Notes: a model not told the origin generated them from the letters alone. DNA of 64,000 bases from Thermoproteota archaeon (GCA_032249235.1 JAVVGF010000003.1:32001-96000); one strand, 5' to 3'. Positions 1 through 64,000 are shown, numbered from the stretch's first letter. Program-made: numbers and translations.

Positions 1-2
1 AT

Positions 3-689
3 CAAATCCTTAATATTTTAGGAACGAATCAGCAAATTCACTCAATGAATGGACCTTTCTCATTGGTTGTGAGTTTTCCTGGCAAAGGAATTTATAATTT
101 AAATATTGAAGTGGTTTCCATTGGCATGGCTTCAATGGGAGAATTAATTAAAGGTTTTTCAAAAGTAAGTCTTCCTTTATATATTGGCATTGAGCCGCCT
201 AATACAAAAGTATTCATCGCTGAAGTAGGACATGGTTCAAGAATCCTCCTTGAAATATATCCTTATAATTCTCAAAATCCTTCTTTAAATACTACAATAC
301 TTATTGCGCTATTCAACGGTACAGGAGAAGAAACTCATCTTGTTCACCATGTTACTTATTCAATTACCATTAAAGATTCTAGTGGAACAATAATTAGCAG
401 CGTCACAAATGTTCATTATGACACGGGAGTTTACAAAGCTTTGTTTACTTTTCCTAAATATGGTAATTACACTGTTGAAATACAAGTAGTATCAGTAGGA
501 CATCCTGATATAGGTGTAATAACGGGCTTTTCAAAAGCTACTTTTCTCGTAGATTTGTCATATAAGCCTGGCTCTAATAACCCGCAACAAGGAATTGATT
601 ACTTTTTGCTATCTCTTATAATAATCGTAGTAATAGCTATCGTTGCAGTTTTTCTAGTAATTTGGAGGCGTTCATTCAAAAAAGCATGA
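3..689 (+). CDS. Membrane-anchored surface protein with tandem Ig-like (YtkA/FixH-like) repeats; probably truncated at the 5' end by the window edge
   Basis: Frame is open from position 3. Internal repeat FPGKGIYNLNIEVVSIG..GFSK vs FPKYGNYTVEIQVVSVG..GFSK. C-terminal transmembrane helix followed by a basic tail (WRRSFKKA). Confidence 0.6.
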   Translation, partial: QILNILGTNQQIHSMNGPFSLVVSFPGKGIYNLNIEVVSIGMASMGELIKGFSKVSLPLYIGIEPPNTKVFIAEVGHGSRILLEIYPYNSQNPSLNTTILIALFNGTGEETHLVHHVTYSITIKDSSGTIISSVTNVHYDTGVYKALFTFPKYGNYTVEIQVVSVGHPDIGVITGFSKATFLVDLSYKPGSNNPQQGIDYFLLSLIIIVVIAIVAVFLVIWRRSFKKA

Positions 690-2156
690 GCCAAATCTTT
701 CTCTTAGTTCTAAACAAATCTCATCTAAACTCTGTTCTATAATATCTATTTTTTCTTTGATTTCTTTAACTTCATCGATTTTTCGCTTTATCTTTTCATA
801 AATCCACCTTAAGTTTCCTCCATTATGTTCATAATCTAAGAATTTACCTGCTTCAATGCAACAAAATAATTCTATTGAAATGATTTTCCTCAAACTTTTA
901 ATTGATCTCTTAAGTAAGCTAACAGCATTTCCTGACATGCTTACAAAGTCCTCTTGATCTGCACTTACTGGTATTGACATAACGCATGAAGGCGTAGCTA
1001 GCATTCTCAATTCATTGACGTAATATGCTGCAAGATATTGGCAAAGCATTAAGCCAGTTGTTCTATTATTAGAAAGGAAAGCAGGTAATCCCCTATTAAG
1101 ATTAGGATTTAAAAGCCGATTTATTCTTCTTTCTATCATACTAGCCCATGAAGCAATAGCTATTCTAAGCATATCTGCACAAAAAGCAAGCAGTTCAGCA
1201 TGAAAGTTGCCTGCATAAAGAATTCTTTTGTTTTCTAAATCAACAACAGGATTTCCAGAAAATGAATTCATTTCTCTTATCAAACAGTAATCAACGATAT
1301 CGATGACATGTCTTATTGCACCGTAAACTTGAGGTATGCAACGAATAGAATAAGCTTCTTGCAAGTTTTTTGAAGTGTTTATTAGTTTGCTTTCTTTTAG
1401 CAAATTAGATATGTACTCGCCTACAATGATTTGATCATGGTGTTTCTTTACGTTTAGCGCATTTGTTTCTAAATGTACTGTATTAGATCTCAATACTTCT
1501 GTAGCTAGCGCTGCAATTGCACATGAGAGATCGAAAAGCTTCATCAATTCAACATTGCAATAAGCTAGAGCTGCACATGTATATGCAGTTGAATTTATTA
1601 AAGCTATTGCATCTCCAACTTTAAGTTCTGGTTCGCCTATTATTTTGAATACTTCCTTTGAACTAACAACCTTATCTTTTAATTCTACCTTTCCTTCAAT
1701 TAATGATAAAACGAGATTAGCTAATGGAATCAGATCACCGCTTGCACCTAAACTTCCTTCATAATGAAATATAGGGTAAGCGCCTGTATTGAAAAAATTT
1801 ACTAAAAAATTGAAAGTTTCTAAAGAAATGGTACTTCTGCCTGTAGCGAGTTGATTGATAAGTATTAGCAAAGTTGCTCTTGCAATTTCTTTTTCTTCAA
1901 CTTCTCCTTTGCTTACTGCATGATCCTTGATTAGTTCTAATTCGTTTTCTTCTCTTTTTTCATGTAATAATGCTCCTACTTTAGTATTGACACCGTAAAT
2001 CAATTCACCTTTATTTAGTTTCTCTTCAACAATTTCTCTGCTATGTTTTATTTTGCGCAAAGCCTCTTCAGCTATTTCAATTTTTAAATTGTTCTTTATA
2101 CAGCGATGCAATTTCAAAGGAGTAAGATCACTACCAGTAACCTTTATGCTTTCCAT
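672..2156 (-). CDS. hutH: Aromatic amino acid ammonia-lyase, HAL/PAL (MIO) family; histidine ammonia-lyase-like but divergent
   Basis: GSLGASGDLIPLA (ASG MIO motif), YGVNT, YSIRCIPQV, GNFHA, QEDFVSM. Confidence 0.75.
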   Translation of the reverse strand: MESIKVTGSDLTPLKLHRCIKNNLKIEIAEEALRKIKHSREIVEEKLNKGELIYGVNTKVGALLHEKREENELELIKDHAVSKGEVEEKEIARATLLILINQLATGRSTISLETFNFLVNFFNTGAYPIFHYEGSLGASGDLIPLANLVLSLIEGKVELKDKVVSSKEVFKIIGEPELKVGDAIALINSTAYTCAALAYCNVELMKLFDLSCAIAALATEVLRSNTVHLETNALNVKKHHDQIIVGEYISNLLKESKLINTSKNLQEAYSIRCIPQVYGAIRHVIDIVDYCLIREMNSFSGNPVVDLENKRILYAGNFHAELLAFCADMLRIAIASWASMIERRINRLLNPNLNRGLPAFLSNNRTTGLMLCQYLAAYYVNELRMLATPSCVMSIPVSADQEDFVSMSGNAVSLLKRSIKSLRKIISIELFCCIEAGKFLDYEHNGGNLRWIYEKIKRKIDEVKEIKEKIDIIEQSLDEICLELRERFGSCFFE

Positions 2157-2194
2157 ATAAAAAAGAGAAATTAGAGCTTAATAACTTGAGAACT

Positions 2195-3553
2195 TTATCT
2201 TAAGAAGTACTTTTCTTGTTCTTTAATGTATTCCACGCTTTCTTTAGTACTTATGAACAATTTTTTAATGTATTCCACGTCTTCTCTTTCTACCCTGCTT
2301 CTTCCCATTTCTCTAGCTCTTATTAATGCAGGTGAAAGTAATTGAACCGCATATCTTAAGCTATACTCAACTCCTATTTTAGTAAGAGTTTCCAAAGCCT
2401 CTTCACTTAAATCAACTTTTTCTTCTCTTGCCCTTATCTTGATTATTTCTTTTATTTCTTGTTCATTATAAAATCTCGTCTTTATTATTATCAGCCTATC
2501 GAGCATATCTAGAGGTATTCCATGTGGAGATTCGATATCTGTTCCTCTTATTTTTGTGAATCCACGATTTGTTGCGAAGATCATAATTGGAGTTAGTTCG
2601 CTTTCCATTGCTCTAATCAAGAATGCCCATGTTTCGATATCTAACATATGTGCATCATCAATGAATATGACGCCTGGAATTAGTTCACCTTTTCCTTCAT
2701 TAACTGTTTTAGTTATGAATTCATCGACTGCTTTTCTGACCTCGATTGGTATTTCTTTTTCTTCACCAGCAGTTCCGAACATCAACATGCTTATTAAACC
2801 TTGTTGTCTTGCATTTATTACATCAAGATCATGACATGTAAAATATCTTGTAATTTCCTTATCCTTATATACAGGTCCGCTAGGAACTTCAAGTTTCTTC
2901 CTAACATATATATCATAAGTTTCGCCTCCTTCTTCTTCAGTTTTACCTTGAACAAATACACGTCCTGTTTCTTCATCAATCCATATTACATCGCCTACTT
3001 CAACGTTGCTTTCAGCTAATTGTTGAGCAATTTCCTGTGGAACACGTAAAGTCTTTTCTTCTTGTTTAGTTCTTAAAGTAATTGTAGCTGCTACAGGAAT
3101 TTGAGCATAAGGATTGTATGGATGCCTTCCGAATCTATAATCTATTTTTCTAACAACGCCTTCATATACCTTCCTAACTTCTTTTATTCTAACTCCTACT
3201 CCTCTTCTTAATGCTCTTGTTAAGAATTCAGTTTTCTTAATCTCTAAGCTGAATATCTCTGCCGCAGATAAATGAACAAATGGTGTATCGTAACCTAATT
3301 CTCTAGCTATACCTATTGCTAGAGCTGTTTTACCTGTGCCAGAAGGACCAACAAATAAAACTCCCTTTCCTCCAAATCTTCCTTCTTTTATAAGCCTTGT
3401 TACATAATATGCTGCCTCTCTTGCTTCTACTTGTCCAACAAATCCATCTGCTGCAAACTGAACTTTACCATCTCTAACTCCTAAACCTTTAATGTGACTA
3501 TGCAATGAAACTCTCTCGAATCTAGGCTTAACCTCTTCAATTTTAAAACTCAT
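2195..3553 (-). CDS. tip49: TIP49/RuvB-like AAA+ helicase
   Basis: HSHIKGLG, GFVGQ..AREA, Walker A GPSGTGKT, FIDDAHMLD, SPHGIPLDMLDR. Confidence 0.95.
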   Translation of the reverse strand: MSFKIEEVKPRFERVSLHSHIKGLGVRDGKVQFAADGFVGQVEAREAAYYVTRLIKEGRFGGKGVLFVGPSGTGKTALAIGIARELGYDTPFVHLSAAEIFSLEIKKTEFLTRALRRGVGVRIKEVRKVYEGVVRKIDYRFGRHPYNPYAQIPVAATITLRTKQEEKTLRVPQEIAQQLAESNVEVGDVIWIDEETGRVFVQGKTEEEGGETYDIYVRKKLEVPSGPVYKDKEITRYFTCHDLDVINARQQGLISMLMFGTAGEEKEIPIEVRKAVDEFITKTVNEGKGELIPGVIFIDDAHMLDIETWAFLIRAMESELTPIMIFATNRGFTKIRGTDIESPHGIPLDMLDRLIIIKTRFYNEQEIKEIIKIRAREEKVDLSEEALETLTKIGVEYSLRYAVQLLSPALIRAREMGRSRVEREDVEYIKKLFISTKESVEYIKEQEKYFLR

Positions 3554-3636
3554 AAATTATTTAATTGATTGAGTAGATTATAAAAATTTTATCGATATCT
3601 ACATCCTTTTATATTAATTCCTAGATTCGAATAATT

Positions 3637-4722
3637 GTGGAAAAATCTGCGACAATTGATTTACCACTTCATGATGGTCATGCTCCTAAATGGTTAGTTG
3701 AGATGATGAAAGATTTAGCATATGAAATAAGCTACATTATAATTAATGAATACGGAACCGAGGAATTCTTGCTTAGAATTTCAGATCCTTTGTGGTTTCA
3801 GTCACTAGGTTGTGTTTTAGGCTATGATTGGCATTCATCAGGTGTTACAACAGTTGTTACAGGTGTTTTGAAAACTGTTTTGAATAATGAAGATTTGGGA
3901 ATAATCGTTGCAGGAGGCAAAGGGGCAGTTTCGAAAAAAGCTCCAGATGAAATATTAGAATATTCCAAGAAGATAAATCTCGATAATCCTGAAAGATATG
4001 TTAAAATAAGTAAAATTGTAGCAAAGGTAGATAATACTTTGATTCAATCAGGCCATAATCTTTATCATCATACAATTTTCATCGATGAAAAAGGTAATTG
4101 GGCTGTAATACAACAAGGTATGAATGTAGAAGAATTGAAGGCAAGAAGATATCATTGGTTATCGAAGGATTTGAAAAGTTTTGTTAACGAACCCCATAAA
4201 GCAATCATAGGAGAACCTGTAAAGCAAAAGGTTTTGAATATGGTTGCTAAAGAAAGTGAAGAGTGCAGGAAAGTTTGTTTAGATATCGTCAATGAAAATC
4301 CTATTAAGCTAAAAAGGATGATTAAAGAAAGCATGCGCGGGCCTTTAGACAGATGGATTTTAGGCGAAGAAATAAAGCATTACGAAATGCCTTGGGATAT
4401 AAATTGGAAGATGATGGAGAAATTATATGAATTTAAGCCAAAGAAATTTGAAGAATTGATCGAATTACAAGGTGTGGGGCCTAGGACGATAAGAGCACTT
4501 GCTCTTGTATCTGAAATAATTTTTGGTACTCCTGCAAGTTGGAGAGATCCTGTAAAATTTAGCTTTGCACATGGAGGAAAAGATGGAGTTCCTTATCCTG
4601 TTGATAAAAAAGTTTATAGGCAAACTATTGAAATATTCAAAGATGCAATTATTAGATCTAAATTGAATAAAGATTCAAAGATGCTAGCTTTAAAAAGATT
4701 ATCTAAAATTGATATATTTTAG
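3637..4722 (+). CDS. DUF763 family protein
   Basis: LPLHDGHAPKWL, DPLWFQSLGCVLGYDWHSSG, FSFAHGGKDGVPYPVD. Confidence 0.9.
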   Translation: MEKSATIDLPLHDGHAPKWLVEMMKDLAYEISYIIINEYGTEEFLLRISDPLWFQSLGCVLGYDWHSSGVTTVVTGVLKTVLNNEDLGIIVAGGKGAVSKKAPDEILEYSKKINLDNPERYVKISKIVAKVDNTLIQSGHNLYHHTIFIDEKGNWAVIQQGMNVEELKARRYHWLSKDLKSFVNEPHKAIIGEPVKQKVLNMVAKESEECRKVCLDIVNENPIKLKRMIKESMRGPLDRWILGEEIKHYEMPWDINWKMMEKLYEFKPKKFEELIELQGVGPRTIRALALVSEIIFGTPASWRDPVKFSFAHGGKDGVPYPVDKKVYRQTIEIFKDAIIRSKLNKDSKMLALKRLSKIDIF

Positions 4723-4786
4723 TTATATAGATAGCCTAATAAATTAATATGATTGCAAATATATATTAAGTATTTTAAATATACAT

Positions 4787-5995
4787 ATGTTTCCCTATAC
4801 CAGTTCATTGGATTTCAAAATAGAAATACCTGAAGAGGTTGAAGCATTCAGAAATACAATAAAAGAATTTGCAGAAAAGTATCTCGCTCCGATCGTTAAC
4901 AAAGTTGAAGAAACAAATGAGATAGATGAGGAAGTATTTCGAAAAGCAGTTGAATTGGGTTTAACTGGAGTAGCTATTCCTGAAGAATATGGAGGGCAAG
5001 GAGGAGGTTCATTAATGATAGCAGTAATGATCGAAGAAATTTCAAAATATTTGCCTGCCTTTGCAACTGCTATTGCTGTCAATCATTTATTCGCTTATCC
5101 TATACTTGCTTTTGGAAGTGAACAACAAAAAAGAAAATATATACCTAAAATAGCTAAAGGAGAAGCTTTTGCTGCTCATGCTAATACAGAACCTGGAGCA
5201 GGTAGCGATGTTGCTGGAATACAAACAACAGCAAGAAAAGAAGGAGATAAATGGATAATAAATGGAAGGAAAATGTTCATAACAGGCGCAAATAGAGCAG
5301 ATTATCTAGTTGTTTCAGCTAGAACCAGTCCGCCTCCTTCTAGAAAAGAAAGATGGAAAGGAATATCCTTATTTATAGTTGAGAAAGGAATGCCAGGATT
5401 GAAAATATCATCAAGAATAAACACGATGGGTCTTAGAGGAGAACAACCATATGAAGTAATATTAGATAATGTAGAAGTACCTGCAGAGAACATTGTAGGT
5501 GAAGAGGGTAATGCTTTCAAGGCTATAGTTTCTACATATGATCATGGAAGAATAGGAATTGCTGCACAAGCCGTTGGAATCATTCAAGGTCTTTTAGAAA
5601 GATCGCTAGATTATTCTGCAATGAGAAATGCTTTTGAAAGGCCAATTTTAAGCTTTGAAGCGGTAGCTTTTAAAATTGCAGACATATTAATAAGTTTAGA
5701 AGCTGCCAGGCTGTTGACATATTGGGCTGCAACTTTAATGGATAAAGGTAGCAAAGATGCTATATTAGCTGCTTCAATTGCAAAGACATTCGCTACAGAA
5801 GCTGCAGAAAAGGCTTCAATTTATGCAATAAAAATACATGGCGGTTATGGTGTTGTAAGAGAAACTGGAATAGAACGTTTTCTAAGAGATACGATAATTA
5901 CAGAAATATATGAAGGTACTAATGATATTCAAAGATTAACAATTATAAGAAGTCTAGTTAAGAAGAGATTCGGTATTAGTCCTGATCTTACATGA
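4787..5995 (+). CDS. Acyl-CoA dehydrogenase
   Basis: IPEEYGGQG, TEPGAGSDV, NGRKMFIT, IHGGYG, IYEGTNDIQR. Confidence 0.95.
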   Translation: MFPYTSSLDFKIEIPEEVEAFRNTIKEFAEKYLAPIVNKVEETNEIDEEVFRKAVELGLTGVAIPEEYGGQGGGSLMIAVMIEEISKYLPAFATAIAVNHLFAYPILAFGSEQQKRKYIPKIAKGEAFAAHANTEPGAGSDVAGIQTTARKEGDKWIINGRKMFITGANRADYLVVSARTSPPPSRKERWKGISLFIVEKGMPGLKISSRINTMGLRGEQPYEVILDNVEVPAENIVGEEGNAFKAIVSTYDHGRIGIAAQAVGIIQGLLERSLDYSAMRNAFERPILSFEAVAFKIADILISLEAARLLTYWAATLMDKGSKDAILAASIAKTFATEAAEKASIYAIKIHGGYGVVRETGIERFLRDTIITEIYEGTNDIQRLTIIRSLVKKRFGISPDLT

Positions 5996-6684
5996 ATAAA
6001 ATATGGCTTATAATTTTAATTCCTATTTTTTCTTTATTAATAGTTAGTTTAATATACAATTTAGATCTGCTCTCTTCATCTACTACAAATATAACTATAA
6101 TACCTAAAAACACCACTACAAGTAATGTTCCAACAAATACCTCGCCTATTACGTTTTCGAATATAACTTTCACAAATACATCAACTAAACAACCTAATAA
6201 ATCAATTTTTAATATAAAAATAAATTTTGGGATATTGAGCGACTTATTGTATATTGCGATAATTAGTCTTGCATTTTTTGCATTATTTGTTTTATTCTAT
6301 TCCTCTTCAGGAAAACCTACTTTTAGATTTAAGATGACCAAGACTTATGAAGAACCTTCCATTGAATCTTTTAAGAAAATATTTCAAGAAGAATTAATTA
6401 AATTTGAATCGAGCTATAAGACTTATTCAAATCCTATTTTGGAGCTTTATAAAAGAATATGCGAGTTTCTTGAAAAAAGAGGCGTTGAAAATGCACCGCA
6501 TCTTACTGCAAGGGAATTTGCTGAAGAAGTTACCAAAATATTAGGCTTTGAATCAAGAAACTTTTATGAACTGACTAAGCTTTTTGAAGAAGCTAGATAT
6601 AGCTCACATAAAATAAGTGAGGAAGAAGTCGAATTTGCAAGAAAACTCATTAAAGAAATTATTAATGAAATAGAAAGTAGATGA
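5992..6684 (+). CDS. Membrane protein with C-terminal DUF4129 domain
   Basis: Two transmembrane helices around a Thr/Asn-rich linker. TAREF..LTKLFEEARYS motif. Confidence 0.8.
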   Translation: MNKIWLIILIPIFSLLIVSLIYNLDLLSSSTTNITIIPKNTTTSNVPTNTSPITFSNITFTNTSTKQPNKSIFNIKINFGILSDLLYIAIISLAFFALFVLFYSSSGKPTFRFKMTKTYEEPSIESFKKIFQEELIKFESSYKTYSNPILELYKRICEFLEKRGVENAPHLTAREFAEEVTKILGFESRNFYELTKLFEEARYSSHKISEEEVEFARKLIKEIINEIESR

Positions 6685-7142
6685 GAGCAAATATTTTATT
6701 GATTCTTTTAATATCAATATCTATTCCTTTATTTTTATCTATTATTTTATATCCTAATTTAATCTATTATTATGTAATTTTTCCTTTAATTTTTATACCT
6801 TTTTCTTTAATATCTTATGAAATAATAAATAAAACAAAATTCAAAGAAATCTATCTAAAACGCTATGTTAAATACAGTTACGAGAATCCATATAAAAGGA
6901 AAAGAGAATTGATAGAAAATGCGTTGAAAGGTTCAAACATTGCGAGAATAACAGTAGGAGAAATCATAAAAGAAGCTCTTGAAAGAAAATATGGATCAAG
7001 GTTATATTTAGATAATGCGAAAAAATTCATCAACGATGAAGACGTCATCGCTGTCATTTTCTATCAAGAATATGAAAACTATTTTAAAGACCTTGATAAA
7101 TATAGAAATGCACTTAGTAAAGCAGTTGAGTTAGCATGGTAA
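6681..7142 (+). CDS. Hypothetical membrane protein in the MoxR operon
   Basis: N-terminal transmembrane helices. Overlaps both neighbouring genes. Confidence 0.65.
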   Translation: MRANILLILLISISIPLFLSIILYPNLIYYYVIFPLIFIPFSLISYEIINKTKFKEIYLKRYVKYSYENPYKRKRELIENALKGSNIARITVGEIIKEALERKYGSRLYLDNAKKFINDEDVIAVIFYQEYENYFKDLDKYRNALSKAVELAW

Positions 7143-8074
7143 ATAACGAAAAGGTAATGCAGGTAATTGAAGAGGTATCGAAAGCAATCGTAGGAAAAAG
7201 AGAAGTACTTGAATTAGTAATGTTAGCAATATTATGCGATTCGCATGTTCTAATAGAGGATTATCCCGGCCTGGCTAAAACGTTGATGGCTAAGTCTTTT
7301 GCTAAAGCTTTAGGTCTTGAATTTAAGAGGATACAATTCACTTCAGATCTGTTACCTTCGGATATAACAGGTTCTTATGTCCTAAATAGAGAGACTTCAA
7401 AATTTGAATTTAGGAAAGGACCAATATTTACAAATATTCTTTTAGCTGATGAGATAAACAGAGCACCGCCAAGAACGCAATCTGCATTGCTTGAAGCAAT
7501 GCAAGAAAGACAGGTTTCTGTTGAAGGTAATACTTTCATTCTTGATAGACCATTTATTGTATTGGCTACACAAAATCCTATAGAATATGAAGGTACATAT
7601 CCGTTACCTGAAGCACAACTTGATAGATTTATAATGAAAATAAACATAGGATATCCTCGATTTGAAGAAGAAGTAGAGATATTAAATCGTAGAATAAAAA
7701 GAATGAAGGATGAGGTAGATATAGAGACTGTCCTCAATCCAAAGGAGGTTCTAAATCTTCAAAATGAAGTTGAAAAAATCTATATTGAAGATGACTTAAA
7801 AAATTATATTGTTAAAATAGTTAGTGCAACAAGAAATGCTCCAGAAGTAGAAGTAGGCGCAAGTGTTCGTGGATCTTTAGCAATTCTAAAGCTTGCAAGA
7901 GCTAGAGCATTTTTAGAAGGTAGAGATTTCGTGATACCTGATGATATAAAAAGGGTAGCTATTCCAGCTCTTCGCCATAGACTAATATTGAGAACAGAAT
8001 ATTGGCTACGCGGTGTTAAGCCAGATTCCATCATTGAAAGAATTCTAAATCAAATTCCAGTCCCTAAGGTTTAA
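7136..8074 (+). CDS. moxR: MoxR family AAA+ ATPase
   Basis: EDYPGLAKT, RIQFTSDLLPSD, DEINRAPPRTQSALLEAM, ATQNPIEYEGTYPLPEAQLDRF. Confidence 0.95.
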   Translation: MVNNEKVMQVIEEVSKAIVGKREVLELVMLAILCDSHVLIEDYPGLAKTLMAKSFAKALGLEFKRIQFTSDLLPSDITGSYVLNRETSKFEFRKGPIFTNILLADEINRAPPRTQSALLEAMQERQVSVEGNTFILDRPFIVLATQNPIEYEGTYPLPEAQLDRFIMKINIGYPRFEEEVEILNRRIKRMKDEVDIETVLNPKEVLNLQNEVEKIYIEDDLKNYIVKIVSATRNAPEVEVGASVRGSLAILKLARARAFLEGRDFVIPDDIKRVAIPALRHRLILRTEYWLRGVKPDSIIERILNQIPVPKV

Positions 8075-9342
8075 TGCCATCTTTAAAATTAATGGTATTG
8101 GCTCTTTCTACATCTTTCATTGTTCTCATCGGATCCTTTATTAGGAATCCAATCTTGTTGATTTCATCTATTCCGGTCTTTACTTATTTTCTAATTTCTA
8201 TAATAACTTATAAGGAATTAAAAATCAATTTAGAAATTAAAAGGAATTTATCAAAAGAAATTGTTAGAGAAGATGAAGAATTAGAAGTTAAAATAACTGT
8301 AATCAATAAAGGGGAAAAGATAGATTTTCTTTTAGTAACAGATTCGGTACAAGAAGGAGTAAAGATAGTAAAAGGCTCGAATTCAATGCTCTTATCAATT
8401 GATAAAAATGAAACGAAAGAGTTTAGCTATTTTGTTAAAGTTGGAGAAATAGGAAAGTATAAGCTTGGACCTATAGGAATTATTGCTTCAAACATTGAAG
8501 GAACTTATGTCTTTAAAAAGGTCATTGAAGATTATACCAATTTCAAAGTTTCACCCAAAATATCTTTGTTTGGCGAAATCATACTTAGACCTCGATATAA
8601 TAAACCATGGCCAGGAGATTCTCCATCAAGATCGATAGGAATAGGTAATGAATTTTATGCTGTTACTGAATCATTCGGCGGTGAAGGTTTAAGGAGAATA
8701 AATTGGAAGGCTACCGCTAAAACTAATAAATTAATGAAAAATGTTTATCATGCTGAATTGAGCTCAGACGTTTTAATCATTCTTGACTATAGAGCTGTTA
8801 ACGATATAAAATTCAAAGATAAATCTCTACTTTTACATTCAGCTCGTGCTTCACTATTATTAGCGTATAGATTGCTCAGAGATAAACATCGCGTAGGACT
8901 GTTAGTTTTAGGTGAGGAAATTCATAGGCTAAAGCCTTCATTTGGCAGGAAACAATTTGATAGAATAATTTTTTCTGTTCTAGAATCTGAACCTGGAAAG
9001 CTAAGCGATCTTAGGTTACTTAAGGATCTTGTTTCCTTGGTTTTTCCTATAACAACTCAAATAATTTTGATATCTCCAATTCTAGATTACGAGATAACTT
9101 TGGCTATAGCTGAGTTAGCTAAGAAAGGATATGATATAATTAGCATAGTGCCAAATCCATTTGAAAGAAAGCCTTTAAGTGAAATGGACATTGTTGATAG
9201 AATAATAAGAATCGAAAGGGAAAATTATCTCGCTATGCTCAAAAGATTTTCTAAAGTTCTTGAATGGGATGTTGATAAGCCGTTAGATATAGAATTGAAA
9301 AAGGTATCTGAAGCATGGTTGAGATCAGCTATTCATCGTTAG
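8074..9342 (+). CDS. DUF58 (vWA-like) protein
   Basis: LRRINWKATAK, N-terminal transmembrane helices, directly after moxR. Confidence 0.88.
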   Translation: MPSLKLMVLALSTSFIVLIGSFIRNPILLISSIPVFTYFLISIITYKELKINLEIKRNLSKEIVREDEELEVKITVINKGEKIDFLLVTDSVQEGVKIVKGSNSMLLSIDKNETKEFSYFVKVGEIGKYKLGPIGIIASNIEGTYVFKKVIEDYTNFKVSPKISLFGEIILRPRYNKPWPGDSPSRSIGIGNEFYAVTESFGGEGLRRINWKATAKTNKLMKNVYHAELSSDVLIILDYRAVNDIKFKDKSLLLHSARASLLLAYRLLRDKHRVGLLVLGEEIHRLKPSFGRKQFDRIIFSVLESEPGKLSDLRLLKDLVSLVFPITTQIILISPILDYEITLAIAELAKKGYDIISIVPNPFERKPLSEMDIVDRIIRIERENYLAMLKRFSKVLEWDVDKPLDIELKKVSEAWLRSAIHR

Positions 9343-9872
9343 CTAAGTACACTATTTATTATCTTTATTTTTCAGAGATTCTTATTCTATTATATTTTTT
9401 ATTGAATATTAATCAACTTTCAGGCATTTTAATTATAATATTAGTTTTGACATTATCTACATTTTTATCTTATCTAATCTTAAATTATAATTTCTTAATA
9501 AAACTTTCAAATTATATTGCTATCATCGGCATATTCGTTTCTATTATATTTTTATCATCTGATATTAGTCTATTATATTTATTTATTTTACTTCTAATTT
9601 TTTACTCTGAATTTTTCTCATTTATTTCTAACTTAAATGGTATCTTTAGAAATTTTAATAAATTATCTCCTAATTTAATGAGCGAATTAAGGAGAAACTT
9701 AGTAAATAAACTTAAATTTGAATTCTTTATCTTTATTTTATCATTTTCTTTTTCTAATGTAGCAATAATATTTATTAAACCTTTATTCTTAATAAATCCT
9801 CTATTTAGCGCTTATTTATTTTTATTTATAGCTTTGTTGGTTATTTTTATTTTGTATAAATATCTTTTATGA
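9315..9872 (+). CDS. Hypothetical integral membrane protein
   Basis: Highly hydrophobic; last gene of the MoxR operon. Confidence 0.6.
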   Translation: MVEISYSSLAKYTIYYLYFSEILILLYFLLNINQLSGILIIILVLTLSTFLSYLILNYNFLIKLSNYIAIIGIFVSIIFLSSDISLLYLFILLLIFYSEFFSFISNLNGIFRNFNKLSPNLMSELRRNLVNKLKFEFFIFILSFSFSNVAIIFIKPLFLINPLFSAYLFLFIALLVIFILYKYLL

Positions 9873-9922
9873 TTCACAATTAAAGATAAACTATAGTTTA
9901 AAAAATCAAATGATAATTTTCA

Positions 9923-11077
9923 TTACTTTTTTTTCTTTGGTTCTTTAGTTGCCTGTTCTGTTTCCTCAACATGAATTCCTACGCCTAGCAATTTCTTAAA
10001 GACCTCATCGATAAATCTCACGAACATTCCTTTTTGTCCAATCATAGCCCCTATTTCTTTCTTATCAACTAGCAATCTCAATGTATTTCCTGCGAAGTCG
10101 AAGTCTACTACATATTTATGAATCCAAGATACAGGATGTATTGCTCTTATTATTTCTTTTAGATCAAGGGTTAAACCGATAACTCTTAATCTTTGATTTG
10201 TTTCTTTTTCTATATTTTGAATTCTCTCTCCTTTTACTCCAACTAACCTTCCGACATGCTTTTCTTTTACTATTACCAAACCATCTGGCACGTTTTCACT
10301 TGTTATGTTGAATTTTCGCTTATATTCTGTAAGATTTACTACTGTAATTATGTCTGCATCAGGCGCATATATCTTAGCTACTTCTTTAACTTTTCTTTCA
10401 TTTTCATCTAGCTCTCTTTTTCTCATTTGCAACTCTAGTAATAATTGAACGCCTCTTTTGGCTCCAGGTCTAACGATATCTTTAATTCCCAAATCGATAA
10501 CAGTAGCAGTTTCTTCTCCAAGTAATATTTCTCTTGCTAATGAAGCTCCATCTTTTCCAAATTCAGCAGTTCTCTGAAATATTGGGTCGCCTGCTATTAT
10601 TAAACGGCTATTTCTTCCCATTCTAGTAATGATCTCTATGATTGTCTCTGCAGGAATGCTTTGAACATCATCTAAGATGATGATTGAATCATCAAAAGTT
10701 CTTCCTCTAAGAAAATGCGGGTCAGCAAGTAAAAGTTTACCATTCTTGATTAACTCCTCAATGGTTTTTTCTTCAACGAAGCCCACAAGGATGTCTTTAA
10801 GATATTCAGAAGCGTATTTGACATAATTTTCAGGTTCGTTAAATAATGTTATTTCTTTACCGCTTACAATATCTATGATAGGTCTAGATAGTATTATGCG
10901 TTTATAATTCCCTTCATTAACTGTTGAAAGAGAATAAGTTATTGCGAAGAGACTCTTACCTGTTCCGGTAGGACCAAATATGCCTATTAAATCCTTATCT
11001 GATTGTAATGCCTTCTTTAGTTCTTCCTGTCCTTTGCTTTTAGGTTCGAGTTTTTCAAAAAGATTTTCTAAGCTCAT
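9923..11077 (-). CDS. phoH: PhoH-family ATPase with C-terminal KH domains
   Basis: GPTGTGKS, FLRGRTFD, ILDDVQ. KH GxxG loops GRLVGVKG and GAMIGQKG. Confidence 0.88.
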   Translation of the reverse strand: MSLENLFEKLEPKSKGQEELKKALQSDKDLIGIFGPTGTGKSLFAITYSLSTVNEGNYKRIILSRPIIDIVSGKEITLFNEPENYVKYASEYLKDILVGFVEEKTIEELIKNGKLLLADPHFLRGRTFDDSIIILDDVQSIPAETIIEIITRMGRNSRLIIAGDPIFQRTAEFGKDGASLAREILLGEETATVIDLGIKDIVRPGAKRGVQLLLELQMRKRELDENERKVKEVAKIYAPDADIITVVNLTEYKRKFNITSENVPDGLVIVKEKHVGRLVGVKGERIQNIEKETNQRLRVIGLTLDLKEIIRAIHPVSWIHKYVVDFDFAGNTLRLLVDKKEIGAMIGQKGMFVRFIDEVFKKLLGVGIHVEETEQATKEPKKKK

Positions 11078-11124
11078 CTCTACTATATTTTATAATCAGT
11101 GATATTTGAGATCGGGGCTCTATC

Positions 11125-11928
11125 TTAATTATGAGCTAATAGCTCTACAGGCCTCCAAATTTTTTCTCCTAAGACATACGAATAGGATATCAAGAAAATA
11201 TTGAAAACGATGTAAACTTCATCTATACTCCTTGGTGCATATATCATATAGAAAGGTAAATCGATTAATTTTCTCTCATATACAGGATGGGCTTCACCCC
11301 AACCTTTGCTTATAATTTCATCTTCCCATTCTTTGGGCAAAACTAAATGCAAACTTCCATCATATGGAGGATGAATGTGAGCGAATTCAAGCCCTCCCCA
11401 CATTACTTCTCTTTTAGCATTGTTAACTTCATCTCTTATCCATGCAGCTCTTGCTCCCGGAACAGATACTAAGCTTTCACTTTCGATTATAAATGGTAGA
11501 GAGAATATAAGACTAGAGAGCATTTTGTAAATCTCTAATGAAGGATTCTGACTCAATTGCTGATGAGGCATTTTATAACTGGTTATTGGGTGCTCTCCTT
11601 CTCGCTTAGGTAAACCAAAGCATGCTAGCCAAAATGGAAACTTTGAAGCTATTTTATTCCATCCTTCTCCTTCTTTTATCTTTTCGATTTTCAAAATTTC
11701 AAAATATTTGTCTAGCACGTATTCTCTTTCCTGTGCTAATGGAGGATTGCAGTAATCTTCTTCTTCCCATCCTACCGTGCTTTCATCAATGATTCTTGCT
11801 AATCTTAAACTATGATTCATAGCTTTTCCGAAAGGCTTAATTTGAGTTATTTCATTTTTCATGAGCTTTTCATAAAGTTCATTGATCGATTTCATATAGG
11901 GTTTAGCTAAAATCAAATAGTGAGCCAT
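11125..11928 (-). CDS. Two-domain protein: uncharacterised N-terminal domain plus DUF5519/luciferase-like domain
   Basis: N-terminal WEEEDYCNPPLAQER motif. C-terminal SLVSVPGARA, EFAHIHPPYDGSLHLVLP, GWGEAHP, MIYAPRS. Confidence 0.7.
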   Translation of the reverse strand: MAHYLILAKPYMKSINELYEKLMKNEITQIKPFGKAMNHSLRLARIIDESTVGWEEEDYCNPPLAQEREYVLDKYFEILKIEKIKEGEGWNKIASKFPFWLACFGLPKREGEHPITSYKMPHQQLSQNPSLEIYKMLSSLIFSLPFIIESESLVSVPGARAAWIRDEVNNAKREVMWGGLEFAHIHPPYDGSLHLVLPKEWEDEIISKGWGEAHPVYERKLIDLPFYMIYAPRSIDEVYIVFNIFLISYSYVLGEKIWRPVELLAHN

Positions 11929-11972
11929 AATATAACTTGCTATAAAAATGTAATAAACTTAATAATTTCAGT

Positions 11973-12686
11973 TTAACTTTTCATCATTCTTGAAACAATC
12001 GTTTCAAGAGGTTCATCTTCATTTCCAAGTTTTCTCAAATCGTTGATTTTACCGCTCCATATAAGCTTTCCTTTTGCAATCATCAACACATTTTCTGCTA
12101 GTCTTGAAGCAATGGACATAATATGAGTAGAAACTAGCATTGTTGAATTCATCGAATTCAAAATTTTAATTACAATTTCTTGTGTTGGTATATCTAAATA
12201 GTTCAAAGGTTCATCGAGCAGGAGAATTTTAGGTTTATGTATTATAGCTAGTGCTATGGCTAACTTTTGTACATTACCTCTAGATAACCTTCCGACTTTT
12301 GCTTTTTCATATTCTCTCAAACTTAACAAATCTAATAATTCATCTATTCTATCATCTAGGTTTTCAACATTTCTCAAAGCACCTATGTATTCAAGATTTT
12401 CTCTAACTGAAAGTGTTCTATAAGGTTGAGCATCTTCAGGTAAATAACCCAACAGTCTTTTTGCTTCTATTGTTTCTGGCTCATAACCCATTATTTTTAT
12501 GTAGCCTTGATTAGGTCTTAATAAGCCAGCTATCAATTTAAGCGTCGTAGTCTTTCCTGCTCCGTTAGGTCCTAGCAAGGCAAATCTAGAATTAAGTGGT
12601 ATTTCGAAAGTTACATTGTCCAATGCTAAAACCTTTCCATAATATTTTGAAACTTCTCTAAATTCTATTGCTTTTAATTCATTCAT
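11973..12686 (-). CDS. ABC transporter ATP-binding protein (ABC-2 type)
   Basis: [26 protein letters not shown]. Confidence 0.92.
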
Positions 12687-13525
12687 TATTTTAAGGGTTG
12701 GTCTTCAGTTATATCCTTTTTGGATATGAATAAGATCCTTTTTGGATATGAATAAGGCATACCTAATTTCTTCAAGGTTTCTTCAATGATTCTAGGCATG
12801 TTAGAGTACAAATCAAACCAGGTCTTTCCTGCAGTCCATGCTCTTGCTTCCATTAAAATACCCTTCTCATCAAATTGTGCTACAAATACGCTTGGTGCAG
12901 GTTCTGCAAGAACATACCATTGTGCTTCAAATTCTTTAATTAACGTTTCAATAACTTTGTTTACATCGTATTCATAAGGTATTACAAATTGAACTCTCAC
13001 AAGCCTAGCTACTGAGTTGCTATAATTTATGAGTGGAGAATTAAATAATTCGCTATTCGGTATTCTTATGTAATATCCTTCCCAACTCTGTATCTTCGTA
13101 GACAATAGACCAATGTCGACAACCATTCCTATGTTGTTATTGTAATTAATGTAATCACCTATTTTGAAAGGTCTTTCTGTCATCAATAATATTCCTGCAA
13201 AGAAATTTGATAGTGTTTGCTGAGCAGCTAAACCTATAACTATAGCTGTGAAGCCTCCTGCAACTAGCAATTCAGTTAATGTTAAACCAGGTATATTTAG
13301 AAGACGTATAGCAACAGCTATGCCTATTAGAATGATTATGTAATAAACGAGTTTGTTTATGTTAGATATGATATGCGAAGGAACTTTTTCATGCAATCTT
13401 CTTCTAATCATTACTGTTAAATACTTCGCAATGATCACTGCGATGATGATAGCGATTACTGCTTCTATTACTCCTTGATATTGTATAATATAATTCCAGA
13501 AATCAGATAACGTAATAGATATCAT
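12686..13525 (-). CDS. mscS: Small-conductance mechanosensitive channel
   Basis: [25 protein letters not shown]. Confidence 0.9.
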
Positions 13526-14157
13526 GTTCCAAATTTCATCTCAAATTGGCCTCCAATTCCTTTTGAAATTGTAGTAGGAATTATTTCAGCATCCTCAATT
13601 GTCGGTTTATTCATTAATCTAACAAGCGCAAGTCCTTTTTGAAGTCTTGTAACGCGTATTCTTTCACCATAAAATTTCCCCTCTTTAGTATAAAGAGAAA
13701 AAAATTTCGTGTTAAATATTATTTTAGATATGCTACCTACGCTTCCAGCTTTGTTTATAATTTCTATTAATGTTATTGCTTCATTTACTGAAGTAATAGG
13801 TAGCACTAAAAACGCATTGGTTTTCCAGTATCTATAAATAACACCTTCTCCTATTGTACCATAAAGAGCATACTTTTTAGTATAAATTTCTATTACATCG
13901 ATTAGTTTGTAATTTGAACCATCGCTGACATATATTCCGATATCTAATGGTAACTTAACGTATAGCTTTACTTCTTGTTCTTCACCAATATATATCGGTT
14001 GTTCAAAGACTATGCCGAAATACTCTGTTATTGCTTCGTTTATACTAAGAATGGGAAATTCTTTTATTGTTAAATTACTAGGTATTTCAATTTTCTTTTC
14101 ACCTTTTTGATATACTAAATGATCTTTTTCTTTTGTGATTGAATAATTAAGCTCCAT
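13522..14157 (-). CDS. DUF432 family protein
   Basis: KLPLDIGIY, KKYALYG..GEGVIYRYW. This family is typically found next to archaeal mscS. Confidence 0.75.
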   Translation of the reverse strand: MELNYSITKEKDHLVYQKGEKKIEIPSNLTIKEFPILSINEAITEYFGIVFEQPIYIGEEQEVKLYVKLPLDIGIYVSDGSNYKLIDVIEIYTKKYALYGTIGEGVIYRYWKTNAFLVLPITSVNEAITLIEIINKAGSVGSISKIIFNTKFFSLYTKEGKFYGERIRVTRLQKGLALVRLMNKPTIEDAEIIPTTISKGIGGQFEMKFGT

Positions 14158-14182
14158 ATCAATAGCTTATTACTTCATTGAT

Positions 14183-14791
14183 TTAAAGCTTAAAAAACTC
14201 TAGAAATGCGTTATAAAGTATTATAATTGAAAAAACCAAGAGAGTTAAGAATGAAAATAATTTCACTATCATGATAGTTAATTTTCTTTTGAAGCTATAA
14301 CCCATTCTAATACTAGCTGGGAACAATATTATCCATGATAATATGGCTGAAAACAATCCAGCTACTGCAATAATTCCAAATAAAGCCATGAAGGAAAGAC
14401 CAGCTGTTAACCACCATAATATTTGGTAAGGATTAGATATGCCCAATGCTAAAGAAATTAAAAAGGTTGAGCTTTTTCTTAATGTTTCACTCGAAACTTT
14501 GTTTAATTCTTCTGTTTTGCTTGTATATATTCGAATTGCAAGATAGAGCATATAAAAGCTACCTATAAAATAAAAAGGGAACAAAGGAAGATTTTTTATT
14601 AAACTGAAAGCCATTAAAGTGAGAATCATAAAAATGAAATCTGCAGTCATAGCACCCAATCCTGTTATGAATCCTTCTTTAAAAGAATTCAATGACCTAC
14701 TAGCTATCAAAGCATTCATTGGTCCTGGAGGTGCAGCTAACGAAAATCCGTAAATATATCCTTGTAAGAAATATATGATTTCAGCTATCAT
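14183..14791 (-). CDS. LysE family translocator
   Basis: GFSLAAPPGPMNA, GAMTAD, SNPYQILWW. Confidence 0.88.
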   Translation of the reverse strand: MIAEIIYFLQGYIYGFSLAAPPGPMNALIASRSLNSFKEGFITGLGAMTADFIFMILTLMAFSLIKNLPLFPFYFIGSFYMLYLAIRIYTSKTEELNKVSSETLRKSSTFLISLALGISNPYQILWWLTAGLSFMALFGIIAVAGLFSAILSWIILFPASIRMGYSFKRKLTIMIVKLFSFLTLLVFSIIILYNAFLEFFKL

Positions 14792-14841
14792 TTTATAGCT
14801 AATAGTTCTAATATATTAAAAAATATTTCTAATTAAGAGAT

Positions 14842-15621
14842 ATGGTTGAATTAATTGATGTTCATTGTCATTTAGACGATGATGCATTCAACAAAGACCT
14901 AGATTTAGTTATAGAAAATGCGAGAAAAGTAGGAGTTACCAAAATAATCACTTCTTGTATATATGAAAAATCTCTTCAAAGAACAGAGGAGATAACCGAA
15001 AAATATAAAGGATTTGTTTTTTCAACTATTGGCTTGGACTATTCAGTATTAGATGAAGAAAGAATACAAAACGTAATGGATTTGATAAGAAAGAACAAAG
15101 ATAAGATCATTGGAATAGGCGAAGTAGGTCTAGATTTCTTCATATTTAAAAATGCTAGTTTACAAGAAAAGAACAAGGCTGTATTTAAGAAGTGGATTGA
15201 TTTTGCAATGGAAGTTGATTTACCATTAGTAGTTCATTCAAGAAGTGCTGGAAAGTATGCAATAGAAATACTCATTCAATCAGGCATAGAAAAAGTATTG
15301 ATGCATGCATTCGATGGATCAGTAGGATATGCAATACAAGGTGCAAAGCATGGCTTTTATTTTTCCATTCCTCCTTCAATCGTTAGATCTGAACAGAAGC
15401 AGAAGCTCGCAAAACATCTTTCATTAGAAAATTTAATGCTTGAAAGTGATTCGCCTGTTTTAGGTCCTGAAAGAGGAATAAGAAATACTCCTTCAAACGT
15501 CATAATATCTGCAGGCATGATATCTAAGCTTAAGAAAATACCGCTCGAAGAAGTGTGCAAAAAAACCACTTTCAATGCCAATAAACTATTCTTTGAAAAG
15601 TATTTTAAAAATACGCTTTAG
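14842..15621 (+). CDS. tatD: TatD family nuclease
   Basis: DVHCHL, GIGEVGLD, VHSR, MHAF, LESDSP. Confidence 0.92.
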   Translation: MVELIDVHCHLDDDAFNKDLDLVIENARKVGVTKIITSCIYEKSLQRTEEITEKYKGFVFSTIGLDYSVLDEERIQNVMDLIRKNKDKIIGIGEVGLDFFIFKNASLQEKNKAVFKKWIDFAMEVDLPLVVHSRSAGKYAIEILIQSGIEKVLMHAFDGSVGYAIQGAKHGFYFSIPPSIVRSEQKQKLAKHLSLENLMLESDSPVLGPERGIRNTPSNVIISAGMISKLKKIPLEEVCKKTTFNANKLFFEKYFKNTL

Positions 15622-15630
15622 TTCAATTAT

Positions 15631-16449
15631 ATGATGAAAAAAGCCTTCGATTTCTTAAATATAAATGAACTTCCTCCTAAGCCTAGAAAGAAAGGAATTG
15701 TTGAAATAAGAGGTCCATATTATACACCAGTAACTTTTAGCTATTTGAAAAGTTTGCTAGAAGACTGGGGAGAATATTTCGACGGATTTAAGTTTGCAGG
15801 GGGTTCTCAAAGATTATTGGATTATGAAAAAGTCAAAGCAATAATTAAACTATGTCATGATCACAATGTTTATGTTTCAACGGGAGGTATGATAGAAAGA
15901 GTTATAATTCAAGGAGAGAAAGCTGTTGAAAAATACTTAGAAGAATGCAAAAGCTTAGAATTTGATGTAGTAGAAATATCAAGTGGTTTCATAGAGATGC
16001 CAATAAGTTATAAAGCAAGATTGATAAAAGAAGTCCAAAAGCGTTCAATGAAAGCGAAACCTGAAGTATCGATAATGAAAGGTGCAGGAGGAGGTACGCA
16101 TGTAATAGGATATGAGATTGAAACTAGAAGCTTAGAAGATTTTCTAAGTGAATGCAAAATCTTGTTAGATAATGGAGCTGACATGCTAATGATAGAGTCT
16201 GAAGGTTTAACAGAAGATTTGCCTCCTGAAAAATGGCGAATAGATGTTATTAAACTATTAATCGAAAAATTCGGTTATGAAAAGCTAATGTTTGAAGCAG
16301 CTGATCCTCCAGTGTTTAAGTGGTATTTAAAAAATGTAGCAAAAGATGTGAATGTTTTCATAGATCATTCTCAGATAGTTGAATTCAATGCATGGCGTTT
16401 AGGATTATGGGGAGATAGAGATATTTGGAAAGGCTTTAAGCTTGAATGA
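15631..16449 (+). CDS. comA: Phosphosulfolactate synthase (ComA family)
   Basis: PKPRKKGIVEIRGPYY, KFAGGS, VEISSGF, MIESEG, FEAADP, VNVFIDHSQI..R.GLWG. Confidence 0.85.
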   Translation: MMKKAFDFLNINELPPKPRKKGIVEIRGPYYTPVTFSYLKSLLEDWGEYFDGFKFAGGSQRLLDYEKVKAIIKLCHDHNVYVSTGGMIERVIIQGEKAVEKYLEECKSLEFDVVEISSGFIEMPISYKARLIKEVQKRSMKAKPEVSIMKGAGGGTHVIGYEIETRSLEDFLSECKILLDNGADMLMIESEGLTEDLPPEKWRIDVIKLLIEKFGYEKLMFEAADPPVFKWYLKNVAKDVNVFIDHSQIVEFNAWRLGLWGDRDIWKGFKLE

Positions 16450-17675
16450 ATTACAAATACTTAATTTTAGGAGGAGGAATTGCTGGTTGTTATGCTGCTC
16501 AATCTATAAGAGAAGTAGATAAAGAAGGGAGCATCGCTATCATTTCTAAAGAAGTGCATTTACCTTATGATAGAACGGTTCTTTCAAAGGGTTATCTTCA
16601 AGGAAAGATCAAAAGAGAAAGTATTTTCATAAAAAAGAAAGATTTCTATGAAAAGAATAAGATTGAATTGATTCTAGGAAGAAAAGCTGAGAAACTAGAT
16701 GCACAAAATAAAAAGGTTAAGTTAGATGATGGTAGTTGGATAGGTTTTGATAAGTTACTAATTGCAACAGGAGGAGAACCCAGAAAGCTAAAGATAGAAG
16801 GTTCAGAATTGAAAGGGGTTTTTTATCTCAGATCTTTAGATGATTGTGATTCGATAATAGAATGGCTGAGTTCAACAAAGAAAGCTGTAATAATTGGAGG
16901 AGGTTTTATTGGATGCGAAGTAGCTTCCGTTTTAGCTTCTAAAAATATCGATACAACAATTCTAGAACTTACGCCTCATTTGCTTTCAAGAGTATTGGAT
17001 GAAGAAATGTCCATATTCATTGAGAACTTCTTAAAAAGTAAAGGAATCAAAATAATGACGAATTCTTCTGCTAGCAGAATAATTGGAGAAAATGGAAAAA
17101 TAAAAGCTGTGCAAACTAATAATGGAGATGTTATTGAAGCTGATATGGCTTTGATAGGTGTAGGGATAATTCCCAACATTGAGTTAGCAAAAGATGCAGG
17201 TGTTAAAACAGATAATGGAATAATTACAAACGAATATTTAGAAACAAGTATTCCTGATATATATGCGGCTGGAGATATTGCGTTATTCTTCAGTCCCATT
17301 TTTAACAAATATTTACGCGTAGAACATTATGATGTAGCATTAAAACATGGAAAAGTTGCAGGAAAGAATATGGCAGGTAAGAAAGAACCTTTTAATGAAT
17401 TACCTTATTTCTTTTCATACATGGCAGAATTGAGTATATATGTATATGGAGAGCTTAGCAATAAATACATAAGTGTTAGGAGAGGATTACCAGATTTGAA
17501 AAAAGGTTTTCTTAAGTTTTATTTCGAGAATGGAACTTTGAATTCAGTATTATCTGTTAATACATTCAAAGACTTAAACATTGCGAAAGAATTAATAAAA
17601 AGAAGATTTAAAGCTGAAGATATTAATATATTTTCAGATGAAAATTTCGATCTGACTAAGCTTTTAAATTTTTAA
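16446..17675 (+). CDS. FAD/NAD(P)-dependent oxidoreductase, ferredoxin-reductase-like
   Basis: GGGIAG, PYDRTVLSK, ATGG, GGGFIGCE, YAAGD, PYFFS. Confidence 0.9.
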   Translation: MNYKYLILGGGIAGCYAAQSIREVDKEGSIAIISKEVHLPYDRTVLSKGYLQGKIKRESIFIKKKDFYEKNKIELILGRKAEKLDAQNKKVKLDDGSWIGFDKLLIATGGEPRKLKIEGSELKGVFYLRSLDDCDSIIEWLSSTKKAVIIGGGFIGCEVASVLASKNIDTTILELTPHLLSRVLDEEMSIFIENFLKSKGIKIMTNSSASRIIGENGKIKAVQTNNGDVIEADMALIGVGIIPNIELAKDAGVKTDNGIITNEYLETSIPDIYAAGDIALFFSPIFNKYLRVEHYDVALKHGKVAGKNMAGKKEPFNELPYFFSYMAELSIYVYGELSNKYISVRRGLPDLKKGFLKFYFENGTLNSVLSVNTFKDLNIAKELIKRRFKAEDINIFSDENFDLTKLLNF

Positions 17676-18869
17676 TAATTTAATTTTTTGTTCATTATTA
17701 TTTACAAATCTAATTAGAGTTAACCATATTGCATCTAATACAGGTTTAGCGCTTGTAGCAATTCTTGCTTTTGAATCAATTATTTTTTCTATCATTCCAT
17801 AACTTACAATATTTCCATCTTTTTCTAAACCAACTAGCATACCTTCAAGAACTTCAATTGGAATGTAAACTGTCTTGAATGCTTCGTTTATGACGATTGA
17901 AAACTCTCTTGATGAAAATATTCTAATTTTATAACCTTCTTCACTCTCAAGACTGATCGAGCCCAATTCGTACTTTAGATTTTTATATATTCTTCCTAAG
18001 AAGCCAAAACTTAGTGTTTTCAAATCTATGTTTATTCTAGAATTCGTGGAAATGAATTTAGCATATTGCATTTCTCTTCTCAAAACTCTCGTAGTCCTAT
18101 CTTTTCCAATAGCTGGTGGTATTTTAAGATTAACAATTTCACAGTTCAAGCTTGAAAACTTTGTTTTTAATTCTTCATTTCCTATTAAAAATATGGCATT
18201 AGGATTCATTTCTTTAATTAACTTAATTTTGTATGCAATACCTGGACCTTCAATATAACCATCGGTATTGATTATTACTGTATCAACGTCTTTAAAATAT
18301 TCCAATGCTTTTTTCATGCTTTTTATTATGAGTTCTTCATCTACACTTACGTCTATTAAACCAATAGGTATAACGAAGTCTGCATATACATCCCTTAGAT
18401 CAAATATTCCTTCTTTAAGTATCTTACAACCTATAAAAGCAGGAGGAGTTAAATCAGCTTGACCTACATCGCCATCGAGAATTCCTACTTTCTTATTCAT
18501 TGATAGTGCTATGTTTGATAATAGAACTGCAAGAGTGCTTTTTCCTGAATCTGTAGGACCTAAGATCATTATTTTCTTATATTCATTCCCTATTTTTGAC
18601 TTGCATTTCTCGATTTCTTCAGCCCATATAGCATATCCTAAATCTCCTCTTCGTATTTCGTATGTCGCATCTTCGTATAACAATAATTTAATGGAAGCTG
18701 ATTCTTCAAAAGTCTCTATGGGAAGAGCTTTACCTTTCCTAATAATCAGTTCTTTAAAATCTTTTGCTAAGCAGAATACTTTACCCTGAAATGACTTAGC
18801 CGAAGCTGGTCCTCTAACCAGCAACACTTCGCCTTTATGTATTGTAACAACTTCCTCCTTCACTCTCAA
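17664..18869 (-). CDS. Clp1/Grc3 polynucleotide 5'-kinase
   Basis: GPTDSGKST, DGDVGQ, INTDGY. Confidence 0.85.
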   Translation of the reverse strand: MRVKEEVVTIHKGEVLLVRGPASAKSFQGKVFCLAKDFKELIIRKGKALPIETFEESASIKLLLYEDATYEIRRGDLGYAIWAEEIEKCKSKIGNEYKKIMILGPTDSGKSTLAVLLSNIALSMNKKVGILDGDVGQADLTPPAFIGCKILKEGIFDLRDVYADFVIPIGLIDVSVDEELIIKSMKKALEYFKDVDTVIINTDGYIEGPGIAYKIKLIKEMNPNAIFLIGNEELKTKFSSLNCEIVNLKIPPAIGKDRTTRVLRREMQYAKFISTNSRINIDLKTLSFGFLGRIYKNLKYELGSISLESEEGYKIRIFSSREFSIVINEAFKTVYIPIEVLEGMLVGLEKDGNIVSYGMIEKIIDSKARIATSAKPVLDAIWLTLIRFVNNNEQKIKLLKI

Positions 18870-19246
18870 TTAATTAATATATATGTAGAATTGATAACGT
18901 TTATCTAAAAACAACGATAACAATTTTTTAAACAAGATGCGTACATGCTTATTTAACTTAAACTATTTTTAAGAGAGATGAACAACTTGTTTAAAGTCTT
19001 GTTTATAGAGCTATTACATGACAAGTATTGATCACATCAAGTAAAAGCTAAGCTTCTGTTTTATCTGAAAATTAAGACACACTCTTTTAATAAGATTTTG
19101 TAGCTTAGCTTCTCTTGCTTATTAGCGGATATCCTTGATCTTATTTCAAGTCAGTTAACATGTTCTGAGCTTTTCAAGATAGCTAGTATTTTGTCCAAGA
19201 TATGGATCTTATAGCAATCAAAAAACTAATGACAAAAAATTCTTAT

Positions 19247-19735
19247 TTAAGAGTTAAATCGAATTATGTTTTTCGCCTCATTTAACATATCTTCTATTTT
19301 CTTAATTGACACAACTACATCATCTATTGAATATTTCTTTTCATGAAATCCCCAAACATGCAAATCATAAGCTACACTCCAACCTTCTAAAATCCAATAA
19401 CCAAGCTTTTTTGATAAAGTTTTACTAGCCTTACCCAGCAAATAAGTATACCATCTTCCTTCTCTCAGAAACTCCTCATACTCATTTGTCTTAAATTTCT
19501 CTGCTAAAGCCTTAACGACCTCCTCAGCTACTTTATACGCTTTTTCAGAAGCTTGAACCGGATCTTTCCTCTGAATATACTGTTTACATTCCTCTAAATA
19601 TCTCTCCGCATATTCTATTCTCTCCTTACTACTTTCGGTTGGATCTTCTCTGCTTAACACGTCTAATAAGACATCATTTATATCTATACCTTTCTCTTTA
19701 AGCTTCTCGATTAATTTCTCATTCACATTCAGCAT
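19247..19735 (-). CDS. PaREP1 family protein
   Basis: DPVQASEKAYKVAEE, GRWYT, LHVWGFHE. Confidence 0.92.
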   Translation of the reverse strand: MLNVNEKLIEKLKEKGIDINDVLLDVLSREDPTESSKERIEYAERYLEECKQYIQRKDPVQASEKAYKVAEEVVKALAEKFKTNEYEEFLREGRWYTYLLGKASKTLSKKLGYWILEGWSVAYDLHVWGFHEKKYSIDDVVVSIKKIEDMLNEAKNIIRFNS

Positions 19736-20000
19736 TCTCTAAAATTCTCCCTTTTAATAATACACAATGAGCAAATAAATACTTTTAGAAACCATATTGT
19801 GTTATATGATTTATATTATGTTAAGATTTTAGTTTTAAATTTTCGTAGTTCTTCATCATTCATAATTTGGATCTTTGGATTAGAGCCGTTCTCCCACCTA
19901 ATTGTTCTAAGAAGTTTGGAGTGTTTCAATTTAATTGAAATGAGGTCAAGCATGTCCATGGATGGACAAGAGAAAGTCACAAAAATTTTATTCAAGAGTT

Positions 20001-20534
20001 TTAAGACAAGTATTTTAAGAGTTTACTAGCAATGTAGTCATAGCTATTTTCACCCTGAAATCTATCAACAATATTGAAGTTTTTATCTATAATAAAATAT
20101 GTGGGTGTAGCCGTAACACCATACTTATTCATTACTTCCCCGTTTATATCATAAACATGAAGCCAATTCGTATTATATGTTCTTATAAATAAAGCTGTCC
20201 TAGCCACGTCAGTATTCGCGCTTAACATAACTGTTATTACAACAACTCCTTTACTTTGGAAGTCTTGATTTATTTGTTTGATAACACTAACCATATTTCT
20301 ACAATGAGGACACCATTCTACTGCGAACTCTAATAAAATGACTTTTCCTTTATAATCTGAAAGCTTTGCGCTACTTCCTGTCAAGCCATTTGCATCTATT
20401 ATAGGTAACTCAAAGTCGATCGCCTTGCTCGATGATGAAGTGCCTGAGAATCCTTGTAAATTTAAGACAATTATACCTGCAATAAATGCTATTATGACGA
20501 GAGCTATAATTAGATTTCTTTGTTTTTTCTTCAC
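20001..20534 (-). CDS. Membrane-anchored TlpA-like thiol-disulfide oxidoreductase
   Basis: N-terminal transmembrane helix, WCPHC, YGVTATPTYFIID. Confidence 0.88.
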   Translation of the reverse strand: MKKKQRNLIIALVIIAFIAGIIVLNLQGFSGTSSSSKAIDFELPIIDANGLTGSSAKLSDYKGKVILLEFAVEWCPHCRNMVSVIKQINQDFQSKGVVVITVMLSANTDVARTALFIRTYNTNWLHVYDINGEVMNKYGVTATPTYFIIDKNFNIVDRFQGENSYDYIASKLLKYLS

Positions 20535-20999
20535 AATTTTAATATAAATGAGCTTTATTTAAGCATGTTAAAAATACAAAGATTGCCTATCGAGATGAGG
20601 CTAAGTAAAATCTTTTCATCATAATTTAGGAATCTTCAATTTCAACATTGAAAGATTCCTCTGCAACCTTTCTAACAGTTCTAAAGTGGCGCTTAAATAT
20701 AACATCCTTAAACCTAAGCATAGATTCTCTTTGAATTTTGAAAAGTCTTCTTAGCATTCAGACTTCTTTACATGGTTCTTTTATAAATCAATCCATTTTT
20801 AATTATTTCAAAATGTCTTAAATGATCGTTTATCATATAATAAAATTCAATATTTTTCTTTAATAATCCTAAAAAAGCTTTTTTATCGCACTTCTTATAT
20901 AAAATTAACAAACAAATATTAAGAAATTTTATAAATATCTTAGAAATAAGCTTTTAAATAACTCTATTCATTATTAATTAAGTCTTTATAACCTTAGCA

Positions 21000-21503
21000 C
21001 ATATTATTTGAAAAAGAGGAAGAAGTAGTTAATGCTTTTTGCCAAGTTTTTAAAGATGAATTGGTAGCCTTGGTTCTCTATGGTTCTTATGCTAGGGGAG
21101 AATAGAAAAAATCCAGCGATATTGATTTGTTGGTTGTTCTTAAGAAAATTGATGACAGATACGAGGTATTCAAAAATTTATTCAAGTTGAAAAAATACTG
21201 GAACAAAGTTTTTATAAAAAGTTAAGAGAGAAGGGATTTGATCCTTACATTTCTCCTGTTTTTTTAGATGTGGAAAACGCAACAAGATTTAGACCATTGT
21301 ATATAGATATAGTCTTCGATGCCAAGATACTCTATGATAAAGACGATATTATGAAATATGATAAAGACGATATTATGAAAAATACCATTGAAAAAGTGAA
21401 GAAAAGATTAGAAGAATTAGGTGCAAAGAGGATCAAACGGGGAAGCACGTATTATGTTATAATAAATAACTTCCAACCCGGTCAGATCATAAAATATGAA
21501 TAG
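21000..21503 (+). pseudogene. Minimal nucleotidyltransferase (MNT) antitoxin pseudogene
   Basis: LVLYGSYARGE*KKSSDIDLLVV with an in-frame stop and a later frameshift. The ORF at 21270 is the 3' remnant. Start is approximate. Confidence 0.8.
21333..21380 (+). repeat. Perfect 24-bp tandem duplication
   Basis: tatgataaagacgatattatgaaa x2, translating as YDKDDIMK twice. Confidence 0.95.
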
Positions 21504-21921
21504 CTTAGAAATTGCTGAAGCTTATTTAAAGGAAGCAAAAATTAGAAAAAATATGCTGAATTAAGTCTTAATGAAGATAAAGATTATGCATTTTGTATAA
21601 GAATTTGCCAAGAAGCAGTTGAACTTTCTATTAAGGCTTGTTCAAGACTCGAGGTATAGAATATCCAAAAACTCATGATCCTGGAAGGATTTGATAGAAT
21701 ACATAGATCGATTACCTACATGATTTAGAAATGAAGCAAATATCATTGCAGATATTTCTAGATGGCTTAGAGAGGGAACCTTCATTATATGGTGATGAAA
21801 GGGAAGGAATACCGCCTACACTATTATACAGAGAGTTATTGCAAGAAAAGCATTAGAAGCTGCAAAGCATGTATATAGCGTTGCTGAAAAATTTCTAAAT
21901 GAAACGAAAGAGCGTATATAA
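21496..21921 (+). pseudogene. HEPN toxin pseudogene paired with the MNT pseudogene
   Basis: MNSLEIAEAYLKEA, CQEAVELSIKA, YPKTHDPG and YGDE..G.PP spread over several frames. Confidence 0.78.
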
Positions 21922-22067
21922 CTTTATTATGATAAAGTTTCTTACTTAAAATATAAAAATATTTATTTTTAATAAAATAAAAATTTTACTTAAATTTTGC
22001 TATAAATAAAAATTTTCCAAAATTTTTATAAACAATTTTGTTTATATGATATTTCATATACAAAAAT

Positions 22068-23364
22068 TTAAAGTATATTTAAAAATACGAAGATTACAAT
22101 CACATTGACTAAAGTCACTATCCAACCTATTTTGAAAAAATCCAGAAAGCTCAGCTTATATCCTTCTATTTTCAGCGCTTTCCAGAATTATTAAATTGCT
22201 GGCTGCACCTATTATTGTTAAATTACCTGCAAGCGTACTTCCTGCAGCTAATGCTATCCATGCGCTAACATCTGTAGAGGTATAACCAACTTCTTTAAGA
22301 ATCGGTAAATAAATGGTCACAAATGGTACATTACTCAAAACTTGACTTAGCAATACGCTTGCAATTAATATATGAGATATCGATGCGCTATCTTTAGGGT
22401 TCAAAGCAGGTAAAAAATTGCTCAAAAAAGATATTATTCCTGCTTTTGATAATGCTTGCATTAAAACAAAAAGCGCTGCAAAAAGTACAAGAATACTCAA
22501 ATCAAGCCTAGTTAATATTTCTCTTCTTCTATTGGAAAAAGCCAAAAGAATTATCGCTCCAACTAATGATATCTCTGCGATACTAAATTCAAAGTTATAT
22601 CCGAGTAATTCAAAGACGTTCATTGTTAAAATTGCTAAGATAGTTATTGTTAATATAATAAATGAAATCTTTGCTAAATTTTCATCTTTATATTTATATA
22701 TTTTTTTATCAAATTCAAACGTTTCTTTGAAATTTATTTTTGAAATTGATATCTCTTTAGAAAAATATCTTGAAAGTATCAAATAAGTTATAAATATATT
22801 TATTAAGGTAGGAGCCGTCAAATAATAAAGAAAATAAACAAAAGGAGCCCTCATATTACTTTCTAAGGCTATGAGTAAATTTTGTGGATTGCCTATAGGT
22901 GTCATTACGCTTCCAATTGTGACAGAAAAAGCAAGCGTTATCAACACAGGCTGGGGAGATATTTTCATCCTTTTTGCTAATTCTAGCATTAATGGCGTCC
23001 CTATCAATGCTAATGTATCATTCATTAATATTGCCGATAGTAAGCCTATACCTAATAGAATCATTAACAAAACCATCTTCGCATTTCTTGCTTTGCTCAA
23101 TAAATATATTGCAAAAATTTCTATAGCACCTGAGATTTCAAGACTTGCGGCGAATACTAACATGCTGAATAAGAAAACAATAACGCGAAGATTGATAGAT
23201 GAATATGCTTCTTCAACACTTATTATTCCAGAAAGAACCATTAATACCGCACCAATGCTCATGATTAACCAAATAGGGAAACCGCTTTTCTTTAGATTGC
23301 TAGCAATTATTGCAGAGTAAGTCGCTACGAATATTAATAGCGCTAGGAAGAAATCTGTTTGCAT
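22068..23364 (-). CDS. ArsB/NhaD/SLC13-like anion permease with a 1-bp frameshift near the 3' end
   Basis: MNDT, TPIGNPQNL, SNVPF, STLAGNLTIIGAASN. The conserved tail GYKLSFLDFFKIG..* continues in another frame to a stop at 22068; the tracked ORF stops at 22156. Confidence 0.8.
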
Positions 23365-23390
23365 TAATCTAATTTAAATAAAAAAATTGC

Positions 23391-23921
23391 TTAAATAGGT
23401 TCTGCAGGTACTTGAGGAGGTTGATATTGCTCAGGTAAAGAGAAGAATGCAATTATCAGAAATATCGCGCCTATGAAGAATAGGATAAGAGTAACAATTG
23501 CTCCTATTATAGTTAAAGCAAGGATTGCTCCTATGAAAAATAACAAACCTGCTGTCTTGAAATATCCTACATTTAAAGTATCTCCTGTTTCATCTAAGCT
23601 CCTTTTAAAGAACCACATGCCAATTATTAATAATACAGCAGCTATAACAACTAGGATCAAGGAAAAAAGCGTAGCAAATATATCAAAAGTGAAAAAAGCA
23701 CCTACCAAAGAGAATATAGAGAAGGATAGTATTGCTAAGCCGATTATTCCCATAATAATAGCATAGAGGGCATTATTGAATATGCTGGGTTTTTTGGTAT
23801 CGTCAGATATGAACTTGAGAGCTATTAGTATAAGTATGAATCCAACTATATCTGTGTAAGGGAAAATCAAGAGTATTGAACCGATTCCTCCTAAAAGCTT
23901 CGCATCCTTTACGCCAGCCAT
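23391..23921 (-). CDS. DUF996 family membrane protein
   Basis: AKLLGGIGSIL, FKTAGLLFFIGAIL, IAFFSLP. Confidence 0.82.
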   Translation of the reverse strand: MAGVKDAKLLGGIGSILLIFPYTDIVGFILILIALKFISDDTKKPSIFNNALYAIIMGIIGLAILSFSIFSLVGAFFTFDIFATLFSLILVVIAAVLLIIGMWFFKRSLDETGDTLNVGYFKTAGLLFFIGAILALTIIGAIVTLILFFIGAIFLIIAFFSLPEQYQPPQVPAEPI

Positions 23922-24085
23922 ATTCGCTCTATTACTTATAAATATATAAAGTTTACTTTTTTCTAAATCTAACTCTATTTAAAATGGATAACTTTTAAAG
24001 AGGAACCATGGATAAATATAAGGTCTAAATCGGATTAGTAAACTTTAATTTATAATGTAAAGCTGATTTATTTAAAAAAATTAAA

Positions 24086-25531
24086 TTAAGTATGGAGATA
24101 TGAAGCCATCACGAAATATATTATGAATATTACTGTAACAATTAATGTGGCTATGTTTATATCCCTGAATCTTCTTGCCAGTAGTTTTATAATTGTATAA
24201 GTTATGAAAGCTAATCCTATTCCATCAGCAATACTCCCTGTCAAAGGTATTCCTATTATTGCTATGAATGCAGGTATGGCTTCGGTTAGGTCTTCAAAGT
24301 CTACTCTTCTAATTAAGGAAATGAACATCAGGCCAACAAGAATTAACACGGGCGCTGTAGCGAAAGCAGGTATCGCCGTAACAAGTGGTGCAAGAGGTAA
24401 AGATAATAAGAATAATAAACCTACCACTATGGCTGTCAATCCTGTCCTACCTCCTGCCTCGACTCCTGAAGCTGACTCAATATAAACAACTGTTGTTGTC
24501 GTACCTGCTAGGGCTCCAACTACAGTAGCTGCTGCATCAGTATATAATGCTTTATCTATATTATGTGGTCTACCTTTTTCATCTACGAGCCCAGCTTTAG
24601 CTGTGATTCCTGTAATAGAACCTAAAGCATCGAAAAACTCTACGAAGAATAAAGTGAATGCTATAGGAAAAGATAGTGCTATAAGCTCAATGTAAAACCT
24701 TAAATTATTTGGAAAATTGGGAATTAAAGAAGTGGTGAATGCGGGAGTTTGAAAGATCTGAGTTGGCACTGGCGTGATACCTAAGATCATGCCTAATGCT
24801 GTTAAAACAATTATTGTCAATAAAAAAGCTGGCGGGAATTTCTTAACATAAAGATAAGCTGCTAAAAAGAATCCTCCTAAAGCAAGTAGTGTGCTTGGAG
24901 TAACAAAAGCTTTAAAATTAAATTGCAAGAGGGGTGTCTCAGGTAATGAGCTTATCAGTCCGCTATTTGCAAGGCCTATTAACGTAATGAATATTCCAAT
25001 TCCAACGCTTATTCCATATGCTAAGCTTGGAGATATTGAACGCAATATTGCTTCTCTTATACCACTCCATGAAGCGAATAAGAAAATTAAACCGTCTACG
25101 AAAACACAGAAGAGAGCAACGAATAAGGCTATTGTAGCGGCATCTACTCCTTTTATTCCTAAGGTTAAAAGTGTTGATGTGAATGCCGGAATCACAGTAA
25201 AAGCTATGAAACTATTTTCTCCCATTCCAGGAGCTAGACCTAGAGGTAATCTTGCAAGCAAACCCATCAATATTGAACCGAATGCAGCTGCTATCATCGT
25301 AGCTGTAGCAATTCCTATTTTTACACTATTTACTAGCGCAATTTGATCAGGGGTTAAATTCTGAGTACCTAAAGCATTTTTTAATGCAATTTCGAAACCT
25401 GCACCTACAATGATAGGATTTACAAAAATTATATATGCCATTGTCAGAAAAGTCGTTATGCCTGCTACTGTTTCAACTCTTGTATTAACTTTTACTTTTT
25501 CTTCAAGACCTGTTTTACCAATCGCTCCCAT
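24086..25531 (-). CDS. NCS2/AzgA family purine permease
   Basis: AGITTFLTMAYIIFVNP, APGMG, YIESASGVEAGGRTGLT. Confidence 0.92.
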   Translation of the reverse strand: MGAIGKTGLEEKVKVNTRVETVAGITTFLTMAYIIFVNPIIVGAGFEIALKNALGTQNLTPDQIALVNSVKIGIATATMIAAAFGSILMGLLARLPLGLAPGMGENSFIAFTVIPAFTSTLLTLGIKGVDAATIALFVALFCVFVDGLIFLFASWSGIREAILRSISPSLAYGISVGIGIFITLIGLANSGLISSLPETPLLQFNFKAFVTPSTLLALGGFFLAAYLYVKKFPPAFLLTIIVLTALGMILGITPVPTQIFQTPAFTTSLIPNFPNNLRFYIELIALSFPIAFTLFFVEFFDALGSITGITAKAGLVDEKGRPHNIDKALYTDAAATVVGALAGTTTTVVYIESASGVEAGGRTGLTAIVVGLLFLLSLPLAPLVTAIPAFATAPVLILVGLMFISLIRRVDFEDLTEAIPAFIAIIGIPLTGSIADGIGLAFITYTIIKLLARRFRDINIATLIVTVIFIIYFVMASYLHT

Positions 25532-25597
25532 TTGAGATAAAGAAAAAAGATAGGTATATATAGGTGTTTACCTTTATTTCGACTAGAAATTAAAAAA

Positions 25598-26041
25598 TTA
25601 AAATAGTATATTTAGGAAATAATATCCTAAAATTATTATTAAACCATAAACTAATAAACTTAGGGTTTGTAATACTATGCCTTTTCTAGTAGGAAATTTT
25701 ATTAATGCTAAAAAAAGAGATGTTGCATAAACTCCTACAATTGGAGTAAATATAATTATTGCAAAATCCAATCCTCTTTTAGCTTTACTTTTTAAATACT
25801 CTCCTCTTTTTATAAAGAATTTTACTACTCTATTTTCTTTTTTATAAATTTTTTCAAACAATTTAAAGATTGGATAAGCAGGAATTATATTTATAATTAA
25901 TATTAGAAATAGTGCAAATACAGGATTAAAGCCCATTGCTAGGGCTAGAGGTAGCGCAACTATTAATTCTCCTGTCAAGGTTATTATTATAACGAGTATT
26001 ATTTCAGCAAGCATACTTTCATTTATTTTTTGCTTGTTCAA
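25598..26041 (-). CDS. Small membrane protein (small multidrug export / COG2426-like)
   Basis: GELIVALPLA..GFNP; hydrophobic profile. Confidence 0.6.
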   Translation of the reverse strand: MNKQKINESMLAEIILVIIITLTGELIVALPLALAMGFNPVFALFLILIINIIPAYPIFKLFEKIYKKENRVVKFFIKRGEYLKSKAKRGLDFAIIIFTPIVGVYATSLFLALIKFPTRKGIVLQTLSLLVYGLIIILGYYFLNILF

Positions 26042-26831
26042 TTAATATCTTCAGTACACTTTTACCGATTTTATAACCAGTAAATTTTCCTTCGAAATTA
26101 TTCATTTCAACCCATGTTTTTAAATCCTTATATCCTAGTTTTCTGAGCGCATCTTCTATTTCTAATTTGTAATCATCAATGTCAACCATTTCTTCTTCAA
26201 TGAAAGTAGCAATCCAAATATTCATGATTCTTTCTAATTCTTTTATAGGATCAGGATGATCATCAACACGTAAATCGAAATATTTTCCAACGATTAAAGG
26301 GTCAAATTCTTTTTCGCTCTCATCAACTTTCTTAGCTATTATGATAGCAGCGCTTTGCTTACCTCTTATATCTCCTCCTTTTTGTTCTCCTGCTTTCAAA
26401 GCTCTTATGATTTTCTCATATATTTTTCCTCTTCCTTCAGCTTCTTTAGCCATTGCTTCTATTACTTCTTTACCTGCAAGGATATTTCCCTGAACGGAAT
26501 AATAATTTCCTATGATATGACCCGCATAAGGATAACATTCTTTGCCTGTAAATGCGGCTACATTACCTTTCGAATCTACTATTCCTACCTGTCTTTTCTC
26601 TTTAAAGGCATCATTGCTTATTAATATCTTTAAAGTTTCTTCTGCGTTGTATCTAGTTAATAAATCTAAACCTTTTGTTCCGTATTCGAGATTAGCTAGA
26701 GATTGCGTAGCTATTGCTCCAACTTTTGCTTTAACCCAAGGAACAAAAGCGCCTACTGCTAAAAATTTACTCGCAACGCCTACGCCCCATGCTTCTTCAT
26801 TTGGATCATAAATAACTATGGAAAATGTCAT
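26019..26831 (-). CDS. DUF1028 family Ntn-hydrolase-like protein
   Basis: MTFSIV, GVGVASKFLAVG, GAIATQ, QGNIL, GGDIRGKQSAA, DLRVDDHPDP. Confidence 0.92.
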   Translation of the reverse strand: MTFSIVIYDPNEEAWGVGVASKFLAVGAFVPWVKAKVGAIATQSLANLEYGTKGLDLLTRYNAEETLKILISNDAFKEKRQVGIVDSKGNVAAFTGKECYPYAGHIIGNYYSVQGNILAGKEVIEAMAKEAEGRGKIYEKIIRALKAGEQKGGDIRGKQSAAIIIAKKVDESEKEFDPLIVGKYFDLRVDDHPDPIKELERIMNIWIATFIEEEMVDIDDYKLEIEDALRKLGYKDLKTWVEMNNFEGKFTGYKIGKSVLKILIEQAKNK

Positions 26832-26897
26832 AAGAAGAAATAGATTAAGGAAATTAATTATTTAATGAAAATTCTATTATCGCAATAATGATTTGAC

Positions 26898-26932
26898 ATG
26901 GATAAAGAAAGCTTTAGGAAGCCTTATTTAAT
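26898..26932 (+). pseudogene. 5' stub of a duplicated ribD-C gene
   Basis: atggataaagaaagctttaggaagccttatttaat matches 30336-30370 at 32 of 35 nt. Confidence 0.8.
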
Positions 26933-27566
26933 TAATCAACTAATCTGAATATGTATACGTTTTCTTTGTCAGCATAGCTCTTATTCCTTCTATCGCACTG
27001 TTCCATAATTGGGGTGTGAAACATTAAGCGCGCTGTCGCTTTATTCCATTTTATTATTCTTCATCATACTAAACATAATTATAGTATCATATTTCAAAGT
27101 TATAATTTTGTTTTAATTGACTATCTAAAAATTTTATTATAAATTGTCTAAATCTTTATATAAATAAATATTTTAAAAAGGATTAGCTAATATATTATAT
27201 TTTTACGATATATTTTAAGGATTTTATATATAAAAATCAAATAGATAAATAATTAATAAAGTTTCTCTTTGGATCGGAAGTTCATTGTCTATGAAGAGTC
27301 TCTTAAGATTTTTAATTTAGCAACGACTTCCTTAATTACCTCAACGGAAGCTTCCTCTTTTATCGTTGAAAGGTGAGACAAATTGATCTTATAGTAGAAT
27401 GCGAGTAAAAAGCTATAATGTATTGAACTCTAGCTTCTCAGAAGATTGATAAATGTTCAATCTGACAAGGCAATAAGTGAAGCTTTTATTGTTAAAACTA
27501 ACTTTATGAACGCTTAGTTTTTTTAGGATAACGATAAAAAGCTCATTAAAATTAATAATCTTAGTA

Positions 27567-27971
27567 ATGTTAAACGAAAAAGAATTTATTAGATGGATTA
27601 AAACTGCTAAACATACTCTCGAAAGCGCTAAATTGGATAAGGATAATGGTTATTATAACTGGGCATGTTTTAAGGCTCAACAAGCAGCAGAACTTGCAAC
27701 TAAGGCATACTTTTATGGAATAGGGGAACCTAAAATAGGCCATTCAATAGCTTATTTGTTGCAATCAATGCCTAATGTACATATTGACTTGATAAATAAG
27801 GCTAAATTTTTAGATAAAATGTATATTCCAACCCGATATCCAAATTCTTGGCATTCTGGAACCCCAGATTTCTATTATACTTTAAATGAAGCTGAACAAG
27901 CTATCAATTATGCGAAGGAAATAATTGATTTTGTTGAGGAAGCATGGAAGAAATTATCAAAAAACGTATAG
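27567..27971 (+). CDS. HEPN domain toxin
   Basis: YNWACFKAQQAAELATKA, GHSI, LDKMYIPTRYP. Confidence 0.9.
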   Translation: MLNEKEFIRWIKTAKHTLESAKLDKDNGYYNWACFKAQQAAELATKAYFYGIGEPKIGHSIAYLLQSMPNVHIDLINKAKFLDKMYIPTRYPNSWHSGTPDFYYTLNEAEQAINYAKEIIDFVEEAWKKLSKNV

Positions 27972-28321
27972 AAAAAAGAAACAAAATCATTAACGAGGCA
28001 AAGAAATTTGTATTTTCATTAAAAGGAAAGTATACCGCCTTTTTAATAGGTTCATATGCAAGGGGAGATTTCAATACCGGAAGCGATGTGGACATCCTTT
28101 TAATTGGAGATTTCATGGATGAAAATCCTCTAAAAAGGCTTTTAAATTTAGATTTCCCTGCAGGCTATGAAGTCATTGCTTTAACAGAGCAAGAGTTTTG
28201 GATTGCTTTGGAAAATAATGATCCAATAATATGGGACGTACTTGCCAAATGCATAGTCTTAAGAGATGATTATGGTTTAACAAAGAAGATAAATATAAAA
28301 AACAAAAGAGACTTAAAATAA
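27944..28321 (+). CDS. MNT antitoxin
   Basis: LIGSYARGDF..GSDVDILLI; overlaps the HEPN gene. Confidence 0.9.
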   Translation: MEEIIKKRIEKRNKIINEAKKFVFSLKGKYTAFLIGSYARGDFNTGSDVDILLIGDFMDENPLKRLLNLDFPAGYEVIALTEQEFWIALENNDPIIWDVLAKCIVLRDDYGLTKKINIKNKRDLK

Positions 28322-28381
28322 ATTCAATTTCATTTGGCTTTAGATTCAATATTTATTAACTAAATTTAGTTCTTTTATTAC

Positions 28382-28730
28382 AAATGAAAAACTTGCCCTT
28401 CAGGGCTGGAATGAAAATACTTAAATATTTATTTTATAAATTTCTCTTAGGAAGTTCAGTAAAGCTCCTCCTAAGCTTGATAGAGGGTTTATGGGACTTA
28501 GGAAGGAGCATTCAGCATCTCTTTTTAATGAAGAATTCTTATTAGAATCCAGATATAGGGCTGGCTGCCCTTTTAATGAAGGTTTCTTTTATTTAAACCA
28601 GATAATATGGGAAAAGCTTGACCCCTCTAGTGTCCAGCAAATGCGAGATGTAGCTCCGAATCAATGCTGGAAACCAATGAGCTTCTCTAGAAGTAGAACC
28701 CTCAACCTTCTAGAGCAGTGAGGAGGTCAG
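28382..28730 (+). mobile_element. Internally deleted, non-autonomous IS200/IS605 (tnpB-type) element
   Basis: Left hairpin gcccttcagggc after TTAC. 5' part is homologous to 62590-62726. 3' part resembles an archaeal tnpB tail (QMRDVAPNQ..PM) and right end gaaccctc..gaggaggtcag. Confidence 0.72.
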
Positions 28731-29194
28731 TAGAGTGTTTTCTTAGCCTCTTCGAGCATCTTCCTAACTTTACTTATATAGCCTTCTATTCTGTTAATGG
28801 GCAATTTACCTTCATGAAATCCCCAAACATGTAATATGTATGCAGAACTCCAACCATCAATTACCCAGTCACCCAGCTTGGTTGACAACACCTCACTTGC
28901 GCTTACAAGCAAATAAGTATACCACCTACCTTCTCTAATTGCTTGTTGATATTCTTGCAAATTAAACTTCTCAGATAAAGCCTTAATTACCTCTTCAGCT
29001 ACCTTATAAACCTTTTCGGAAGCCTGAACAACATCACCTTTTTTTACATATTCTTCTGCCTCACTCATGTACTTCTCTGCTAAAGAAACTCTCAGTTTAA
29101 TACCCTCTTGGGGGTCTTCCTTTGCTAAAGCGTTGATGAGCAAATCCTCAACATTTATCCCTTTCTCCTCCAGTCTTTTAATAAGCTCCTCCAC
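28727..29194 (-). CDS. PaREP1 family protein
   Basis: GDVVQASEKVYKVAEE, GRWYT, LHVWGFHE. Confidence 0.92.
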   Translation of the reverse strand: MEELIKRLEEKGINVEDLLINALAKEDPQEGIKLRVSLAEKYMSEAEEYVKKGDVVQASEKVYKVAEEVIKALSEKFNLQEYQQAIREGRWYTYLLVSASEVLSTKLGDWVIDGWSSAYILHVWGFHEGKLPINRIEGYISKVRKMLEEAKKTLY

Positions 29195-29454
29195 AACACA
29201 AATTACTGTTTGCCCGTTTTTATATTTGTTGTTAAATTATTAACAGTAAATTCCGTAAATACTAGCTATTTAGATTATTATCTCGGCTTTGCTTTGTAGG
29301 GTTGTTCAATTTTTATCAGAGCTTACATAAAGCTTTCTTTCAATTCGACGAATGATCTTGAGTTTTAATTAACTCGATAAGCTTAACATCTGAGATAATT
29401 CAAAAACCCACAAAGCAGTTAAATGAATATTAATAGTAATCAATGCATTAATGG

Positions 29455-29655
29455 AGAAGCAAAATCTGGAGCTTCAGAGGAGGGTCTTTCTCCTTCTCCA
29501 AAGCTCTTTAATGAGCTTATGAAGGGAAGGAATGGGTTCATCCTGACAGGGGAAGAGGCTTATGAGAGCTTCAATGAACTCGAGAGAAGCTCTAGGCCGT
29601 TGAATCCCAAGTATTATGTAAGTCGATTTAAGACTACATAGCTTAGAACCCCTAA
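29455..29655 (+). mobile_element. Possible degenerate tnpB 3'-end remnant
   Basis: GC-richer tract (tctggagcttc..gagcttatgaagggaag..cttagaacccc) resembling archaeal IS605/IS607 right-end regions. Weak support. Confidence 0.3.
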
Positions 29656-29779
29656 AAGACTAGGCTTTCTGTTATATCTATCTTTCTCCACGCCTTGAAA
29701 AGGCAAGGGCTCTCTTTCCAAAGCGATTCATTGTTCCCACCATAGATTGGAATTACATATCGCATATGAGAGACAGTAA

Positions 29780-29899
29780 GTAGCACAGGAGAGGATAGAT
29801 GATTATTCGAAGAGAGCAGTCGAAGCAGCTGTAGAGATGGTTTATAAGATGAGGAAACTTAGCGAACATGGAAAAATTGAAGGGATTGTAGAGATATGA
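29780..29899 (+). pseudogene. ribH: 3' fragment of lumazine synthase
   Basis: VAQERIDDYSKRAVEAAVEMV..* resembles the archaeal RibH C-terminus. Preceded by an in-frame stop; no 5' part present. Confidence 0.7.
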
Positions 29900-30045
29900 T
29901 ACGCTTAGGTGTAATACAATTAAAAGATTATGAGAACTGGATAAAACTGTTAGGTTTCGATAGGGAGTGGGTTGTTCAGGCTACACAAGCCCTTGAATTA
30001 ATTCGAGATGGAAGATGTAGTAATATTTGCATCCTAGAGGAATAG
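29896..30045 (+). pseudogene. gch3: Internally deleted GTP cyclohydrolase III (IIa)
   Basis: MIRLGVIQLKDYENWIKLLGFDREWVVQATQA resembles the crenarchaeal Gch3 N-terminus and is joined to ALELIRDG..*. ATGA overlap with the ribH stop. Confidence 0.68.
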
Positions 30046-30119
30046 AAGCAAGAGTTAAGATATGAGATTTAATGTCTTAAACTCAGAAAAGGATTAAAGT
30101 CTGTACCATATATAACCAA

Positions 30120-30271
30120 GAAAACCTTTTGTTCCATACTCAAGATTGGCCATTGATTGTGTAACTATTATTATAATACGTGAGAACTAGAGCACCTACC
30201 GCTAAGAATTATTAGTAAAGCCCCATCTCATGTATCTTCGTTCTGAACATCAATAACTGTTAAAATGTCAT
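30120..30271 (-). pseudogene. Decayed 5' copy of the DUF1028 gene
   Basis: Reverse strand reads atgacattt..ttagcggtaggtgct..acacaatcaatggccaatcttgagtatggaacaaaaggt (TQSMANLEYGTKG), versus TQSLANLEYGTKG in the intact gene. Confidence 0.8.
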
Positions 30272-30335
30272 AATCAGATACGTAAAAATTAATTATTTAC
30301 AAAAATTCAATTAATTTATTACTGTTATCTTATTT

Positions 30336-31004
30336 ATGGATAAAGAAAACTTTAGAAAGCCTTATTTGATAATCTTCTCCACTATGACAATAGATGGCAG
30401 GATTGCAAGTAAAACATGGTTTTCTAATTTAAGCTGTCCAAAGGATCTAGAGAGGTTGCATAAGCTAAGAGCTGAAACAGGTGCCGTAATGATTGGAGCT
30501 GAAACTGTCATAAAAGATGATCCTTCATTGAGATTGAAGTACTTTAAAGGAGATGATCCATATAAAATAATTATAGATGGTTTATTAAGAGTACCCATAT
30601 CTGCTAGAGTTTTTACTATCAATCCTGAAAAAGCTATATTATTTACTTCTAAATTTGCGGATGAAGAAAAAATAAGGGCATTAAAAGAAAAAGGTGTTAG
30701 AGTTTTTCAATTTGAAACAAAGATTCTGAATTTAAGGGAAGTATTGAATAAGTTGTATGAGCTAGGCTTAAAGAAAATAATGGTTGAGGGAGGAGGTGTA
30801 TTGAATTGGAATTTGCTCAACTCAAAATTGGTTGATGAGCTAAGAATAACAATATCTCCTTATGTTTTCGGGAAAGGAAGGAGCGTATTTGATGGTGAAG
30901 GTTATTCTAATACTTCAGAAAGTCCTAAGTTTGAATTGAAAAGCTATGAAATTTGCGAATGCGGCAATGAAGTCCATTTAATTTATAAAGTCAATTATTC
31001 TTAA
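30336..31004 (+). CDS. 2,5-diamino-6-ribosylamino-4(3H)-pyrimidinone 5'-phosphate reductase (RibD C-terminal domain only)
   Basis: MTIDGRIA, LHKLRA..AVMIGAETV..DDPSL, MVEGGG, VDELRITISPYVFG. Confidence 0.9.
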   Translation: MDKENFRKPYLIIFSTMTIDGRIASKTWFSNLSCPKDLERLHKLRAETGAVMIGAETVIKDDPSLRLKYFKGDDPYKIIIDGLLRVPISARVFTINPEKAILFTSKFADEEKIRALKEKGVRVFQFETKILNLREVLNKLYELGLKKIMVEGGGVLNWNLLNSKLVDELRITISPYVFGKGRSVFDGEGYSNTSESPKFELKSYEICECGNEVHLIYKVNYS

Positions 31005-31140
31005 TGAAAAGCTTAAGCTTTAAGTTTAAAATTTCTAGCATATCTATTTATAAAACAATACATTCTAACTTAATTAACTCTAGTTTTTTTAATAGAAATT
31101 GCTCTAATAAATTTTTATAGTTCAATATTTCTTAGTATAA

Positions 31141-32262
31141 TTAGAATCTGATTCTATTTCCATTAATATATATTTCAATAATTGAGCTACTATCGATTCT
31201 TTTTATAAAAGTCAATAACTTATTATAAGATTTATCCAATCCTATTCTTTCATTAGAGACAATCAAAAAGTCAGCAGGATATCCTTCTTTAATTATTCCC
31301 CCTTTCTTATTGAAGAGTTTGTATCCATTAATAGTTGCCCATTTAATCAATTGCTTAGTGTAATCTATTCTAGTTAAATTCCTTATTCTAATCATCAAAG
31401 TTTCAATCTCTCTCCAAATGTATGGTGAAACCCAACCTATATTATCGGTACCTATGGCAACATCGGCTTCTTCTTTAAGTAAACTTATGACATCAGGAAA
31501 ACCTACATTGAACCAAAGATTCGATCTAGGACAGATGATAATGAATTTTTTTAATTCCTTAATCTTCCTTATTTCATCAAGATTCAGGTGCGTACAATGT
31601 ACGAATGCATCAGGATTTAAGTTATCTAAAGCTATCCAAAAGTCTTTGTTATCATGATTTCCTTTTGTTTCGCTTACATGTATATGTATGAATTTATCTT
31701 TGAATATTTCTCTCATCAATCTCATTTCATCCTCGTTATATGCGAAAGAATCTGGAATACCTAAGCCATCAGCATAATAATAAAGTTTCTTGAGTTCATC
31801 CTCTATATTTAATTTTGAAGGTCTTCCTAGTATTAAATATCTTTCATGAAACTTTTCAGTCGCTTCGCTAGCACCTTTAAATCCTCCTTCAACAAAATCT
31901 GCTATGATTGAATAACCTAGTCGAATGAGGTTTTTCACCCATTTAATTCTAGTTTCTTTAAGTAATGCTTTATCAATTTTCTCAAGCATTTTATGTTTTA
32001 GACCAGTGACAGGTTTTACCAGCTCTTCTAAAGTTAAATCATAACCAATATCCGAGAAACAGGAATCTCCTGTATGAACATGGGCATTAACAAAAGGAGG
32101 CGTTATTATTATAGAAGGAAAGTTACCTTCTTTTCCTCTTTCTATCTTTTTAATTATTCCGTCTTCAATAACCATTGATATGTTTTCGTGAAATTCAAAG
32201 TCATCAAGTAACGCAAACCTCGCTTTAATTTCTTTTTCATCTTTAGAATGCAAATTTTCCAT
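31141..32262 (-). CDS. Amidohydrolase/deaminase (COG0402-like)
   Basis: PFVNAHVHTGD, LEELVKP..GLKH, HIHVSE, VHCTH, CPRSN, IGTDN. Confidence 0.88.
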   Translation of the reverse strand: MENLHSKDEKEIKARFALLDDFEFHENISMVIEDGIIKKIERGKEGNFPSIIITPPFVNAHVHTGDSCFSDIGYDLTLEELVKPVTGLKHKMLEKIDKALLKETRIKWVKNLIRLGYSIIADFVEGGFKGASEATEKFHERYLILGRPSKLNIEDELKKLYYYADGLGIPDSFAYNEDEMRLMREIFKDKFIHIHVSETKGNHDNKDFWIALDNLNPDAFVHCTHLNLDEIRKIKELKKFIIICPRSNLWFNVGFPDVISLLKEEADVAIGTDNIGWVSPYIWREIETLMIRIRNLTRIDYTKQLIKWATINGYKLFNKKGGIIKEGYPADFLIVSNERIGLDKSYNKLLTFIKRIDSSSIIEIYINGNRIRF

Positions 32263-32283
32263 AAGTTTCTCAATAAATTTACT

Positions 32284-33540
32284 CTATCTCATTTCTCTTC
32301 TATATTTGAATCTTTCATCCTTTATGAGCTTAAAATATGAACCGAATCTTTCCTCGCTCCATACAATATTTTCTATTTGTTCTGAGCCTTTTTCTTCAGG
32401 ACTATTAAATATTTTGATGATCTTATAAGTAGTTGTTCTTTGTGCAGGAATCCTTTTCGCATCGAAAATTAACCTTCTTATCTCCATGGGTGACATGAAT
32501 TGACCATATTTAGCTCCAGCTGCAGAAGATATGCTTTCATTTATGAGAGTTCCTCCGAAATCGTTAGCTCCACAATTCAACAAAAATTGGGCAAATTTTT
32601 GTCCTTCTTTAACCCATGAAACCTGAATATTTCTTATGTAGTCATTTAAAACAAGTCTAGAAGTTGCATACAAAGCAACTATTTCTTCTCCCGACGGCCC
32701 CGGTTTAATTCCATTGATAAGCTTATATTTATACATCGGAGCTTCTTCATATATAAAGCTCAAAGGTACGAATTCAGTAAAACCTTTTGTCTCTCTCTGA
32801 ATTTCTCTGAGTATCAATAAATGCTTAGCTCGATGGATTTCTTTTTCGACATGCCCATACATTATTGTTGAAGTTGAAGGGATGCCTAATTTATGTGCAG
32901 TTTTAATTATTTTTATCCATTCTGATGCAGAAATCCTACCTGGCGATATAATTTGTCTTATTTCGTCATCTAAAATTTCAGCGGCTGTTCCTGGTATAGA
33001 ATCCAAGCCAGCTTCTTTCAGCACTTTCAAATATTCTTCATAAGAAAGTCTTGCAAGATTTGCTCCGTACCAAATTTCAATAGGAGAAAAAGCATGTATA
33101 TGTATTAGAGGAAGTTCCTTCTTTATAGCTCTGATTATTTTAGGATAGAATTCCCAATCCAGCTTTGGAGGTAATCCTCCTTGGATACATACTTCAGTAG
33201 CACCAAGTTCGTATGCTTCTTTCGCTCTTCTAACTATTTCTTCGATCGGTAAAAAGTAAGTTTCTTCACTTCTAAAATCTTTGCTAAATGCACAGAAACC
33301 GCAACTCATAATACAAACATTCGTAAAATTTATGTTTCTGTTTATTACATACGTAACGATATCTCCTACTGTTTCTCTTCTTAAAATATCAGCGGCCAAA
33401 CAAATTAAATATAATTCTATCCCCCTACATTTCAGGAGTTTTTCTACTTCTTCAAGATTGAGATCTTTATGCGATAGAGCTCTTTCTACAATACTTACAA
33501 TTTCAGGATCTGCGATTTTTTCAATTGATTCAAGCTTCAT
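32284..33540 (-). CDS. cofH: FO synthase subunit CofH (radical SAM)
   Basis: NRNINFTNVCIMSCGFCAF, EVCIQGG, PGTAAEILDD, FTEFVPL, NIQVSWVK, GANDFGGTL.NESIS. Confidence 0.9.
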   Translation of the reverse strand: MKLESIEKIADPEIVSIVERALSHKDLNLEEVEKLLKCRGIELYLICLAADILRRETVGDIVTYVINRNINFTNVCIMSCGFCAFSKDFRSEETYFLPIEEIVRRAKEAYELGATEVCIQGGLPPKLDWEFYPKIIRAIKKELPLIHIHAFSPIEIWYGANLARLSYEEYLKVLKEAGLDSIPGTAAEILDDEIRQIISPGRISASEWIKIIKTAHKLGIPSTSTIMYGHVEKEIHRAKHLLILREIQRETKGFTEFVPLSFIYEEAPMYKYKLINGIKPGPSGEEIVALYATSRLVLNDYIRNIQVSWVKEGQKFAQFLLNCGANDFGGTLINESISSAAGAKYGQFMSPMEIRRLIFDAKRIPAQRTTTYKIIKIFNSPEEKGSEQIENIVWSEERFGSYFKLIKDERFKYRREMR

Positions 33541-34703
33541 AGCGGCTTTTCCAACACATATCCTTTTTCATCTACTAATTTCGAAGCAATCTCTTTAACT
33601 TGTTCAGATAAGAAATCTTTTTTATTCAGATATTCGGGATACACTGGTAATCTTTGTTTTAGAATAAATCCTTCTTTTGCAAGCTCTCTTCTTATAAATT
33701 CGATGTGCGGCCAAGGTTTTTCAGGATTTACATAATCAATCGTTAAAGGTGAAATGCCACCCAAATCATTTATGCCTGCTCTAACGAGCTTCCTAACGTT
33801 CAAGTACAAATTCGGAGGAGCTTGAAGATTCATTTCTCCTAATATAATTCTAGTCAAAGCTAAAAATTTCAAGAAATAATGTTCAGAAGGAGGGGAGAAG
33901 TTTTCCATCATTGTTCCTTTTTTGGGCATGAAAGGTTGAATTATGACCTCTTGTATATGACCATATCTTTCGTGAATTTCTTTTATTGCAAATACAGATC
34001 TGATTGCTTCTTCCAATGTTTCTCCTATTCCTAGAAGTATACCTGTAGTGAAGGGAATTCTTAATTTACCAGCTTCTTCGATCACCTTGATTCTTAACTT
34101 TGGATTTTTGCTAGGTGCGAATTCATGAGGCATACCTTTTTGCATCAATCTTTCACTTATATTTTCCAACATAAGACCTAGACTTGCATTGTATCGTTTT
34201 AGTTTTTCCATTTCATATCCAGTTAAAAGCCCAGCGTTTGTATGTGGAAGTATTCCCAATTCTAATAATGTTTTTGAAACATCATAAAGCCATTCAATTG
34301 TGCTTGTTAGATTTTTATTTTTTAGAAAGACGATTGCTTCTTTATACTTTGCCTCAGGCCTCTCACCTGTTACCAATAATGCTTCGGTGCATCCTAATTC
34401 TATACCCTTTCTTGCAGTTTCAATAATTTCGTTTAGCTCTAGATAGCGACCACCTTCTTCTGGTTCTTTTTTGTATATACAATATAAGCAATGATCTTTA
34501 CAAAGCGTTGTAATGGGTATAAATACTTTCCTAGAATATGTGATGATATTTCCTTTATAAGTATCACGTATGGATGAAGCGATTTTAAAAATTTCTTCTT
34601 CATTTAATTCATGAAAAATTCTTACAGCTTTTTCGTAATCTATCGATTCACTAAGCTTTATTGCTTCTTCTGAATTCATTAACCAATAATTTCTAATAAG
34701 CAT
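33537..34703 (-). CDS. cofG: FO synthase subunit CofG (radical SAM)
   Basis: ITYSRKVFIPITTLCKDHCLYC, LPHTNAG, SLGLMLE, PFTTGILLGIGE, QAPPNL, DLGGISP.TIDYVNPEKPWP. Confidence 0.92.
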   Translation of the reverse strand: MLIRNYWLMNSEEAIKLSESIDYEKAVRIFHELNEEEIFKIASSIRDTYKGNIITYSRKVFIPITTLCKDHCLYCIYKKEPEEGGRYLELNEIIETARKGIELGCTEALLVTGERPEAKYKEAIVFLKNKNLTSTIEWLYDVSKTLLELGILPHTNAGLLTGYEMEKLKRYNASLGLMLENISERLMQKGMPHEFAPSKNPKLRIKVIEEAGKLRIPFTTGILLGIGETLEEAIRSVFAIKEIHERYGHIQEVIIQPFMPKKGTMMENFSPPSEHYFLKFLALTRIILGEMNLQAPPNLYLNVRKLVRAGINDLGGISPLTIDYVNPEKPWPHIEFIRRELAKEGFILKQRLPVYPEYLNKKDFLSEQVKEIASKLVDEKGYVLEKPL

Positions 34704-34864
34704 ATAAGTTGTTTCTTGTCTTCATGACAGTGATATATCTGGTCGAACTAGCTTGAGTTGCTGAATAATCTATAAGCGATCTCATCATAATTAATTAGCT
34801 GTTTTCTTATTTTCTAAAGTCTGATGTTAATCTAGTTTTTATTAAAGTCTAAAGTTTAGGAGAT

Positions 34865-35203
34865 ATGGAAGATAAGTTACATGAGATAGTAGCAAGCATA
34901 AAAAGAATTGCAAATTTAAATGGTAATTCCAATACTCGTGCATTAAGCTTTAACTGGAATAAGGAAGGAAAATGGGATGTATATATTTATGATTTCAAAG
35001 AAAAACAGATTCGCAAAATAACGTCTGGCAAAGATTCTTATCTAAATCCTAATTTCTCTCATAGCGGTAAAGAGATATTGTACTTAAAGGATAAAGAAGG
35101 AGATGAAAATTTTCAAGTAATTCTAAGAAATCTTAAAAGCGACGAGGAAATTCAATTGACTAATGACTTGCTTCGGTATCGCCTAAAAAGATTCGAGGTT
35201 TAA
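34865..35203 (+). pseudogene. Truncated N-terminal beta-propeller of an S9 peptidase/TolB-like protein
   Basis: WNKEGKWDVY, PNFSHSGKEILYLKDKEGDENFQ; ends abruptly. Confidence 0.55.
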
Positions 35204-35386
35204 TTAAAAACGAAATAGAGGGAAAAGGAAGAGGAAACTTAGTACATTGCCAACACATCAACAAATATCACTATATTGAAATAGAGCCAAATTATCTCTA
35301 TGCTTCACTTAAGAAAGCGAAAGAATATTCTTGATAAATTACCTACTAATGAATATCAAAAACTGCTACTTAAAAGAAGATGATTA

Positions 35387-36301
35387 TTATTTTTCAGCTA
35401 ACTTCTTCTCAATCTCTGATCTTAACTTAGATCTTAACCTTTTTGCATCTTCTCTAACTACAATTTCAATTTTTTCCTGTAGTCCTAGATACTCTGTCAA
35501 TTGAAGATTTTTTATTCCTATCCTCTCTTCTATTACATCTTTTAGTTCAAGATCTATTTCATATCCAATAAAATTTCTTCCAAGTCTTTTAGCAACTATG
35601 CATGTAGTACCTGTACCTAAGAAAGGCTCCAATACTGTTTCTCCATAATAACTATACAAAGTTATGATCCTCTCAACAAGCTCCTCTGGAAATGCTGCAG
35701 TATATTTACTCCATTTTTCACTTGGAAGAACGTTTTTTATATCCCAAACAGACAGATACCATTTTTCTTCTTGGAATTTTTTTAGATCGATCTTGCTTTT
35801 TTGTTTTATTTCATCAGGTAAGATGTTTTTCTCGAACTTTCCAGGTTTTTTAAATATGATTATATCTTCGTATATATTATCTGGAAAATAATACATAGGA
35901 TAAGGATGTTGAATAATGACACCGCTTCTTCTTGAGATCCTAATATATCCTTCAGGTTTTCTCCATATGATTCTTTCTTGATATTCGAATCCTATATCTT
36001 GCATTATTCTTGTTAAATCTGAAACAATAGGGTAAAGTTTTCCGTTTATTCTAACGTCTTGTGTTACAAAGCAAGCCATCCTACCATTTTGAAGAATCCT
36101 GAAAATTTCTTTACCTACTTTTTCAATTGTTCTAAGAAATTCCTCATAAGAATTATAAAGATTGGGAAAATCAAAAGGAGCATTGTAATAAGGCGGCGAC
36201 GTTACAACCAAATGAACAGTTCCACTATTTATTTCTTTCATGTTTTCTGAATTTCCGAAAATTATTTTAACAAACATGCACGTTTCTATAATACATTTCA
36301 A
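35387..36301 (-). CDS. Site-specific DNA methyltransferase (N4-C/N6-A, beta class)
   Basis: VHLVVTSPPY, SVWDI, AAFPEELVERII, VLEPFLGTGTT, FIGYEI. The true start is probably the Met of MFVKIIFG. Confidence 0.9.
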   Translation of the reverse strand: MKCIIETCMFVKIIFGNSENMKEINSGTVHLVVTSPPYYNAPFDFPNLYNSYEEFLRTIEKVGKEIFRILQNGRMACFVTQDVRINGKLYPIVSDLTRIMQDIGFEYQERIIWRKPEGYIRISRRSGVIIQHPYPMYYFPDNIYEDIIIFKKPGKFEKNILPDEIKQKSKIDLKKFQEEKWYLSVWDIKNVLPSEKWSKYTAAFPEELVERIITLYSYYGETVLEPFLGTGTTCIVAKRLGRNFIGYEIDLELKDVIEERIGIKNLQLTEYLGLQEKIEIVVREDAKRLRSKLRSEIEKKLAEK

Positions 36302-36588
36302 TAAATTAACCTAAATTCCTAATTTATATCAGACTTTCCATTATCTGAATTATTAATCTTATTATTCAATGAGGACCTAGCCTTCCGCTTTTATTAGCCG
36401 TTATTCAAACAAAAATTTCTTAATGAAAATTAATTATAGATGCATTTTGTAAAATAAATCATATTTTCAGTTAAATCATGATCACGGAATACTTTGATTA
36501 TTCTGCAGGTTTTGTTATCTTATTTTGAGTTTTGAAATTCTACTCTTAAGTTTTTAAAAGAAGAAATGAATCTAGTAGATAAACATAG

Positions 36589-37710
36589 ATGAAGAGATAC
36601 ATAACGATTATTATCCTATTTGGTTTTGTGAGCATGCTTGCTGATACAACATATGAAGGGGCGAGATCTGTTATTCCACAATATCTCGGTTATCTTGGAG
36701 CTGATTTAGCTTTTGTTGGTTTTTTGGGAGGTATTGGAGAATTTTCGAGCTATCTTCTAAGATTTGCTTCAGGCATGATAGCATCTAGATATGGGCTTCT
36801 ATGGGGTTTAACTATTACAGGCTATGCTTTAACTGGTTTCTCAATAGCCTTGTTATCCATAGCAACGAGCTGGCTTTCTGCATCGATATTAACGATAACA
36901 GAAAGAATAGCGAAAGGTCTTAGAACACCTCCTAGAGATGCTCTTTTAAGCAAGATAGCTCAACAAGGAAGAAGTGGTAGAGCGTTTGGGATTCATGGAG
37001 CTTTAGATCAAATAGGAGCAATCATAGGACCTTCGATAGCTGCTTATATTTTGTATATGCATAATTTTTCGCCTATACTTTTTATGACACTCTCAACTTT
37101 TGCCTTCATTTCAGTAATCATTCTCTTATATACAAGAGCGATATATCCTAAAGATATTGAAACTACACCCAGAAAAATTTCGCTAGGTATTCTTCGAGGG
37201 CCTCTTACTAGGTATGTAATCTCTGTTTCAATGCCAGCTATTGGTCTTGTTTCTATATTCATAGCAATATATTGGATTGGTAGAGAAGATCCTGTGTTAG
37301 GAACAATATATTTCATTGTTATTCAATTTATACAAATACTAGGTTCTTTAGCACTTGGAGAGCTTTATGATAAAATAGGTATGAAGGCTATTTACGTTTA
37401 TTATTTAATTGCACCGCTCATAACTTTGGGTTTTCTTATAAATCAACTATTTTTCTTGTTAATAGGAATTGTTCTAGCTTTAGAGGAAAGCATACAGAGA
37501 GCTATCGTTGGAGATATTGCTAAAGATAAAGAAGCTATCGCATATGGATATTATCACTTAGTTTATGGCTTAGCATCTGCAGCTGGAGGATATATAGTTG
37601 GTTATTTGGCTCAAAATGGTTTAATAATACAGCTTGCCATACTATCAAGCATAACATCATTAGTGGGAGCTCTATTATTCTCTACGATGAGAAGATATAG
37701 AGCTAGCTAG
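36589..37710 (+). CDS. MFS transporter
   Basis: VSMLADTTYEGARSV, ERIAKGLRTPPRDALL, GRAFGIH..LDQIGA. Confidence 0.88.
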   Translation: MKRYITIIILFGFVSMLADTTYEGARSVIPQYLGYLGADLAFVGFLGGIGEFSSYLLRFASGMIASRYGLLWGLTITGYALTGFSIALLSIATSWLSASILTITERIAKGLRTPPRDALLSKIAQQGRSGRAFGIHGALDQIGAIIGPSIAAYILYMHNFSPILFMTLSTFAFISVIILLYTRAIYPKDIETTPRKISLGILRGPLTRYVISVSMPAIGLVSIFIAIYWIGREDPVLGTIYFIVIQFIQILGSLALGELYDKIGMKAIYVYYLIAPLITLGFLINQLFFLLIGIVLALEESIQRAIVGDIAKDKEAIAYGYYHLVYGLASAAGGYIVGYLAQNGLIIQLAILSSITSLVGALLFSTMRRYRAS

Positions 37711-38045
37711 GAATGCTTTATTTTGTTTATTTAATACTTTTTAACTTTGTATCTTTTAAATTTAATTCCAAATAATCATATTATATTAATTGTGAATTTT
37801 TATAAATTATTTATTATATAAAAGTTTTCAAAATTAAGTGTATATGATCATATTTAGCGTTTGATAATTCAAGACGTAAAGAGGAAACTCGTTTTATTAA
37901 CTGTCAATAATTGAATTTTGGAAAAATTGGTAAGAGACATGAATGAGCTGTCTGTTCACTAAGCATGAGCATCCAAGAAGAAATTATTCTAATAAAGTAA
38001 TTAAAGTTGTTATCATTTTAATAATAAAAAGATTAAATATAGTTG

Positions 38046-39768
38046 ATGGCGAAGGTTATTTCTCAAGGATATGTGAAGGATTTCATGCGAAGAAGTGTTT
38101 ATTATGTCGATTTCGATGCCACAGTCTATGAAGCTTCGAAAATTATGAAAGCACACGATGTTGGAAGTGTAATAGTTAAATTGAATGATAAACCTGTTGG
38201 TATAATAACAGAAAGAGATATACTTTTGAAAGTTGTTGGCGAAGGTAAAGATCCAAAAAAAAGTAAAAGTTGGAGAAATAATGTCATCACCGCTTATTAC
38301 TGTTAGAGCTGACGATACGATTGAAGAAGCTTTAAGGAAAATGAGTATTTATGGCTTTAGAAGGATGCCTGTCGTAGGTAAAAATGGAAAAATTATAGGA
38401 ATATTCGCACAAAGGTTCTTGATAAAACCTACAGAAGAAGAATTAGAAAAAAGAGCAAACATTCCTACAGAGGTTTCACCTGCTCTTCATGAATTTTACG
38501 GTGGTAAGATTGAAATTATACCCAAAGTCCAAATTTCTTCATATAGAGACTTTTCTATTTGGTATACTCCTGGTGTTGCTTCAATCGCTAAAGAAATTTC
38601 AAAAGATTTTTCTAAGTTATTTAAATATACGAATAAAGGAAATACAGTAGCCATCGTTTCTGATGGCTCGAGGACATTAGGTCTAGGAGATATAGGACCA
38701 TATTCTTCATTACCTGTTATGGAAGGAAAAGCTTTACTCTTCAAATATTTAGGCGGTGTTGATGCATTTCCAATAACTCTTAATACAAAGGATCCTGAAA
38801 AAATAGTTGAAATCGTAAAGTCAATTGAGCCAGCATTCGGCGGAATAAACTTGGAAGATATCGCTACTCCTAAATGCTTCGCTATTTATGAAAGATTATA
38901 TGAAGAGTTAGATATTCCTGTATGGCATGATGATCAGCATGGTACAGCATTAGTAGTTCTCGCTGCATTAATAAATGCTTTAAAAATTGTAGGAAAGAAG
39001 CATAATGAAATAACAATAACTTTGATAGGTGCTGGTGCTTCAAACTATAGAATAGCCAAAATATTAATAGCTTATGGAGTGAATCCAGCTAACATAATAG
39101 TCGTTGATTCCAAGGGAATTCTTAACAGGAATAGAATTGATTTAAAAGATGAGAATCCCTACAAATGGGAATTATGTAATATAACTAATGGGGAAAACAG
39201 AGAGGGTGGTATAGAAGAAGCTATGAAAGGAAGCGATGTTGTACTAGCTTTTTCTAAACCAGGTCCAGGCGTAATAAAGCCTGAATGGATAAAGCTGATG
39301 AATGATAATGCAATAGTCTTTGCATGTGCTAATCCTATACCTGAAATATGGCCTTGGGAAGCAAAAGAGGCAGGTGCAAGGATCGTAGCTACAGGTAGGA
39401 GCGATTTCCCTAATCAGGTGAACAATTCATTAGGATTTCCTGCAGTATTTAGAGGGGCATTGGAAGTATTAGCTAAAAAGATAACAACTGAGATGTTAAT
39501 AGCAGCAGCAGAAGAAATCGCAAAAATAGCTGAGGAATATGAAATAAACGAAGATTATATAATTCCTACGATGGAACAAGAGGAGGTTTATATTAGAGAA
39601 GCATTAGCCGTTGCTATTAAAGCTCAAGAAATTGGTGTAGCTAGATTAAAGTTATCAAAAGATGAACTCTTCTCAAGAATAAATGAAAAAATTAATAGAT
39701 CGAAAATGATTCTTGAGAAATTAATTAGTGAAGGAATTATAAAACGCTACACTGGAATTACTTATTAA
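38046..39768 (+). CDS. CBS-pair plus NAD(P)-dependent malic enzyme fusion, split by one extra base in an A8 run at 38255-38262
   Basis: CBS1 (VKDFM..VGSVIV..VGIITERD) in the first frame. CBS2 (KVGEIMSSPLITV) plus malic enzyme motifs (YTPGVA, PVMEGK, INLEDI, HDDQHGT, GAGA, ANPIPEI, ATGRSDFPNQVNN) in the second frame. Confidence 0.85.
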
Positions 39769-39824
39769 ATTTAAATACTTAATAAAGAATAAACAAACGA
39801 AATAATTTATATAATTTTTAAATT

Positions 39825-40438
39825 TTATCTTAAACTCCTTTGTTTTCCTATTTCAAGCAAATCGAAAATACCTGTTTCTGCAATTCTATTTATAAAATAA
39901 GTTGTCAAGATGCCTGCAATTATTGCACCGCTAATCGCATGAATAAGTATGTATATTAGATACCTGAATAGCCAGCATAGGCGAAAACACCACTGATTAA
40001 TTGAGGTAAGAATATCCATCCTGGTAATATTACTGCTAAGCCTGGAAGAAATCCTGCAAGCGCCATACTTAGGTAGTCATATTTCTTATATCCCCGCATT
40101 GCAAAAACAACTTCACTAGCAAGCCCTGCTATGAATCCATAAACCAATGTAGTGATAGCAAAGTATGAGCCAAATATCATTTCAATTAATCCTCCAAGAA
40201 ATTCGCCGCTAAATGCTGAACCTGGTTTTCTTATCAAATAACCTGCAGCAGTTCCTCCTAGAGCCCAAAAGCCATACATGAACGGCCAAAGCAATATCAT
40301 GATAGGATATGCAGGAATTAGACCTGTAAGAAATGGATACAAATAGTTGCTTGCAATTACGAAAATAACACCAGATAGAACAGCTATTCCTGCTAAAGCT
40401 ACAATATCTAAACTAGTGTATTTAAGCTTCATCTTCAT
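39825..40438 (-). CDS. ECF transporter S-component (YkoE-like, thiamine/HMP), frameshifted near 39959
   Basis: YGFW..G..AGYLIRKPGSAFSGE, GLASEVVFA..Y. The conserved tail ISGAIIAGIL..IAETG lies in the overlapping frame (39825-40019). Confidence 0.78.
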
Positions 40439-40472
40439 CGATGAATTTTAACTATAAGTGAGTAATTAAATA

Positions 40473-40493
40473 TTCTATAACCAGGTTATAGAA
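40473..40493. promoter_or_regulatory. 21-bp palindromic operator candidate
   Basis: TTCTATAACC-A-GGTTATAGAA (perfect 10-bp arms) in the divergent intergenic region. Confidence 0.65.
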
Positions 40494-40527
40494 GCAAGAA
40501 TTTATTTGGAATCAATTTTATGTAGTC

Positions 40528-41736
40528 ATGCAATATTACAAAAGATTCTTAGCAAAAAGAGCCAACTTAATTGAGCCTTCTCCCTTAGCCAAGATATTGA
40601 GCAAAATTGAAGAATATAGAAAAAAAGGTAAAAGGATAATATCATTAGCTGCTGGAGATCCTGATCCTAATGTAATACCTAGAGAAGAAATTTCAAAGAT
40701 AGCTCAAAAAATTTTAGTCAAAAATCCTGCCTCAGTGCTTTATACACCTACTGCAGGAATTGAAGAATTAAGGAAGCATCTCGCTGATTTCATTTCTAAA
40801 TATGATGGTTTCAAAGTAAAAGCTGAAGAGATTATCGTTACAAGCGGTTCAACGATGGCTATTGACTTATTTTCAAGGATAATACTAGATCCTGGAGATA
40901 TTGTAATTGTAGAAAATCCTTCTTACATCAATAGTATTTTGGCATTTAAGCAACATGGAGCAAAACTAATAGGTATCGATTTAGATGAAGACGGTCTTAG
41001 TACGCATAAACTAGAAGAAGAAATCAAAAATTTGGGTCAAGAAATTAAGAAAATCAAATTCATTTATATCATACCTACAGGACAAAATCCTGCAGGAATA
41101 ACGATGAGTCTAGAGAAAAGGAAACATTTGCTTGAAATAGCTTCAAAATATGAGATTCTAATTCTTGAAGACTTGGCTTATAATTACTTAATATTTGAAG
41201 GTAATCCTTTACCTCCTTTGAAATCAATGGATAAAGAAGGAAGAGTGATAGTTGCAGGAACTTTGAGCAAAATAATGGGCACAGGTTTTAGAATAGGTTG
41301 GTTAATAGCTGAGAAAGAAATAAGAGAACTTGTTTTAAACGAAAAGCAACCTATTGATTTCAATGCTCCTACGATATCTCAATACATTGCATTAGAATTT
41401 CTTAAAATGAACTTATTTGTTTCAGCAATAGAGAAATCAAGAACAGCTTATATGGAAAAAAGGAATGCTTTATTAAAAATTCTCAGTGAAGCATCTTTAA
41501 ACTTTAAATATACAAAGCCAATTGCTGGAATTTTCTTGATTCTCGATTTGATGAAAGTAAATGCTGAAGAATTCGCAAATAGATTATTAGAAGAAAAGCA
41601 TGTTGCGGTCATACCTGCGAAGCCATTCTTTGTTAAAGGGGGTGAAACAACGATAAGGATTAATTTCAGCAGGCCTTCAATTCAAGAAATTGAAGAAGGA
41701 GTTAAAGCAATAGTTTCTCTTTATCGCACATATTAA
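40528..41736 (+). CDS. PLP-dependent aminotransferase class I/II (LysN/ARO8-like)
   Basis: ISLAAGDPD, PTGQNPAG, EDLAY, GTLSKIMGTGFRIGW. Confidence 0.9.
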   Translation: MQYYKRFLAKRANLIEPSPLAKILSKIEEYRKKGKRIISLAAGDPDPNVIPREEISKIAQKILVKNPASVLYTPTAGIEELRKHLADFISKYDGFKVKAEEIIVTSGSTMAIDLFSRIILDPGDIVIVENPSYINSILAFKQHGAKLIGIDLDEDGLSTHKLEEEIKNLGQEIKKIKFIYIIPTGQNPAGITMSLEKRKHLLEIASKYEILILEDLAYNYLIFEGNPLPPLKSMDKEGRVIVAGTLSKIMGTGFRIGWLIAEKEIRELVLNEKQPIDFNAPTISQYIALEFLKMNLFVSAIEKSRTAYMEKRNALLKILSEASLNFKYTKPIAGIFLILDLMKVNAEEFANRLLEEKHVAVIPAKPFFVKGGETTIRINFSRPSIQEIEEGVKAIVSLYRTY

Positions 41737-41772
41737 GCATTAAACATAAAATTCGAGAATGTAAATTAGTTT

Positions 41773-42948
41773 ATGGAAATTAAAGGATTTACTACAAAAG
41801 CTGTTCATAAAGGAGAGTTGATCGATAAAAGATTCGGTAATGTGATAACACCTATTTTCTTAAGCTCAACCTTTCTCTATCCTAATGAAGAAAGGGATGC
41901 TTACATAGATCCAACAAGAAACAAACCTTATTTGTATACACGCTTAGGTAATCCTACATTTACATCACTTGAGGAAAAATATGCTTCATTAGAGAATGCT
42001 AAATATGCGCTTTCTTTCGCTTCAGGCATGTCAGCGATAACAACGACGATTTTGAGTCTTATAAATTCAAAAAGTAGAATACTTGCGATAAATCAGTTAT
42101 ATGGTCAAACATATGAATTCTTAAAAGAAATAAGTAGAAGCTTAAACATTCAAGTTGATTTCATTTCGATGAGATCATTGAATTCTTTAGACATTCCAAG
42201 AAAAGAATATTCAATGATATATACTGAATCAATAACAAATCCTACGCTTCAAGTTTGCGATATAATTGCGGTTTCAGGATATTGTAGAGATAAAGGAATC
42301 GATTTAATCGTAGATGCAACTTTTGCAACTCCTTATAATCAAAGACCTTTAGAATTTGGTGCAAGCGTTGTATTGCATAGCGCAACTAAATATATCGCAG
42401 GTCATAGCGATGTAATCCTTGGTCTATTCGCTACGAACGATAAAGAAATTTATGATAAAGTTGTAGAAAACAGAACAAATTTAGGATGCATACCTGAACC
42501 TTTCAGTGCTTATTTGACTTTGAGAGGTATGAAGACTTTAGCTCTTAGATTAGATAGACAACAAGAAAATGCAATGAAGCTTGCGAAGTTTTTAAGTGAG
42601 CATGAAAAAGTTATGAAAGTTTTCTATCCTGGATTAGAAGATAATGAATTTCATGAAATAGCTAAAAAAGTTCTTAAAGGATATGGTGCAATGCTTTCAT
42701 TTGAAATAAAAGGAGGATATGAAGCTGCTAAGAAATTTATAAAGAATTTGAAGCTTTGTATTGTTGCTCCAAGTCTAGGAGGTGTTGAAACATTAGTTAC
42801 TTTACCTGTTGAAACAAGTCATAGGCAATTGAATATTGAAGAAAGAAAGGAAATGGGAATAAGTGAAGGGCTTGTAAGAGTTTCTTTAGGTATAGAAGAC
42901 TATGAAGATATCGAGAATGATTTTGCCCAGGCATTAGCTTCGATTTGA
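41773..42948 (+). CDS. Cys/Met metabolism PLP enzyme (cystathionine gamma-synthase/lyase family)
   Basis: YTRLGNPT, FASGMSAI, ESITNP, VDATFATP, HSATKYIAGHSD, SLGGVETL. Confidence 0.92.
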   Translation: MEIKGFTTKAVHKGELIDKRFGNVITPIFLSSTFLYPNEERDAYIDPTRNKPYLYTRLGNPTFTSLEEKYASLENAKYALSFASGMSAITTTILSLINSKSRILAINQLYGQTYEFLKEISRSLNIQVDFISMRSLNSLDIPRKEYSMIYTESITNPTLQVCDIIAVSGYCRDKGIDLIVDATFATPYNQRPLEFGASVVLHSATKYIAGHSDVILGLFATNDKEIYDKVVENRTNLGCIPEPFSAYLTLRGMKTLALRLDRQQENAMKLAKFLSEHEKVMKVFYPGLEDNEFHEIAKKVLKGYGAMLSFEIKGGYEAAKKFIKNLKLCIVAPSLGGVETLVTLPVETSHRQLNIEERKEMGISEGLVRVSLGIEDYEDIENDFAQALASI

Positions 42949-43686
42949 TTTTTTGAAGAATTCTGTTATTCTTTTTCTCGCGTTTCCATTTATTATCATT
43001 TTTTCGAACGTTTCTCTGGAGAATTCTATTTCATTATTAAATTTTTCTAAAAGTTTATTTCTCAAAATTTTAACATTTTTGATTGCAAACCAATCAAGTT
43101 TTCTAAATTTTTCCAACAATTCATTCAATTTTGCATAAGGATCTTCGCATACATAATCAATGATTCCTAATTCTAATGCGTTTTCTGCTGTTATGTTTTC
43201 AGCGCTTATTATGTATTTATAGAATCTTCTATCGAGGAATATTAAATATAGCGAAGCTAGCTCAGTAGGCGCTAACCCTATTCTTGGACCTCCTGTGCTG
43301 AAAAACGTATTCTTTTCTGCTATATTTATATCGATGAAAAATAACATTTCAAAACTTGCACCTATGGCGAAACCTTCTATGATTGCTATAGTTAATTTTG
43401 TTGTTTTTAATAATTTTTTGAATAAGCTATTCAGAAGTAGAGAATATTCTCTTGCTTTATCTTTTGAAAAAGAAGATTCATAAATTTCATTCAAATCTAC
43501 GCCTGCTCCAAATTTCTTATTTGAGCCTTTAAAGATAAGGAATTTTACTTCTTCATTTTTTTCTAAATTATCTAATACTTCATTCAATTCAATGAGCAAA
43601 TTTTTTGTCATTGCATTGCTTTTCTTTTCTTCTTTAAAAGTAATGTAAGCAACATCCTCTTGAGTTATTACTTCAATACTTTTCAT
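42934..43686 (-). CDS. Enoyl-CoA hydratase/isomerase family protein
   Basis: FGAGVDL, IAIIEGFAIGASFE, TAENALELGIID. Confidence 0.82.
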   Translation of the reverse strand: MKSIEVITQEDVAYITFKEEKKSNAMTKNLLIELNEVLDNLEKNEEVKFLIFKGSNKKFGAGVDLNEIYESSFSKDKAREYSLLLNSLFKKLLKTTKLTIAIIEGFAIGASFEMLFFIDINIAEKNTFFSTGGPRIGLAPTELASLYLIFLDRRFYKYIISAENITAENALELGIIDYVCEDPYAKLNELLEKFRKLDWFAIKNVKILRNKLLEKFNNEIEFSRETFEKMIINGNARKRITEFFKKSNRS

Positions 43687-43887
43687 ATGAATATTATTTA
43701 ATATCTTTTGTTATCAAGTCTTCACAGAATAAAAATTCTTCTACTTGAAATGATGGTAAAGCGAAGTTTATAAGTACGATTGTCCAAAATTTTAATTTAT
43801 AAGAATCAAATTTTCAATTATTTCTTGAACTTCTTGCATACTTTTTCAGAGTTTAACTTATATATTTTGACAAGAGAACATATAAAA

Positions 43888-45189
43888 ATGCAGCTAGCTA
43901 AGACTGAAATTGAAGCATGTGACTTTTATTTACTTTGGCTCATCGATGTACAAGGAATTTTGAAAGGTAGATCTATACCAAGCAAATATTTAAATTCTGC
44001 TATTGAAGAAGGCATTGGTTTCGATGGTTCTTCAATTCCAGGCTATTCAAAAATCCAAAATAGCGATTTGAGAATGAAAGCAGATATTACAACTTTTAGC
44101 TTATTGCCTACATACTTCTACAATAAAAAAGTAGGGAAATTCTTTTGCGATGTCTTAAATTCAAAAGGAGAGGAATTCAGTAAAAATCCGAGAAAAATTT
44201 GTAGAGATTATGAGAATAAACTGGATTTGAAAGTAAAGATATCAGCTGAACCTGAATTTTATTTAATCGACAAGAATTCTCTTAAACCAATCGAAGATGC
44301 ACCAGGAAATCAATATTTCGATTTATATCCTGGAAGAGATAAAACAGAAGCATTTAGAATGGAACTTAGCGATGCCTTAAGTCTTGCAGGTATAGAAGTG
44401 GAAAGGATGCATCATGAAGTAGGGCCTTCTCAGTGCGAAATAAACTTTAAATATTCTTCAATGCTTAGAACTGCTGATAATATAATAACATATAAGTTTT
44501 TTGCGAAAAAGGTAGCAGAAAAGTTTGGATGGGAAGCTACTTTCATGCCTAAGCCATGGATTGATAAATCTGGGAACGGAATGCACATACATCTAAGCCT
44601 GTTCAAGGAAGATAGGAATTTATTCTATGATCCAAACGAAGGTTTATCTCAATTCTGCTATTATTTCATAGGCGGAATTTTAGAGCATGCACATGCACTT
44701 GCTGCAGTAGCTGCACCTACTATTAATAGCTATCGCAGACTCATGCCAGGATATGAAGCACCGATCTACATTAGTTGGGGATGGTCAAATAGGTCAACTA
44801 TGATAAGAGTGCCACATTATTCAAAGTTAGAAGAGAAAAGCACTAGAATTGAAATAAGATTACCTGATCCTACTGCAAATCCCTATTTTCTATTACCTTG
44901 TATCATCGAAGCTGGATTAGATGGTGTTAAGAAGAAAATAGAACCTATGGAACCAAGTAAAGAAAACGTTTATGAATCTAAAGAAAATTACAAAACATTA
45001 CCTAGTTCATTGTTAGAAGCGATAAATGCGTGGGATAGCGATGATATTTGTATAAGAGCTTTAGGAAAAGAAGTAGCAGAGACTTATAGAGAACTATTAT
45101 TGCAGGAATGGAAAGATTTTTCGAGAGAAGTAGGTAGCAACGTTAAAGAAGTAACTGATTGGGAATTGAAGAGATATTTGCATAGATAA
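43888..45189 (+). CDS. glnA: Glutamine synthetase type I family protein
   Basis: GFDGSSIPG, EPEFY, HHEVGPSQCEI, TFMPKP..GNGMHIH, NSYRRLMPGYEAP, NRSTMIRVP, RIEIRLPDP. The ATG at 43888 is preferred over the TTG at 43780. Confidence 0.85.
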   Translation: MQLAKTEIEACDFYLLWLIDVQGILKGRSIPSKYLNSAIEEGIGFDGSSIPGYSKIQNSDLRMKADITTFSLLPTYFYNKKVGKFFCDVLNSKGEEFSKNPRKICRDYENKLDLKVKISAEPEFYLIDKNSLKPIEDAPGNQYFDLYPGRDKTEAFRMELSDALSLAGIEVERMHHEVGPSQCEINFKYSSMLRTADNIITYKFFAKKVAEKFGWEATFMPKPWIDKSGNGMHIHLSLFKEDRNLFYDPNEGLSQFCYYFIGGILEHAHALAAVAAPTINSYRRLMPGYEAPIYISWGWSNRSTMIRVPHYSKLEEKSTRIEIRLPDPTANPYFLLPCIIEAGLDGVKKKIEPMEPSKENVYESKENYKTLPSSLLEAINAWDSDDICIRALGKEVAETYRELLLQEWKDFSREVGSNVKEVTDWELKRYLHR

Positions 45190-45222
45190 TTCAATTTATA
45201 TTCACTACAGCTTTATAATCAC

Positions 45223-45645
45223 ATGCAAGTTAGCGATGCTTTTGAGAAGTTTGCAGAAGAATTTAGAGAGCATCCCGAAATACTAGATAGCGCCCTTATA
45301 GGTTTAGGAAAAATCTTGAAAATACTCGCATCTTTAAATGAAAGCGGGGTTCTCGATGCCTTAAATGAAGCATTATCGAATAAAGAAATTTTGGATAATT
45401 TGAAAAATGCATCTAAGAATTCATTGACCAATTTAATTCTGCTTTTAAATGTATTCGGTGCAATTGACAGTACAAAATTTAAGACTTATTCAAGCAAACT
45501 TCCAAAAGCAATTCAAGAAAGCTTGGAAGAATTTGAGAAGGAACATAAAGGAATAGGTATTTTGGGAATTTTAAGTCTTGCAAAAAAAGAAGAATTTGCA
45601 AGTCTTATAAGAGCTCTTGAAGTGTTTTTAAAAAACATGAAATGA
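45223..45645 (+). CDS. DUF1641-like helical protein
   Basis: LNESGVLDAL, KGIGILGILSL. Confidence 0.65.
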   Translation: MQVSDAFEKFAEEFREHPEILDSALIGLGKILKILASLNESGVLDALNEALSNKEILDNLKNASKNSLTNLILLLNVFGAIDSTKFKTYSSKLPKAIQESLEEFEKEHKGIGILGILSLAKKEEFASLIRALEVFLKNMK

Positions 45646-46548
45646 TCATTTCTTTTGTCAAGCTACCTAAAGAAGCTAAAGAAATATTGAGCGGATATGA
45701 AGTGAAAGATGATAACATCGGTGAGGAAGATTTAAAAAAAAGCTAAAGTAATCATTGCTTTTCCTAGAAGCATTGATGAGAACATTATTTCTAAAGCTAA
45801 AAATCTTGAAGCAATACAAACAATAACAGCAGGCGTTGACGGTCTCCCTTTTCATATTTTACCTAAAAATATCAAAGTATTTTCTAATAGAGGTGCTTTC
45901 AACATTCCTGTAGCTGAACATGCATGGGCTTTAATACTCGCTTTAGCAAAGATGGTTGGAAGAAAGAAACCTTACAGAACTTATTTGTTAACGAACAAAA
46001 CTTTGCTCATATTAGGTGCTGGAGAAATAGGTAGCGAAATAGCTAGGATTGGAAAATTAGCATTTAATATGTATGTGGTAGGAGTATCTAGATCGTTTAA
46101 AAATCCTCAATACTTCGATGAAAGGTATAATATAGAAAAGCTTCCTGAAGTAATAAATAGAGCAAACGTTATTGTTGATGCGCTTCCCTTAAACAAATAC
46201 ACGTTTAAAATATTGAATTATGATTTGTTAAAGCATGTTGCTAATGAATGCATTATAGTGAACATTGGAAGAGGCGATACGGTAGATGAAGAAGGAATTT
46301 ATAAACTTCTTAAAGAAAGGCCTGACGTAAGATTTGCAACAGATGTATTTTGGATTAAAAATGAGCATGAGGATTTTGAATCGAAGCTCTGGGAACTTGA
46401 GAATTTCATGGGCACACCTCATACAGCTGGAGGAGGCGGAAGTGAAGAAGTGTTAAGAAATGCGATAATAGAAGCTGTTAAAAACGTCAAAATGTATTTA
46501 GAGAGAAGAGAAGCTAAAAATTTAGTAAAAATCGAAGACTATATTTGA
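45642..46548 (+). CDS. D-2-hydroxyacid dehydrogenase, split by one extra base in an A8 run at 45734-45741
   Basis: MIISFVKLP..EEDLKK joins AKVIIA..AGVD..SNRGAF..VAEHA, then GAGEIG, NIGRG, DVFW, TPHTAG. The tracked ORF at 45952 is only the 3' part. Confidence 0.85.
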
Positions 46549-46931
46549 TCGATAATTTCTATTATTGAATTATCTGCGTCGATAACTAATGTTTTAGCTT
46601 TCATCAATTTTTCCACATCTTCAAATTGAACCAGTGGTATTTTTGCAATCGCACATCCTGAAGCAGTTATTATATCTGCTTTTTTGCAAACTATTGATAA
46701 AGGAGCTTTATTGTTAAGCTTAAGCGCATATAGCTTATAAGCCCCTACGCTGCTTCCTATTGCATTAGGTATTATAAGTATTTTATTCGCTATGCTTTTG
46801 TTGCTTAAAGGATGCGAGATATCATTTACTTTTCCATCATCGTCGACCACCAAGAAATTGATGGGTTTTTCGCTATACAATACTTCTCCTTTTGCATAAC
46901 CTTTAACAATTGCTTTGCATTTCATTCGCAT
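46539..46931 (-). CDS. Aconitase X small subunit (DUF126; phosphomevalonate dehydratase small subunit)
   Basis: GYAKGEVL, HPL..KSIANKIL, GSSVGAY, GCAIAKIPLV. Confidence 0.85.
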   Translation of the reverse strand: MRMKCKAIVKGYAKGEVLYSEKPINFLVVDDDGKVNDISHPLSNKSIANKILIIPNAIGSSVGAYKLYALKLNNKAPLSIVCKKADIITASGCAIAKIPLVQFEDVEKLMKAKTLVIDADNSIIEIIDQI

Positions 46932-48094
46932 TCTTCTTCAACTATTTCTTTCATACTTTTCAAGCTAACATTTACTTTGTTCCAATTCCTTAAATAATAA
47001 CAAGCTTTCACGCTATTAGTTATTACTGAATCGAATTCTTTTTTATCTACTAAAGGTGTTAAGCATGAACAAGAATCGCAATATATTTCAACACCTGCCC
47101 TTTCTAGCTCATTTACATAGCCAAACTTCTTCGCTTCATTGTATATTTTTCTAGCACAAAATAGAATGCATTTTTTCTTAAATTTCCTTTCTCCTTTTCT
47201 CAGCAAAATGCTTAGCATTCTCAATTCTTCCATTCCAAGTTGAGGGCTTCCGAATACTATCAGATCACCCTTATCAGAATTTGCAAGTCTTTCGAATATT
47301 TCCTTTGATTCTTTTTCATCATATTCTACTGTTTCCTCATATCTTGAATCTTTTTTAGCAAGCTCGAACATTCCCGCTGAGCCAGAGGTTCCTAGCGAGG
47401 CGCTTAAAGATTTAGCATAAATTTCGTTAAACCCATTTTTTATATCAAAGGCTATTGAATACTCATTGAATATTCCAGCGAAATATCCGAGCAAGCCATA
47501 TTCAAGTTCATTTTTTAATTCCTTCTTGACTCTAATGCACAATCTTGGCTTTCTAAATTCTTCTAATCTCAATCCAGAATAAGGAGACTTGCCTGTTATT
47601 GCACTTGCTAAAGCGCTGAGTGCGCTTTCTTTATTTGTTTTAAGACCTAATATTGAATTCGCAAATATTGCTGCATTACTTTCAGCGAAGCTTACATGCT
47701 TACCTCTTTCGGGGATTTCATAAACTTGATAAGGTATGCAAGTATAAGAAGCGATTATGCCCATTTTTTCATAAGCTCTTCTAATCCTTTCTTGCTTTTC
47801 TTTAAATTCCTTGCTTATAATTGCGCTTTTATATGGGTCGTAACCCATTGGATTAAGCGTAGATTTTATCTTAACTTTTTCTCCTTTCATTTTTTCGCTT
47901 AAGTCTTCAAGAAATTTCAAACCTGCATCTCCTATTGTATTGTAATTAACACCTGAAATATGAGCCCATTCGACTTCTATCAATTTTTCTGCATTCGTTG
48001 CTTCTCCTATAGCAACTAATATACTATAAGCTAATTCAATTGCTTCCCCATATTCTCCTTTTAGAGCTTTTTCTTCTTCATTAGATAAGTACAC
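46922..48094 (-). CDS. Aconitase X large subunit (DUF521; phosphomevalonate dehydratase large subunit)
   Basis: L.GEYGEA, AHISGVNY.TIGDAG, YTCIPY, AESNA..FANS, GSPQ, DSC, TNSVKA.YY. Confidence 0.88.
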   Translation of the reverse strand: MYLSNEEEKALKGEYGEAIELAYSILVAIGEATNAEKLIEVEWAHISGVNYNTIGDAGLKFLEDLSEKMKGEKVKIKSTLNPMGYDPYKSAIISKEFKEKQERIRRAYEKMGIIASYTCIPYQVYEIPERGKHVSFAESNAAIFANSILGLKTNKESALSALASAITGKSPYSGLRLEEFRKPRLCIRVKKELKNELEYGLLGYFAGIFNEYSIAFDIKNGFNEIYAKSLSASLGTSGSAGMFELAKKDSRYEETVEYDEKESKEIFERLANSDKGDLIVFGSPQLGMEELRMLSILLRKGERKFKKKCILFCARKIYNEAKKFGYVNELERAGVEIYCDSCSCLTPLVDKKEFDSVITNSVKACYYLRNWNKVNVSLKSMKEIVEEECE

Positions 48095-48165
48095 TTGTTA
48101 AATAACGCTAGTAAAATAATAAAAACTACTTTCAAAGTTTTATTCAAGATAATTTAATTTAAGAT

Positions 48166-48819
48166 ATGCCCAATCATTATTATGTTAACGTACTAGCTTT
48201 GTCTTTCAATTCAGAATGGTGGAAAATGAGCGAAACAAGACAAAGCGACGAGTTACTTGAGGTAGAAGAAGTATTGAAGAGGTTTATTAAAGAAAAAGAA
48301 ATCGATGTTCTTAGAATTTTCAATTCTTTGAGATATGATAACGATTTAATATTTTGGATCATAGCAAACGATACAAATAAAATAATTGAATTTCAAAGAA
48401 TTATAAAGAAAAAAATTGGAAAATACTCGAATCTTAGACATGGATTTCTTTCTATACTTGAACCTTCTCCTTATTTTAAAGGACAATTGAAGCCTTTCAA
48501 CAAGGAACCTAAGCGATATTTTGTTGCATATCCTATGAAAAGAGATCCTGAATGGTTTTTACTTAGCGAAGAAGAAAGAAAGAAAATAGTTGAAGAGCAT
48601 ATAAGAATTGCTGCAACCCATCCTGAAAATGTAGGAATAGTTTCTTATACATCATATTCTTTTGGTATCGATGATAATGAATATGTTGTACTATATGAGC
48701 TTGATTCGCTTGTTTCTTGGGCACATGTAGTTGAAAAGCTAAGGGAAGCGAAGCATAGGAAATGGATTTTAAGAGAAGAACCTCTTTTAGTTGGAGAACT
48801 ATATAGATTCCTAGCTTAG
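48166..48819 (+). CDS. Chlorite dismutase / coproheme decarboxylase family heme protein
   Basis: YFVAYPMKRDPEWFLL..EER.KIVEEH, YSFGIDDNEYVV.YE. Confidence 0.88.
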   Translation: MPNHYYVNVLALSFNSEWWKMSETRQSDELLEVEEVLKRFIKEKEIDVLRIFNSLRYDNDLIFWIIANDTNKIIEFQRIIKKKIGKYSNLRHGFLSILEPSPYFKGQLKPFNKEPKRYFVAYPMKRDPEWFLLSEEERKKIVEEHIRIAATHPENVGIVSYTSYSFGIDDNEYVVLYELDSLVSWAHVVEKLREAKHRKWILREEPLLVGELYRFLA

Positions 48820-50060
48820 CATTTCATAGCTAAATAAACATTATTGACATTATTTCCTGTATAGCCTCTTTTTATTAGTTTATTCACTTTTTCGAAAGCA
48901 AAAGCAGTATTATTATCTGAAAATTCTTTTTCTATATCTATTCCTGCATCGATTATTTCTTTCAATGTATTCTCATCAGCCCATGCACCTGCAGCATTTG
49001 AATTTCCATCGAATCCATCAGTAGCATATGCTAAAATTTTAAAATTCTCTTTTACAGCGTTGATTATGAAAGATAGAGCGAATTCTGTATTTCTACCTCC
49101 TTTTCCTTTACCTATAACTTTCACTTCAGGCTCGCCGCCCATGATCAAAAGCTTCTTGTTTTTATTTTCAAGGAATATTCTTGCAAAAAGCTTCGCTATT
49201 TCTTTGCTCTCTCCTGAAGCCCAAGAAGTTAGTATTAAAGGATGAAGATTTCTCATTTTTTCTTTAATACCTTCAAGAACATCTCTATTCCTTAAAACGA
49301 TGAAATGAGGAGAATTTAGATGCTTAGGAGTTTCTTCAATTTCATTATTCATTCCTTTATTTATTATATTTCTTATCGATTCTGGAATTTTATCCCATAT
49401 ACCTCTGTTTTTCAAAATAGCATAAGCATCCTTGTAAGTCGTAGGATCAGCAACTGTAGGACCGCTACCTATTGTTGAGATATCATCAAATGGAACATCG
49501 CTTATTGCCAATGTAATAATTCTAGGTTTGCAAATCTTAGCTAGCCTTCCACCTTTAATCTTAGATAAATGTTTTCTTACAGCATTAATTTCAAATATTG
49601 TTGCGCCGCTCTTCAGCAATAAATCATTTAGCTTTATCAGATCTTCAAGATCTACAAAAGGATCTTCGATAAGAGATGACGAACCTCCTGATATCAAGAA
49701 AATTACTGAAGAATAGTCTTTCTTAATCTCTTCTTCTATTATCTTGCTTGCTTCTATGCTTTTTTCAGAAGGAAGAGGATGTGTAGATCTCACTTCAATG
49801 AATCCTTCTATTTTATCGAGCGGATCGTTTGAAGGTCTAACTATTATTCCTCTTTCAGGTTTTATGATTTCCTTAGCCCATTTCGCCATTTTGAAAGCAC
49901 ACTTACCAACAGATATTACAAGAGGCGTTGAACCAATTTCGAACTTAAATTTGTTGATTACTAATTTCGAATCTTTGATGATTACTCTTTTAAGTAATGC
50001 ATGGTATGAATCAGCTAAAGAATCTATCAATTCTATTAACTCTTGAATTTGATAATCCAC
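48816..50060 (-). CDS. Glycerate 2-kinase (MOFRL family)
   Basis: VGKCA, HPLPS, LISGGSSSL, VRKHLSKIKGGRLA, SDVPFDD..IGSGPT, GGRNTE, TDGFDG, TGNNVN. Confidence 0.92.
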   Translation of the reverse strand: MDYQIQELIELIDSLADSYHALLKRVIIKDSKLVINKFKFEIGSTPLVISVGKCAFKMAKWAKEIIKPERGIIVRPSNDPLDKIEGFIEVRSTHPLPSEKSIEASKIIEEEIKKDYSSVIFLISGGSSSLIEDPFVDLEDLIKLNDLLLKSGATIFEINAVRKHLSKIKGGRLAKICKPRIITLAISDVPFDDISTIGSGPTVADPTTYKDAYAILKNRGIWDKIPESIRNIINKGMNNEIEETPKHLNSPHFIVLRNRDVLEGIKEKMRNLHPLILTSWASGESKEIAKLFARIFLENKNKKLLIMGGEPEVKVIGKGKGGRNTEFALSFIINAVKENFKILAYATDGFDGNSNAAGAWADENTLKEIIDAGIDIEKEFSDNNTAFAFEKVNKLIKRGYTGNNVNNVYLAMKC

Positions 50061-50131
50061 AATCCATATACATGATTCTGGCTTAAATTAAGAACGATTA
50101 TCTTGGCTTATTATCAAAATATTGCATTAAA

Positions 50132-50476
50132 TTAATCTTTCAAGAGAGGAATAAATTTTCTTATTTCGTTGATCAATTTTTTTGCAATATTTATGCAATT
50201 GACAGCTAATTCCTCATTGATTTCAATTTCGCTATAATCGGCATCCTTCCTTCTCTCATATAGATAAAAAGCCTGCACAGCTAATTCCTCTTTTCCTAAA
50301 TATTTTAAAATGTTTATCAACTTATCATCTTTCTTAGGTATAGCTGATCTTAGACTTCTGGCTAATAACTCAATTTCTTTTCTAACAGCAAAGTATGAAG
50401 CAGAGACAGCTTTATTGAAACATTTATTCTTTATGTCAATTTCTGCTTCATTTATTAAAGTATCTGCCTTGTTCAT
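50132..50476 (-). CDS. HEPN domain protein
   Basis: FNKAVSASYFA, LYERRKDADY. Confidence 0.8.
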   Translation of the reverse strand: MNKADTLINEAEIDIKNKCFNKAVSASYFAVRKEIELLARSLRSAIPKKDDKLINILKYLGKEELAVQAFYLYERRKDADYSEIEINEELAVNCINIAKKLINEIRKFIPLLKD

Positions 50477-50984
50477 TTTCAGAAATTATGTAGAAGTTTA
50501 TAGAACAGTCATACTTAGAATTTACCTCAAGAGTAGCCTTCGCTATTTTTCTTATTATATCATCACTTTTATACTTAACAATTACTAAAACGTTGCTATC
50601 ATAACCGTTTATTTCTTTTACTTCAAGAATTTCAGGAAATTTCATCAATTTTTCTTTGAATTCCTTCAAGGAATCTTCGCAATCTTTTCTGCTCATTCTA
50701 TAACTCAAAAATGAATCAATAGTGTTCTTATCATTTTCATTAGTTATATAGAAATTTATCGAGCATTTATACTTCGAATTAATTTCTAGAGCAATTTTTG
50801 CTACTCTTTTTATTATCTCGTCTTTTTTATTCCTTACAACCACCAATACGTTACTATCATATATCAAGTCATCTTCTCCTAAACCTATTATCATTATTAA
50901 ATCATTTCCTAATTCATTTCTAAGTCTATCAGCAAACTCATATAATGCTCTCCCCCATTCTTCAGCAAAATTTAGTACGTACAC
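50448..50984 (-). CDS. Tandemly duplicated, degenerate MNT-like protein (HEPN partner)
   Basis: Two copies of YDSNVLV.V..K.D.II...AK..LE.NSKY.CSINFYI. Confidence 0.7.
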   Translation of the reverse strand: MYVLNFAEEWGRALYEFADRLRNELGNDLIMIIGLGEDDLIYDSNVLVVVRNKKDEIIKRVAKIALEINSKYKCSINFYITNENDKNTIDSFLSYRMSRKDCEDSLKEFKEKLMKFPEILEVKEINGYDSNVLVIVKYKSDDIIRKIAKATLEVNSKYDCSINFYIISENEQGRYFNK

Positions 50985-51358
50985 ATGTAGTTTTTAACAT
51001 GGAAATAAATAAATCTAAATGTTTGGGATTAGACTGTTTTAAATCAGGAAAATCTCAAAGAACTTAAAAAAATAAATCTATTACTTATTAAAAAATACTT
51101 AAATATCTTTTAGTATTGAGAGAATTTTTTGCATCTTATTTGATAACTCTTTTTTAGTATATTGCTAAAATTAAAATTCAAAAATTTCTTGTATAAGATG
51201 AAGCTTCAGATTTTTAAGTATACGATGCGTTCTTTTAGCTAAGAATTTAAACTTTGAATTAATTAAGAGTGATAAAGACAGGCTAAAGTTATAAAAATAA
51301 TGTTAGAGTTTTATCTTAGAATACACTTAAGATTAAATGGCTATCATTATTAGATTAA

Positions 51359-51994
51359 CTAATCCTTTTCTTCTTCTAAAACTCTAGCTATGATAGGCTC
51401 TTCAAGGACTATTTTCTCTATTAAAACTTCTTTTTCTTTCTCAAATATTTCTTCACCTAAAACTATTCCTGCAAGCAAAATCGTGCAAATTATGCTAGGT
51501 ATTAATAAGAATTGTGCAAACGTTAAGACTTTGATTGAAGTGTTTCCTAGGAAAACTTGGCCTGCTGAAGTTATGAAATTGTAATCTACTTCTAAGTATG
51601 TGAAAGCTTCTCGAATTGAATAATTTATCAAAGGTATTGGTGAGGTCATTGTTATAATTTGGGAAAAAATTGATGCGATGAAAAGACTTCTAACATTGGT
51701 GCTTTTTATTTTCTTTCTAGCATAGATTATGCTCGTAATTAAAAGAAAAATGCTTGAAGCTAACAAGGGTATTGATTTTAATATGATAGAATCATAAAAT
51801 GGAACCTTTAATTCTTTATCATAATAACTCAGATTATACCAAAGAAGTGCAATATTACCATTTACAATTCCCTTAACTGATATTATTGGAATTATTAAGA
51901 TCAGAATGCTCAATACTGCTGAAACTATTGCGAGAGGTATTTTTAATTTAAGGATAAACTTGCCTGCTTTCATATACAACACCATTTTTAGCAA
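51359..51994 (-). CDS. Hypothetical multi-pass membrane protein
   Basis: About four hydrophobic segments; overlaps the upstream gene. Confidence 0.65.
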   Translation of the reverse strand: MLKMVLYMKAGKFILKLKIPLAIVSAVLSILILIIPIISVKGIVNGNIALLWYNLSYYDKELKVPFYDSIILKSIPLLASSIFLLITSIIYARKKIKSTNVRSLFIASIFSQIITMTSPIPLINYSIREAFTYLEVDYNFITSAGQVFLGNTSIKVLTFAQFLLIPSIICTILLAGIVLGEEIFEKEKEVLIEKIVLEEPIIARVLEEEKD

Positions 51995-52667
51995 ACTTGT
52001 AGTTGTATTGGAAACTTATGTAAATAATACCATTAAATGCATCAGCATTAATTTTAACTGTTTCTCTTGCTTTTACTTTAATTTCTCCTAATTCCTTAAT
52101 GATTGGCAATTGGTTAGTTGAAGGATAGTATAGAATCCTTACATTCGTTAAATTGAAGTCGATGAAATTAGGATTATAAACTTCAACACTTAAATTTCCT
52201 GTTTTAACCAATAAAGGCTTAAATTCTACTGCATATGAGTTATTCCATATTGCAAAGCCTTTGTCTAAAGTTATGTTTATTCTTAAATAAAAGTAGGAAA
52301 CAGAACTATTTGAATAATCATAAAGGATTGGATATATCTCTTTAGGAACAAAAACTATTATTCTATCTTTTTCTGTTTTTGAATTGCAAACAAAGCTGAA
52401 GTTAAAGGCAAATATTAAGCATTTACTTAAAGCTCGTATTTCTAGTTCTTTTATTGTATAATTCAAGTATATTATGCTACCATCTTCAGATAAATTAGTT
52501 GACTTAAGAGCAAAATCTGGCGAGTTATATCTAATAGGCATGTAAGAAGGAAAGAGCATAATGATTAAATCCAAGATGACAAAGATTGCAATTACTGAGA
52601 AAATGATTCTGAAATTTAATTTTTTATTATCATATCTAGAATAGTCCTTGAGCAATGCAGACCCCAT
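51948..52667 (-). CDS. Membrane-anchored, beta-rich extracellular protein
   Basis: One N-terminal transmembrane helix, N-x-S/T sequons, VEVYNPN Ig-like strand. Confidence 0.65.
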   Translation of the reverse strand: MGSALLKDYSRYDNKKLNFRIIFSVIAIFVILDLIIMLFPSYMPIRYNSPDFALKSTNLSEDGSIIYLNYTIKELEIRALSKCLIFAFNFSFVCNSKTEKDRIIVFVPKEIYPILYDYSNSSVSYFYLRINITLDKGFAIWNNSYAVEFKPLLVKTGNLSVEVYNPNFIDFNLTNVRILYYPSTNQLPIIKELGEIKVKARETVKINADAFNGIIYISFQYNYKFAKNGVVYESRQVYP

Positions 52668-52809
52668 TTAATTCGATTTTCCTTAGAAGTAGTTTCCATA
52701 AAAGAATACTTTTAAAATTTTCTAAAAAAAAAAAGAAAAATTTAAAATTTTTTAAAAGAATTCTCGCTATGAAGTGTTTTCTGTAATAAAAATAACGCGT
52801 TGTATAAAG

Positions 52810-52823
52810 GAAAAATTTAAATA
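52810..52823 (+). promoter_or_regulatory. BRE plus TATA box of the putative pilin gene
   Basis: gaaaaa-tttaaata ending about 25 nt before the ATG at 52848. Confidence 0.6.
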
Positions 52824-52847
52824 CTTTTGTTATAAATAATAGCGAAA

Positions 52848-53465
52848 ATGGCTCTAGAAAAGATCAGAAAGAAAGCAAAATGGTTATTAGTAGTATTTGC
52901 TATCGTAGCAAGCATTTCAGTTGTTAATGCAGCTTTATTCGTTTACTACGATGCAAGTATAACTGCACAAGGTCAAAGGCCACCTGTAGTATTTGCACCA
53001 GGAAAAAATGCAAATGGTGCTGATCTTTGGGGTAACACAATAGGTGTAACTATTGATTCAACTAACACAACTTTAACTATAACTGTACATCCAACATATC
53101 GAACTCATTTCTATAGAAACATAACATTAATAGTAAATCAAGATACGGTAAATTCTTATTACTTAGCTTTTAACATAATAACACCTTTCACGAATACAAA
53201 AATAACACAGGCTAAGCTTTTCATAAGAAGTCTCGATGGCTCAACAACATATGCTACAATTAATCTTCTAACTACAGGTGTTCAAGGATGGCCTATTACA
53301 TTGGCTGGAAATCAAAAACTAAGAATTGATTTATTCCTAGTAATAACTCCTGGCGCAAGCGATACTTTCAATAATGCACCATTTGCAAGCGATAGCTGCA
53401 CGCTTCAGTTAGTCTATAGTCCACAAAACGCTGAAACACCACCTGCAAGTAGCTCAGGTCCTTAG
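52848..53465 (+). CDS. Secreted beta-rich protein, candidate major pilin (TasA/AbpA-like)
   Basis: Signal peptide (..SVVNA), N-terminal strand ALFVYYDASITAQGQRPPVVF, Thr/Asn-rich beta strands, no C-terminal anchor. Confidence 0.6.
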   Translation: MALEKIRKKAKWLLVVFAIVASISVVNAALFVYYDASITAQGQRPPVVFAPGKNANGADLWGNTIGVTIDSTNTTLTITVHPTYRTHFYRNITLIVNQDTVNSYYLAFNIITPFTNTKITQAKLFIRSLDGSTTYATINLLTTGVQGWPITLAGNQKLRIDLFLVITPGASDTFNNAPFASDSCTLQLVYSPQNAETPPASSSGP

Positions 53466-53467
53466 AA

Positions 53468-54958
53468 TTGAAAAAGTATCTGATTGCAATTTTTTTCCTT
53501 TTTTTAATTTCCTATTTTCCATTATCAAATTCATCTTCTTTCATATATTATAATTCACAAGTAAATTTATCTGGGCAAAAACCTCCTCTTTTGCTTGATC
53601 CTCCTCCATATACTTATACTTGTACTGGCTTGACTAGAAATAGAACTGCAAATATAACTTATACAGACTTCGAAACTTATCCTTCAGGATGGGCTAGTAG
53701 AGGAGGTGCTTGGAACATTGTATCTGGAGGATATAAAGGTAATGCGATGCAAGGAACAGATAATAATGGCGGAATAGGAGCAGCTTCCCAGTTTTATTAT
53801 AATACTAGTTTGGATACTTATACTAGCCTTTGGGTTACTACTAAAGTTAAATTTGTATCAGGTCCAGGCAGAAACAGGCCAGGTGCACCACCCAATCTTG
53901 TTTATTTCGGACTAGCATTGATTAAATTTGAATTGGATAGACTTTATGAGATTTCAGTAAGTAGAGATGGTTATCTTAATATATGGAGTTATGGTGTAGA
54001 AGCTAGTGGCTGGTCTTTAAGGAGTCGAGTTCCAATTACGGGTTTTAATATAAATAATTGGTACGTTATAGTAGTTTTTTATAACGTAACATCTACTGCA
54101 GTTAATATTTCTGCTTACTTGTATGATACAATTGGGACACCTACTCCTGTTGCACAAACTTCGGCATCTTCAACAAGTGGGAATAAATTCACTCCTGCTT
54201 TCATAGGATTGGAAATTGATGGAGGAAATGGAGCTAGAGCGCTTTATGATGATTTCGAAATCGCTACAAGTGATTTAAGAGTTATTAATTTCAATAGTTT
54301 ACAATCAGGAATGCAAGTTCAAATAATCGATAACTTAAATAATTTAGTTGCGCAAGGAACAGCATCAACGAGTAGCTTAACTTTAAATGTTACAAGCGAC
54401 ATCGTTGTCGGAACAGGCACTGATGGTAGAATTATAATTAAATATCCCAATGGAATTAATTGTTTAATTTTCAACAATCCTACAAGTGATGCAATTCTAG
54501 GAGGAGATACATATAGCTTGGCTACTTCTACGATGACCATAACGATTGATTCAACAAAAACTAGCGCAAATGAAACATTTTATGTTGCAGGAAGCTTGAA
54601 CTATTTTACACAAACTATATTTTTAAACATCACTGTCATCGATACAAATAATTACTATGCTAGCTTAATATTAAATCAAACAGCAAGCACAATTTCGAGC
54701 AATCTCAATGCGAATATAACTTTAGTAAATAGAAATAACTTTAAATCAACGAATATTACTATAATAAATGGAGTTGTAACTAGTAGCACAACAAGTGAAA
54801 TTGTAGTATTTAATTCGAATAACTATATCTTTATAAGTGCAAGATATTCAGCTACCGGTCTTAGTTCAACACTCGTTTTAATACTTCAATATTGTACTTT
54901 ACAAAATTATTCAGGAGCATGTGTACAATATACAATACGCTTAATAATAAATAGCTAA
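53468..54958 (+). CDS. Secreted paralogue of the putative pilin with an inserted ConA/LamG-like lectin domain
   Basis: N-terminus SFIYYNSQVNLSGQKPPLLL. Insert runs YTDFET..GW..GGAW through NNWY.I.V..ALYDDFEI. C-terminus TITIDSTKTS..NITVIDTNNYY resembles the pilin body. Confidence 0.6.
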   Translation: MKKYLIAIFFLFLISYFPLSNSSSFIYYNSQVNLSGQKPPLLLDPPPYTYTCTGLTRNRTANITYTDFETYPSGWASRGGAWNIVSGGYKGNAMQGTDNNGGIGAASQFYYNTSLDTYTSLWVTTKVKFVSGPGRNRPGAPPNLVYFGLALIKFELDRLYEISVSRDGYLNIWSYGVEASGWSLRSRVPITGFNINNWYVIVVFYNVTSTAVNISAYLYDTIGTPTPVAQTSASSTSGNKFTPAFIGLEIDGGNGARALYDDFEIATSDLRVINFNSLQSGMQVQIIDNLNNLVAQGTASTSSLTLNVTSDIVVGTGTDGRIIIKYPNGINCLIFNNPTSDAILGGDTYSLATSTMTITIDSTKTSANETFYVAGSLNYFTQTIFLNITVIDTNNYYASLILNQTASTISSNLNANITLVNRNNFKSTNITIINGVVTSSTTSEIVVFNSNNYIFISARYSATGLSSTLVLILQYCTLQNYSGACVQYTIRLIINS

Positions 54959-54992
54959 TTATCAACAATTTTAAATATTCATATACATATTT

Positions 54993-56264
54993 TTGTATAT
55001 GAAGTGGCGCGCTATTATTGGAGGAACTATAGGTTGGATGGTCGATGTCTACGATCTAACTTTGGTTCTTTTCGTAACAGCAATAATAGCTAGCGCCTTC
55101 TTCCCTCCAACAGATCCTTTGCTATCCATGCTATATGTATTTTCTTCTTATGCACTTTCATTGCTATTCAGACCACTAGGAGGAATAATATTCGGTCATG
55201 TTGCAGATAAAATAGGAAGGAGAATTACAATGATAATAACGCTTCTAGGATTAGGTATATTTTCAGCATTGACAGGAGCTTTACCAACATATGCTCAAGT
55301 AGGCATATTAGCTTCGATACTTTTCATAATACTAAGAATACTAGTAGGTATATTTGTAGGAGGTGAAGTATCTGGCTCTCATTTAATTGCTATTGAAGGT
55401 AGCTCAACAAAGCAAAGAGGCCTGACGAGCGGCATTTTGCAATCAGGCTATTATTGGGGTTATTCACTAGCTGCTTTCACTTTTCTAAGCATGGCAGCAT
55501 ACTTTGGAAAGGATTTTGGAGCATATGGCTGGAGATATGCATTCTATATTAGCATTATTGTAAGTGTTATAGGATTGCTATTAAGACTCGTTGTAGGAGA
55601 GTCTGAGTTATTTGAAGAAGTTAAAAAAGAAAAATTAATTGCAAGAGTCCCAATTAGCACGTTATTCAGAAATTATTTGAGCGAAGTATTAATGGCTATG
55701 TTATTGATGAGCGGTATTTATTGGGTCGCATATTCTACGCTCGGATACTTACCAACTTATCTTTCACAACTCAAATATGATAGGACTTTCATCTTCTCAG
55801 CTTTGGGTTATGCAGGAATCATAGGAGGTATAATGACTATAATAGGCGGAGCATTAAGTGATTATCTCAAAAGAAAATGGAGTTTCATGACTTATAGCAT
55901 ACTTGGTGCTTTATTAAGTATTCCTTTAATTTCATTTTTATACACAAAATCCTTCGTTCTTGTTACAATATCTTCTGGTTTAATAGTAGGTTTCATAGGG
56001 CTTTGCGGAGGCGTAATGCTCGCTTATCTTTCTGAGCTATTTGCTACAAACGTTAGAGGCACAGCAATAGGCTTTATATGGAACATCGTTAACATAGGTT
56101 CAACAGTTGGATTGCTTCTTGCACCTATCTTAACAACTACTTATGCATTATTCTGGGGTTATGCATTCTTATTAGTAGGAGGCTACACAGTTACAATAAT
56201 AGGTTCTCTCATAACAGTAGATAAAACAGGAATAGATCTAAGATTGTTGAAAGCAGTGAAATAA
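54993..56264 (+). CDS. MFS metabolite:H+ symporter
   Basis: DVYDL, FRPLGGIIFGHVADKIGRR, RILVGIFVGGE, GWRYAF, ESELF, SELFATNVRG. Confidence 0.92.
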   Translation: MYMKWRAIIGGTIGWMVDVYDLTLVLFVTAIIASAFFPPTDPLLSMLYVFSSYALSLLFRPLGGIIFGHVADKIGRRITMIITLLGLGIFSALTGALPTYAQVGILASILFIILRILVGIFVGGEVSGSHLIAIEGSSTKQRGLTSGILQSGYYWGYSLAAFTFLSMAAYFGKDFGAYGWRYAFYISIIVSVIGLLLRLVVGESELFEEVKKEKLIARVPISTLFRNYLSEVLMAMLLMSGIYWVAYSTLGYLPTYLSQLKYDRTFIFSALGYAGIIGGIMTIIGGALSDYLKRKWSFMTYSILGALLSIPLISFLYTKSFVLVTISSGLIVGFIGLCGGVMLAYLSELFATNVRGTAIGFIWNIVNIGSTVGLLLAPILTTTYALFWGYAFLLVGGYTVTIIGSLITVDKTGIDLRLLKAVK

Positions 56265-56371
56265 CATAATTTAAAATAATTTTATATTTTAAAATTCTAA
56301 AAAAAAATTAAAATAAAATTTTAATTTTTTATACTATTAGATTTAAAAACCAGCCTTTTATAGAAACTGTA

Positions 56372-58390
56372 ATGGAAAAAGATTTCCTCGATTTAAATCA
56401 AGGAGCTAATTGGATTGAAGAAAAAGATGGCACGTTCTTCGCGATTTTCTCAGCTAATGCTACTAAAATCGAGATAGTTCTCTATTCAAGAGAAAATCAA
56501 AGATATCCTAAGGAATCAATAGAGATTAAGGATAAAAAAGGAAACATTTGGTTTACTTTTATTTCAGGAATAAAGCCAGGAGATTTATATTGTTATAAGG
56601 TTCATGGTCCTTACAAGCCTGAAGAAGGATTTAGATTCAATCCCAATAAAGTTCTAATAGATCCTTATGCAAAAGCTGTCGCTGGTACAATACCTTTGAA
56701 ATGGGATGATTCATTGTTTGATTTCAAAATAATTAATAATGAGTTTTTAATGAACGATCTTCCTAATGATGAGTTCATACCTAAATGCGTTGTAATAAAT
56801 CCATATTTTAAATGGGAAGATTATGACTTCATAAAGAATAGGAAAAGATGGAAGAAGGAAATAATTTATGAAACACATGTTAAAGGATTTACGCAACTTA
56901 TGAAGGATTTGCCGAATGAAATTCGTGGAAAGTATGCTGCATTATCTTCGAAGAATGTTATAAGTTATCTAAAGGATTTGGGAATAACCGCTATTGAGCT
57001 AATGCCTGTCCATGCTTTCATCGATGATAAAATCCTTGTAGAAAAAGGATTGAGAAATTATTGGGGATACAATCCCATAAATTATTTCTCTCCTGAAGCA
57101 AGATATTCAAGTTCAGGATATTATGGAGAGCAGGTTTATGAATTTAAGAAAATGGTAAATGAGTTGCATAAAGAAGGAATTGCAGTAATTCTTGATGTTG
57201 TTTACAATCATACAGGTGAAGGAAATCATCTAGGACCATTTCTTAGTTTTAAAGGAATAGATAACAAATCCTATTATTTACTTAATCCAAATGATCAAAG
57301 GTATTACATTGACTATACAGGTGTTGGTAATACGCTTAATACTTCTAGCAATGCTGTTATCCAAATGATCATAGACAGCTTAAGATATTGGGTAAAAGAA
57401 ATGCACGTCGATGGCTTTAGATTCGATTTGGCACCTGTATTAGCTAGAAACTATGAAGTTGTCAATATGGAACATCCTATAATTAAGGCAATTGAAAAAG
57501 ATCCTGCTTTAGAGAACATTAAGCTAATAGCAGAACCTTGGGATTTAGGTCCAAATGGATATCAGCTTGGAAAATTTCCTTCAAGCTGGTATGAATGGAA
57601 TGGAAAATATAGGGATTTGATGAGAAGATTCTGGAGGGGAGAAAGCTTTCCTTATTATGAAATAGCAAATTTAATTCTTGGCTCACCAGATCTTTTTGTT
57701 CATAAAAATCCTTTTGCTAGCATAAATTATATTACTTGTCATGATGGCTTCACACTTGAAGATTTAGTGAGTTATAATCAAAAGCATAATGAAGCGAATT
57801 GCTTCGATAATAAAGATGGATCTGATGAAAATTATAGCTTCAATTTCGGTATCGAAGGTCCTACAAATGATGAGGAGATTTTAAGGCAAAGAGAGAAGCA
57901 AAAAAGGAATTTCATCATAACATTAATGATTAGCCAAGGAACGCCTATGATACTTGGAGGAGATGAATTAAGCAGAACTCAAAAAGGAAATAACAATGCA
58001 TTTTGTCAAGATAATGAGATTTCTTGGTATTCTTGGGAATTGGATGAAAGGAAAAAGAAATTCTTTAATTTTATGAAATCAATAATAAACTTCAGGAAAA
58101 GTAGTAGAATTTTCGAAAATCCTAATTTTCTTAAGGATGTTATATGGCTTAAAGAAAATGGGAGCGTCGTCGATGACTTGAGCTGGAGAATGCCTACAAA
58201 TTTCATAGCATTCATTTTCAAAGATGAAAACAAGTTTTTAGTAATTCTAAATGCAGGCAGTAATAGAAAATTCAGGCTACCTGAAGGTAAATGGCGAGTA
58301 TTATTTTCTTCGACAGAAAAAATAAAAGAAGGTGAAGAAATTGAGATTGAAGAAAGAAGTTCTGTAATCTTTGAAAAAGTAAATGATTAA
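56372..58390 (+). CDS. treX: Glycogen debranching enzyme (GH13 isoamylase, GlgX/TreX)
   Basis: FNPNKVLIDPYAK, IYETHVKGFT, NYWGY, DVVYNHTGEG, DGFRFDLA, IAEPWD, CHDGFTL.D, GNNNAFCQDN. Confidence 0.93.
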   Translation: MEKDFLDLNQGANWIEEKDGTFFAIFSANATKIEIVLYSRENQRYPKESIEIKDKKGNIWFTFISGIKPGDLYCYKVHGPYKPEEGFRFNPNKVLIDPYAKAVAGTIPLKWDDSLFDFKIINNEFLMNDLPNDEFIPKCVVINPYFKWEDYDFIKNRKRWKKEIIYETHVKGFTQLMKDLPNEIRGKYAALSSKNVISYLKDLGITAIELMPVHAFIDDKILVEKGLRNYWGYNPINYFSPEARYSSSGYYGEQVYEFKKMVNELHKEGIAVILDVVYNHTGEGNHLGPFLSFKGIDNKSYYLLNPNDQRYYIDYTGVGNTLNTSSNAVIQMIIDSLRYWVKEMHVDGFRFDLAPVLARNYEVVNMEHPIIKAIEKDPALENIKLIAEPWDLGPNGYQLGKFPSSWYEWNGKYRDLMRRFWRGESFPYYEIANLILGSPDLFVHKNPFASINYITCHDGFTLEDLVSYNQKHNEANCFDNKDGSDENYSFNFGIEGPTNDEEILRQREKQKRNFIITLMISQGTPMILGGDELSRTQKGNNNAFCQDNEISWYSWELDERKKKFFNFMKSIINFRKSSRIFENPNFLKDVIWLKENGSVVDDLSWRMPTNFIAFIFKDENKFLVILNAGSNRKFRLPEGKWRVLFSSTEKIKEGEEIEIEERSSVIFEKVND

Positions 58391-58584
58391 TTTTCCTTTA
58401 TTGCTATATAAGTTCAATTATTACATCCATGATTAAGCAATTTCTAATTTAATGATTGTTCACATGAAATCTATTTAGGAAAAATTGATTTAACTGTTGA
58501 CTGTGCTAATAATTTATGTTCATTTATTTTTTGATCTTTTGCTAAATACAAATAAGAAAGCTTTTTAATTATCTTTATGAGAAA

Positions 58585-58986
58585 ATGGAGGATTATAAGC
58601 ATGCTGTTGAGCATCTCGATATTGCAATGAAATACTTAGAGGAAGGAAGAAATCTAGTTGATAAGGATCCTGTTCAAGCATCTGAGAAACTTTATAAAGC
58701 GGCTGAAGAAGCTGTCAAAACCTTAGCTATATTTCTAGGATTAGATGAAGCTAGAAAAGCTATAGAGCAAGGTAGATGGTCTTCAATATTACTTTTTGAT
58801 GCAATCGATACTGTTGCAATAAAATTGAACATTAAGGAGCTACCCCTGTGGTGGAGAGCTGCTTTGGTTCTTCATGTAGAAGGATTTCATGAAGCTAGAT
58901 TAAGTAGAGATAGAATTAAGAAAGATTATAAGTACATAGAGGCAATAGTCGATCTTACTAAGAAAGTTTTACAGGAAAAAATTTGA
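58585..58986 (+). CDS. PaREP1 family protein
   Basis: DPVQASEKLYKAAEE, GRWS, LHVEGFHE. Confidence 0.92.
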   Translation: MEDYKHAVEHLDIAMKYLEEGRNLVDKDPVQASEKLYKAAEEAVKTLAIFLGLDEARKAIEQGRWSSILLFDAIDTVAIKLNIKELPLWWRAALVLHVEGFHEARLSRDRIKKDYKYIEAIVDLTKKVLQEKI

Positions 58987-59028
58987 GAATTTAATAATTT
59001 TTAATTATTATTTATTGATAATCCAAGT

Positions 59029-59433
59029 ATGTCTAAATATGATCCAAAAGAAGGGTTAAAGATGAGATTAGAACTCGCAAAGAAATATCTTGGCGAAGCT
59101 GAGAAATACTATAATAAGGGAGACCCTGCACAAGTTTCTGAAAAAGCTTATACGGCTGCGGAAGAAATTGTTAAAGCCTTAGCTGAGAAATTTAACTTGC
59201 CAGAACATCAGCAAGCCTTAAAAGAAGGAAGATGGTATACTTATTCTTTGAGTAAGGCTGCAGGTTCTCTTTATGAAAAGCTAGGAGACTGGATACTTGA
59301 TGGGTGGAGTAGCGCTTACTTATTACATGTTTGGGGATTTCATGAAGCTAAGTTAAACATTAAAGACATAAAACCTTATTTAGATAAAGTTAAGATAATG
59401 GTTGGAGAAGCAGTGAAAGTAATCTTGCAGTAA
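59029..59433 (+). CDS. PaREP1 family protein
   Basis: GDPAQVSEKAYTAAEE, GRWYT, LHVWGFHE. Confidence 0.92.
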   Translation: MSKYDPKEGLKMRLELAKKYLGEAEKYYNKGDPAQVSEKAYTAAEEIVKALAEKFNLPEHQQALKEGRWYTYSLSKAAGSLYEKLGDWILDGWSSAYLLHVWGFHEAKLNIKDIKPYLDKVKIMVGEAVKVILQ

Positions 59434-59530
59434 ATGACTTTTTATCTTTAAGTCAATTAATCAGAAATATCATTTCGATAATAGTGAGACTTATAATTTA
59501 TTGTGCATAGTTTAGCTTGATGTCCTAGAT

Positions 59531-60546
59531 ATGTCGCATATATTGCCATTCATTGATAGAGCTGATGAACTCAAAGCCTTAACTGAATGGTGTTCTAGAT
59601 CTAGACTTCTTCCTTTATATATTTATGGTCCTGAAGGTTGTGGAAAAACAAGACTCCTAAGAGAGTTCGTATCTAGATTTAGAGAAGTTTTTGGAGATAA
59701 AGCTATAGCGGTATATTAGATACTCTTGAACGCGAGTCTATAGAAAAGGCTTTATTATCAACACCAGCTCTCTCGCTTGCAATTGAAGCCCTTGCATCAA
59801 TTATTGATAAAACTGTTAACGTAGGAGCATCTCTCGCAGAGAAGATAGCAACGATTTTGGAGAGAGTTATTGGTACTCATAGACTTAAAGATAATTATGT
59901 TGCTGTAGCGGTAGACGATGTGGCTTCTGCTTTAGGTACAGAAAGTATTGAGCGATATGTCAAATGGCTTTATGAGTTAGCGAATAAACTCGAAAAGAGT
60001 TATAGACCGAATGCTATAAATTTCATTGCAACGACTTCTGAGGGGTTTAGTAGAGAGCTTGTATCTAGACATGGCTACAGTCATGTTATACTCTTGTGGA
60101 ATTTAAGTAGAGAAGCATTTGAAGAAATGTTTTATAAGCTAGCACCTTTACACAATGTTAATTTCGAGATTGTATGGAATTCTCTTGGAGGAAATCCTAG
60201 AAAATTAATAGAGCTTGCAACTGTATTTAACTGGAATTTTGATAATATGATGAAGAAGTACACAGCTATAGCGAGAGAAGTTGTAGAGAAGATAATATCA
60301 TTAGGGCTTTTAAGAGAATTAAAAATGATTTTAGAAGACATAGATGCTCCTCGAAAAGAACCTTCAGAAAACATGATGAAACTAACTCGAATACTCATAC
60401 AAAACAATATGGTAATTTATGTTGACTGGCCAACACTAACGGGAAGAGATTTGATGACCGATGAAAGTCTAGGGATTGGAAAAGCATATGCATGGCAAGT
60501 ACCAATATTTAAAAAAGCATTAGAAGCAGCACTTAAGACGATATAG
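59531..60546 (+). pseudogene. Archaeal AAA ATPase (crenarchaeal ATPase_2-like), frameshifted near 59717
   Basis: FIDRADEL, YGPEGCGKT; then in a shifted frame AVDDV, ATTSEG, LWNL, GGNPR, GIGK.YAWQVP. Confidence 0.82.
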
Positions 60547-60834
60547 TGATCTTTGCTCTTAATATCTAAAGGTCATATGAAACAGCAAGTCATCTATCTT
60601 AAAAAAGATTACACTATTTCATCGCACAATACTTACACTGAAGTTGAGAAACTAAACGAATTCCTAAATTTAATCGAAGATAAAGAAGAGGAAATTCATC
60701 TGCTTGGCTTTAGAGCGAAGAAACAAAAGGTAGTATGTGAACCTCTACACTTAATATTAAATGACTCTAAGTTTTTAGAGTAGTTCAGAAACATTAAATA
60801 AGTAATATGCCAAACTCATATTAAAGATGACTTA

Positions 60835-61576
60835 ATGTACTTAGAAGAATTCAAAGTCAGATTGGAGAAAGAATGGTCTGGAAGCTTGTTTAGTTTGAGC
60901 TATTAAGAAAAATTCATCCAAGGGCTAAGGAGTACTACATAGGTTAAATAAAAATATTGGAATAAGGCGAGTAGCTTGGGGTGGTACTGGATTCCAACGA
61001 ACTATAGTGATGCTTGGGATTTCTTAACAAGAGATAGGGGTTTTAAAGTGATAATCAAGCAGACAGTTGCAAGCTTATGGAATTATGATTTCATTCATCG
61101 AGATGTTTTCCGCTTAGCTGTTGACAATAAATCTTACAAACGAGCATTAGAATCTCGCGAAAAGTATGAATTGGAATTTTGAGATTGAATATTACAAGAA
61201 AATTCCCTATGAATATAAGGAATTTGATGGTTTATTTGTTGAAACTTTAGAATCTTGCATAGTAAGTTGCTTCACAGAATGGTCTTTCATAGACGCTTTT
61301 GCTGTTTTGTATTTTAGAAGAAAAGAGGTTGATTTCGACAAATTGAGTAATTTAGGAAGATGGAAAAGAGCATCTCAAACAAACTTGAGAGTATGGACTT
61401 TGATAAAGTATGGATGCAAGTTACTTAACGAACATTTTGGTAAAGAGATTTTCAAGTTCAAAGCCTTTGAGATAAAGCAAGCACATATGAAAGAATTAGT
61501 GGAGGAAGCTATAGAAAAAGTTATCGAATTTGCCAAAATCATAGAACTTATAAAAGAAGAGAGGAAGATAGAGTAA
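60835..61576 (+). pseudogene. Multiply frameshifted gene, AbiEi-like / winged-helix hypothetical protein
   Basis: MYLEEFKVRLEKEWSG, RRVAWGWYWIP, KQTVASLWNYDFIH and WNFEIEYY lie in three frames. Confidence 0.5.
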
Positions 61577-61724
61577 GTTTTCTCTTGTTAATCGAGTTTT
61601 AAATAATTAAAAATGTAACCGCATTATAACGATTCAGATAATCGATGGGCCGGTTGTTAATCAAGTTAAAACCTTTAAATATTCAAATCTCTTTTATTCA
61701 AAAGTTTTCTAATGGGCTTGTTGT

Positions 61725-62564
61725 TTAATAACTACTTAATGGAAAAAGTTTATCTAAAAGTTTAATATCTTCATCGCTTAGCTTCCATCCTGATGCTTCG
61801 AGATTTTCTTGAACATGAATAGGATTTGAAGCTCTTGGTATAGGAAATACATAAGGTTTATCTGCAAGCCATCTAAGAGCTATTTGCGAAGGAGTTTTGC
61901 CATATTTCATTGAAATCTCTTCAAGCTTTTCTTTTTCTTTAGCTAGCCTTCCATGACCTAAAGGATAATATGCCATGAATGCAATCCCTTCTCTTTGACA
62001 ATATGGCAAAATATCCCTTTCTACATCTCTCTTAATCAAGCTATATTCAAGCTGAACTGCAGTTATATCATGCTTACTCAAAGCGTTTCTTGCCTCTTCT
62101 ATTTGCTTCAAGTTGAAATTACTTACGCCTACGAACAATATTTTCCCTTGCTCGATAGCTTCCTCCATTGCTTTCATAGTTTCTGATATGGGTACTCTTT
62201 TATTTGGGAAATGAATTAGATATAAATCTACATATTTAGTGTTCAGTCTTCTCAAGCTACCTTCTAAAGATTTGAAGAACTTATCTCTGCTAAGATGAGA
62301 AGGCCAAACTTTTGTTGAAATGAATATTTCTTCTCTATTGAATTCTTTTATAGCTTCAGCAACCAAGGGTTCAGAGCCATAAATTTCAGCAGTATCTATC
62401 AAATTCATTCCTCCAATTAAGCCTGTTTTTATTGCTTCAATTTTCTTTGCCTTATTCCTCATTATTCCCAATCTTGATAAAATTATCCAAGAAACATCGT
62501 AATATGTGCCCATTCCTATTTCAGATACAAGCGGCCCATTTTTGCCGAATCTTTTCTTGTCCAT
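61725..62564 (-). CDS. Aldo/keto reductase
   Basis: IGMGT, IDTAEIYG, STKVWP, DLYLIHFP, GVSNF, QLEYS, YYPLG, PIPRA. Confidence 0.93.
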   Translation of the reverse strand: MDKKRFGKNGPLVSEIGMGTYYDVSWIILSRLGIMRNKAKKIEAIKTGLIGGMNLIDTAEIYGSEPLVAEAIKEFNREEIFISTKVWPSHLSRDKFFKSLEGSLRRLNTKYVDLYLIHFPNKRVPISETMKAMEEAIEQGKILFVGVSNFNLKQIEEARNALSKHDITAVQLEYSLIKRDVERDILPYCQREGIAFMAYYPLGHGRLAKEKEKLEEISMKYGKTPSQIALRWLADKPYVFPIPRASNPIHVQENLEASGWKLSDEDIKLLDKLFPLSSY

Positions 62565-62589
62565 ATTTTATATTCTAATCTATATTTAC

Positions 62590-62726
62590 ATAAATGAAAG
62601 CCTCGCCCTAAAGGGCGAGGGAAAGACTTGATATCTTAGAATTTAAGTTTCTCTTAAGAATTTCAGTGATGCTTCTCCTAAGCTCGATTGAAAGCTTGAT
62701 GGGACTTAAGAAAGAGTATTCAGCAT
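62590..62726 (+). mobile_element. Left-end remnant of the same IS200/IS605 family
   Basis: TTAC followed by the perfect hairpin cctcgccc-taaa-gggcgagg (62601-62620) and about 85 bp homologous to 28441-28518. Confidence 0.75.
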
Positions 62727-62993
62727 ACAGCAGATCTTTTATTTTGTTTTTCTATGAAGGTTCAATTGATAATTTCAAAATCTAGACCTAAGAAATAAAT
62801 GGGGCTCTCTGCATCACCTTACTACTCACTAAATGTGATATGTAACTTCGAATCAATAGTGGAGACAATGAATCATTCTAAAGGAAATCCTAACTTCAAA
62901 TTAGAGAGAAATTCAGTTTTTCTAAATAACGAAAAGTATGTTAAGGAAAGTCCAAATATAATCTTAAATAGTATAATTTAAATTAGTATAATT

Positions 62994-64000
62994 GTGATTA
63001 TACAAAGTTACTTCAAAAATAGAGAAAAAGAATTGGAAGTTATAAGAGAATATCTAAGAAGCAATAAATTCGAACTTTTGATCATTTATGGAAGGAGAAG
63101 GATAGGAAAGACTGAGTTAATATTGGAAGCTACCAAAAACGTGAAAAAAATATATTATCTTGCTACTACTGAAAAGAACTTAGAAAGATTTTACTCCTTA
63201 TGCTCAAAGCACTTTCCTGAAATTTCGAAGCTAAAAATGGATTGGGAGGTTTTATTTGATTATTTGAAAGACAAAGTTGATGTAATCATTATAGATGAAT
63301 TCCAGAATTTGATCGAAGAAGATAAAAATATCATAAGCGTCTTCCAATCAATAGTTGATTTAATATTGAAGAATTCCAAAGTAAAATTGTTCTTAATTGG
63401 ATCTTCCGTATCTATGATAACTTCTCATATTCTTAGTTACAAAAGTCCTTTATATGGAAGAAGAACAGGCTCTATGGAAATAGGACCAATTTCCTTTTTT
63501 GACCTTAAAAAATTCTTTCCTAATTTTAATGTTGAACAACTCATAGAAATTTTTGGTTTCGCAGATGGAATTCCATTCTATTTAGTAAAAATAAACAAGG
63601 AATTTTGGACATGGCTTGAAGAGGAGCTAAAGAGAAAAGATACTTTTTTGAAGGATGAGGTAGATTTTATAATGAAATATGAATTTGAAGATACAAGCAC
63701 TTACAAGTTAATTTTAGAAGCTATAGCTTTTGGGAAAACTAAGATTAATGAAATAAAGGATTATATAGGAGTAAAAAGAACGGATATAACTCCTTATTTG
63801 AAAAACTTGATTGAGGTTAAAATGGTAAAGAGGCTTGTTCCTATTACTGAAAAAGAGAAATCAAGATATGGAAGATATTACATTTCTGATAATTTCCTTA
63901 AGTTCTGGTTTAGATATATCTATGAAAATTTGAGTTCGATTGAAGAAGGCATCTTTGATGTTAATACAATAAAACAAAACTATAATGTTTATCTTGGAGA
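62994..64000 (+). CDS. Archaeal ATPase (ATPase_2, DUF234-type); runs off the window end
   Basis: GTG start, FKNREKEL, IYGRRRIGKT, IIDEFQNL, GSSVSM, SPLYGRRT, GIPFYL, DNFLKFWFRYI. Missing from the ORF track because there is no stop inside the window. Confidence 0.9.
   Translation, partial: MIIQSYFKNREKELEVIREYLRSNKFELLIIYGRRRIGKTELILEATKNVKKIYYLATTEKNLERFYSLCSKHFPEISKLKMDWEVLFDYLKDKVDVIIIDEFQNLIEEDKNIISVFQSIVDLILKNSKVKLFLIGSSVSMITSHILSYKSPLYGRRTGSMEIGPISFFDLKKFFPNFNVEQLIEIFGFADGIPFYLVKINKEFWTWLEEELKRKDTFLKDEVDFIMKYEFEDTSTYKLILEAIAFGKTKINEIKDYIGVKRTDITPYLKNLIEVKMVKRLVPITEKEKSRYGRYYISDNFLKFWFRYIYENLSSIEEGIFDVNTIKQNYNVYLG

Follow-up and report, generated by a model that had tools for sequence, protein, structure and literature searches.

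A four-gene archaeal locus most likely encoding a thin, thread-related adhesive surface fibre with a sugar-binding end piece

A cluster of four genes (A, B, C and D) in the analysed window, a 64,000-nucleotide stretch of the genome of a Thermoproteota archaeon, most likely encodes a thin surface fibre for adhesion, which is related to the Sulfolobus "thread" and carries a sugar-binding end piece. In the favored reading, to which a probability of about 0.7 is assigned, the locus would produce a Sec-secreted, N-glycosylated fibre of the thread branch of the TasA superfamily, with B at one end and with C and D as a membrane module. The original prediction agrees with this result in proposing a TasA-superfamily fibre held by donor strands, a major subunit with a lectin-like minor paralogue, and linked membrane proteins. 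Its further suggestion that the filament was undescribed, made without mention of threads, was not borne out, since A matches the thread subunit Saci_0406 (E = 2e-12, Z = 15.8) and the four-gene layout has been published. The genes are arranged as follows, with positions counted from the first nucleotide of the window:

51359–51994, minus strand: gene D, ORF of 211 aa, divergent from A and overlapping the end of C
51948–52667, minus strand: gene C, ORF of 239 aa, divergent from A
52668–52847, no strand assigned: divergent A–C intergenic region, 180 bp, AT-rich, read from the sequence
52848–53465, plus strand: gene A, ORF of 205 aa
53468–54958, plus strand: gene B, ORF of 496 aa, starting 2 nt after A

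These ORF coordinates confirm the two divergent membrane-protein genes that had been noted beside A and B. The intergenic region (52668–52847) contains, about 30–40 nt upstream of both start codons, putative TATA-like boxes of the archaeal type. No Pfam or NCBIfam family was matched by any of the four proteins. N-x-S/T sequons, noted earlier for A and B, were counted in all four sequences (2 in A, 14 in B, 8 in C and 3 in D). In a hot-spring RNA library, contigs 90–99% identical to the locus covered A and bridged the A–B junction, giving a weak hint of expression. D was thinly covered and C (51948–52667) was covered by none of the contigs in this library, in which contig depth cannot rank the genes.

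Protein A, the putative major subunit, is divided as follows:

aa 1–28, plus strand: signal peptide of A, with Ala at -1 in 63 of 66 family members
approximately aa 29–46 (52932–52985), plus strand: predicted donor strand of A
aa 47–205, plus strand: predicted jelly-roll body of A

A phmmer search of the PDB aligned A over its full length with the thread subunit 7pnb_A (E = 0.0012, residues 7–201 of A on residues 2–202), and a profile of the A family (66 sequences) matched 7pnb_A with E = 2e-12 (50.7 bits) and 8rzl_C with E = 6.5e-8. The AF2 model of A reached a pLDDT of 93.8, and 7pnb_A was its first-ranked Foldseek match (E = 3.1e-8). Superposition of the model on the thread subunit in VIA gave Z = 15.8 and an rmsd of 2.9 Å for 164/183 residues, with model residues 29–204 placed on chain residues 24–206 and the alignment beginning at the first mature residue of each protein (29 in A, 24 in Saci_0406). 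AbpA followed in the VIA ranking (Z = 12.6) and the remaining structures scored below 8, including CanA (Z = 7.9); the proposed fold comparison with AbpA and CanA thus placed A closer to Saci_0406 than to either of them. Both the profiles and the model identify A as a Saci_0406 homologue belonging to the thread (0406) branch of the TasA superfamily. In total, 101 cluster representatives homologous to A were found at E ≤ 0.001. A signal peptidase I (SPase I)-type site, as judged from alignment columns and structure superposition, lies directly before the donor strand. The following residue (+1) was Ser in 30, Ala in 17, Gly in 13, Asn in 4 and Tyr and Thr in 1 each of the 66 family members, and the mature N-terminus has the consensus S/A/G-V-F-V-Y-Y-P, with A itself reading A-L-F-V-Y-Y-D.

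Protein B combines pilin-like parts with inserted domains in the following order:

aa 1–22, plus strand: predicted signal peptide of B
aa 23–40 (53534–53587), plus strand: predicted donor strand of B
aa 41–58 (53588–53641), plus strand: predicted first pilin strands of B
aa 59–269 (53642–54274), plus strand: ConA-like lectin/CBM jelly roll, from the fold match of the model
aa 270–350 (54275–54517), plus strand: small beta domain, from the model
aa 351–496 (54518–54955), plus strand: pilin body, from homology to A

A common N-terminal strand and a common body had been noticed in the two secreted proteins, and comparison of the family profiles upheld both. The N-terminal part, comprising the signal peptide and the strand, was matched between A and B by BLASTP with E = 0.003 and between the profiles of 66 A-like and 41 B-like sequences by hhalign with a probability of 96.6% (E = 6.1e-10, 46 columns). 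For the body, the BLASTP match was weak (E = 0.31), and the profile–profile alignment of aa 55–205 of A with aa 345–496 of B reached 97.1% (E = 5.1e-11, 122 columns). The A profile gave only 2.1% and 0.3% with the two other domains of B. From these alignments, B is identified as a paralogue of A with an insertion of about 290–300 aa. The AF2 model of B had a pLDDT of 92.5 and a pTM of 0.85, with aa 21–34 below a pLDDT of 50, and the N-terminal strand was free in the models of both A and B, as anticipated for donor-strand subunits. At the cleavage junction of B-type proteins the -1 residue was Ala in 29, Gly in 6 and Ser in 2 of 41 sequences, followed by the conserved motif S-V-F-x-Y-Y-P.

The segment of about 300 aa between the two A-like parts of B had been described as including a ConA-like portion, which was recovered as a jelly roll at aa 59–269. 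The best superposition was obtained with CBM66 (4b1m; Z = 18.2, rmsd of 2.5 Å over 158 aa), followed by GH43 C-domains and the galactocerebrosidase lectin domain at Z of 17–18 (17.6 and 17.4 among them) and by peanut lectin (Z = 14.9). As many as 236 chains were matched at Z ≥ 8, and Foldseek likewise pointed to the ConA-like fold. The modelled domain is a two-sheet jelly roll of the ConA-like lectin/glucanase fold. A GH16 glucanase is a less likely reading, since the scores of GH16 chains (Z about 13) fell short of those for CBM and lectin domains. A common fold alone does not establish function; carbohydrate binding by this jelly roll is putative, and the conserved acidic residues D67, E69, D98, D261 and D269 would fit a putative metal or sugar site. 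Among the 60 homologues of B found at E ≤ 0.001, none had a Pfam domain on record.

A complex of A (aa 29–205) and B (aa 23–496) was modelled with a score of 0.91 against 0.02 for the best of three controls, a value which may reflect memory of the solved 7pnb structure. Of 157 solved complexes 116 reach the mark used for such models, as do 2 of 215 mismatched pairs. The runs shared at least 98% of contacts, with a partner pLDDT of at least 92. In the modelled complex, the B strand (aa 23–40) sits in the groove of A, contacting aa 74–90 and 172–193, with aa 32–37 of B pairing with aa 77–83 and 182–184 of A.

The topology of C, read from its sequence, is type-II-like: a short N-terminus lies in the cytoplasm, a single TM helix follows, and the beta-rich ectodomain, which could be glycosylated, contains an "NPN" motif. 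Two C homologues, P0166 (372 aa, 36% identity, 92% coverage) and L040:1796-2887 (BLASTP E = 1e-4), begin with a TIGR02228 signal peptidase I domain (57.7 and 60.2 bits, respectively, with the cut-off at 51.85 bits). The same domain scored above the cut-off in 12 of the 13 peptidase ORFs adjoining B genes, and in 11 of these 13 ORFs the C-terminal half was matched by the C-family HMM. By sequence, C is the counterpart of the C-terminal TM and ectodomain of these fusion proteins, here without the peptidase domain. TIGR02228 was absent from C and from the window, which is located on contig C3; its sole match in the assembly (91% complete) was found on contig C6, in agreement with the earlier statement that the window holds no such peptidase. 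Profile comparison of the C ectodomain with the pilin body (0.1–0.3%), the middle domain of B and the lectin revealed no similarity (0.1–1.1% overall); a role of C as a pilin-like acceptor or TafF-type anchor had no support at the level of sequence. The protein-atlas clusters nearest to C comprised unnamed archaeal proteins (0.90–0.91), with LEA_2 at 0.84 as a weak lead.

Protein D is predicted from its sequence to have four TM helices, an acidic cytoplasmic tail and, on the outside, two beta-like loops each about 30 aa long. Its true start is probably Met8 (51973), as suggested by comparison with P0168. The D family was aligned by hhalign with the N-terminal ~215 aa in the 19 B homologues longer than 640 aa (96.4%, E = 1.3e-9, 137 columns), and BLASTP of D against P0013 gave E = 7e-4 at the same N-terminal position. 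A D-type region is fused to B in 19 of 41 aligned B homologues. Among 19 loci fetched around B genes, D stood free after the peptidase gene in 7 and was fused to the B N-terminus in another 7.

Of 401 genomes sampled from the phylum, 22 held a full-length B (E ≤ 1e-100). In the 19 fetched neighborhoods, A adjoined B in 15, a C-type or signal-peptidase ORF lay by B in 13 and D was present in 14, so that the association of the four genes, earlier proposed as a check, is kept in relatives. In one genome of the same genus the C–D pair was adjacent and overlapping, and was located on a different contig than A–B. The genomes with B include complete ones from lineages in which cultured species may exist.

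The favored reading implies the following course of events, for which the evidence on assembly comes from homology and modelling. After cleavage by signal peptidase I, the N-terminal strand of each A (mature aa 29–205) would enter the open groove of the next A, and the resulting chain would form a thin polymer resembling beads on a string. B retains the donor strand and the pilin body, with the ConA-like jelly roll and the small beta domain inserted after the first pilin strands, and insertion of its strand into the groove of the first A would place B at one end of the fibre. This end would most likely be the distal one, B acting as nucleator and sugar-binding tip adhesin. C and D would constitute the membrane module. 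In most relatives the C ectodomain belongs to an archaeal-type signal peptidase I dedicated to the locus, and D is either free or fused ahead of the B signal peptide; the peptidase–C and D–B fusions would tie signal-peptide cleavage to donor-strand release and assembly. In this genus C would have lost the peptidase domain, and cleavage may be performed by the single genomic signal peptidase I.

A more far-reaching and less probable proposal is that C and D represent a membrane assembly platform for thread-type fibres, composed in relatives of signal peptidase I, a beta-ectodomain and a four-TM protein often made together with the tip subunit, and supporting growth from the base without chaperone, usher or ATP. 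Cleavage by the peptidase might then free the donor strand at the membrane and deliver it directly into the groove of the following subunit while that one is still tethered, and B might be delivered as a D–B polyprotein with its own platform, marking the start of each fibre. If this were true, the lectin tip would settle the polarity of threads, with the tails toward the cell (hypothesis 2 in the accessible text of Gaines et al.). The assembly platform of threads is described as still unknown in the available parts of the thread papers (PMC9715654, PMC11607397).

The fibre could also be the same with B at the opposite end, which is considered unlikely. B would then be a cell-proximal nucleator or anchor like TapA or AbpB, held by D and left uncleaved in the fusions, its lectin would grip the S-layer of its own cell and growth would proceed distally by self-assembly of A. 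In chaperone-usher pili, a subunit that only donates a strand, like PapH, sits at the base, and B would by analogy belong there. The D region directly upstream of B in the fused genes (7 of 19 loci, 19 of 41 aligned homologues) is consistent with such anchoring; moreover, TapA is assigned anchoring and assembly functions in the available text of PMC9245690, and both thread polarities are left open in that of Gaines et al. (PMC9715654). However, the fused junction retains the signal-peptidase-type site and the motif behind it, and a dedicated peptidase gene adjoins the fused D–B genes. The small -1 residues and this neighboring gene thus favor cleavage. Distal growth outside the S-layer in flowing hot water would also be hard to sustain, and TafC, the LamG-bearing protein of tafi, was modelled at the outer tip according to the consulted portion of PMC11821415. 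That no polymer is formed, A and B being monomeric or dimeric secreted glycan-binding or S-layer-associated proteins with a self-complementing strand and C and D unrelated neighbors, is very improbable: although the A–D family, lacking Pfam and NCBIfam assignments, is known from genes and models alone and B stands by itself in 3 of the 19 loci, A is homologous over its full length to a solved filament subunit, the donor-strand motif is conserved in both the A and B families, the model of A–B strand insertion is confident with clean controls, and repeated fusions join C to signal peptidase and D to B.

Among the structures that serve archaea in adhesion and in biofilms, threads and other TasA-like fibres hold a major place. 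The thread assembly pathway, its polarity and the roles of the neighboring genes are stated to be unknown in the available parts of PMC9715654 and PMC11607397. The A–D family offers natural fusions linking these parts, namely the peptidase with a C-type ectodomain and D with the minor subunit, and the lectin domain of B argues for a tip position. Under the favored reading of a thread-branch fibre with B at its end, the fusions and the lectin-bearing minor subunit are testable candidates for the assembly machinery and for a determinant of fibre polarity.

The closest known system is the thread of Sulfolobus acidocaldarius, built of Saci_0406 from the saci_0404–0408 cluster (PDB 7pnb, 8rzl; Gaines et al. 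2022, 2024; PMC9715654). A is homologous to Saci_0406 along its whole length and agrees with it in fold and in size (205 vs. 206 aa); both have N-glycosylation sequons, a Sec/SPase I signal peptide and a donor strand that is free at the N-terminus. The published cluster, as far as described in the accessible text, comprises the subunit, a paralogue that is transcribed together with it and bears an N-terminal tail, and two genes with a promoter of their own (PMC9715654). The layout of A–D matches saci_0405–0408, with a major subunit, a co-oriented paralogue and two divergent membrane-protein genes, and exactly the same layout was found in an Aramenus locus. The C and D families compared with the 1-TM and multi-TM proteins of six canonical thread loci (Acidianus, Aramenus and Vulcanisaeta-type, as stand-ins for the S. 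acidocaldarius genes) gave hhalign probabilities of 2.7–7.3% and 0.8–0.9% from small alignments; C and D are therefore equated with saci_0407 and saci_0408 by layout only. A is about 20% identical to Saci_0406. The mature N-terminus D-V-I-Y-Y-Y is reported, in the part of PMC9715654 available, to be identical in the published homologues, whereas the A family has [S/A/G]-V-F-V-Y-Y-P and Asp in 0 of 66 members. The same text describes an inter-subunit isopeptide bond from Asn57 of subunit n to the N-terminal amine of subunit n+2; the residue aligned with Asn57 is Asn63 in A and is only partly kept in the family (Asn in 27 of 66). Saci_0405 is described as having a 0406-like fold without a predicted Sec signal, whereas B has a clear signal peptide and bears the lectin and beta-domain insertion of about 290 aa. 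Relatives of the present locus have a dedicated signal peptidase, and none has been reported for threads.

Tafi, the Tat-fimbriae of haloarchaea, comprise TafA/E pilins, the TafC tip, the TafD signal peptidase, the DUF5305 protein TafG and the TafF anchor (PMC11821415, PMC12337348, from the portions available). The parts list is the same, with a donor-strand major pilin and a strand-donating tip with pilin-like and ConA/laminin-G-like domains, and likeness extends to single-TM proteins with a jelly-roll ectodomain and to a dedicated signal peptidase I accompanied by a beta-domain accessory protein. Lectin-type tip subunits and dedicated signal peptidases have been published, as seen in the accessible text, for AbpX loci (bioRxiv 10.64898/2026.01.04.697558) and for tafi, in which TafC has the laminin-G-like domain (PMC11821415). 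However, tafi use the Tat pathway and the A–D locus Sec, the lectin of TafC follows the pilin domain whereas that of B interrupts the pilin body after its first strands, and the fold match of A to the Tafi pilin is weak (9p0a, Z = 7.9). DUF5305 (PF17231), the SPase I accessory of tafi and AbpX loci, was matched neither anywhere in the assembly at E ≤ 1 nor in 16 C-type proteins at E ≤ 0.1. Assignment to AbpX was rejected, as Peptidase_M73 was not matched in a Pfam search and the donor strand has neither the aromatic first residue nor the acidic residue given for AbpX in the available text; AbpX structures did not occur among the fold matches. Three features did not appear in the consulted papers: a lectin inserted inside the pilin fold, as in B, fusion of the C ectodomain in relatives to an archaeal signal peptidase I, and fusion of the predicted four-TM D to the B N-terminus.

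In TasA/TapA/SipW of Bacillus subtilis and the AbpA/AbpB bundling pili of Pyrobaculum (7ueg), jelly-roll subunits polymerise by donor strands, as proposed for A, and the minor protein is proposed to nucleate by strand donation, as B may do. The Bacillus operon includes a SipW-type peptidase, in contrast to the A–D locus with its lack of a Peptidase_M73 match, and for Pyrobaculum no dedicated peptidase was found according to the accessible part of PMC9245690. AbpA was matched by the A model in fold (Z = 12.6), whereas a sequence search of the PDB with the A profile (E ≤ 1) matched neither AbpA nor TasA. Unlike B, TapA and AbpB are no paralogues of their major subunits. Type 1 pili of the chaperone-usher class (FimA, FimH) are alike in having a chain of Ig/jelly-roll subunits held by donor strands (the FimA rod) with a two-domain lectin-plus-pilin subunit (FimH) at one end. 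No homology is claimed here (Z about 6). The A–D locus is without chaperone, usher and outer membrane, and B brings its own donor strand, which FimH, a subunit with a groove, lacks.

The four ORFs of the putative fibre locus filled positions 51359-54958 of the window:

52848-53465, plus strand: A, 205 aa, candidate thread-like major subunit
53468-54958, plus strand: B, 496 aa, paralogous candidate minor subunit, starting 2 nt past the stop codon of A
51948-52667, minus strand: C, 239 aa, one predicted transmembrane segment and a beta-rich ectodomain, facing away from A and separated from it by 180 bp of AT-rich sequence
51359-51994, minus strand: D, 211 aa, predicted protein with four transmembrane segments, overlapping the end of C

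The neighbouring genes, encoding a HEPN protein, a chlorite-dismutase-like protein, DUF4147/MOFRL, an MFS transporter, a GlgX-type debranching enzyme and PaREP1, were unrelated; hence, A, B, C and D alone were regarded as the unit. None of the four proteins (0/4) matched a Pfam or NCBIfam family. The assembly totals 1.43 Mb over 18 contigs, with a completeness of 91%, and the G+C content of the window is 32%. Beside the locus (50132-50984, minus strand), a 114-aa ORF with a HEPN domain (Pfam, 26.2 bits) overlaps a 178-aa ORF composed of two similar halves of no clear family; these may form a pair of HEPN and partner. In one hot-spring RNA library (run X1), contigs 90-99% identical covered A within 52890-54249, and one of 1181 nt bridged A and B, showing neither a single transcript nor an expression level. 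No contig of this library covered C.

Protein A alone matched the Sulfolobus acidocaldarius thread filament (subunit Saci_0406, PDB 7pnb) over its full length with E 0.0012. Its relatives numbered 101 at E<=0.001 among 1.84 billion representatives, nearly all of them 170-215 aa long. A profile of 66 A-family sequences searched against the PDB recovered 7pnb (E 2e-12) and the updated thread structure 8rzl (6.5e-8) and nothing else at E<=1. The AF2 model of A (pLDDT 93.8) had 7pnb as its first-ranked Foldseek match, and VIA-align superposed the two from the first mature residue of both (Z 15.8, rmsd 2.9 A, 164 aa), with lower scores for the AbpA bundling pilin 7ueg (Z 12.6), CanA and the pilin of the haloarchaeal Tat-fimbriae (Tafi; Z 7.9 each) and chaperone-usher pilins (Z about 6). 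Since 7pnb was the best match by sequence profile, VIA-align and Foldseek, A is assigned, on sequence and model, to the thread branch of the TasA superfamily. The A family closes with a conserved S-P-x-x-x-E-T-P-P tail (aa 194-205 of A in the family alignment), near the position of a putative O-glycan in Saci_0406 according to the accessible text of the 2024 thread paper (PMC11607397). In the sister genome G001 of the same genus, a third pilin-like gene (L039:8729-9274, 181 aa, A-profile E 1e-32) directly follows B, whereas the slot after B in the window is taken by the MFS transporter; another locus (L112) has two A-type genes ahead of B.

The original prediction had proposed that A and B have an N-terminal strand and a body in common, and both parts were recovered. 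Signal peptide and strand aligned with a BLASTP E of 0.003 and, between family profiles, an hhalign probability of 96.6% (E 6.1e-10), and A aa 55-205 aligned with B aa 345-496 (97.1%, E 5.1e-11, 122 columns). The A profile gave probabilities of 2.1% and 0.3% with the other two parts of B. In the AF2 model of B (pLDDT 92.5, pTM 0.85), pLDDT fell below 50 only at aa 21-34, the presumed donor strand. The ConA/LamG-like segment noticed in the sequence was borne out by structural alignment of this model as a ConA-like jelly roll (aa 59-269), in agreement with Foldseek; it resembled CBM66 4b1m (Z 18.2, rmsd 2.5 A over 158 aa), GH43 C-terminal domains and the galactocerebrosidase lectin domain (Z 17-18) and peanut lectin (Z 14.9). 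An additional small beta domain was modelled at aa 270-350. Strands 41-58 of B come ahead of the jelly roll; therefore, the insertion interrupts the pilin fold itself, as opposed to sitting between separate domains.

When mature A and mature B were modelled together, the complex scored 0.91 in comparison with 0.02 for the best of three controls. Solved complexes attained this mark in 116 of 157 cases and mismatched pairs in 2 of 215. The result is to be read as a likeness and not as binding, because a like complex (7pnb) has already been solved. Contact agreement between runs was at least 98% and partner pLDDT at least 92. In the model, B aa 23-40 lay between A strands 77-83 and 182-184, with the C-terminal pilin domain of B abutting A; A's own strand was absent from the named contacts.

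Homologues of B (60 at E<=0.001) were all hypothetical proteins, with named MAG sources in Desulfurococcaceae, Ignisphaera, Zestosphaera, Acidilobaceae, Fervidicoccaceae, Sulfolobales, Bathyarchaeia and Nezhaarchaeota. Among 401 genomes sampled across the phylum, the B profile matched 49 at E<=1e-10 and a full-length copy (E<=1e-100) was found in 22; many other genomes of this sample carried only the lectin-plus-mid module, within larger proteins. This module (profile positions about 74-375) occurred in proteins of 560-1190 aa (e.g., G125:C11:40768-41676 and G323:C1:235150-236049) in 13 of the 17 genomes of genus g45 and several of genus g8, away from thread-like loci, and looks like a common surface-adhesin module.

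Close relatives of C were few (5 at E<=0.001). One of them, P0166 (36% identity), and a protein from a locus in G003 (BLASTP E 1e-4) were about 370 aa long, and the N-terminal half of each matched TIGR02228, the archaeal-type signal peptidase I family (57.7 and 60.2 bits against a cut-off of 51.85). In the alignment, this half shows the motifs SxSMxP, VHR and GDN, which we take to be the catalytic boxes of signal peptidase I. The D family, in turn, aligned with the N-terminal ~215 residues of the 19 B homologues longer than 640 aa (hhalign 96.4%, E 1.3e-9). Gene linkage was checked at 19 loci around full-length B genes, the ORFs of which were scanned with custom HMMs. A adjoined B in 15 of the 19, and a signal-peptidase ORF did so in 13, scoring above the TIGR02228 cut-off in 12 (the thirteenth was shortened by the chosen ORF start) and bearing a C-type domain in 11. 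D was free-standing at seven loci and fused ahead of B at another seven; at three, B stood alone within about 7 kb. The recurrent gene orders were A, peptidase-C, D-B and A, B, peptidase-C, D.

As had been stated, the window encodes no signal peptidase; the sole TIGR02228 match of the assembly is on contig C6. The locus in the window is thus rearranged relative to these recurrent orders, and its C has lost the peptidase domain. C has likewise lost it in G001, with the overlapping C-D pair on a different contig from A-B. The G003 contig (L040, G003:C5) has 42% G+C vs. 32% in the window, though G003 is grouped in the same genus; it may be a binning contaminant, so L040 is preferably regarded as a locus of a different lineage. 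The G043 contigs (L041, L116, L118) have 63-64% G+C.

The best reading, with a probability of about 0.72, is that the locus builds a thread-type fibre. A would be exported through Sec, processed after Ala28 and glycosylated, and its subunits would then join head to tail, each donating a strand to the next; B, by donating a strand to the first A, would cap the groove end. The chance that B sits at the fibre tip is put at about even. The B end would be the outer one, where B would act as an adhesin; this is argued from its lectin domain and favours hypothesis 2 of Gaines et al., with tails toward the cell and growth at the base. The gene fusions suggest a membrane platform of C and D at which removal of the signal peptide and hand-over of the strand would be coupled. 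The junction in the fused forms retains a small -1 residue (Ala 29, Gly 6, Ser 2 of the 41 aligned B homologues) ahead of S-V-F-x-Y-Y-P, which fits a processing step that separates D from B. The main rival keeps the same fibre and places B at its base as a D-tethered anchor like TapA; the D-B fusions speak for such tethering and the junction residues against it, and it is considered improbable. That A and B do not polymerise is very improbable beside the filament match of A.

The thread-type reading can be set against known systems. In the accessible text on Tafi, TafC is a strand-donating tip subunit with a laminin-G-like domain and TafD a dedicated signal peptidase (PMC11821415, PMC12337348); AbpX loci are described with tip proteins, signal peptidase I and an accessory DUF5305 protein that in some cases forms one polypeptide with the peptidase (bioRxiv 10.64898/2026.01.04.697558). 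Profile searches of C-type proteins and the whole assembly detected no similarity of C or D to DUF5305. The A family may already be included in the figure of Sleutel et al. (2025), who charted where 0406 homologues occur in GTDB (PMC12518558). In the portions of the literature open to full-text search, no description of such an operon type for the thread branch was found, nor of a lectin insertion inside the pilin fold, a peptidase-C fusion or a D-B fusion.

Gaines et al. (2022, PMC9715654) describe the thread as successive Saci_0406 subunits held together through donor-strand complementation, with an isopeptide bond from Asn57 to the N-terminal amine linking subunits n and n+2. The adjoining, co-transcribed Saci_0405 shares this fold, possesses an N-terminal tail, lacks the acceptor site and is a proposed cap; saci_0407 and saci_0408 have another promoter and roles not known, and thread polarity and assembly pathway were given as unknown. 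The accessible text of the 2024 update still calls the neighbour genes "elusive" (PMC11607397). Canonical Vulcanisaeta-type loci (L050, L054, L055) have all genes co-oriented, namely, two thread-like genes (212 aa and 335-342 aa), a 1-TM, a multi-TM and a 178-aa pilin-like gene. Loci of g8/g33 (L043, L045, L046, L049) pair an A-like gene of ~185 aa with proteins of 460 and 650-706 aa, the largest repeating the same N-terminal strand, and L043 has a wHTH protein upstream. With hhalign, no similarity was detected between C or D and the accessory proteins encoded at canonical thread loci. The mature N-terminus of the A family, [S/A/G]-V-F-V-Y-Y-P, also differs from the thread, with Asp at +1 in none of 66 members, and the Asn aligned with Asn57 is Asn63 in A, yet is present in only 27 of the 66. 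The filament had been called undescribed, which did not hold, as A is a homologue of the published Saci_0406 thread and the gene layout of the window is that of the saci cluster; the Aramenus thread locus has the same divergent order, with the subunit on one strand and a 1-TM and then a multi-TM protein on the other.
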